Shown: positions 1-64,000 of the stretch, one piece after another
How positions within the stretch are numbered: the stretch's first letter is position 1
Layout: each line of letters begins with the position of its first letter
Source: Rhina ancylostomus
Taxonomy: Eukaryota
Direction of reading: 5' to 3'
DNA length: 64,000 nucleotides
Assembly: GCA_030265395.1 (NCBI GenBank)
Contig: JARFYF010000094.1
Coordinates: 70,950,866 to 71,014,865 of the forward strand
Program-made: the position numbers and the translations under genes
Notes under the pieces: model-generated
Databases searched by the model: none
The model's input: the letters and a program-made list of their open reading frames with translations, nothing else
What the model was told of the DNA's origin: nothing

Positions 1-255
1 CGTATAGGGGGATATCAGAGGTATGTTATTTTACACAGAGTGGTGGGTGCGTGGAATGCGCAGCCAGGGGTGCTGGTAGAGGGAGATACATTAGGGACAT
101 TTAAGATACTCTTAGAGAGGCACATGGATGATAGAAAAATGGAGGGGTATGTGGGAAGGAATGGTTAGATTGTTTAGAAGAGGTTAACAGGTTGGCACAA
201 CATCATGGGCTGAAGGGCCTGTGCTGTACTGTGCTGTACTTTTCTATGTTCTATG
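1..255 (+). mobile_element. CR1-clade LINE 3' end (HER1-like)
   Basis: Typical CR1 3' region (…gtggtgggtgcgtggaatg…gggctgaagggcctgtgctgtactg…) ending in a TTCTATG-repeat tail at ~242-255. Confidence 0.85.
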
Positions 256-639
256 GTAGGAAAGAGAGAGAGGCCATGACCAGCAGAGGGGGTAGGGCTA
301 AAGTTTTCTTGAGGAAGAGTGTAAATACATGTGGTTTGGACACCCAACTCATTGCTAATTTACCCAGGTTTTGGGCAATCTGCACTGCAGCATTTTAATA
401 TAAATCAGGCCCCTATTAGCAGCATAAAAATGGTGAGCAATGTGTTTGCAATGGGTTAGGAATCCAATTCCCTGTTCCCACATTCCACATAACCTTATCA
501 ACTTCTCATTCCCTATTGTGGAGGGGTGTATATGAGTCCTCTGAATCATTTGGTTATTATTGTTTCAGATCGCTTCGGCATACAAGTATCAACATCTCAA
601 AACTGGTTAATCTGGTTCTCAGGTATTTTTCCCCCTTCC

Positions 640-1425
640 CTGCAAGTACACATCTAAATCTGGTTCAAATATGAAGGGGATTTCTGCTTTCTCATCCTTT
701 CAGACAGTGAGTTCCAATCACCAACCACATCCTGTGGGAAAGTATGTTGTTCCCCCATGTTCCTTTGTCAAATTACTTTACATCTATGCTCCCTGGTTTT
801 TAATATTCTACAAACACTTCGTCTATTTGGTCTATCACTTTATATCAACCTCACATAATTTTACACACTTCAATTAAGTCTCCCCTTGGTCTCCTCTGTT
901 CCAAAGAAAAGCAATCCTAGTTTATTTAGCCTTTCCACATTGCTACAATGTTCCAATCCTGCCCACATCCATGTAAATCTCCCACAGCCACTCCAATACA
1001 TTCATATCTTCCCTATAACTTGGAAACCAGAACTGAATGTAGTACACAAGCTGCATCCTAACCAATATTGTGTGAAGTTTTAGCACAGCCTCCATGTTTT
1101 TATATTCTATGCTTTGGCTAATAAAGGAAAATATCCTTTTGACCTTTCTAACCACTTTATTCACCTGTCTTGCTTCCTTTAAAGATCTATGAACATACAT
1201 TCCAAGTTTCCTCCATTCTACCACACAACTGACTATCCTCCCTTTTATTATACATTCCTGTGCCTTGTTGCAGTTCTCCAGATGCATTTCTTCACTCTTC
1301 TCAGGAGTAAATTCAATTTGCCATTTTCTGTCCAGTTGACCAAACCATCTAAATCTTCTTGCAATCCAATTCCTTGCTCTTCACTGTTGAACAAATGGCC
1401 ATTTGTTATATCATCTGCAAGTTTC
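640..1425 (-). mobile_element. Decayed CR1 LINE ORF2 3' fragment
   Basis: Minus ORF 943-1287 reads QVNKVVRKVKRIFSFISQSIEYKNMEAVLKLHTILVRMQLVYYIQFWFP, the CR1 post-RT region; boundaries approximate. Confidence 0.8.
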
Positions 1426-1429
1426 TTTA

Positions 1430-2069
1430 CAAAACCAAGTCAGGCAGTATCACAGACAACAGCACATCCCTTCCCGATGAGCTTAACACATTCTATACAT
1501 GTTTTGAACAAAGGGGATTGGAATGTCACCACCCACCCTGAAAGCCTCCAATGTACCTGAACCCACAGTCACCGCTGCGGACATAATATCAAGCTTCTGG
1601 AGAGTTAACCCGTGGAAAGCATCTGGCCTGGATGGTGTCCCTGCCCATGTCCTTTGATCCTGTGCAGATCAGCTGGTGTGGGTATTTGCAGACCTTTTTA
1701 ATCTCTCCCTCCTTCAATACTGAGGTTCCGGCCTGCTTTAAGAAGATCACTATCATCCTGGTACCTAAGAAAAACAAGGTAACATGCTTTAATGGCTACT
1801 GCCCAGTGGCCCTCACATCCACCATCATGAAATGCTTCAAGAGGCTGGTCTTGACAGGCATTAACTGCAGCCTCCCTGAGAACCTTGACCCATTGCAATT
1901 CATGTACTGCTGAAGCAGGTCTATGGTGGATGCCATCTCCCTGCCTCTATTCATCTCTGGAGCATCTGGACAGTAAAGCCGCCTAGGTTAGACTATTGTT
2001 TATTGATTACAGCTCCGCTTTCAATACTATAATTCCAAGTAAGCTCATCACCAAACTCTGAGACCTGGG
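1430..2069 (+). mobile_element. Rex1/Babar-type LINE reverse transcriptase fragment (frameshifted)
   Basis: LPDELNTFY…VPACFKKITIILVPKK…YCPVALTSTIMKCFKRLV…LDPLQF…RLLFIDYSSAFNTIIPSKL across frames. Confidence 0.85.
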
Positions 2070-2089
2070 ACTTCAATTAAGTCTCCCCT

Positions 2090-4092
2090 CAGTTTAAATG
2101 AATACTTTTCATTGTTACTTACAAAGGAAACCAATTTTGTCATTGGAAAATTCAGGGAAGGCATATGTGAAAGTCAAGTGCAGGTTTTCATGAAGTAAGA
2201 GGAGGTACTTCATGCGTTGGCAGGCTTAAGGATGGATAAATCCCCAGGACTAGATGCTGTGGGAATCAAGGGAAGAGATTGCTGGCACTGTGGTTGAGAT
2301 TTTTAAATCTTCTCTGGAAACAAGTGAGTTACTGGATGACTGGAGGACAGCAAACGTGGTAACCCTTTTCAAGAAAGGCAGCAGGGAAAAGTTTGGTAAC
2401 TATAGACCTGTGAGCCTAGCATTAGTGGTAGGGAAGATACTGAGGGAGAGGATTAATCATCACTTGGAAAGGCAAGGACTAATCAGAGACAGCCAACATG
2501 GTTTTATCAAGGGCAGATCCTGTCTGACCAATTTGATTGAATTCTTTGAAGAGCTAACATAGTTACCAATGAGGGCAGTGCAGTTGATATGATTTACATG
2601 GACTTTAGTAAAGCTTTTGACAGGGCCCCACAGAAGACACCGGTTCAGAAGGTTAGAGACCCATGGGAACCAGGGCAAGTTGGTAAACTGGATCCAAATC
2701 TGGCTTGTCAATAGGACACAGTGGTTGATGGTAGGTTTTGTGACTGGATGCCTGTGATGAGTGGTGTCACACAAGGATCGGTGCTGGAACCCTTGCTATT
2801 TGTAATCTACATGAATGATTTGGATGTGGATGTGGGATGCATAATCAGTAATTTTGCAGATGACACGTAGATTGACAGAGTTGATGATGATGTGGAAGGT
2901 AGCTTTAGGCTGCAGAGGGATATCAATGTTTTGGTGAAATAGGATGAAAAATGGCAGATGTATTTTAATCCAGACAAATGTGAAGCTATGCATTTTGGAA
3001 GCACTTATGAGGCTAGGACATATACTATGAATGGTAGGGTCTTGGGAACAGAGGGACTTCAGAGTACAAGTCCCTAGATCCTTGAAGATGGCAATGCAGA
3101 TAAACAACATCGTTCAGAAGGCATACGGGATACTGGCCTTCATTAGTTGGAGCATTGAATACAGAAGTAGGGAGGTAATGCTAAACTTTATGAAACATTG
3201 GTCAGACCTCAGCTGGAGTACGATGCAATTCTGGTCAAAGTCAAAGGCGAGTTTATTGTCATATGCACAAGTACATGTATGTACAGGTGCAATGAAAAAC
3301 TTACTTGCAGCAGCATCACAGGCACNNNNNNNNNNNNNNNNNNNNNNNNNNNNNNNNNNNNNNNNNNNNNNNNNNNNNNNNNNNNNNNNNNNNNNNNNNN
3401 NNNNNNNNNNNNNNNNNNNNNNNNNAAACTTACTTGCAGCAGCATCACAGGCACATAGCATCATATAAGCAGCATTCACATGAAAAACATAAATTAAACT
3501 CAAATCAAACAATTTTTACAGGAAAAAAATATACAATTAGAACACAAAAAAACAGTCCATTTAAGTGCAAAGTGATCTGATTGGTCATAGTGTTGCTAAA
3601 TTGCAATGGTGGTCATTAAGGAAGGATGTGATAACACTGGAGAGGGTGCAGAGGTGATTCACTGGGATGTTGCTTGGGCTGAAGCTGCTCAGTTCTGAGG
3701 AGAGACTGGAGAGGCTGGGTCTTTTCTCCCTGGAGAGGAGGAGGTTAACAGTGGACATGATTGAAGGTATATAAAATTGAGGGGTATAGATAGAATAGAC
3801 TGCAGGAAAATTTTCCCTATGTCAAAGGTGTATAAAACTAGAGGACATAGATTGAGGGTAAGGCAAAAGAGATTAAGAGGGAATATAAGGGGAACCTTCT
3901 TCACCCAGAGAGTGGTTAAGTGTCTGGAATGCATTGTCGGAGAGAGTAATTGAAGCTGGGTTGCTGACAGCAGTCAAGAAATTATTGGGTGATGGGGTTA
4001 ATATGTAAGGGTGCCCACTTGTCGGTGTGGATGAGTTAGGTTGAATGGCCTGTTTCCATGCTGTACGATCCTATGATTCTGTGATTCTATGC
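2090..4092 (+). mobile_element. 5'-truncated CR1 LINE (RT to 3' tail) with stops and a nested insertion
   Basis: DWRTANVVTLFKKGSREKFGNYRPVSL…SQHGFIKGRSCLTNLIEFFEE (ORF 2254-2562), FADD codons near 2853, and an ATTCTATG-type tail at ~4070-4092. Confidence 0.9.
3238..3609 (-). mobile_element. Nested LINE 3' end (Rex1-like) inserted into the CR1 copy
   Basis: Minus strand ends in AATAAA plus a (TTTGAC)n tail; flanked by TGGTCA at 3232-3237 and 3610-3615, and CR1 homology resumes immediately after. Confidence 0.65.
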
Positions 4093-5339
4093 TGTAAAGG
4101 ATGGGCTCCAACCTATATACATAGCTCTGTGTAAAGTTGTTGCTGAGACAGCCTGGCTCAGGTGACAAAATTCAACTTTAGTTGTAAGATAAGCCATGAT
4201 TTTATTTAATGGTGGAGCAGAACTGAGAGGGGAGATGGCCTTCTCCTGCTTCTATTTCTTGTGTTATATGGCCCAGGTGCTCTTGTGACTTTATGCAGGT
4301 TTCCCAACAGGTCTGCCAATGCACCATGCATTTTAACATGTATGCTCAGGAGTCTTCATCAGTAGGCTGCCCCAACAAAATTCTCCTCTTAGTCCTCTAC
4401 AACAGAATTTACCTCTTTGTCAAACTATTAACTTCACCAGCCTTTCCTCCTACTCTGACTGTATGTCCCTAAGAGGCACAGGTTGATTTTAAAGTGCAAT
4501 TTAACTTTACCTGCTGCTAATCTTTTAGGAAATTAGGACACTTGTAGAGACAATAAGCCAAAGAACAGTATAGTTACCACTGGCTGCATGTAACTGTCAT
4601 ATAAGTGAGAAGAGATTAATATTAGTGTACCACCAGCATTGGAAGCAATAGGTCCAAATTAATCCTTCATAACAATTTCCATCCCCTTTTCAGGAGGTGA
4701 CCCAGTTTAGTCCTCTATATCTTTAATGAACCTGAAGACAAAATGTTGTTAGGACATCTAAATTAAACATTTAACTCTTGGTGGAAATTAAGTTTGACTT
4801 ACTTCTAACCAACATGCAATGTTTAGACACAAGGAAAAGGCCAAACATATCAAAAAATAATCACATGTATCTTTTTCATGGGGTTATGGGGAATGCTACT
4901 GATGTCAGACATCTTGCGTTTGCTCTCTTGTGCTTCAGATCAGAACTTCCTTTCTCCATCTGTCTTTAGAATGGTTGTGGCAATGTTACTCTTGCCATCT
5001 GAATCTCATTACTGTCATTTTCTCAAACATTCTTTGTACACACATTGCTCATTTTGTGTGGTGAATAAAAATTGTCTTTGTGCCAGCTTATTTACAAGTC
5101 TGTCAATGCAAATAAAATACTGTGAAATATTCTATTGAGTTTGTTTGGACATATTGAATGTTACATTAAGTGATATGGAAATATTTTAAGTACTTCTACA
5201 GAATGGATTTAATGTTGAATTTAATCAGATTAGTTAGTGGGTTTGCTGAATAAAATGCATATTAATGATGATTGGTTTATTTGTGGAATTTCCTGAAACT
5301 CAAGATTGAAGACAGTTCACAGAAAGTTGAACAGTCTCA

Positions 5340-6020
5340 ACCATGCCTCACTTACTATTGAATCCAAGGTTCGTTGGTTCCATTCCCATTCCAAAGCCTT
5401 AAGCTTCATTGCAATGCTAAGTGTGTGCTATTCTGTCTGAGGCTCTGTTGCTTAGATCAGATGTAAAATTGTGCCTTGTCAAGTAGGTGCAAAATATCCA
5501 CAATTTTTAAGAATTTATACCTGCCATGGAGAAATATTTATTCTACAACTAGATTAACTAAAACAATATATATGATCAAGATCATATTATGTCCAAATAG
5601 GCTGCCATGGTTCTTATATTACAACAGTGATCACACTTCCAAAGTATTTCATTATTTGTTGTGCTTTGGGATGACCTAAAACTGGAAACTATTTCATAGA
5701 GCAAGTCCTTCTTTTCTCTTTTTACACTACGTATGTACAGAACTCTTAAATTCATAATCTATGGTACAGGACTCTGAGAATACTAGTCTCACTCTTGTTG
5801 GAAGTATTGCTTTCTGATAAGGCACCTCAGCTGTATGTGAAATATCCCATGACACTATTTCAAAATAGAGCAGAGGAATTTTGCCAGTGTTCAGCTAACA
5901 CTTATATCTCAACTACCATTAATATTACATTAACTGATCATTTCTCTATTATAGGACCTTGCACTGCACAAATTGGAAGCTACATTTATGGTCAAAAAGA
6001 TAGTGACTGTATTCTTAAGG
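5340..6020 (+). mobile_element. Two adjacent decayed DeuSINE (SacSINE1/AmnSINE1-like) copies
   Basis: Deu-domain-like aatatcccatgacactatttcaaaatagagcag…cacttatatctcaac and tail attacaacagtgatcacacttccaaagtatttcatt…gctttgggatgacct; compared with the consensus from memory. Confidence 0.65.
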
Positions 6021-7332
6021 TCATTCTCTGGAGAAAAAAGTGAATCCATTAAACGTGTGCATAATAGTGGCTGTGCATTTTACTCTGCTTTTGAACTTTA
6101 GTTCCATTGACTTAAATGAAAGTAAATTTTGAAAGAACGCAACGACTTCTAAATACAAACATTTAATGCAAGTGAATCAAGGATGAATTCCTATGAATTA
6201 ATCTGAGGATATAAAAAACAAGATATAAATGTGAGTATCTTCTATAAATCCTGTTTTCTTTTTTCTATGTGTGAGTGAATAAGCAGTCTGTGAATATTAC
6301 AGTTGAAATGCACACTCATGGTCTCATGAAAATAGCCACTATCACTTTGTTGCATGATTTGATCGAGAGGTGGAATTACAACAATAACAAATGTAATTCT
6401 CAAGTAAATAATAGTCTCAGGAGATGAAGTATTATACTGCAAGAAGTCTACTGTTGTTACAGACAAGATGGAGGAACACAACCACTAACTACTTGCAAGT
6501 AAAATTGGAAAATTGCATTGTTGCTACAAGTTATGACCAACTTTAAGACAGAAATCGATAAGAACCATTTGCTTCTATTGCATTCACTGGTATATTTACT
6601 ATACTCCTTTAGATTCATGGAAAAGATCTGGTTAGAATTCCCTCTTTTCTTCTAACATATGCCTAGAAGGAAGGAAAACCTCAAAAGTTAAATTTAAAAT
6701 GTTGCTAAACCTTTCACCCTGTTTGCATCTGATTATATTTATCCCAAACCAAGCTGATCTGCAACTAATTCAGTCACACAGCACTTGGACTTTTCTCTTC
6801 TCTGCTTGATTCAAATCACATTGCTTTGCAACAAGCTTTAATTCAACAATAGGAAGTTGGACCGTTTATTCAAAACTTAATAATCACAGTAAGGCTGCAG
6901 TGCTTGGGACAGCAATTTTGCAGTGAATCAGGCACAAATCTTTAACATGTGTGAATTGAGCTTTAGTGCAAACAAGGGTTTTAAAATAAGTACTGGTTGG
7001 TCAAGAGGCCACTTGTGATATTTAGAGTAAATGTGCAGTTAAATTACATCAGAAACTGTAATTTTCTGCCTTTCTTTGGATTCTTTTTTTAACTAATAAA
7101 ATTGTAAGCCTACAGGCCTAGTCACAAACCGAAATCATCCTTTTGTTTTCAGCAGTAGGGTTACAATAACATATGGTAGTTTGAGAGGTGGCTCACCACC
7201 ATCTTCTCAAGAGCATTTAAGGATGGATCACAAATGCAGACCCTGCAGTAATGGATTGAAAAAATATGCATTGGACCTTATTTTGGTTTGCAAAATTTAT
7301 GAAGGTGAATTCCACTAGATGTTCAAGATGTT

Positions 7333-9935
7333 AAGAACATAAACATAACAAATAAAAGCAGGAACACGCCTCAATAAGATCAACGGTGATGCTAACACTC
7401 GACTCCATATTCCTTGCCTGATTCCTATATCTCTTGATTCTAAGGGGGGCCAAAAATCTTTTGATCTTAGTTTTGAATATGTTCGATGACAGTTGTCTCC
7501 AGAGTAGAGAATTTCAAAGACTTGCACCCTCTAAGTAAAGAAATGTCTTCTTATTTCAGCCATGAAGGGCCAACTCTCTACAACACTAGGGTTCTACATC
7601 ACCCTCCCCAAGATTCCTCAATCATGGGAAACAAACTCTTACCATCTACCCAGTAAATCATACGTATATATTTCGATGAGATCACCTTTCATTCTTCTAC
7701 ATTCCAGTAGGTATAGTCTGTTCTTCCTCAACCTTTCCTCATTGGTTAATCCCTCACCCATGGAGTCAAGCTGGTAATCCTAAACAAGCATATCCTTCCT
7801 TGGTACAAAAACAAAACAAGCACAGGCTCACGAGAGCTATGTACAGTTGCGCCAGACCTTTTAACTTCAGTATCCCAGACTTTGCAGTAAACACTAACAT
7901 TTACCTTCATGTTGACTTTGTACATAACTAGCATATTCAATTTCCTCAATGCATGAATATATAATAGATTCTCACTATTTTAAAAAATATTGTGCTTTCT
8001 CATTCACCCTACCAAAGAGAATAGCCTCAGAATTTTCTGGCACTTATTTCCCATCTGTCATCTTCTTGCCCACTTGCTTCTCCTGCCCTGCCTTATTACA
8101 TTGTGATTTTTGAGGTGGTGTATAAACATGTCCTTAATAAAGATTACTCTATTTTCCTACAACTAACCCATGTTCCCTAGCCTGTGTTTCCTTTGTAATC
8201 TCTTTACATCCTCCTCACAGATCATTTCCCCAACTAACTTGAATATGTTACATTGTTTTCTAAATCTTGAATATAGACCATAAAATATAACTGAGGGGCC
8301 AATATTGATCCATGTAGCACCCCATTAGTGGCAGGCTGGCCAGAAAATGACACATTTAGTTTTGGTTTATTGAGTTTTTCTTTGTCCAGTCCCATTTTCT
8401 CTAATTACCCTTTCAAACCTTCCATGACTGATGCAGTTTTTAAAGAGTGGGACAAATTAGGTATTACTTGTTTTTAAGATCTGTTTGTTGGAGGAAACCT
8501 TTCTTCGTTTGAACAATTGTCTACCAAGTATAATTTATCAAAACCTCACTTTTTTAGATATTTACAAACTAGAGATTTTCTTCGATCTCAATTGCATTCT
8601 TTTCCTTTGTGTCCTGATAAGAATTTATTAGATGTAATTTTTAATTTGGAACCCTTTCAGGATGGTTTAATATCTAATATTTATGACAGATTATTAGGAA
8701 TGAGTAAGGTGCCAATAGATAAAATTAAAAACACTTGGGAACAAGATTTGCAGATGTCAATTTCCGAGGAAACTTGGAATGAAATTTTCAAGTTGGTTAA
8801 TACTTCATCANNNNNNNNNNNNNNNNNNNNNNNNNNNNNNNNNNNNNNNNNNNNNNNNNNNNNNNNNNNNNNNNNNNNNNNNNNNNNNNNNNNNNNNNNN
8901 NNNNNNNNNNCTGTTCAGTTTTTGAATCTAACCTAGACTTTCAAACCCTGTGGGGACCTTTTTTGAATTATTTTCAAAATCTCTGATCTGAGGACTAAAA
9001 TACAGATATTGGCTGACACTTTTTAAAGGTTTTTCCCTGCTGTTTCTTTTATCTAACAGCTTCAGGTTTTGGTAGTGGGGGTAGATTTTTTTTGTAATAA
9101 AATATTTCAATTTTTTCTTCCTTTATTAACTAACTACTACACATAATTATTGATCTAGAGTATTGTAATCCTAAATATGATTTAACATAATGTATTCAGT
9201 ACTACTTTACTCTCTTTTTTGATGTATGTACTCTGTATTTCTTTTCATGGAATTAATAAAAATATTGTAAAAGAAAATGATACACTTAGTTATACATTCT
9301 TGCTTTTTATCCTTTAACTAATTCTCTATCCATGCTAACATATTGCCTCCAATCCTTGAAGACCCTTTATTATATGATAACATTTTTCTATTACCTTATC
9401 AATAGCCTTTTGGAAATCCAGATATTTTAATTCCTTACCTATCCATCCAGATAGATCATTTATTGCATTTATGAAAATACGATTTGCCTTCCATGAACTC
9501 ATGTTTGCCCTGCCTTATGACATTTTGATTTTTGTTGTGATCTATCGCCATGTCCTTAATATAGAATACACCATTGTTACTAAAATTGATGCCATGCTAG
9601 CTAGCTTATGGTTCTCTGTTTTCTCTTTCCCTACTTTGTTGTTACATTTGCTTCCTTAAAATCAGCTGAGATGATCCCAGAATCTAGAGAATTTTGGAAG
9701 ATACTATTCATGCATTTGTTATCTCTGCAACTGCCTATTTTCAAATCCTGATATACGCCATCAGATTCAGGAGATTTGCTTGCCCGTAGTCCCATTTGTT
9801 TATCTGCTATTTTTTTCTTAGTGATATTGTTTCAAAGTCCTCATTCCTTTTACCCTTCAGTTATGTATGATTTTTGGGATACTTTTCATGCCTCTACTGA
9901 GAAGACAGATGCAGAATATTTGTTTAATATCTTCA
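7333..9935 (-). mobile_element. Old CR1 LINE, split by the L1 insertion at 8362-9271
   Basis: AAGAACAT tail at ~7333; degenerate CR1 3' sequence continues on both sides of the L1 target-site duplication. Confidence 0.65.
8362..9271 (+). mobile_element. 5'-truncated L1-clade LINE (ORF2 C-terminus plus 3'UTR) with TSD
   Basis: ORF 8517: KYNLSKPHFFRYLQTRDFL…WEQDLQMSISEETWNEI; AATAAA at 9255-9260; ~20-bp TSD 8342-8361 / 9272-9291 (18/20 identical). Confidence 0.85.
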
Positions 9936-9964
9936 GCCAAATTGATTCTACATCAACCTACACC

Positions 9965-10092
9965 AGTCAGGGTCTTGAACCAAAACATTGACTATCCCTT
10001 TGCCTCCACAGATGTTGCTTGACCCGCTGAGTTCCACCAGCAGTTTGTTATTTTGTTCCATATTCCATCATCTGCAGTCCCATGTGTTTCTC
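9965..10092 (+). mobile_element. Penelope-type terminal repeat fragment (decayed hammerhead motif)
   Basis: agggtcttgaaccaaaacattgac…cacagatgttgcttgacccgctgagttccaccagca…atctgcagt, the same family as the 12862, 26924, 41640 and 44062 copies. Confidence 0.65.
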
Positions 10093-12861
10093 TGATTTGA
10101 TTCTACTTCCAGATCTTCTGAGCCAAGATCTTTTCTCAATACTACCCCAATATCATCCTTTATTATCATAGCTAACCCACCACCACACTCATCTCACCAC
10201 ACACACCCCTGCCCCCATTTTAACTGCCTGTCTTCCCAGAGCATAAGCGTAAACATTCAGTTCCTTTACTTGGTCTTGGTCACTCTGCACAGCATTCCTG
10301 TAAAAGGAATTAGATCAATCCATTAACCACTTGATGTGCACCACTTATTGTGTGAATCCTTTATGCATTCAGATAAAGAGCCATTTTTTGGACATTTTAC
10401 CTTCTTTTCCCTATGACCAAACATGCTGATCAATAATTATCATAACATGCTTTACTCTTTCCTGACTCATTACTGCACTGCACTACTACTTAGTCCTTTC
10501 TCTTTAAATGTCCACCTTTGACAACTCATTCCTCTTACTTATATAATTATTTAGTTTCAATACTCTAGTTTTCATCTGTAGGTATATCTCTTGTCGTAGA
10601 CATAATATCTTACAATATTGTAAACACTTTTCCATTACTTTGTGATGTGTAATTAATTCTGAATCATAACATAAGTCAAGGTCTTGAATAGCTGGTTGAC
10701 AAGTTGGGCACGAAGATATAGTTGTCCAGCAAACAGTCTTGGTGTAATAATTCATGGGACCAATTAGAGAACTCCATGGTTTTGTTACTGATAGTGGCAA
10801 ATAATTCTCCACACCCATTTCAGTAAAGTGAATACATATTATATTTTTGTGAGATCAACACATCTGGACCATACTAATTTTGTCAACATTTGCATTTTGT
10901 CAACATAAGGGTACATTATATATGTTTGATATTTTAACTGATCCACCTATACACATGAAAGAGGTATAAAATCAGGTGGGATAGAAACCAATTTTTCTTC
11001 CACAACCCTGCCCAATTCCACAGCAGTAGCTTTATAACCGGGATTTTGTCAATTAAATTTATTTGTTAGTGAGACATTGGTTCAGAGACTACATATTAAT
11101 AATATGAGGGTGTAAAAATATTAAAATACATATTCTACAGTATATAACTTAGTAATAACATTATTTCATTATTGTAAATGAAATTACTGAATTTTACATT
11201 TCTGTATCAATTATTAGTAAGTTTTATTTTATGAATTTTTATTTTAAAACACTAATTTTAAGAGCAAACTGCTTCAGATATGATGTTTANNNNNNNNNNN
11301 NNNNNNNNNNNNNNNNNNNNNNNNNNNNNNNNNNNNNNNNNNNNNNNNNNNNNNNNNNNNNNNNNNNNNNNNNNNNNNNNNNNNNNNNNNNNNNNNNNNN
11401 NNNNNNNNNNNNNNNNNNNNNNNNNNNNNNNNNNNNNNNNNNNNNNNNNNNNNNNNNNNNNNNNNNNNNNNNNNNNNNNNNNNNNNNNNNNNNNNNNNNN
11501 NNNNNNNNNNNNNNNNNNNNNNNNNNNNNNNNNNNNNNNNNNNNNNNNNNNNNNNNNNNNNNNNNNNNNNNNNNNNNNNNNNNNNNNNNNNNNNNNNNNN
11601 NNNNNNNNNNNNNNNNNNNNNNNNNNNNNNNNNNNNNNNNNNNNNNNNNNNNNNNNNNNNNNNNNNNNNNNNNNNNNNNNNNNNNNNNNNNNNNNNNNNN
11701 NNNNNNNNNNNNNNNNNNNNNNNNNNNNNNNNNNNNNNNNNNNNNNNNNNNNNNNNNNNNNNNNNNNNNNNNNNNNNNNNNNNNNNNNNNNNNNNNNNNN
11801 NNNNNNNNNNNNNNNNNNNNNNNNNNNNNNNNNNNNNNNNNNNNNNNNNNNNNNNNNNNNNNNNNNNNNNNNNNNNNNNNNNNNNNNNNNNNNNNNNNNN
11901 NNNNNNNNNNNNNNNNNNNNNNNNNNNNNNNNNNNNNNNNNNNNNNNNNNNNNNNNNNNNNNNNNNNNNNNNNNNNNNNNNNNNNNNNNNNNNNNNNNNN
12001 NNNNNNNNNNNNNTTGATATTTACCTTCAAGCATTTCCAAATCTCATTTCAATCTATTTCCAGTCTTAAAGTCTAACTTAAAGAAATAAAGATATTGGCC
12101 ATCACAACTGCTGATAGCTTTGAGATTATCAGCATTCATACTGTGGCTAATAATTTCTAATAAACCTTAAGAAGGAAAAAATAGAAAGTATAATTGAAAA
12201 ATTTTTGATAATAATATGCAGGGAAGACCTTCACAGCTTCGTCAGTGTAAGTGGCTGTCAACATAAATGAATTTCCCATTAGTGAGTTGAACTGTATTTT
12301 TATACACAGTAAAGGTATAAATAGCAATTATAAATTTATATTTTCTTCTATTTATTTAGCCTTACACAACTAGTAGAAATGACTGGACATGCCAAGCTGC
12401 AATAGAACGGTACTGCCAGCATCACTGAAACAGCTGGATCTCAGGGCAATGCACAATGACTTTCACATCTTGCACTGTGGTTTGCCCTGACATCTCTGTT
12501 GTGTGAAACTGAAATATTAGTCAAATCACTGGTATGTGATGTATTTGGTGTTAGATCATTTTGAACACCATGTTTGCAGTATTAAGCTGCCAACTCTTAA
12601 TTTGATGTACCTNNNNNNNNNNTCCATCTAAATAGCTGGTCTGTTCCTAAAATAGCACCACCAGCATCAGTGAAACAGCTGGAACTGCTTAATGCCCAGA
12701 TGTTTGAAACAAGTCAAATCATTGATGGAAGGAATCTAGCAAAGAACAAAAAATATTATTTAAAAACTGGATGGTTCACCCTCTCCATGCATACTTCTTG
12801 ACTTCAGTGTAGATCTGACACAGTCAAACACTAAAAATTTCCTCCAATACTTTCCCCCCCA

Positions 12862-12985
12862 CTCAGTTCTGATGAAAAGTCATTGACTTGAAATGTTAAC
12901 TCTGTTTCTCCTTCTGCAAATGCTGCCTAACCTGTTGAGTATTTCTAGGATTTTCTACTTTTATTTCAGATTTTGCAGCATGTTT
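12862..12985 (+). mobile_element. Penelope-type terminal repeat with minimal type I hammerhead ribozyme motif
   Basis: AGTT-CTGATGA-A-AAGTC-ATT-GACTT-GAAA-TGTT-AACT at 12865-12901, followed by tgctgcctaacctgttgagtattt. Confidence 0.65.
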
Positions 12986-13611
12986 ATTTTTATTTTCCTT
13001 CTCTTGACCCCTTGGTAGGATTTCCTCTATCTAGTTCCAGCAACTACTAAATAGGGCAGATCTCCCACTTGGCCACCAATGCTTTGGTTGGACTTACCCA
13101 CATTTCCACGCAGATGCCCCGAAGTCCAGTTGAGCTGTGATCTTATGCTGGCTGCTGCATCTTCCACTATGCCACCAGTGCTGCCTGGTGCTCCTGTACC
13201 ACTCTGGTGAACTCCCTGGAGAGTCTGAGAGTGGGCATTGGAGGGGAATGCAGGGGCTGGGGTTGAGGTGGAAACACAAACCACTTGATGACTTGCCGGC
13301 TCTTAAGGCTGAGAAATCTGGCCACTGAGACTTCCAGGTCAATGTGCAGAGTAGAATGGATTCATTGTATGAAACCCTGGGTGCAGGAGTGAGAGTTTAC
13401 AGGACCTTGAAGTTTTGGGGAATGCAGACGTTAATGATCAACTAACATGATTGTTTAGGTCCTGGGAGAATAGCTTGGTTGTGTTGTTACCCATCAACAG
13501 GTGCCTATGACAACTGATATGTTCTGCTAACCATAACGTACCTGATTACAAGTTCCCAGAATCATGTTCAGAGAGGGTAAAGGAGTTTTGAACTTACTCT
13601 GATGATCAGAA

Positions 13612-13860
13612 TAAAAAATGCAGATGCTGGAAATCTGCAGTAAAAACTGAAAATGCTGGAAACATACAGCATGTGAGGCAGCATTTGTGGAAAGTGAAAT
13701 AGGGTTAACATTCTGGGTCAAAGATCCACCATCAGAAGTGGGACAGTGTCTCTCTTCCCCAGTTCTGACAAATAATCTTTGATCTGAATCATCAACCCTG
13801 TTCTCTGTTCACAGGTGCTGCATGTTTGATCTTTCTCTGACGGCCTGAGTACCACCACTG
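13612..13860. mobile_element. Head-to-head inverted pair of Penelope-type repeats
   Basis: Minus copy ~13612-13738 (gcagatgctggaaatctg…gttaacattctgggtcaaagatccaccatcagaa) followed by a plus copy ~13760-13860. Confidence 0.6.
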
Positions 13861-13869
13861 TCCTCTGAC

Positions 13870-14210
13870 TGCTGAGACTTGAGCATATAATTCCACATGA
13901 CACACTTCAGCAGGACACCATAGGAGTGCTACACTGTCAGTGTTGTGCACCTTTTAGATGAAATGTTCAACTGAAATCCCAGATCTTCATTCAAGTGAAT
14001 GCAAAAAAATCTCTTGGTATTTAAAATAAGGATTCTTTACAGTTTCCTAGACATTTTTTAAATCCATTACTGCTCATGGGATACAGTCCTACATAAATTA
14101 ACGACCACATTTCCTTGCATTACTGCTATTATTAAATTTTAAAAGTATTTAAATGGCTGACAAATGTCTGGGGAAGTTCTGAGGCCACAAAAAATACTGC
14201 TTCCTGTCTA
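13870..14210 (+). mobile_element. Decayed DeuSINE
   Basis: ggagtgctacactgtcag…ttagatgaaatgtt…catttccttgcattac…aaaagtatttaaatggctg resembles the Deu-domain SINE body and tail. Confidence 0.6.
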
Positions 14211-14287
14211 GTGCCAAGACATCCCTTGATCTTTGTTGACCTTGATCTAGTTCTCTTAATACTACAAATTTAAAATTCTCAAACTTA

Positions 14288-14700
14288 CATAGAATATAGA
14301 ACATTACAGTGCAGTACAGGCCCTTCGGCCCATGATGTTGTGCAGACATTTTATCCTGCTCTAAGATCTATCTAATCCTTTCCTCCCACATAGCCGTCCA
14401 TTTTTCTATCATCCATGTGGCTATCTANNNNNNNNNNNNNNNNNNNNNNNNNNNNNNNNNNNNNNNNNNNNNNNNNNNNNNNNNNNNNNNNNNNNNNNNN
14501 NNNNNNNNNNNNNNNNNNNNNNNNNNNNNNNNNNNNNNNNNNNNNNNNNNNNNNNNNNNNNNNNNNNNNNNNNNNNNNNNNNNNNNNNNNNNNNNNNAAA
14601 AGTCTCTGACTGTCCACTCGATCTATGCCTCTTATCATCTTGTACACCTCTATCAAGTCACGTCTCATCCTCCTTCTTGCCAAAGAGAAAAGCCCTATCT
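14288..14700 (-). mobile_element. CR1 LINE 3' end spanning an assembly gap
   Basis: Minus ORF ARRRMRRDLIEVYKMIRGIDRVDSQRL; catagaatatagaac tail; same subfamily as 1-255 and ~31685-31841. Confidence 0.85.
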
Positions 14701-14765
14701 AGCTTACATTTAAATGCGCCTGTGGCTTTGCTTCTTTCTATTTCTGTAGCCTCCTATAGTCTTTG

Positions 14766-14975
14766 GTGACACGGTGGTGCTGTAAGTAGTGCATCTGTCT
14801 CACAGCTCAAGCAGCCTGGGTTTGATCCTGCCCTGCAGAGCTGTCTGTGTGGAGTTTGCACATTCTCCCTATGCATGGTTTTCCCTGGTTACTGCAGTTT
14901 CTTCCCACATCCCAAAGGGTGTTATGTTTTTGGGCTATTGTGTAGGTGGCTGGTAGGAAAATTAATGAGCTTGCA
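14766..14975 (+). mobile_element. tRNA-derived V-SINE (HE1-like)
   Basis: tRNA-like head (ggtggtgctgtaagtagtgc…ctgggtttgatcctg) and V-domain gtctgtgtggagtttgcacattctccct. Confidence 0.75.
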
Positions 14976-15204
14976 TAGACTCTTGACCTCACAATCTACC
15001 TTGTTATGACTTTGCCCCTAATTGTCTACCTGCACTGCACTTCCTCTGTAGCTATGAAAGTTTACTCTGTGTTCTGTTATTGTTTTTACCCTGTACTACC
15101 TCAATGCACTGTGTAATGAATTGATCTGCATGAACAGTATGCAAGATAAGTTTTTCACTGTACTTCAATACAAGTGACAATAATAAGCCAATGCCAATAC
15201 CAAT
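14975..15204 (+). mobile_element. Rex1-type LINE 3'UTR with (ACCAAT)n tail
   Basis: Near-identical in reverse to 40222-40377, which is continuous with Rex1 RT sequence. Confidence 0.75.
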
Positions 15205-16339
15205 GTGAATAATTTTGCAGGAAAATAAATGGGGAAGTGGATTGCTCTGAGAGCCAAAATAGATTTGATTGGCCTCCTTCTAGGTTTACAAAAAAATCTG
15301 AAAAATTACATAAGCCCTACAATATCCCTCTACCCACTTCATACCAAGAAACTCTCCAATCTTCTGTTGCCCCATCACTGGCAGACAAGCCTTCAGATGC
15401 CCTAGTATGGTGCCCCTGAAATTCTCTCTCTAAAGCATTCATCACTTTTTCTACTTAATCTCTTCCTTAAGCCGTCTTTCTTTGACTAAGCTCCTCCTGA
15501 TCATTGGCTATGAACACCTATGTTGAACATCTGGTTTCACCCAGGGTTTCATACAATGTATGCTGTCTGCCAAGTAACAGTGCCCTCTGTTGGTGGTAAG
15601 TATTATATTTTGTCCTGAATTAAGTAATCTTGAAAAGAAAGTTGCTCCACTGACCAAAGACTTTTTTGGGATTTGTTTGATGGTTTAAAGATTTTAGTCA
15701 TGCTATTCCACTTAGGTTATATTTATTTAACAGGATGCATCATCCCATGAGCAATGTTGTTTTCTTAATGTACAAGTAGTAAAGCAAACTAATTTTTTCT
15801 TGTGACATAACCTGTATTGGATCATGCCATTACATTCTGTCTTTGATATAAATTTGATGGAGATAACTTTGAGATAAACTCTCTCTTTGAAGAGGCTACA
15901 CATGGCTTACATGGACCTTGAACTCAGTGTACAAAAATGACTGCAGCCACATGCAAGAAGAAAACTTTGTAATTTGTTATTTATCATCTTAAATTCTAAT
16001 GACTAAAAATTCATTCTCAGTCAGTTATGCTAAATGTGCTTTTAGTATGATAGCTCTGGAATTCATTCCATTGAAGTCAAGGGAATGAATATTAGAGGCT
16101 GACTACAACATACTGACATGACTGCATGGTTTATTTAGTGCTGCCAATTGAAGAGATGTTAGCTGTTGGTTCCTTATATATACAAATTCAAAATATGCAC
16201 TGCTAGTAAAGTTTTCACACTTTTAGTAATGCATTTATTAAATCCTATAATATAAAAATCTTAAAGATAAACTGTTCACAATCAATCCCTCTGACTATAT
16301 CTGTAGTAAATGGGGGCTTTCTTTTACAGTGTATTATTG

Positions 16340-16504
16340 TGTTACGTACCAGCAACAACAGAAACACACCGAGACACGTATAAGTGTTAACAACTACTTT
16401 ATTAATAACTACTTATGATAATAAGTAAAACAAAAGTAAAAATGTTAGAAATGTTAGAAGTAAAAATGTTAGGAACCTCACTAATTGTAACCTAGTCCGT
16501 AACA
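16340..16504. mobile_element. Short solo LTR (Gypsy-like) with 4-bp TSD
   Basis: TGTTACG…CGTAACA termini, flanked by ATTG at 16336-16339 and 16505-16508. Confidence 0.75.
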
Positions 16505-18214
16505 ATTGCACGTAATAAACTATATTTCACAAACTTCAAAGTTCCAACGGTAGATTAGGCAAGATTTGCTTCTCTGAGACAAAGGTTGGTCAAGTTAAAT
16601 CAGCCAAACTTTTGCTGGATTTAATCACTTAAAAATCTTTTTAAATGTGCAGTTCCCCAGTAAAAATTTTGTGGAAAGGAAAGACACTGTAAAAAAGACT
16701 GAAGACTGCAGCAGCATCAGATGAGCTGACCAATTGTGAAGGAGGAATGTACTCACTTCATTGACTTGTCAGGTAACCACAATTCCACTTTTTGACAATA
16801 TCTTCTTCTGAAGGACCAGTCAATGCAAAAAAAGAAGGCACTGCATAATTTTAGTGAGACCATCCTCCAAATCCTCTTCGAGAAAACTGAGCGGAGTGGG
16901 GAAACTGTTGGGTTTCCATAGAAGGAAACCACAAAGAAATATATCTTATACCAGATTAAGGAAGATGGTACTGACATTTAGTGATAATTCTCTCACTCTG
17001 TTCAGTGGCACAAGTTGCAAAGGCAGGTCAGATAATGTACTTGCTGCTCTCCTTTTTCTTCCTAGGGCAACAGGGTACATGTTACCTTTGAAAATCAAAA
17101 GCTATACCATTAATACTTCACACAGTATCTTGGTTAAGGAGATACCAGCTCAGGATCTTGCAATGTACAACTTTGCTTGATAGCAGTTACCTGCATGTAC
17201 GCACTTAAAAAGGTTATTGTCCACTAATGTGCCAGACCTTTTACATCAGCTGCCTTACATTTATCTGAAAATAGCCTGAATTGCCAGCCTTGACTTACCT
17301 CGCTCTTGCTTTGGAATCGAGCTGAACATAATGCAAGCTTGAAGTGAAGGGAGGGGTTGGTATTGTTACCTAAAATATGGAGCTATCTTCTATAAAGACC
17401 TCACCATGTTGGAGCAAAAATGATGGACAATAATTTGGGAGACAATTCCAAATTCGAGGTCTTTCTTCAGGAACTGGAATTTGCAAAGTTCAAAATAGCC
17501 CTGATTCTGAATTGAAACCTCATTTTGGCAATAATGATACTCAGTTGTGCATTCTTCCCTCTTTAAAAAACCTGTACTTCAAGACCTATTCAGACACTTG
17601 AGCTCAAAGTCCGAGCTAATAGTTCACTGAGGGTGAAGTATTGGGTACAAGTCAGCAGCAGCCAGGGCAGGGAGTCAAGATAATGTAGGTAACAGTGTAC
17701 CAGAGTGAGGTAGCAAACAAGTTCAACCACAATGGCAGCCTACCAATGAAGACCACTGGGTGTGCATGGCAACATTCTTGGCATATTTGGAAGCCTGTCA
17801 GGAAGCCTACAGTCATTGTCAAAAGGTATGGAGGAGTCCAACGTCTTGTAGGTTTTGCACATAACTTAGAACACATCCTTTCCAGGATGGTAGCCAGGTC
17901 CACTGGCACACTTATGGACTCAGTAATCTGCTGGTTAACATCACCATTGATGGTGGAATTTGCAGCCTTATCTTCCAGGCCTTAAGCTTCTCAAAGTCCA
18001 GCAAAACCATTAGTGATCACGTCCACTGAAGAAGAACTGCTATCTACTGGGCATGTTCCAGCCTCAGGGTTAGTAGGGCTGCAGAGAACCATCTTCTTGA
18101 AGAGAATGCAGAAGATTGATTAATTAATTGCATGCAGTAAAGTATGATTTAGTTCAGAATGGTTACTATATGAATTTTATATTTGCACTGTAGCCAAGCA
18201 AAGTGTATGATGGT

Positions 18215-18350
18215 GTGCTGTGGGACTTAAGGCTTTTGTAGCTCCTTCCCGATGGTAGCTGTAAGAAGATGGCAATGGCTCAGATGGTGGGTGTATTTGA
18301 TGATAGATGTTGCCTGCTTGAGACATCACCTCATGTAGATACTACCAATG
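18215..18350 (-). mobile_element. Rex1-type LINE 3' fragment
   Basis: Reverse complement aligns by eye to the Rex1 copy at ~39240-39355. Confidence 0.6.
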
Positions 18351-18359
18351 GTTTCCAAG

Positions 18360-19233
18360 TTTACTTTTGACACTCAGTTAAGTAAGATCAATATATAGAA
18401 GGGGATGTAAGGAGGCTTTGGGGAGGATAAGCTGAGTGAGTAGTGAACACATGGCAGATGGTATATAATGTGGAAAGATGGGAGGTCATCCATCTTGGTA
18501 TGCAAATCAGAAAAGTGCTTTGTAAATGGTGATAGATCGGGTAGTGTTGATGTTCAAAGGGATACAAAGTAGCAAAAGCCAACATGCATATGCAGCAAGT
18601 AATTTGGAAGGCAAATTGGATACTAGCCTTAATAAAGATAGGGTTTCAGTTCAAGAATAAGCAATGTACAATTGTAGAGAGCCTTGGTGAGACCATACCT
18701 GAAATATTGTGTACAGTTTTAGTTTCCTTACCTGAGAAAAGATATAATAGCCATAGAGGGAGTGGAGCAAAGATTGACTTCACTGGTTACAGAGATAATG
18801 AGTTTTCCATAAGGTTGCATAGACTAGGCCTAAATTCTCTAGAGTTTAGAAGAATAAGAGGGGATCTCGTTGAAACTTACAAAATTCTTAATCGGGCTTG
18901 GCAGGCAAGATGCAGGGAGAATGCTTCCTCTGGCTGAGGAGTCTATGATACAGAGTCACAATCTTGGAGAAAGGGCTGGGCTGTTTTGTCCTGTGGTGAA
19001 GGGAAATTTCTTCACTCAGAGATGGAGAAATGGAATTCTTTACTCCATTCCAGATGGCAGTTGTTGAGTTCATTCAAAACAGAGACAATAGATTTTTCAA
19101 TATAAGGGTATCAATATGGGGATAGTGAAAAAAATGACACATGGGTAAAAGGTCGACTGTGATCTCAACAAATTGTGGAATGGGCTTAAAGTTTTGGATA
19201 TCTTCTTCCTGCTCCTAATTATTATTATGTTAT
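18360..19233 (+). mobile_element. Decayed CR1 LINE 3' portion
   Basis: MQQVIWKANWILALIK…LHRLGLNSLEFRRIRGDLVETYKIL (ORF 18584); cctgctcctaatt…tatgttatg tail. Confidence 0.8.
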
Positions 19234-22083
19234 GGCTTGTCACAAGAGGCCAAATGTATAGGTAGCATAACAGACTGTGTTCATTTAAGGATGCTAGGTA
19301 CTTATTGGTCTCACATTAGCTGAAGAAGTGCAACATCCCCACTGACTCCTGGGAACCTCTGACCCATGACCACTCAAAGTGGAGAAGCTGAGTTCAGGAT
19401 GGTATTGAGGAACTCAAGGCCATTCATCAGGAGCACACAGAAGTCCTGCATAAGTGGCAGAAGGAATGTACTACCTCACAAGCTACTCATCTGCCCAGGC
19501 TGTCAGCCAGCTCCTTCCCCATCTGTGGAAGATGGTGATGTTCACAATTTGGCCTCATCAGCCACCCCAGAAGCTGCAAAGCTAGTAAGTCATCCTTGAT
19601 CCAGGGGGACTGCCTAAGAAGAACGCAACTACCGGCTAGAAAAATTCATGACCGCCCTCACTTTGGCCTGCCCTTCCTCTGCTCTGAAAATGCACTTGTA
19701 ACCACAGTGTATTACAGTAATGGGTTTCAATGAGGGTGTAGTTATTGAAGTGCAGGCACCTCACACATCGTTCCTCACTGAGGCTCAGGTAGGATAATTA
19801 ATCCCTAAGCACCGTGGACAGAAATACCCCTGTTGAGAACTCTTCTTTCTCCTCTTCCCACTGTTAGCAGCTTTCTGTGTTCTTTGTGCTCATTCTGCCA
19901 TTCATGCCGCATTCCAAGGGTAATGAATACCTACCAGTTCTCCCTCTCCCAGCAGCAGTCAGTTTATGCAAAAGACTTGAAGTCAGCAATTCAGTCAGTT
20001 AGTCCCAGAGCGGTGACTTTTGCAACTTGAAACAACAAAGGAAACTATTAGACTTGTAGCAAAAAACAGATTCCAGCATCTGTGGTCTCTTGTGTCCAGA
20101 CTTCTACAATTATATTAACAGATAGATGAAGTCACCCAGCAGCTACCTTTTAAATTGTTGATATTCCTTTCCTGATACTTAACCTGTATTCATCTCTGAA
20201 GCTAAAAGACAATGTAAGTGTTAAACTCCAAAAGGACAGTGCCAATGTCAAGTAAGTATTGCACACTGATTAACATCATCTATTCACAATGCATTCTTCT
20301 GGAGGACATTAACTACTGGTAATACCTTCACCAGTCTGGTGTATGTCAGGAATCATAGTGGAAGTTTTCACAGAGTGCATCAGATACCACCGAATGGCAT
20401 CAGAAGTGCCAAAACAACAGGTATTACTAATGTCCATTTCATGCCCTATTTGAATAATTCTGATTTGGTGTTTTAACTGTTAGAATGAAATTAAAATGTC
20501 TGACACAGCTAGAATGCAGTTTTTTGATTTATTTCATAAAATAATGCTTTTTGAACATCACACTCAAAGTTTGAAATTGTTGTTAACAAGTGAAAATCAT
20601 ATCAATTTGTCAGTTGTGCAGTAACATAACATGCAGGGTTCAACTTTTGAAGGGTCTAATTTGAATTTATAGTGAGAATTATTTATTGGTAGAGTTTTAA
20701 GGGGATATATCAGGCTTGTACAGAGACCTGCACTGCTGTTTATTTTGACGTTAGGATCCAGTAGGAGGTCAACAGCGGTAAGTGGGCAAGAGGCAGGTTA
20801 TCAATTGGGGGAGTTAAAATATTGGGAGGAATTTAAGGTTGAGGGCAACTGAGGCAGTAGAACAGGGTGTTGAATGTTGAATGGTGGCAGCAATTCCAAC
20901 GAAGGGTAAGGAGGATCTGATAACAGATATGGATAACATGCTGGCAGAATACAGCTGAATAATTGATTGAGGGGCCTTGGGCAGCATGCCCACAATTCAC
21001 ACCACATAAAGTACAAACCTGCCGAACCCAGCAACTTCCACTTCACATTACCCCCATGATTCCCAAGGCTTGGAAAATATTGTGGTCAATATTTAATTTA
21101 AATGACTGCCAAAGTATAAGGGGCATATTAACATATTACAAATATAACATAACATCAACCCACTCCTCCAGAAAGACTTCCTTGACACCTGAAATTTGCC
21201 ACAATTAAAATAGAAGGAGGCAGCTTTGTAGTTGTCACAAATTTCTGCATTGAACCATCCCCTCTCCAGATCTTCCAAGTCCAGTGTCTGTGGGAGGGGA
21301 ATAAAGGAGCAGGGAGGTACGAAAAAAAACTATTGTGTTTTCTCCACCAATCATGAAGTTGCTTTGATGGATAATCCTCATAATCTTTCAATGCATTTTG
21401 GTGGCTCTCCTAGCGTACATCAGCTTACTTTCAAGAATGATGTTTGCAGGTTACTTTTTCAGTGTATCATGCATTCAAGATACAACCTATTGAAAGTAAA
21501 AGCCTTGTGCATGATGCGTTTTTTCAAAACTAATAGAGCTTACATTTCTTCAGTCGAACAATTGGATCAGAGGTTTAACATTTCAATTAATTAACAACGA
21601 AGTAAGAGAATGTTTGAACTTTGAAAATCAACATCGCTTCTCAAACGTAAATAAATCATATATTTCAACTGCAAAATTACAAACTAATTTCAAATTTAGT
21701 GGAGGTGATTTTTTTTTAAAAATGCAAGTATCAAAATTTATAAATGCAAGTTTTTGAAATAGTTATTAATGATGCTACATGGCAAAATAAACTAGAAAGC
21801 AGCAAATATACATTCTTAATTAACCAGATACTTAATTTTAGTCGATTCCTTTCTGAGAACACTGATTTCTTCCACATTTTGTGCCTTATATTTTCTGATT
21901 GCCAAGTATCGGCATTCCTGTATTTCTATTCCGCTCTTTCAGTTCCACTGTAAACTTTTGCAACTGTAAAAGAAATTTGCTAGTTTATCACTTTTTCACC
22001 TAAATTGTCTTAGTTATATAGCAAAACAATTGTTTTTATAAGGTAACTAATGGAAATTTTCCTACTTCACATTTTGTAGATAT

Positions 22084-22422
22084 TTATAAAATACTTTCTT
22101 CTTCAAAGTCAAACTTAAATGCAGATCCACTTTGGAAAAGAGATCCATTTTTGCTTTCTTTGCCATTCATAAATTCTTCATAAGGATCTGCTTGGGATTT
22201 CTTTTTCTTTGCTCGCAGATGCCCCAGAAACACAATAAATGCCAGGAATGAGTAGAAGAACATCACGAAGAGGACAAAAAAGTAGGCATTTTCATCGGAT
22301 TTCTGCAGATTTCCCATGGAAGCAGTTGCATTCAGCTGTGATCCATCTGTTTTTCCCAAAGATTCCTTTAAAACCTTTCCAATACATGAATTGAAAAGCG
22401 AAATTAAAGTAGTTGTGTTCAT
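22084..22422 (-). CDS. KCNE-family voltage-gated K+ channel single-pass beta subunit, 112 aa (KCNE3/KCNE6-like)
   Basis: Uninterrupted ORF from ATG at 22422 (context ACCAAG-ATG, A at -3). N-glycosylation sequons N2-T-T and N31-A-T; one TM segment AYFFVLFVMFFYSFLAFIVFLG; basic stop-transfer RAKKKK and DPY motif matching the KCNE pattern (KCNE3: DDNSYMYILFVMFLF…LGYTRSRKVDKRSDPY). A single coding exon is typical of the family. Confidence 0.9.
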   Translation of the reverse strand: MNTTTLISLFNSCIGKVLKESLGKTDGSQLNATASMGNLQKSDENAYFFVLFVMFFYSFLAFIVFLGHLRAKKKKSQADPYEEFMNGKESKNGSLFQSGSAFKFDFEEESIL

Positions 22423-24167
22423 CTTGGTGCCGCTCAGAAAAGTTGTGTGCGCTCTCAAAACAAGCACGTGGACTCGCATCCAAAGATAACTGAATTCTAG
22501 ATTTGGTAAGGAATGCTGCTCCTTCACTTACTGCAGAGGCCTAATGATAACGCAACATATTTTAGATAATGCATTCTATGTTGGAGTGTAAACTTTTGGA
22601 TATATCTTTTTGAAACATTAACAGAAGCAGCATTTCCAAATTTAGGATCAGTGCAAAACCCCAATCCATCCATGAAAAGGTGACAAAGTGATAACCTCAC
22701 AGGTCTCTGCTACTGTCGATTTGTAGTTGGTTGAAGGAGGTGTGGGAGAGCAGCTTCAAGTGGTTTGGCCTTTGACCTTAATTCCTCAAGGGAACTAGCT
22801 AACCTCTGCTTTGCTGTGATTGTGGACCTTGCCTCTATTGATATTAACACAAAAAGTTCATATCCTGTACCATCATAGTGTAGCACCAACATTATTGGGC
22901 TGCCTTTAAGTGCCAAATTAATGATATCTCGACACCACAAAAAGGTCTATTAATGCAAATGGACATTTACAGTATTTCAAAAAATGTGATTATTAATCAC
23001 AGTAAAAATAATCATTTAAACTAGTTTAATATGAACAAATTTTTGTTAATGAATTATTACCTACACACTGTGCACTGTCAGTGATATATACAGTATGAAA
23101 ATATATCAATATTTATCATTTAATTCTAGGTAATTCTTTCATAAGGCCAAAATACAGCTCCTCACTGCAAAAGACATGTGAGTGACACCAGTTAAGAGGT
23201 ATTCCCAAGTGTATCACAGTAAAGTGTATCACAAGTATTACCACCCTACAATTCATGATTATAATTACAGTAAATATGATTTAGATTTAACATAATCATT
23301 ATAAACCCACAGTTAAGTAATACAGTATGTCTGTAATTGTGACAGTCCGATATTCCATGTCTATATACATACTTGGAAAACTCAGATTTGCAGTCCATTT
23401 TGCAATGTTTCCAACATTAAGCCTCCCCCTTTGAGTGAAATTAAACTAAAAATATACAACTTCTTTCTTCATTCATTTGCACTTATGTACTTGCTTTGAT
23501 CTAATTTACTTCATTTTTCTAAAGCTTTCTTACAATCTTTAAGGCACTATAATCATTTCCCCAAATCTTCAAACCCCTTTCCAATGCTGAATCTGTTGAG
23601 GATGTTTGTGTTTTAGAAATATTTGTCTGAAGGAGTACTCTTAAGTAATCTGACCAAGCAAAGTAAACTCATAATATGCATTATGTGCAAGGATATCAAA
23701 TATAGTTTTGAAACTGTCAGGTATTAATTTTATATTAGAAATTCCTATGATTGTTGGAATTTGAACCTCTGCTTGTGAACCTGCCCAGAAAGGGTGCAAG
23801 TTGTGAACTTGAGCACACAAGAGTTATGCGCCTATGCCTAGTTTGCTGTCACTTCAAGAGTGCATCATGGANNNNNNNNNNNNNNNNNNNNNNNNNNNNN
23901 NNNNNNNNNNNNNNNNNNNNNNNNNNNNNNNNNNNNNNNNNNNNNNNNNNNNNNNNNNNNNNNNNNNNNNNNNNNNNNNNNNNNNNNNNNNNNNNNNNNN
24001 NNNNNNNNNNNNNNNNNNNNNNNNNNNNNNNNNNNNNNNNNNNNNNNNNNNNNNNNNNNNNNNNNNNNNNNNNNNNNNNNNNNNNNNNNNNNNNNNNNNN
24101 NNNNNNNNNNNNNNNNNNNNNNNNNNNNNNNNNNNNNNNNNNNNNNNNNNNNNNNNNNNNGGTATCA

Positions 24168-24362
24168 AACATAGAAACACAGAACAGTACAGCACAGCAT
24201 GAGCCCTTTGGTCCACAATGTTGTACCAACCTATATTTACCTTATCCACATTCAATCTATCCCCCTCTCTACATCACCTTCCATAACCTTCTATGTTTCT
24301 TTCATCCATGTGCCTATCTAATAGTCTCTTAAATGACCCTATCGTATTGGTCCCTACCACCA
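24168..24362 (-). mobile_element. CR1 LINE 3' end
   Basis: aaacatagaaacacagaacagtacagcacagc…ccctttggtccacaatgttg; GSFKRLLDRHMD in minus translation. Confidence 0.8.
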
Positions 24363-26923
24363 ATCTAGGTCTACAAATAAGCAATATCAATTTATTTTGG
24401 CTTTTAATAATGGGGGATTTTCTTTCAGACTGAATTTCAATCTCATGGAAAAGAATCAATGCTCAGCTGAGGGTCCATAAACGTAAAAGAAACAATGTGT
24501 TAAAAGTTATTTCACAGCATCATCGAGTCATACAGCACAGAGATAGACCCTTTGGTTCACCATGTCACAACAGCCATCACTCAAAGGACAATGTTCAGGG
24601 ATGGTATAAGGGAAAGGTATACCCTATCGAGCTTTAGACTAGGTTAAATAACAATTGAATGCCTTTACAGATCAGCAAGATGGCAATGATCATAATTAGA
24701 ACTAAAACTTTGAGAAAATATCTTTACACTGAAGGAGGTTAGGATATGAAATTTTCCATCAAAAACCAGTTCAAGCAGATTTCAGAAATTCTTGAGACAA
24801 AAAAAATAGATAGTTGCTTGAAGGGTTAGAGAAGCAAGCTAGCAAAGAAGATTAGAGAAGATAAACAAAAGAAAACTGGCACAGACTTGTTGGACTGACA
24901 GGTCTTCATCTCTACTCAGAGATGAAGATAGAATTTGTAAGAGTCTCTTATAGCTCTAACAGTCTGGCGATTGTTTACCATTCCTTCTTAGTTAGAGGAT
25001 AGTTTTTTTTACCATGATTCATATTAGTCAACATAAAAAAAGATAAGTTCCTTAAATGTTTTGGGCACATTGCACTGTTGGCTTTGCATCAGAGAATTAC
25101 ATCTAAGGTTAGTTCTGAAATAAAACATTGATCCAGGTTTAGTGTGCTATATCTACATTCATTGAAAACATTACTACAATTTTTTTCCTACCTACTGTTT
25201 GTAACATGATAGCTGGAAGCTGTTGGCATTGTACATTAATTTTCTTTCATTTGTGACTAGAATGTGAACCTTGGGGTGAATAAGGTACAATTTTTGACCA
25301 GTTCTGTATTCTATAGCGTAATTCTTTGATTGCCAGTGGCAAGTGAAATGAAAGACTGTGTCAAAGAAGCAAGGGCCAGAGGTTAAGTTCTCCTCAATAT
25401 GCATTTCCTTCAGATGTGTCCACTTGCACGATGAAGGTAAACTGGTCAGAGTCACTCACGCAGTATTATGTTTTACAGGTTACGTCGCACCAAAGTAAAT
25501 TGTTGTTTTACCAAAGAGTGAAACATTATCTCTCTGCATTGAGATTACTTGACTAAATGACAGTAACAGCTGCTTTGGTGATCTAGCCATTGTGGCATTG
25601 GGGAGAAAACACAAAGCTGCTTTGAAGTGGCTTTCACTTTAAAAAAATGTAATATTTTGTAAGCTTAGTGCTGTTTCTTTAAGTGTGACCTCTGAACTGA
25701 TCTACTGATGACTGCTACACGTGCGCATATTGTGTTATAGCTGAACAACTACAGTGTGCCTGTATTTGCCATTAGGATTCAGCAGTAAAACACATGAAAG
25801 CAAATTAGAAAAAAATAAAGTTAGAAATCTATCCTGACCCATCAGTAATTGCAGTGATGAAACTGAGGAAAAACTTGTAATAAAAGAAAGCAGTACAGCA
25901 CTTTTAGTATTACTGATGTTTTTACCAAATAATATTTTAAAAATTTTATCCAAACATTAACTGATATAAGTTAGCCTGATTTTCTTTAAATGATCATTTT
26001 AGTTTAACCCTGAATAGAGCCAAAATAAAACTAAAAGCATTAAACTACTTCAGAAATCTGAAGTATTCACAAATAATATTAATTGTTATTTTAAGGGGTA
26101 GGCAATATAGATTTTGATCTTCATTATTAATCCCTTAGTTATCCAATGACTGGTAGTTCCAATTTATTTGCAAAATGCCAATGAAATTATGAAAAATAGA
26201 AAATGCTGGAAATGCTCAGCAGATCATGCAGCATCTGTGGACAGTGAAACAGAGTTAACCTCACATCATGAAACATTTAACATATTTTAAAATAGCAATT
26301 CAGAAAAGCTAAGAAAATGATGGGCAAGTTTTGGGTAACAGGATATTTTACCAGCATTAGGCTGGAGTTTACTTACTCTACTTAACTCTATTGTTTTTCT
26401 ATGTTGTCTGTTAATTAAACTATGGAAATTATTGTGTGAAATATACTTTTCTCCTCTGATCTATTAAGTGCATGGATGTTAGTGTCTAACTAAGTTTATT
26501 AAGAGCTTGAGGCCCTTGGTCAACAAAGAAATCAAACGAGTATTTTAGAAAAAGTTGTGGCTGCTGGCCATAGTAGATTTGAATTGCAATTTCTAAATTA
26601 AAGTTATTAGCTGTCCATTCTTAATACTGCAACATACTGATTCTTTTTTTAGCACTAAAGTAATTACCCATGTAATTCTATGACATCCAAAAGATCAGTC
26701 CAATCAGAATATTTTAATGTGTTCTTTGCAGTCAGCTAGAGTTACAATATATAGATATGGTATAATATTTGTTATTAAAATGAACTATAAACCACTGTCT
26801 TTTACATATTGATAAGATTTCTCCTGGTTTATTACATTATCTTTCAACTGTATATATTGTAACTGTGCAGCAGTCAGAAAAATGGTAGAAATTAGAAAGA
26901 AGTTAGAAGTTAGAACCCCCTCT

Positions 26924-27025
26924 CAGTCCTGATTCAGGGTTTCAACCCAAAACAATGACAACTCCTTTCCCTCACACAGATGCTGCTTGACTCACTGAGT
27001 TCCTCCAGCAGAGTGTTTGTTGCTT
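26924..27025 (+). mobile_element. Penelope-type repeat with decayed hammerhead motif
   Basis: CAGTC-CTGATTC-A-GGGTT-TC-AACCC-AAAAC-AAT-GAC followed by cacagatgctgcttgactcactgagttcctccagca. Confidence 0.65.
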
Positions 27026-28514
27026 TAGAAATTAGCATCTCTTCTGCCTGAGTTACAAAATATGTTCAGTTTGGGTGTTACAGCATTTGCTTTTTTGCAT
27101 TTTGCTAATGACAAAACTAAAGCACAGTGCATTTAATTTCACAACCATCCACTTTGTTTCAGAACTAAGATCATCTAAAAGAGGTAATTTCCAACTGCTG
27201 ATTTATTATGAGGTCCATGATCATACAGTGTACAGCAACTTTTAAAATTCATAATGTTTAGCAAATTTTCATTATGTACCTTTGTTTTAATTTTATCCTG
27301 CAGGCAATTTAAGGTGCTTGTGTGAAGTTTGCAACAGCAAGGAAAAGCTTAGATTGTGCCCACGGGTAGTAGAAGCATATACAGTAGCAATGTTTAAGAG
27401 GCATTTGGATAGGCATCTGGGATTAATTTAGATTGGTATCACGGTCAGCGCAGATATGTTGGGCCAAAAGGCCTGTCCTTATGTTCACAGCATTTGTAAC
27501 GTCATTTTCTTGAACTGACGATTACAGTCCCAGCCAACAGTTTGGTTAGGTTTTAATATCTGTGAAACATCATGGTGACCTGGATTAATTTAGCAATAAT
27601 TCAATTAACAATCCAAGTGTACAAGGTAATAAAAACCTCTTACGGTAGGATCTCTCCATTTCTACAAGGCCACGAAGGATTATACACTCCACCTCAGGGT
27701 TAGGGGTGTTAATCAAAAAGAGTTAGCAGGGGTAACCAATTTTATAGTAAAGTTGAGGTTGGGCTTTTTACTCAGTTATATTATGGAATCATAGTATAAA
27801 TGCAGTTATATTATGGAATCATAGAACATTATTAATATGTAAGTCAGCCAACAAGTTCAGTGCATTCCAAAGTATGCTGTGAGCTGGTTCATCCTAGACC
27901 AGGCTGGCTGCAGAGACGAACTGCCCACAATCACTACATGCCCACACTTACTTTTCCAGATGTAGAGGGGTGGACAAGCTAACCTCTCCCACCCTCCTCT
28001 GGCCCTGGAGTCTCAGNNNNNNNNNNCCCCGCCCCCCAATTCCTGCACCTGACAAGCATCCTGCAAGGATGAGAAAGCTCCAAGTGGTGAGAAGGCCCTG
28101 GGCATCAAGTTGTAGAAAGGTTAGCTGTAAAAGACATTATCAGATTACCAATTTTCCTCTTAGAGCGATTTAAAACTATTCAAATAGATTTTAATTAAAA
28201 ATATTAAAATATATAAAGTTAAATGTACTTAAAATCATATTAACACACTAACAAATAGTTGAAAATACTACATCAAAGTAAAATTTCTGGGCTTGCATTT
28301 TTCCATAAGGGCAGCAATCTCAGTCAAAACTTTGGGTCTCTTCTCATAACCAGTCCTCCCTGGGATATCCTGTCCCTCACCTCATTAAGTCACTGTGCTG
28401 CCTTTCGACTCAGCCATGGGTCCAGCAATGGAGACGACAGTCAGTTAAGCTGGATTTTGACCTTCAACCTTACCCTAACTCCTGTATTTGACAGTGAAGA
28501 TGCTGAAGACTGAA

Positions 28515-28690
28515 TTTTATTTAAATTTCAAAATTAGACTTTATTCATAATAAAAAATATATACAAAGGAAGGAACAGTGCAACACCTTAACATTCATGG
28601 TCATTAATTCAGTAATGCAAACTTTTTTTAATAAACCTAGTACGTTAACCACTCATGCAACCCCTGGGGTGATACACCCTTTCACTGTTG
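28515..28690 (-). mobile_element. Short retroposed insertion (L1/Tx1-like 3' end) with 14-bp TSD
   Basis: Exact TGCTGAAGACTGAA at 28501-28514 and 28691-28704; minus-strand AATAAA and A-rich tail abut the left TSD. Confidence 0.75.
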
Positions 28691-29399
28691 TGCTGAAGAC
28701 TGAAATGGCTGATGGCTGACACTGTTCATACCCGTGAGTGTGAACCTCCAGTACAGGTTGGTCAGTTTACAGGATCTACAACTCACATCACACAAACTGT
28801 ATTCTCAACCTTAACATCTCATTTTTCCTAGGAATTTGATGTATTTGCACATTATTTGCTCATTATATATGTCATTGAAAGTTTAATCTGATCATTAATG
28901 AAAACCATGTTTAACAATCTAATAACTGAATGCAGTGCTAGTCAGCTTCTCTGCACAGATAGATCAACCATCTAAACTGCAGATTCCCAATACTTCAAGT
29001 GGTAAGTTCTTCTTTGCTGTTTTAATTGTAGTTTTCTTTTAATTCGCTGCACTTCTCAATTGTTCCTCTGTTCCTTTTCAATCCTTAAATTTCAGCAATT
29101 AGGGAGATACATTGTTGGTCAAGCTCATCACTGAGATCCCAGATGACCCACTCTTCTCAACACAAAACCAGCTCACATGCATGTTATCAAGCAAACAGTT
29201 TTGAGCTAAATGGTGCAGATGGAAGTCCAACTAACATGGTACTTTTCAGGATGTCCTGCTCCACAGAACAACCCACTGTAATAAGTCCAACTACAGTTGA
29301 AGGGATTTTTACTTGTTACCTTTCAGCTGCTGGAAGAAGCCAGGTCCGTCAGCCTGCTAATAAACTTCCAAATGTCTCACTGGAGTTTCAGATTCAGGA

Positions 29400-31600
29400 A
29401 TTGGTGAGGAGATATTCTGCTTTTGCACTCATAGGACTCATCAGAAGAATACATCAGGAAACTGTTTCGGCTGTCACAAATTTCTGCCGTATAAACTTTG
29501 GAAGGGAATGTCATGGGATGGGAATGTGCAATTTCCCAGTCAAGGGTTACTGGCAGTGAAGTGACAAATCTCAGTTAATGCCTCTTGCTAGAGTGTCAAT
29601 CAGGAGAAATGTTTCCCTCACTGACCTTGGAGTCATCTTTCGCTGGTTTCACATTCTGGTTGAAATTTGTATCTATAACGACCACTCTAAAAATAATGAC
29701 GCATGAGCTAAAGAACCAATTAGGATCAGAAAGAGCACAGGAGATCCAACAATTAGCATATGACTACTGATGCAGGAACTTTTCGGTGTTGTCAGGACCA
29801 TCGATGGCCCAAACACCCAAGAATCCACTCCACTGAGCATTAGTAATGGAGGAGAGAGATGGTCAGTGCCCACTAGAAGAAACACTTTCAGGATCTCATC
29901 AGTCAAGTATCTATGATGAAGTGTCCTTGCCTTTGTCTCACAGGCATGATCTGTTATGATCTCACCATTGCTCAGGAATGAGGTTATGTACTTCTGGTGT
30001 GAATTCATGGCCTCCCTCATCTAAGAACAGGAAAACATGCCAGGGGACTTCTAAGAGGTTGTAATCATGGCCAACTTCAAGAAAGGAGGCATTCAATCGT
30101 GGTAAGAGAAGGGTCTCACTGCCATCTGCCACAAGGAAAGTCCAGTAGCTAAAGAGGTCTTCCCACAGTCACAAAGCAGATTTTGTCTATAAAGACGTAA
30201 AATGCACATCATCGCCACCACATTACAAATCCAAACAAGATGTTGCCTGGATTGCAGCTCTTTGAATAGCTTGGGCTTGATTTCCCTGGAGTGTAGGAGA
30301 CTGAGGGGTGACCTGATAGAAGTATATAAAATCATGAGAAGCATAAGTAGATAGTTAAAATCTGTTTCCCATGGTAGCAGTGTCATTAACAAAAGAGCAT
30401 AGTTTTAAGGTGAGAGGTAGGAAATTTAAAGGAAATCTTAGGGGTAAGTTTTTTTTACACAGACACTGTTTGATATCTGGAATGCTTTCCCAGAGAAGGT
30501 AGCGGAATCAGGTACAATTACCATGTTTAAGAGGCATTTAGACAGACACTTAAGTAGGGAAGGAATAGGATATGGTCCTAATGTGTGCAAATGGGGATCA
30601 ATGTAGATGGACAAAAGGGTCAGAATGGAATGACAGGCCAAATGGCCTATTTCTATGCTGTCCAACTCTATGCATCAGCAATCACAGTAAAATTCATTAC
30701 GACCTCAAATCCATCGATTGAGAGGGACTTATGGAGTATCCTTCTCAAATTTAACAAGGCATGCCATGAGCATCGTCAATTAGTTCACCATGACCCAATC
30801 CCACTGCAGAATGGGGTGAAATAAGGAGCATGTGCAGAGGCCGAGCTCCAAGGCATCACTGGCTCCTTAACTGCAGCATGCAGGAGGATGCTGCACCAAC
30901 CATCCAGGGGGCAAAGATCTGCTGCCAAACTACTTCTGCTCCTAAGCATTGCTCTCCAAAATTCAGAATAATAGGAAATCAGAAAACTTGGGTCAATCCC
31001 TGTCTTTGAAGCCACCTCGCTGCAAAAGTAGACTTAGATGACAAAATCTATTACTTCCTCCAATGCACCGACACAACCTTGGCCAAGGAGAGAGGGTTTT
31101 TAGATCGGGTACTCAAATCTTGGGGAAAAGCTCATAAACTACAGCGGTGATCTTTCCCCTCTGCATGCTTCTGAGTGATTGACGGGTGCCCCAAAGACTG
31201 GAGAGATATCACCCATGATGCCTCTGCAAAATCTTGAAAATCAAATGGTAGGATAAGTAAACCAATGTTATTGTCCTCCCCAGACCAACATCCCCAGCAT
31301 CGAGGCACTGAGACTCAACCAACTCCATAGGGTAGTCAAGACCATCTGTATGTCTGACACCCGACTCTGAAAACTAGCCCTCTATTCCAAGCTCCATTAT
31401 TGGATGAGATTTCCTAGAGGCAACTGAAAGCATTTCAAGGATCTTTTCAAAGTCTCCTTGAAAAATAGTAGCATCTGCAGCAACTGACCTCTCGAGATCA
31501 AGAAGAAGCAAGTCATCCTCAACCCCAGGGATCTGCCAATGTGGTAGGTAGCAAACACTTCTTTGTTTACAGAATCAAAGTACAAGTAAGTGGAATAAGA
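29400..31600 (+). mobile_element. Highly decayed RTE-clade LINE
   Basis: Piecewise translation: ELKNQ…ERAQEIQQLA; ENMPGDF*EVVIMANFKKG; LWSILLKF; DPIPLQNGVK; KILKIKW…TNIPSIEAL; DTRL*KLALYSKL; FKDLFKVSLK. Confidence 0.75.
30235..30672 (+). mobile_element. CR1 3' fragment nested in the RTE element
   Basis: ctggagtgtaggagactgaggggtgacctgatagaagtatataaaatc…ggccaaatggcctatttctatgctg…ctctatg. Confidence 0.8.
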
Positions 31601-31639
31601 GAAGAAAATACTCAAAATGCTCGCCAGGTGATATCTGAG

Positions 31640-31945
31640 GAGAGATACATTTAGACAGTTAAAGGAATAGGAAATGTTTAGAGAGCTACATTTAAGAGAC
31701 TCTTTGATGGCCACATGAATGATAGAGAAATGGAGGGCTACGTGGGAAGAAAGGGTTAGATAGATCTTAGAGCAGGATAAAATGTCGGCACAACATTGTA
31801 GACCGAAGGGCCTGTACTGTGCTGTAATGTTCTATGTTCTATATGTGGTTCAAATGCATGCATATGGGACTAGCTCGATTAGACAACTTGGTTGGCACAA
31901 ACGAGTTGGGCCGACGGGCCTGTTTCTGTGCTGAATAACTCTAAG
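31640..31945 (+). mobile_element. Two nested CR1 3' ends
   Basis: Inner copy ~31685-31841 ends in gttctatgttctat; outer copy resumes with gttgggccgacgggcctgtttctgtgctg. Confidence 0.75.
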
Positions 31946-32764
31946 AGATAGATTTAACACTTCAGTCTGATGATTTTCCATCAGTTCTAAAAAGTAATTG
32001 ATCTGAAATATTAATTCTTGTTTCTCTCTCCATAGGTACTGCCTGATCTACTAAATATCCCCAACATTTCTTTTATTTTAGGTCTTCAGTGCCTGTAGTA
32101 TTCAGAATTTGTATTATAAGCAAATAGAAAAACACAGGTGTAATATATGCAGGCAAAGTGTTAATCCAATTGAAATTCTTTTCGTTTTGAAAATAATACT
32201 TTTCTAAGAAATGCTTGAGTAGTGCTATTAATACTTGGAAAATGATTTAAATACTGGATAGATCAGGTGACAGAGAGAGCAACACCTCATTTTGGGAGAA
32301 AATTTGTGTTTGTATAGTTTCCATATGCTGAATGCAAACTTTCATTTAAAGTCGTGTAAAATCTACATCAATAGCAGAAAATCTACACTTACAAATCTAC
32401 TTTATTTCACTATTTAACAAAAATTGCCTAAAGACAAATAAAATGAACAAACAGCAATGGCCTGAGATTTTGCAACACTTCCTAGTCATGATAAAAGGAA
32501 CAGTGGGCAGGATTTTCCGCTAGAATTGTGCTGAGTACTTGGCATGACCTGATCAGGAAATCATCACTGGAGCCATTTGGCCAGATCCCTGGTCTCTCCA
32601 ACCACTTCTCAGAATTGCAGTCAGATTACATTAATTCACCTGTAACTCAGTGCTGGAAAAATTGGATGCAGAACTGTGGGTTCTCGTTTGCAGACATCAC
32701 TCTTTAATGGAGCATAAACAGACCCAAGCTGGATCTAATTGACTCATAGCCTGAAGGGCTGGAC

Positions 32765-33030
32765 TAATTTTCATCTACATAGCACCTTTCACCCATTGAA
32801 CATTTCACAAAATGTTTCATAAACAGACTTGTTGTTTTGGAATCATTGCTCCTATGAACAACAACTTTATCAGTCAATTTGCACACCTAAAATGAGCAGC
32901 CCAGTTTTGGTGATGTTCATTTGGTGCATAAACATTGGCTAGGAAATTAGAGAATAATTGTACTTCTTAAAAGAGTGGCACTGAAACGTTTGCATCTACC
33001 TGAACAGGCAAATATGGTCACGGTTTGAGA
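32765..33030 (-). mobile_element. Decayed DeuSINE
   Basis: catctacatagcacctttcac…caatttgcacac…ttggtgatgttc…catctacctgaacaggc is the reverse complement of the DeuSINE tail and body. Confidence 0.55.
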
Positions 33031-34612
33031 TCAGAACCACTAAGGTTCAACTATATAGTTGTCCCTCACTTAAATTTCCTCTTTTTATCCCACAGACACC
33101 ACCCCACCTCCACAACCATCCAGCCTAACTTTTTCAGGGTCTGGAGGCTAGCCAGGCCAACTGATCATGTCCAACAGGTGACACTCATTATCTGAGCTCA
33201 TAAGTATAGATTGTAGCTGACTGACAATCAAGAAGTGATAAGTTCCTCTACTCCAACATGTCTTCAAGTGTTAAAAAGAGTTAATGAGTACAGAACAAAC
33301 CATCAGTAACTATATTCAGATTGCTAACCACAATATGGCAGAAAATGTTTTGAAATAAACAACTTTTAAATTTAAGTTGCCTTGTCAAACTAACCAGATA
33401 ACTCATACTATGTCCAAACAGATTTGATTTCTTACCCAATTAGTTTAATATCGTTGTTTATTTTCTCCTTATTTATGCATTCTGTTTCTTTTCCCTTTTT
33501 CCTTGTTTAACTATATGTTCCTCTTTCTTGTGTAATGGGACAGAATAACATTGCTATGATAATAAATTAAATAATTTATCTTACCAGCATCAACAGTCCA
33601 TTCTGCACTGTGATGTTGTACTGTCAAGAAATTAACTGCAAGAGAGTGCACCCAGTGTGATAACCATCTGTAGGTGAAAGAAACTTCAGAAAACTGAACT
33701 TTGGGATACTCAGCAATGAGATTTCAAATGGTGAAGAGAGCTGTAAACTTTTCTTTAGAGATCAGTGAAAACCAATGGAAATAATTCCAAACTGTAAGTA
33801 ATTCTAGCAGAGGAAATCATATTTTAAAAAAACAAGGAAACTAATCTAATGCTCATGTTAGGAGAAGGCAAACACAAACCACCCCATTCCCAATTCTGTC
33901 TGCATATTTGGCCACTAAATCCATCATCAGAAGGGATTAATCAACAACTCTATATGAACACATAAAAGGAAGTCCACTGATTATCTTTGCTGACTTTTAT
34001 AAAAAAGCTATTAGCAGATATTGTTCTTAATAGCACAAGAGTTTTTGCATGATTACTCAATAATTTTAGCAGTGCAACACCTGACCACATGGTGGCAGGA
34101 TTTGGCAACATGATACCAATATATTCAGGTTCTGCCAACAGAAGAACACAAACAACTGTGTGGATCCCAGATTTTGTGCAGTATATGTTGCAGACTTAAA
34201 ACTTTATGATAATATCCAATTATATATGGTAAGCCTCAAAGGTTTTAACATTCTGATTGCTCAATGTAACTGCGATGTAACAGAACAGTTCAGCTTGAAT
34301 ATATTTAACCACTACAATCATCTTTTTTCCCATTATTCACTGATGCTATCTGCATTTTTCAGCCTTCTTCACATATTCAAGATTAGTGATACACACTCGA
34401 ACATTGTTTGTTATCTTAATCCTAATTGTGATCAGGAATATGAACTGCAACTAATTTAGCATATTATGGTTATCAATTTTCAATTACTATATTGATTTTT
34501 TCCCTACTCCAACCATGATTCTATATATAGCACTATGATTACTGATCACTCTTGAAAAATAAACACTTGGATGGGATAGCTTGACTCTCATGGGGAAGTT
34601 TGCAAAAGATGT

Positions 34613-35570
34613 AAACATAAGAACATGTCAATACATAAGAACACCAGAAAGCCAGTTGGTCCCCCAAGCCTGCTGCACCATTCAATAAGCTTATGGCAAC
34701 TCTTGGCTTCTACATCACATTCATTCTCTCTTTCCCACCCCCACCCCCCCCCAACCTCATGTCCCTTGGCTCCCTTGTAGTTTGAATATTTGTCATTCTT
34801 TGCCTTCAATTTTTAAATGACTGTCTACAAATCCCTCCAGGATAAAGAATTCCAAAGAGTCATAACCCTCTAAGGAAAGAAATACATCTGAAATGGACAA
34901 CCACTTGCTCTTAAACTATGTTTCACAAGGAAAAACATCTTCTCAGCATAAATTTTGTCAATACCCCTCAGAAACTTATATGCTGCAATATGTTCATTTA
35001 TTTACACTACAATGAATAATGCCCCAACCTGTTCAACATTTCTTTATATATCAACACCTTCAGCCCAACAATCACTTATTGAACCTTCTCTGGACTGCCT
35101 CTTAATGCAAGTACATCCTTGTTTAAACACAAAGAGCAAAACTGCATGCAGTTGTCCAGTTGCAGTCTCACTAGCAGCCTGCAAAGTTGCATCAAAGTTT
35201 CCCTTCTTTTATACGCCATACTACTTGTCCTAAAGGCCAACTTTCCTTTAGTCTTCCTAATTACCTGCTGTAACTGCATGCTAACTTTTTTGTGTTTCAT
35301 GTGCTGGGATCCCTAGATCTCTTCGAATTCCAAAATTTTACAGTGTCACATTTTCTCCTATTAAACGCCATGTGCCAACTTCTTGCCCACTCACTTAATC
35401 TATCTATTGCGCTTTGCAGTGTTGTTGTGATATCATCACAACTTGTTTATCAACGAATTTTGTATCTTCAGTAAAACTAACTGCAGCACATTGTATCTCT
35501 TCAGCCAAGTCATCAATATAGATTATAATTAGTTGAGCCTCCAGCACTAACACCTGTGGCACCCCAGTCT
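34613..35570 (-). mobile_element. Decayed CR1 LINE
   Basis: Minus ORF KVSMQLQQVIRKTKGKLAF…YKRRETLMQLCRLLVRLQLDNCMQFCS; AAGAACAT tail at ~34613-34645. Confidence 0.8.
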
Positions 35571-38500
35571 TTACTGACTTTATTTTACTATATACTCTTA
35601 CTGTCTTAATTTTTTAATCATCTTTTGTTAGTCTCTAATTATTTCTCAATCCTGTGGCTTAACATTAATCTTCACAACTTTGTATATACCTTTTCTTTCA
35701 ATTTTAATTTCAATAACATCCTTATTTTGNNNNNNNNNNNNNNNNNNNNNNNNNNNNNNNNNNNNNNNNNNNNNNNNNNNNNNNNNNNNNNNNNNNNNNN
35801 NNNNNNNNNNNNNNNNNNNNNNNNNNNNNNNNNNNNNNNNNNNNNNNNNNNNNNNNNNNNNNNNNNNNNNNNNNNNNNNNNNNNNNNNNNNNNNNNNNNN
35901 NNNNNNNNNNNNNNNNNNNNNNNNNNNNNNNNNNNNNNNNNNNNNNNNNNNNNNNNNNNNNNNNNNNNNNNNNNNNNNNNNNNNNNNNNNNNNNNNNNNN
36001 NNNNNNNNNNNNNNNNNNNNNNNNNNNNNNNNNNNNNNNNNNNNNNNNNNNNNNNNNNNNNNNNNNNNNNNNNNNNNNNNNNNNNNNNNNNNNNNNNNNN
36101 NNNNNNNNNNNNNNNNNNNNNNNNNNNNNNNNNNNNNNNNNNNNNNNTGATTATTCTAGTACCTTCCTTGAGCCCCTGTTATTTGGCCAGAGAAAATCTA
36201 ATGGTCAATTTATGAGGAGTGGTCTATAGATGTGATCACTTCTAACCTAAAATATTGTACACATTATAGTCATTAGCCTAGATTTTGCTGCCAGCAGTTT
36301 CAAACAGAAACATTACCAGTGTAAGTTACAGCTGGTCTGTGAATCCCAAGCATGTGTCACTTGGAAGGCCAAATTTACTCAGCATTAACTGGAGCTCAAT
36401 GTTTCAATACGGCCCCCTCATGGAATCTCCCATCAGCTGAGATCCACTTCCTGGAAATTCCAGCCTTTAAATGGGAATTCAGTTTATCTACCCTGCACCC
36501 ATTCAGACAATCCAGATTATAGGGCTGTGAGAAGACAGATAAGGAGAGACTAAGTTTCTTTTAATTTAAAAAATTGTCTATTATTTAATGTTTATATTGA
36601 CTTAAAAGTGTTTAGTTCTTTTTTTACTTTAAACACATTTCATTTAGAGTTTGTAAGCTTTACTACACATTAAATGTTTGTGTCAAAGACATGCAGAAAT
36701 GTTTTAAAGTACTTTTGGTTTTGACACTTGACAAAGCTGGGAACAGGGTTTTGCTGGTTTTTAAAGCTCTCAGGGAAGTTTTGGAGATGAGGCTTTTCCA
36801 TTTCATTGTATGAGGTCCTACTGCATCACTGGGTTTCATTACTGGAATCCAGGATGCTTAAGGACAGCAAGTTAGGTCCTCCACAACCAGACCAGGTAAG
36901 GTAGGATGTGGGGTGACCACAGGTTGTGATTACAAGCAGTGAGACTATGCCAGCAAAATCTGGACCATTGTATTTGTGACTTGATGACAGACGTCCTTCG
37001 ATTATTCCCAGTTGTCTTGTTTGACTAATTGTCATTTCCTTACAAATTTCTCTCTGGGACTATATTGACTTTACTGTTTTCCAACATGCAAGCTCTTCAT
37101 TGGTAACACAATCATTCTTCATGTCTATTTCTAGCAGGCCATGGAAAGTGGTCACAACAGCTATGTCCAATCTTCCTCATTCCCAGCCTTCACACATTCA
37201 CTTTCCGATGTTTAATCCCCTTTCACTTTGCCTTATTTGTGTCATTTAATGCAATAGCAAACCAACAACATGGAATTTTGTTCCTGTTCTTTTATTTCAT
37301 GTAAAAGATCATTTTATTACTCCAGGACAATGCAGATAATGAACAGGCAGAGAGGTTATCCCCATTATAAAACCTACCAGATTTTCATTTGTTTAAAATC
37401 AATAAGATGAAAATTCTTCAGATTTCACCAGGAGCAAATGGACAGTAAATGAATATCAAAGCTGCAGATGCTGAAACTGTGAAATAAAGTATTTTCTACC
37501 ATTTTCTGTTTTTATTTCTGATCTGTACTACAAAGTTACCATCCTTCAGAGAAGTTCAAAATTACTCCCAGTGTTTCTGGTTAAAATATTACTCATATCT
37601 ACAAACAACAGTGCCGATCTTTGTTTTGTGGAGGGTCAATAATTCTCATCATATGTTTCCTTTAATGTGCTTTGCATTTGAACAATGTTTAAATCAGTCG
37701 GTAATTTCACTAGTTTTTGCATATAGCCATAACAAATGCATCATCAATAAATTAACTATCTATTTAGTACATGCTGATAAATAGCTGCTTCAGNNNNNNN
37801 NNNNNNNNNNNNNNNNNNNNNNNNNNNNNNNNNNNNNNNNNNNNNNNNNNNNNNNNNNNNNNNNNNNNNNNNNNNNNNNNNNNNNNNNNNNNNTGCTTCA
37901 GGGAGCGTCACTGAAGTGATCTATTGCAATGTCACAAAATTTTTAAAAATAATCTAATTTTATTTCATTCTTTGAAGAGGTAATATGAATGAGCTGCCTT
38001 TAGGTTGCTGTGTTGTATCTCAGTGAAACTATATTTTGCTTGCTGTACAATAATGTAATAATATTGGGTATGCTTTCTATTTAGTTTTTTTTTAAGATGA
38101 ACTCTTATCCCAAATTAGTTCTAAAATACCCCATGGCAGTTCTATACATGGCAACTTTGAAGTGCTGGAAATATGAAAACAGAATATGAATTTCCTCACA
38201 TTCTGAAGTTCTAGGCCCTAAAGCACTGAGCTGTGAATTATATTGCTGATAACATTTCAGAGCCTGTATTAATTTATCTGGGATTGATTCAGTAGAATTT
38301 TTTTTACTTACAGTAATCTGTGTTGGGCAACCCCCAGGCAACTGTAACATGTACAGAGCAGTAGTAGGCAGGAGATATCAATGAGAGATCCTGACTGGCT
38401 TACATTTAATTGAAAGGTGGTGGATTATCATTGACTGAAGAAAATGAAGCAGATTGCTAACCAAATAAGAGGCATCTGATGTCCCAAGAGGAATGCAGGT

Positions 38501-39054
38501 TTATACTGGAAAGTTAAAATTGTAGTTGATAACAATTTATGTCAATTTAGAAGAATTAATTCTGACCACAAGTAGTACATTGGTTCAATCTGTGATTTCA
38601 AAATCTAATGGCAAAAATGAACCAGAAAATAAAACAGATGTACAGAGTTGTGTGAAACTGAGGAACGTAACAAGTAACATCACCACTGAAGAAAACCTCA
38701 ACACTTGCCATTTTCTGATAACAAAAATTTAAACTTTATTTATCCAGCACAGTAACAGGCCCCTCCAGCGCAACGAGCCCACACCACCCAATTACACCCA
38801 TGTTAACCTACTAACCCGCATGTCTTTGGAACTTGGTCTTACTGATTCTGCAGTCCTCTCTTTGTAATTTATTTCTCTTAATGGCAGCAATAGTTGACAA
38901 ACATGACAATGCAGTATATATTATCAGATATATTACCAGTTATTTTCCTGATGTTCTTTATGGCTTATCGTAGGGAATTTTGCTAACCTTTTGATGCTTT
39001 GTAGCTAAGCTGTAAATTTCCATTACAAAAATAATAGAAATTATTCAGACATTT

Positions 39055-39560
39055 ATTTGAAGAGATTTGGTGTGCCACCAAAGACCCTTGCAAATTTCTA
39101 CAGATGTATGGTGGAGAGCATTCTGATTGGTTGCATCACCGCCTGGTATGGAGGCTCCAATGGGCAGGATTGAAAGAGGCTATAGAGGGTTGTAGACTCA
39201 ACCAGCTCCAACTCTCCTCACCATTGACGACATCTTCAAGAGACTATGCCTCAAGAAGGCAGCATCCATCATTAAGGACCCTCACCACCTGGGACATGCC
39301 CTCTTCACATTGTTACCATCGGGGAGGTGGTACAGGAGCCTGAAGACCCACACTCGATGTTTCAGGAACAGCTTCTTCCCCTCCACCATCATTTTCTGAA
39401 TGGTCTATGAACCCATAAACATCACCTTGTTATTCGTCTGTTCTATTATTTATTTATTTTGTGACTTAACGGCGATTTTTAAGTTTTGCACTGTACTGCT
39501 ACCACAAAACAACAAATTTCATGACATGTGTCAGTGATAATAAACCTATTCTAATTCTGA
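39055..39560 (+). mobile_element. Rex1-type LINE 3' portion
   Basis: NFYRCMVESILIGCITAWYG…CLKKAASIIKDPHHLGHALFTLLPSGRWYRSL; AATAAA plus ATTCT-type tail. Confidence 0.85.
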
Positions 39561-40221
39561 AATATTGCTGGGGAAAATATTCACCTATCCCAGTCCTGGT
39601 TATGGAAATAAATTCAATCCAACTCAACGTTAAGCACATATTTATAACGAGTGAAGGTTAAATATTTGGGTCTGTTCATTTCAAACTCACTTTATGATGA
39701 AAGTGAAGGAAAAATCACCTGATTACTATCTCCTGCCACTGGCCAGAGCCTCCAACAGGAAGAATGCTATTTGAGTGATTCACAAGAACTCAGCTGTCAT
39801 CTGTGGAACAATGCCCATTACAAATCAATGGCTTGAGAAAAGAAAGGGCAGAATAAATTAGAGCTCAAAAGAAACCATTTTAACATGAGTCCGTTTGTAA
39901 AATTGGGTGACACTGTAATTTTTGAAAGAAACCCACCCATTCATGAGACCGTTGAAATGTGAGACATCCGCTTACCCACCCTTTGTTACTCACAAAGCTG
40001 TGAAGTATGTTAACATTTTAACAAAGGAGATAGTCAATTCTAACTCCTGGTGCCTGGCACAGTTGTTGTGAAAGTGGTCCAAAAATGGTCATATATCAAC
40101 CGGCCCACTCTACCCCTCCAGCTCATGTATATCATTTGGGGTTCCCAGATGGGAGGAAACAAGACAAGCAGACTAGTCTTGAGGTAAAATGGGCAAAGCA
40201 CCTACCACATCATTTTGTACC

Positions 40222-41165
40222 AGTACTGGTACTGGTATTGGTATTGGTATTGGTTTATTATTGTCACTTTTACCGAGATAAAGTGAAAAACTTGTTTCGT
40301 ATACTGTTTGTACAGATCAATTCATTACACAGTGCATTGAGGTAGTACAGGGTAAAAACAATAACAGAATACAGAGTNNNNNNNNNNNNNNNNNNNNNNN
40401 NNNNNNNNNNNNNNNNNNNNNNNNNNNNNNNNNNNNNNNNNNNNNNNNNNNNNNNNNNNNNNNNNNNNNNNNNNNNNNNNNNNNNNNNNNNNNNNNNNNN
40501 NNNNNNNNNNNNNNNNNNNNNNNNNNNNNNNNNNNNNNNNNNNNNNNNNNNNNNNNNNNNNNNNNNNNNNNNNNNNNNNNNNNNNNNNNNNNNNNNNNNN
40601 NNNNNNNNNNNNNNNNNNNNNNNNNNNNNNNNNNNNNNNNNNNNNNNNNNNNNNNNNNNNNNNNNNNNNNNNNNNNNNNNNNNNNNNNNNNNNNNNNNNN
40701 NNNNNNNNNNNNNNNNNNNNNNNNNNNNNNNNNNNNNNNNNNNNNNNNNNNNNNNNNNNNNNNNNNNNNNNNNNNNNNNNNNNNNNNNNNNNNNNNNNNN
40801 NNNNNNNNNNNNNNNNNNNNNNNNNNNNNNNNNNNNNNNNNNNNNNNNNNNNNNNNNNNNNNNNNNNNNNNNNNNNNNNNNNNNNNNNNNNNNNNNNNNN
40901 NNNNNNNNNNNNNNNNNNNNNNNNACTTGAAGCTCTCAACCCTCTTGACCTCAGCACCATTGATGTAGGCAGGTGCATGTACACTGCCCCCTTTCCTGAA
41001 GACAATGACCAGCTCTTTTGTTTTGTTGTCATTGACGGAAAGGTTGTTGTCATGACACTATGCCACTAAGCTCTCATTCTCCTTCCTGCACCCCGACTCA
41101 TCGTTGTTTGAGATACGGCCTACCTCGGTGGTATCATCTGCAAACTTGTAAATAGAGTTAGAGCA
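40222..41165 (-). mobile_element. Rex1-type LINE (RT C-terminal part to 3' tail) spanning a gap
   Basis: Minus translation KFADDTTEVGRISNNDES…NNLSVNDNKTKELVIVFRK; (ACCAAT)n tail at 40222-40255. Confidence 0.85.
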
Positions 41166-41639
41166 GTAATAGAAATAATAATATTAATTAATGATGGGTG
41201 CAGTATATATTCCATGAGTTTACTTATGGGTAGTGTTAGGATGCTTATTCAACCAATTGAAAGAATTACAGCAAATGAATATACAGTGATATGATATGGG
41301 TAGCAAAAGAAAATGGACATTTCTGACTTATAGAGCAATCAGTTTACTGACGGTTCTCAGGAACAGAAATCTTACATAACCTGGGGACTGCCTATATTAG
41401 TAGTGGGATGGATTATAGTAGCCTTTGATTGGAATAGGCAAACCAAAAAAGAGAACGGGCTCGTTGTTTCCTTTATGATTTGATGGTCATCTTCACTGTG
41501 GGAGTTCCCAACAGTGCCTCAAAAAAGGACTGTTCTTTCATTTAAACTTCAGCCCTCCTTCTTGGTCCTGATCACATCTGTCAAGGCATGTATGTGTGTT
41601 TAAATCTTGCAGCAATGATGCCAAACATATTGCATGCAA

Positions 41640-41840
41640 AAAAAAAACAAACTACTGGACGACATCAGTAGGTTGAGCAGCATCTATTGTCAAAGTTTTG
41701 GTTCAAGACCCTACATCAGTCCCTTCGACTCGAAATGTCTTTCCCCACCTCTCTCCTCCCAGATGCTGCTTGACCTGCTGAGTTCCTCCAGCAGTTTGGT
41801 TTTTGCTCCAGTTTGCATCATCTGCAGTCTCTTATGCCTT
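41640..41840. mobile_element. Head-to-head inverted pair of Penelope-type repeats
   Basis: aaactactggacgacatcagtaggttgagcagcatct (minus copy) is complementary to agatgctgcttgacctgctgagttcctccagcagttt (plus copy). Confidence 0.65.
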
Positions 41841-42884
41841 CATATATTGCATGCAGATTGACACCACTGTTGCTTGACCAGTAATCAGCATGCATGTACA
41901 TGTCACACAGATAGAGGGGACTGTAGTGGCATTTTGCTGACACGAATAACATGGATTAAATATCATAAACCTGTTTATTCTGTAAAGGAAAGCAACTCAA
42001 AACCATGTGATTGGTATTTTGGAAAGTCAGTACACTTTTAATGATTACTGCCAAACAGTTATTCTGCCACTGAAAATTAATTATTTGAGTATCGTCTTTT
42101 GTAGTCCTTGCTGTTGTGACTGACTAAACTGAGTCACCAGAGAGATACTGAAGCTGGTGATATAGAAGTCTCTATTCAACACAACAGATCTTCTGGAGAG
42201 AATCTAGTTCTCCCCTCCTGTCACAATGTTTTACCCTTTTTACACAAAGACAACAATGAACAATTAACTACAGTTTTAATGGCTGTAATCACCTACTTAG
42301 CTTAAACATTTTGAACATAGGTAATTTTGCAGAATTATATACTTACCACAGGAGCACTTCCCAACCTACAAAACCGCTTTGAATATTCAAATACTGGTGG
42401 TGGCTGATCGCTAACCTTATGAGTACAAAGTCCAGGCATGGAAATTTTACTTTTGTTACAGTGTTGAGGGATGGCTCCCTGAACATACAACCAGCCAGAA
42501 TATTAAGTGACAAGGCAGACCTGTCCTGAACTGTGCATTAAGTGGCAGGGATATGTCTTCAACTGTGTGTTAATACAGCAGATGGTCACTTAATGCCTTC
42601 CCTGATCTCACCCTGAAGTTTTCAACGATCACCAATTAACATGAACATTCATCTATTGTCTTCCCAGTGTAATTTTAATAGGACAGACTCAGAATGTCCC
42701 ACACCCAATGATTGGTTTCAATAGCCTAAAAGTTTTAGTTGAATTTAAATTGTGAACAGGTTTTATTTCCTGAAGCCTGGTTCTCACTTTCACTTTATAT
42801 TTCACACATCTCTGGTTTTGGCGATACCCCGTTAGATCCCTAAGATGCCCTGTTTCCCTCACTGTGCTCATAGTTGAAGCAATT

Positions 42885-43180
42885 GCTGGTAGTGTAGCGG
42901 TTAGCATAATACTATTACAGTGCTAGCGACCTGCGTTCATTTCCGGCCACTGTCTGTAAGGAGTATGTACGTTCTCCCCATGTCTGCGTGTGTTTCCTCC
43001 AGGTGCTCTGGTTTCCAACCATATTCCAAAGATGTACAGGTTAGAAAGTTGCGGGCATGCTATGTTGACATAGGAAGCATGGTGATACTTGTAGGCTGCC
43101 CCCAGAACAATCTACGCAAAAGATCACTGTGTGATCACTGTGTGTTTCGATGTACATGTGACTAATAAAGATATCTTATG
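42885..43180 (+). mobile_element. tRNA-derived V-SINE with LINE-derived tail
   Basis: A-box-like ggtagtgtagcggttagc, V-domain gtctgtaaggagtatgtacgttctcccc, tail gtacatgtgactaataaagatatc. Confidence 0.75.
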
Positions 43181-43711
43181 TCAAATCAATCTGGACTGAA
43201 GGACACTATTTCCTTTAGGTAATACTTTTAAAATGGGTGAAGATTTATGTATCACATTTACTGTGTAATATATATGTGTTATATGTAATTTTAGTCCATG
43301 GACAATAATTGTTCCTTTAATGATGTCACCACCTTAAGGATTGTTTCATGTGACTAACTGCTTCTAGGATTGCAATAGTATTTGAGGATAGAAACTTCCA
43401 GAAGGAGGCTGTTTGAAAGATGAAACTATAAGGATGTCCACCGGCTCTGTAAGCTGTTTCATGAATATACCACCTATATTGATAATTTGTTATTTGCTAT
43501 TTCCAGTGTACTAGAGATTGAATAAGAGAGATACTGAGGTGTGATTTTAGAACTACCAGTTGATATAACTATGTAATTACATGCTATGCCTGAATCAGAG
43601 GAATGACCCCTGAGTTCAATCTTTCCCAAATGCAGCAAACAGAGAGATAATGAATTGTACAATTCAACTGAGAGAGTCAGCAATGGACCAGACAAAGCCA
43701 CACTAGATCAA

Positions 43712-44290
43712 TACACAAAAGTGCTGGAGGAACTCAGCAGGTCAGGCAGCATCCATGGAGGGAAATAAACAGTCAATGTTTCGGGCTGAGACCNNNNNNN
43801 NNNNNNNNNNNNNNNNNNNNNNNNNNNNNNNNNNNNNNNNNNNNNNNNNNNNNNNNNNNNNNNNNNNNNNNNNNNNNNNNNNNNNNNNNNNNNNNNNNNN
43901 NNNNNNNNNNNNNNNNNNNNNNNNNNNNNNNNNNNNNNNNNNNNNNNNNNNNNNNNNNNNNNNNNNNNNNNNNNNNNNNNNNNNNNNNNNNNNNNNNNNN
44001 NNNNNNNNNNNNNNNNNNNNNNNNNNNNNNNNNNNNNNNNNNNNNNNNNNNNNNNNNNNNNCTGGAGGAACTCAGCAGGTCAGGCAGCATCCATGGAGGG
44101 AAATAAACAGTCAATGTTTCGGGCTGAGACCCTTTATCAGGACTGGAAAGGAAGAGGGCAGAAGCCAGAATAAGAAGATGGGGGGAGGGGGAGGAGCACA
44201 TGCAGGCAGGGGATAGGTGAGTTCAGGTGATAGGCAAGTCCAGGTGAGAGGGGGAAGGTAGGTGGGAGGGGGAGGGGGACAAGCCACACT
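43712..44290 (-). mobile_element. Penelope-type repeat with hammerhead motif (spans a gap)
   Basis: Minus 44145-44108: CAGTC-CTGATAA-A-GGGTCTCAGCCC-GAAAC-ATT-GACTG, preceded by a C/T-rich segment and followed by gatgctgcctgacctgctgagttcctccag. Confidence 0.7.
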
Positions 44291-44439
44291 AGATGATGGG
44301 ATTCCAGGCAAGTAACCTGTCCAAAGAACGGAGAGGATAAAAGAAAGAGTTTATACATTGAGCTGGTTATGGCAGATAAACCAGAGCAAAGGAAAGTAAA
44401 GATGTTATTGTATCTCACTGGCCACAAGGGAAGACAATA

Positions 44440-46700
44440 GTACCTACTAGAAATACTTTAGCTTCATTCAAACACATAAGAACTCACTGGAAATGCAACA
44501 GTTCACCATTAGCAATTGTTTACATGCAAACATGAGTACAGAGAATCAGTTGGTACTTTCCTAATGGAGTTAAGATTGTTAAAATAATCACAGTTTTACA
44601 GAAATGAACGTTCTAATTGTCAGAGATCAGATTACTTATGGTACCAAGCTTTTCAGTCTGAAGGAAGAGTAACTAAGCAAGACAGAGTTAACTCTAAGAA
44701 AGTGGATACAGATACACAATGCTGTAGAGCTATTCAAAGCCAGGCCAGAAATGTTGAATGGCCACAGCAGGAAATACAGGAAATGAAACGTCAAACAAAA
44801 GGCTAGAAAGGGAAGGTACTGACAATCTTGCTTAGGTGTTTCAGAAGTTGTGGATAGTAACAAGAGTGTGAATGAAATGCTGTGTGCAATAAGGCACATG
44901 ATGTGGATCAGAAAATCATTTCTATAAGCATTACATAATAAAGAGGCATCAGTAGTAAATGGATGGTTGAGATGAGCCATGCAGAGAAGAGCCTGAATTT
45001 GATTTAGTGTATGACACACACAGTGTGAAGCAGGTCATTTCTGTGGAAGGAACATCCAGCTGATGTAACCATACCAAGATGTTGATCCAACATGACTCTG
45101 GAGCAGCGTGTAATATCCTCCTGAAGCAAGCTGTCAATCTTGAGGCAGTTGAATATAACAACTCAGGCTATTGATGCACAATAGGATTATGCTGAAGCCA
45201 GCTGGATATACTCTCTGAAATAGTAAACAAAAGCACAAGAGAGAGCTGATGTGGATTTCATTGTAGCATCCTGAAGCAATGTGATACCTTGCTTGCAAAT
45301 GGTACAGTACAGCAAATGGGACTGATAAAGGCACACCAAGACAGCATTGTGAAGGTTGCCTCAGCATAGTAAATCACTTCACCCATACATTTCACAGATG
45401 GATATAATGATGTCTCTCACAGAACAGGGAAACTAGTCAGAAAACACCATCTGCTCCCGCAAAAGCATGTTCCAATGGCTCTCAAGGCAAAAGGCAAAAC
45501 TAAGGCAGAAGTAATAGGCTTTTACCCCTGGTATCTTGTTTGGTGCTTGTTGATAAATCAAGTACCAAGTTGAGAATCTGCCTGGACTAAGAGATGTTAA
45601 AGCAGTTCTGAGGAGGAGAAACTATGCTATGATGGAAAATATTTCAGCAAACCTGAATAGAACAAATATTTTCAGCATGTGGGTTGCAAATAATGGATTC
45701 TTGATGAGGCGAGTTCACAAACAGCTTGCTTCAATGTGCCCTTCATTAGATACCTTTGGAGAAGACAGCCATAGAAGTGAAGCTGTCAGTAAAGGTCATA
45801 GCCAATGGTGTGCTGATCTTAAGAAGAGGCAGTATAGGAGGGTTAGATCATGGCTGAAAGATGAGTTCCCTGATGAAGAGGTGAGTGGAGAAGCAACTAA
45901 AGCTGAACAAGCAAAAGTTGAGTCAAAATGAAGGAGGTGTCTTTCATAAGTCATTTGATCATCAGAAGCCAAAAGGTCGAAGTAATAAAGGAGATGCTGA
46001 GCTCAATTGATGTTGCAGGACTACGGCCCTCTCTAGGGATTGTCAGCTACCTGATCATGTTCCTGCCCTGAATGAGATGTATGAATCATCCAGAGAGCCC
46101 ACCAAGAAATGAGATGGTTATGGGGAATACCAATGAACAAGTGATCACATGGATCAGGGAGACAGTCACAGCAGAGTCATGGTGCAATACTTCAATATTA
46201 AGAAGGAGGTTGGGATTTAAGCAAATGCTTCATAAAAGGAGCTTAGAGCTATGACCTTGCAGGAGGTTCAACCATATACAAACAAAGCTCCGATAGATGA
46301 AAAGGTGAGTGGGAGTGGAGATGTTATTGTTCATACTTTGGTCACATCCAGGAGTCACACCCTTCTACTGAATAAAATTGAAATAATGTGAATTAAAAGT
46401 AAAAATTTGATTAAAACAATTCAGCGTGGCATCGTAATGACAATTGCCCTGAAGCCACATTTAAGTGAGCTTTTGGGCATGCTTACCCTAACTAATCAGC
46501 ATGGAAATTGAACCATTTGCAGAACTTCCAAGACTCAGATTTAGTCACTACATGTATGATAAAATATTGACCTGAATGTTACTTACCAGAGCCAGCAATG
46601 TCAATCATCACCACTTATCCTGAATCTTGTGCTAAGCATTACATACAATTCATCACAAAGGCACAATGTGGCATTCCATCATAACTGAGCAGCTACATGA
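44440..46700 (+). mobile_element. Fossil Ty3/Gypsy LTR retrotransposon internal region (gag-PR-RT-IN remnants)
   Basis: gag-like ESVGTF…RDQITYG; protease DSGAACNIL at 45094-45120; RT LVLVDKSSTKLRICLD…ENISANLNRTNIFSMWVANNGF; weak integrase-like remnants near 46260-46590; many stops and deletions. Confidence 0.7.
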
Positions 46701-49214
46701 ACAAAAGATATTTGAAAATATATATTTACAAGTATATGTTCACAAATTATGACCATGCTCACTTTCATTAAAAAACCTCTTGAAAACAAATCAGGCAAGG
46801 TGCTCCATTAATACTGAAAAAACATCAGTCCAATCCAGTTAAGTTCAAAGCCAAAATAGTTTATATACATATTGCATCTATATAGATTCAAAACAAACTA
46901 GACTACCTGCTTGCTATGGGAGACACAAACTCAGGGATGTTCACAAATAATCACCAACCTCCACTTTCACTATTCTGTAATTATGCCAACTTTACTCAAT
47001 AAGCTTCCACCATTGTCAGTGGATGTCCAGACACCACTGATATTCCAACCAAAATGAAGCCAAAGAAAATATATTTCCTTCCTAGCCAAAAATCAATCAT
47101 TTTCATGCTACCTTGAATGGGAAATGTAAATTGCAATGTAGTGATCTCAGCAATCCAACACTAGAAGATTTCAATCGCACAATTACCTGCTTTAATACAG
47201 AAGTCTTCATTTAGAGCAAAGCAGTCACTTAACTGACAGCTGAGCTATATTCACCACTACCCTCCCCCACCCACATTTTCTGGAATGATAGAGCCAAAAA
47301 TAAAACTACCTTCCAGGTGGAGCTGATTCTGAGCATTCACCAGGTTCAAAAATTGACAATGTAAAAGCCTTATTTAATGTAAATTATTGCTTGTCCATTT
47401 GTTCAATAAGCCCTTCCAGAATCAAATATCCCACCACAATTTGCCTCCTCTCCCATCATACTCATTAAGTAAAGATCTCTTAAGAAGAAAATACATTGTA
47501 AGGAAAAACATCAAAGTTAAAATCTTCAAGCCCTCACCACTTAGGATTACTCTCTGCGGTAAACGAGTTATTCAAACCATATCTGAGGCTCCTTAAAGGC
47601 ATTTAGCGCTTGAATCTTTTTTTACAATTGGTTGATGATTCCTAAGCCCTGAACCAAATAGTAAACCTGTTTCCAATTAAATCATCATCTAAAATATATA
47701 AAAAAAGGCAACAAACTTAGCTAAGCTGAAACAGAAGCTAAAGGAGTCGTGGGAAGGCATTCCTGAATTCTTCACATGGAGCTGATGAGACCTGTGAAGA
47801 AACAGCTGCAGGAGGTTATCTGAAACTGAAGATGCACCACCATCAACTGATTTGTGAGAGATATTTGGTCCAAATACCTAAATATAAGAATAAATTGTTT
47901 GGTAATATATGAAGTAATTTCCATATTTTTCCCTAAATCTCTTGGGAAAATAACGCAATCGTGAATAGTCAAATAATTACAGATCCATGAATGCTAAGGT
48001 AATTATGGTATTTTACCTGATGTAATCAGGATGCTCATGTTTTTGAAGCGATACACAGTATGCCAAGATACATACTGAATTGTAACATAGAGATACAGAA
48101 CCAAATGACCCTCCTGCTTCTATTTCATATGTTCATTCAAAATGGAAATACACTAAATGCTGGAAATCTGAATCTGTGGAGAGAGCAGCTGATAATGCCC
48201 TGTTGCATAATGTGTTAGGTTATTATTAGGGTATTATGTGTTACGGTATCTTTAGTTATCCTGGTGTTATGTGCAAATTACAATATTATCGTTGGTACAA
48301 TAACTTTGATGGTATGATGGTTATATTTGCTCAGGCTTCATAATGATCAGACACCTATTCTAATCACAGTAGATACAGGCAAAGAAGGCTATTTGTTCTG
48401 TCTTACATCAGTCAGTTTGGTCCAGCACCATTTTGATGTACACAATTTAATTTGAAATGATGTTGCCACTTCACAAGATAAGGGAGCAGAAGAAGGCCAT
48501 TCGGCCCATCGAGCCTGCTCCAGTCATATGAATTTCTCTCATGGTTTCCTCCTTCTCAGGCCAATAAGCCCAAATTTCTCAAGCCTCCCCTTGTCATGTG
48601 GTGTTCTGATACTATAGTTCAGTCTCAAGCCTCTTCTCTGTATTTATTCCTGGGTTCAATTGTCTTCTTAATTTTTGGCAACCCAGCAAAGTTTAGCATT
48701 AGCTTCAGCATTACTTCGATCCAGTGACACTTGGTGGAGAGGATGCACATCTGTACAATGCAGAAGAAAAGATCAGGCTCTGATTTGATGCTCTCCACAG
48801 TTCCTGCTACAACCCCACCGTCTAAGATTACTCATACATACTTCAATGAACAACTGAAGGGCCACCTGTACCCATGAAGTTTACCTGAGCAAGAGTCAAC
48901 ATCTTCTAAGGAGAAAACAGCAAGAAAGGAAGAGGATTTATTACTGGTTGTCCGAAACCAAAGGAAATTATATTAATCCTGGATTAGGATTTTTAGGTTG
49001 TGTGACCTTGCTAATTTATTCACTAGTTTAGTGTGATTCTCACAGAATTTGACTACTATTGCACTTTTTTTTGGGAACTTCATGAAATGATGATTAAACT
49101 TCTGGTAGTTAATTCTCCATCATATTATGTACAAGATTTAGTATTTCTGTTTGGTGAAGTCTGTTATTGTAACTGCCCTACTGTGCAACCATCAGCAATT
49201 TACCACTAATCAAA

Positions 49215-49365
49215 AAACAAAGAACTTCAGATGCTTGCCATCTGAAATAAAAACAGATAGTGCTGGAAACACTCAGCAGATCGGGCAGTATCTGTGAAGG
49301 GTCTCTCAAAGCCTCTGTCTCTCTGCCCACAAATGCTGCCTGACCTGTTGAGTATTTTCGACAAC
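49215..49365. mobile_element. Head-to-head inverted pair of Penelope-type repeats
   Basis: gctggaaacactcagcagatcgggcagtatctgtg is complementary to cacaaatgctgcctgacctgttgagtattttc. Confidence 0.6.
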
Positions 49366-50959
49366 TGAACCTTCTTGTTCTGAGGTGCACAATATTTCTT
49401 GTGCAGGTGAACAGATTGAAAACACTTCTGAGAACGGGCATGTGATCTGTTTCATTTTAACTGTATATAAATGATTAAGTACTGATAATTTTAATCACAT
49501 TTATGAAGACACAAACGCGCAAAATAGCAGCTGAGTTTTTGTTCAGACTGCTACCAAACAATGTTAATAATATTTTCCTTTTTTTAAATATATGGAATTA
49601 TGCTTGCTATTTTTCTGTGTTTGGCATCTGAATATGTTTGAAGTGCTTTACAGTCCTATTAGTCCTGGCAATGCTGTAACAGGCATAACCAGAGGATTAT
49701 TGGCTTACCGCCTGCTGTTAATGTTTATTTCTATACCAAAACAAGCCTATCGCCTCCAAGTTCACACATGGGTCAAGAGACCATAATGTTCCATAAAACG
49801 GGCAGCATGAAGCTCTCAGCTGGCAACAGAGCAGTTTCTGGGTGGTAGACAGTAAGATGGTTGCTGATTGTCTGATAATAAAGATATTAACAAATCTTAA
49901 AAATTAAACCAATTAAATTTAAATCTGACAATAGAGAGACACCTAACCCCAAGGCTTGTGAAAAGGCCTATCAACAAATGCACTTTCATCTTAATAAAAT
50001 AACTTTTGCAGATGTTGTTCAGGAAAGTGATCTGTAAGTTCGAGGTAGCCATTTTGAATGTAGATTCCCGCGCCCACGGCCCCCCACAACCCGCAAACTT
50101 TATTTGCACACTTCTGAGATGAAAAAAATGGCTGCCAAATACTCTGTTCCTGACCAAATTTTGGATGGCTGGTGGTCATTTGTTTTTTTTTATATAGAGA
50201 GTTCAATTGGACCTGTACCAAGTGGAGGGAGTGGGACATCGGAGCTTGGTCCTAAAGTATGGTCCATGAGTGCGGAGTGGGGAATATCAGCACAGTGATG
50301 GATGGCTGGAAGGATCAGAAAGGGAGGAGGAGGGGCATAAGGGCTTTAGAATCGGGGAAATCGTAGTGTCATGGGAGTAAAAACCAAAAGATGAAGAGGC
50401 AATATTCAAAAGATGTAAGATAACTAATTAACTGACCTACACTGCAGATGTCCCAGTCCAAAACTGTGCTGGGAAGACATGGTTGCCCTTGAAGCACTCA
50501 GTGGTCATTATTGACTGGGACAAAGTGGTCCAAATTCCCCTGCAATGTTTCAAGAGGAGCATTGGATGGGGAAAGATACTTTCAAAAGCATCCTTGATAT
50601 GGAAATCACATCAGGGGCATGGGGTGGACTATGTTCAGAGGTGCCTGGTCAAATTGCCAGAGGACTCCAAACAGTACATAAATGACCATTATTGTATTTA
50701 ACCAAGAAAAAAAACTGATACAGCTTAAGGCAAGCTTTGTATGATTATTTCCAGACAGCTGTTCCAACTTCGCAGTAGCCTTAAGCTGGAGAGTATATTG
50801 AAATGAGGCCCAGAAATTAAAATGGCTCAGGCCCCTCACACTTGCACTATTAGCTCATTTTCAATGCTTGGTTTGAGTGAAAATGTGATTTTCATTTACA
50901 CAATATAACAATTGGCTTCTTCCCTGAATAATGTCTCATAGTTGCAGTATGTTCATTTT

Positions 50960-52100
50960 TGCTATTCATCTTTGAAATATGCATATCACTGGCAGGGCCA
51001 TTTATTGCCCATCCTTAATTGCCCTAGAGAAAGTGATGGTGAGTGGCCTTCTTAAACTGCTGCAACCCCTCTTGTGAAGATTATCCTACATTATTGGTGA
51101 GCAGAAGGTTAAAAGATTTAGACCTGGCAACGGTAAAGGAACAATAATATACTTCCATTTCAGAATGGTGTATGACTTGGAAGGCAACCTGCAGGTGAGT
51201 GTTCCCATGTATTCACTGAATACTAGTTGTGTAGCAAGCCAATTTTTATGATGATGGTTTTTATTGCCAATCAAATGGACAATGATATTCTGGGTGGTCT
51301 TGAGCTTCTTGGGTTTTGTTGACTTACTGGTAATGTTAGAGTGAAAAGCAACACATGCATGAGGTTACAGGTTGTTGTGGTATTCTGCTGCTGTTGATGG
51401 TCAATGGTGCCCCATGAATGCCTATTTATGGGCATGAATGCCCATCTTGAACTCAAAACAAAATCATTCTTGCATGATTGTATTACCATGTAACACTAAG
51501 GAGGATGTCCTTGGTTTTGAGGTATGGCTTTCCCTACAAGGTCACTCCAACTGATGCTGTTAGGGGCAGGTGCATTTGGCACAGGTGAGCATGAAGTCAA
51601 GTAGATTTAACCGTCATATTGGTTCACTCACCACCTGCTGCAGTTTCGTATTGGCAACAGATCCTTCAGCATTCAGCTCGTTTAGACCTTAGTGGTGCCA
51701 ACAACCTAGTCTTGATGATGTTCCTGCTGCCCCCAGCAGAATGCATTTTGTGCCCTTGCTGCTCTTAGTGATTATTCAAGTGTTGAAACATATGAAGAAG
51801 CAGTGATTCATCCACAGAGGCAGGATCTGAGGTGGTTTTCAGGAGGGGTTTCCCTTGCCCATATTAGACCTGATGACACAGAATCAGAATGAAAGACCTC
51901 CACCTCTGGTGGGCCTGTCTGCTGGTTGTGCAGGATGTACATGGAGACTGATGGAGAAATCTGGTGTGTTGTTTGTAAGGTAGAATGTGGGACACCTTGC
52001 CCAACTTAGACAACTGTCTCCAAATGTTTATGAGGAAGGCTTTGCAAGATCAATAATTGCCAGATCAGATCCACATGGTTTTGTTATTACTGTGTTTCAA
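50960..52100 (-). mobile_element. Internally deleted, decayed non-LTR retrotransposon (CR1/L2 group)
   Basis: 3' end catttattgcccatccttaattgccctagagaaagtgatggtgag (same end occurs on plus at ~7180-7265), with endonuclease-like remnants further right. Confidence 0.6.

Positions 52101-64000: not shown

Follow-up and report, generated by a model that had tools for sequence, protein, structure and literature searches.

A 64,000-nucleotide stretch of Rhina ancylostomus DNA (hereafter the window) carries a gene with a single coding exon that is almost certainly the elasmobranch orthologue of KCNE6, as judged from synteny and sequence together. The gene itself is already known, and what is added here is its occurrence in an older lineage. 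We assign a probability of about 0.75 to the joint reading that it is a KCNE6 orthologue and that its product acts on KCNQ1 in the manner of KCNE1.

Coding Sequence and Predicted Protein

The KCNE6 coding sequence occupies positions 22084..22422 of the reverse strand as one coding exon, from ATG to TAA, and the translated 112-aa frame contains no internal stops. Initiation at another in-frame ATG, at 22479, would lengthen the protein by 19 aa to a 131-aa form. We disfavor this longer form on the basis of start context (position −3 is A for the ATG at 22422 and T for that at 22479) and of orthologue starts, the start Met of three named shark orthologues being the one that corresponds to 22422.

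The predicted protein contains a single hydrophobic segment at residues 48–66, with a 19-residue Kyte-Doolittle peak of 2.76, which we take as the transmembrane helix (22225..22281; this and the following features are on the reverse strand). The helix includes the triplet L60-A61-F62 and F65. Sequons at N2 and N31 precede it, and a third, N92, falls on the cytoplasmic side. The N-terminal segment, residues 1–20 (22363..22422), is conserved; its N2 sequon and Cys13 are invariant in 18/18 rows of alignment A1 and in 34/34 rows of the bony-vertebrate alignment A2. Just before the helix, the acidic pair D43/E44 (22291..22296) aligns to D54/D55 of KCNE3. The helix is followed by a cytoplasmic basic run and a DPYEEF motif (residues 70–85, 22168..22215), in which DPY occupies residues 79–81 and D79 aligns to KCNE3 D90. 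The protein ends in an acidic segment, FDFEEE plus three residues (22087..22116), a pattern that closes 28 of the 34 bony-vertebrate rows in A2. The 112-aa protein lacks a tetraleucine (LLLL) and has only ∼45 cytoplasmic residues. These observations agree with the first-pass annotation, which had described an intact 112-aa single-pass frame with two N-terminal sequons, a KCNE-type helix, and a basic run followed by DPY, and had noted the absence of the tetraleucine and long tail of KCNE4.

The same annotation had proposed a search against the Pfam ISK_Channel profile, PF02060, which scores the protein at 28.0 bits (E 1.9e-6) against a cut-off of 22.1 bits, and the top ESM Atlas cluster is likewise KCNE (0.96). 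Among the 150 longest of the 656 stop-free segments of at least 40 aa in the window, this is the sole segment that passes any Pfam cut-off. A profile of the KCNE6 group (described below) finds no second KCNE copy among the 2063 six-frame segments of the window, where the next best match has an E value of 0.48.

Relatives and Orthology

A search with the window protein returned 51 candidates, 48 of them relatives at E ≤ 0.001, which range from sharks to marsupials and teleosts; the earlier description of the gene as an orphan is not borne out. Sharks match at 77–78% in this search, and a separate comparison with three named ones (Chiloscyllium, Carcharodon, and Scyliorhinus) gives 77–84%; identity is 44–50% to marsupial, frog, sturgeon, and bichir relatives, and ∼32–53% to teleost relatives. 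The three shark orthologues are already in databases, labeled "KCNE3-like" or hypothetical; that of Carcharodon carcharias (P0003) is filed under the former name. We note that the C-terminus of P0003 diverges past the near-final motif and adds 24 residues relative to the window protein, which may reflect a model error or a lineage change. Bird, reptile, amphibian, and fish orthologues carry the names KCNE3, KCNE4, Pax-3, or uncharacterized, and none of the names among the matches listed contains "member 6". The expectation that small single-exon genes of this kind are often missed by annotation thus stands only in part, since the gene is often predicted and it is the name that goes astray. A precomputed PF02060 match is missing in many teleost copies.

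Searching 1.84 billion representatives with a profile yielded 93 matches, of which 48 score at least 67.7 bits; a gap down to 48.5 bits follows, and the 45 weaker matches are unnamed. The KCNE6-group profile was built from 34 named bony-vertebrate members and no shark. It matches the window protein over residues 1–112 at 119.5 bits and the three other sharks at 113–120 bits, against 40.7 bits for KCNE3, 28.2 for KCNE2, and 26.7 for KCNE1 (these three were scored from PDB matches, among which KCNE4 and KCNE5 are absent). The highest score for 1000 shuffles is 7.5 bits (966 reported). The group score is partly circular because the members were collected as relatives of the window protein. In a 27-row tree, made from the window protein and 26 named ones, the sharks with the window protein (100/99), the teleosts (100/99), and the tetrapods (99/96) each form a supported clade. 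This tree holds KCNE6-group rows and no KCNE1–5 outgroup and is therefore not a test of paralogy.

The group was tied to the published KCNE6 sequences by visual comparison and by length, and also by two bird gene models taken up below. At 104 aa, Xenopus tropicalis P0009 has the length expected from the published 315 bp (PMC11659587). A carp protein, P0018, which is mislabeled at source as "Paired box Pax-3", resembles the printed zebrafish KCNE6 by eye at its start, helix, and end, and a pre-helix motif is common to the printed human KCNE6 remnant and Tasmanian devil P0006. Conservation is highest in the helix and at both ends and collapses in the loops: the window protein agrees with P0006 at 21/28 positions in the helix region and at 3/15 positions in residues 86–100.

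Linkage to PAX3

The far end of the window holds the 3′ end of PAX3 on the reverse strand. The penultimate coding exon (63802..64000, cut by the window edge, with a GT donor at 63801) matches named PAX3 proteins at 83–89% among the best 120 of 333 matches. The last coding exon (61942..61976) has an AG acceptor at 61978–61977 and contributes ten codons after a split Ser, followed by TGA; its peptide recurs in the bird PAX3 model P0138. KCNE6 therefore lies on the 3′ side of PAX3 on the same strand, 39.5 kb from the PAX3 stop to the KCNE6 ATG and 37.7 kb from the candidate PAX3 poly(A) signal to that ATG, distances for which the figure of ∼38 kb given earlier holds. The first-pass annotation had left the position of the KCNE6 locus unconfirmed; KCNE6 adjoins PAX3 in 10/10 bony vertebrates shown in Supplementary Figure 5 of PMC11659587, with gaps of 6.7–32.5 kb as extracted from the PDF text of that source. 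The order and strand seen in the window are also shown independently by two bird gene models, P0069 and P0138, in which PAX3 exons run in frame into a KCNE6 frame on one strand; their KCNE6 parts share 50% and 46% identity with the window protein. The fused models themselves are most likely gene-prediction artifacts.

Beyond the PAX3 penultimate exon, the same reading frame continues through 35 intronic codons without a stop (63698–63801, reverse strand). The cluster representative P0051 terminates in the peptide of this stretch, which suggests an intron-retaining PAX3 isoform predicted in the lineage. In human, KCNE4 is presumably also on the PAX3 chromosome arm, placed on the other side of PAX3.

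The intact reading frame, the KCNE-family match, the KCNE6-group match, and the synteny with PAX3 are direct observations on the window gene, and of the two options offered by the first-pass annotation, they favor a chondrichthyan KCNE6 orthologue, which draws support from the synteny and from the score of 119.5 bits against 40.7 for KCNE3. An unnamed or new paralogue is opposed by the PAX3-linked locus of published KCNE6 and by the profile gap between 67.7 and 48.5 bits. A new paralogue or orphan was rejected on synteny, profile scores, and this gap, and shark KCNE3 or KCNE4 on interface residues, tail, and score.

Upstream Region and Remainder of the Window

The 400 bp upstream of the ATG (22423..22822, no strand assigned) form a candidate proximal regulatory region with four GATA, one NKX2-5-like, and two TBX5-like motifs and no MEF2 motif. 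In dinucleotide shuffles of this stretch, 1/5000 reached at least 3/1/1 of the three motifs, in that order, and 21/5000 reached 1/1/1. A second cluster, at 32851–33550, ∼10 kb upstream of KCNE6, satisfies the identical rule, which is met by 8 of 1143 overlapping windows across the 64 kb, corresponding to these two loci; the distal cluster is possibly an enhancer or chance. The motifs are consensus sequences picked after seeing the sequence, and the second locus exists, so we treat the proximal cluster as a lead for heart expression, suggestive only, and not as evidence. The window contains 13 runs of N totaling 2981 bases, one of which (23872–24160, ∼1.45 kb upstream of the ATG) could hide a 5′ exon or promoter element.

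The surroundings had been described as otherwise made of dead repeats, and our partial check found one sub-threshold RVT_1 fragment at 2254–2559 on the forward strand, of decayed LINE type, and within-window repeats covering 2474 of 64000 bases, none of them in 16001–24000. Segments at 946–1380 (reverse strand) and 1587–1910, 18551–18934, and 39038–39340 (forward strand) we take, by resemblance, to be further decayed LINE-type fragments. Three short tandem arrays are present, none near KCNE6. Rfam gives no matches in the window, and a noncoding RNA reading was rejected. A boundary between EPHA4 and PAX3 with CTCF is described in mouse (PMC9279147). The window holds eight matches to a CTCF consensus against 5.64 ± 2.43 expected, and 18/100 shuffles are as high, so this chance-level count lends no support to a boundary cluster, and we rejected it. 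One-mismatch matches to this consensus occur at 15580–15593 and 18037–18050 (reverse strand), on the EPHA4 side of KCNE6.

Proposed Function and Alternatives

We propose that elasmobranch KCNE6 would be a single-pass, N-glycosylated auxiliary subunit with its N-terminus outside, whose helix would pack on the S1/voltage-sensor face of KCNQ1 (Kv7.1). In this model, KCNE6 would slow KCNQ1 activation and move it to more positive voltages, giving an IKs-like repolarizing current, most likely in heart muscle, and it may additionally modulate Kv4. That the gene is transcribed, in which tissue, with which partner its product works, and which way gating shifts are points that we infer here by analogy with orthologues. 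Binding to KCNQ1 with a slow, positively shifted, IKs-like current is the most likely action of the window protein, because of the behavior of its orthologues and because it has bulky residues at the positions of KCNE3 G73 and I76. KCNE6 of koala, chicken, anole, frog, coelacanth, and zebrafish all moved human KCNQ1 positive (PMC11659587). The same source reports that 3.5 kb of upstream DNA drives heart expression of zebrafish kcne6, that zebrafish KCNE6 requires both termini, and that it alters Kv4.2 and Kv4.3 kinetics and leaves a hERG-like channel unchanged; heart is probably the tissue of the elasmobranch gene as well.

At the S1 interface, KCNE3 S57, I61, M65, A69, G73, and I76 correspond to window A46, V50, M54, S58, F62, and F65 (numbering transferred by alignment, offset +11). 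Conductance at −100 mV for KCNE3 mutants is reported as 0.11 for I76F, 0.43 for G73F, and 0.77 for G73A (PMC9671499). With Phe at both the G73 and I76 positions, the shark helix should therefore not hold KCNQ1 open, an expectation that borrows from mutants of another protein. Against a simple transfer from the tested orthologues, sharks depart from them at D43, H68, and A71 and carry LAF in 3/4 cases, and KCNE effects can hinge on species-matched KCNQ1 pairing (lamprey preprint, bioRxiv 10.64898/2026.04.28.721385).

The departure at D43 bears on an unlikely but instructive alternative, in which the gene is KCNE6 by descent and KCNE3-like in sharks. Here D43/E44 would help keep the KCNQ1 voltage sensor up, and the resulting current, constitutive or shifted to negative voltages, would serve K+ recycling across epithelia such as that of the rectal gland, with KCNE1-like behavior arising later, within bony vertebrates. 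The pair is acidic-acidic in 4/4 shark rows (window included) and Tyr-Asp in 33/34 bony-vertebrate rows; it aligns to KCNE3 D54/D55, two residues with a reported role in constitutive activation (PMC7324551, PMC9671499). Lamprey KCNE0 gives a constitutive current (bioRxiv 10.64898/2026.04.28.721385), and the reference list of one review includes a title on KCNQ1 from dogfish rectal gland. Taken together, the acidic pair, the role of D54/D55, and KCNE0 imply that shark KCNE6 could exceed the tested copies in KCNE3-likeness. However, bulky residues at G73 and I76 lessen constitutive KCNE3 opening, and the cryo-EM structure places D54/D55 well away from S1 and S4 (both PMC9671499); F65 is also present in 33/34 bony-vertebrate rows, and the upstream motifs point weakly to heart. 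It is doubtful that shark KCNE6 is a functional intermediate, with the acidic pair of KCNE3 on a bulky KCNE6-type helix. Were it so, shark KCNQ1 (or Kv7.1L) would be opened or negatively shifted rather than slowed, a single Asp-to-Tyr change at the root of the bony vertebrates would mark a switch from KCNE3-like to KCNE1-like action, and the two forms would offer a natural comparison for the long-standing puzzle of why KCNE1 and KCNE3 act in opposite ways. A different main native partner, either Kv7.1L or Kv4, is harder still to credit. Kv7.1L is a KCNQ1 ohnologue that all mammals have lost but that occurs widely among jawed vertebrates, and KCNE1 modulates it (bioRxiv 2025.09.21.677649); zebrafish KCNE6 acts on Kv4.2 and Kv4.3 as noted above; yet KCNE6 is reported intact and active in marsupials, though all mammals are without Kv7.1L, so the losses of KCNE6 and Kv7.1L do not coincide.

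The remaining alternatives concern the identity of the gene and its integrity. We consider it very improbable that the gene is instead shark KCNE3 or a distinct paralogue, either shark-specific or unnamed. The Carcharodon orthologue bears the name "KCNE3-like", KCNE3 is the best solved-structure match, and a long branch (0.7) leads to the shark clade in the 27-row unrooted tree; set against these are a PAX3-linked position identical to that of published KCNE6, an end-to-end match to the KCNE6 group that includes both termini at ∼3 times the KCNE3 score, the single supported clades of sharks, teleosts, and tetrapods, and the presence of just one such segment among those searched in the window. 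We give scarcely any credence to the idea that the gene is a pseudogene, silent or in decay, like that of placental mammals. The changed C-terminus of one named shark model out of three, and a distance as long as ∼1.3 kb to the first downstream AATAAA on the coding strand, could be read in its favor, but the frame is open at full length with both of the termini that zebrafish KCNE6 requires (PMC11659587), identity to the three other sharks is 77–84%, and the helix region is more conserved than the loops. An intact KCNE6 with KCNE1-like action on KCNQ1 is the reading that we carry forward.

Significance

The words "shark", "cartilaginous", and "chondrichth" have no mentions in the main text of PMC11659587 or in four of its five supplement files (the fifth is without text), and none in the main text of the lamprey preprint (bioRxiv 10.64898/2026.04.28.721385). 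We found nothing on shark KCNE6 in the accessible parts of PMC10991444, PMC5041087, PMC13054283, and PMC11000733, nothing relevant on shark IKs among the matches listed, and no paper on KCNE6 in cartilaginous fish in the literature searched, which leaves most subscription journals outside it. The presence of KCNE6 in elasmobranchs is expected, and not surprising, to a specialist.

An elasmobranch orthologue implies that KCNE6 dates at least to the ancestor of jawed vertebrates, moving the origin of the gene and of its linkage to PAX3 back from bony vertebrates to at least that common ancestor and bridging the interval that separates lamprey KCNE0 from the bony-vertebrate genes published so far. 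Database names can be corrected as well, for the shark sequences and many other orthologues now filed as KCNE3-like, KCNE4, Pax-3, or hypothetical. Two features specific to sharks, D43/E44 and LAF, offer a cheap natural test for the residues that set the direction of KCNQ1 modulation.

Comparison with Known KCNE Systems

Lamprey KCNE0 resembles the window gene in being a KCNE of an early-branching vertebrate (bioRxiv 10.64898/2026.04.28.721385). As described there, it differs in lying near rab20 rather than PAX3, in its longer tail, and in its constitutive current, and we set it apart on this description. KCNE4 (MiRP3) shares the KCNE family and lends its name to some database KCNE6 orthologues; the juxtamembrane tetraleucine and long cytoplasmic tail that the lamprey preprint describes for it are absent here. 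KCNE1 (minK) likewise fills the first and third triplet positions with bulky residues, FTL against LAF, and is predicted to share with the window protein slow activation and a positive KCNQ1 shift, whereas its sequence match is weak (18.7 bits, E 0.016, and 26.7 bits on the KCNE6-group profile).

KCNE3 (MiRP2) is the best solved-structure match to the window protein (33 bits, E 5e-7), with likeness in the helix start, the DPY, and the extracellular acidic pair, D54/D55 having its counterpart in D43/E44. The match is confined to residues 36–89 of the window protein, and KCNE3 scores 40.7 bits against 119.5 on the KCNE6-group profile. The KCNE3 signature at the S1 interface, a TVG triplet with small G73 and Ile76, is not found in the window protein, where L60-A61-F62 replaces T71-V72-G73, F65 replaces I76, and, further on, A71 replaces S82. 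KCNE3 is also without the long acidic tail, its chains stopping shortly past DPY.

KCNE6 itself was described in 2024 (Kasuya et al.) from bony vertebrates, with cartilaginous fish outside the sampling, and is lost in placental mammals (PMC11659587). The window gene differs from it in a wider PAX3 gap (37.7–39.5 kb against 6.7–32.5 kb), in D43 in place of Tyr, in H68 and A71 after the helix, and in a triplet that reads LAF instead of LAL or MAL. LAF is found in the window, Chiloscyllium, and Carcharodon, LAL in Scyliorhinus, and Phe in 1/34 bony-vertebrate rows; the KCNE6 paper describes the LAL/MAL triplet without defining the gene by it (PMC11659587). The likeness extends over the whole gene: a small reading frame beside PAX3 (112 aa here, 104–122 aa in published functional forms), an N-terminal sequon and Cys, the helix core LFVM(F/L)FYSFLA, DPYEEF, and an acidic C-terminal end, with KCNE3 the nearest in sequence among KCNE1–3.
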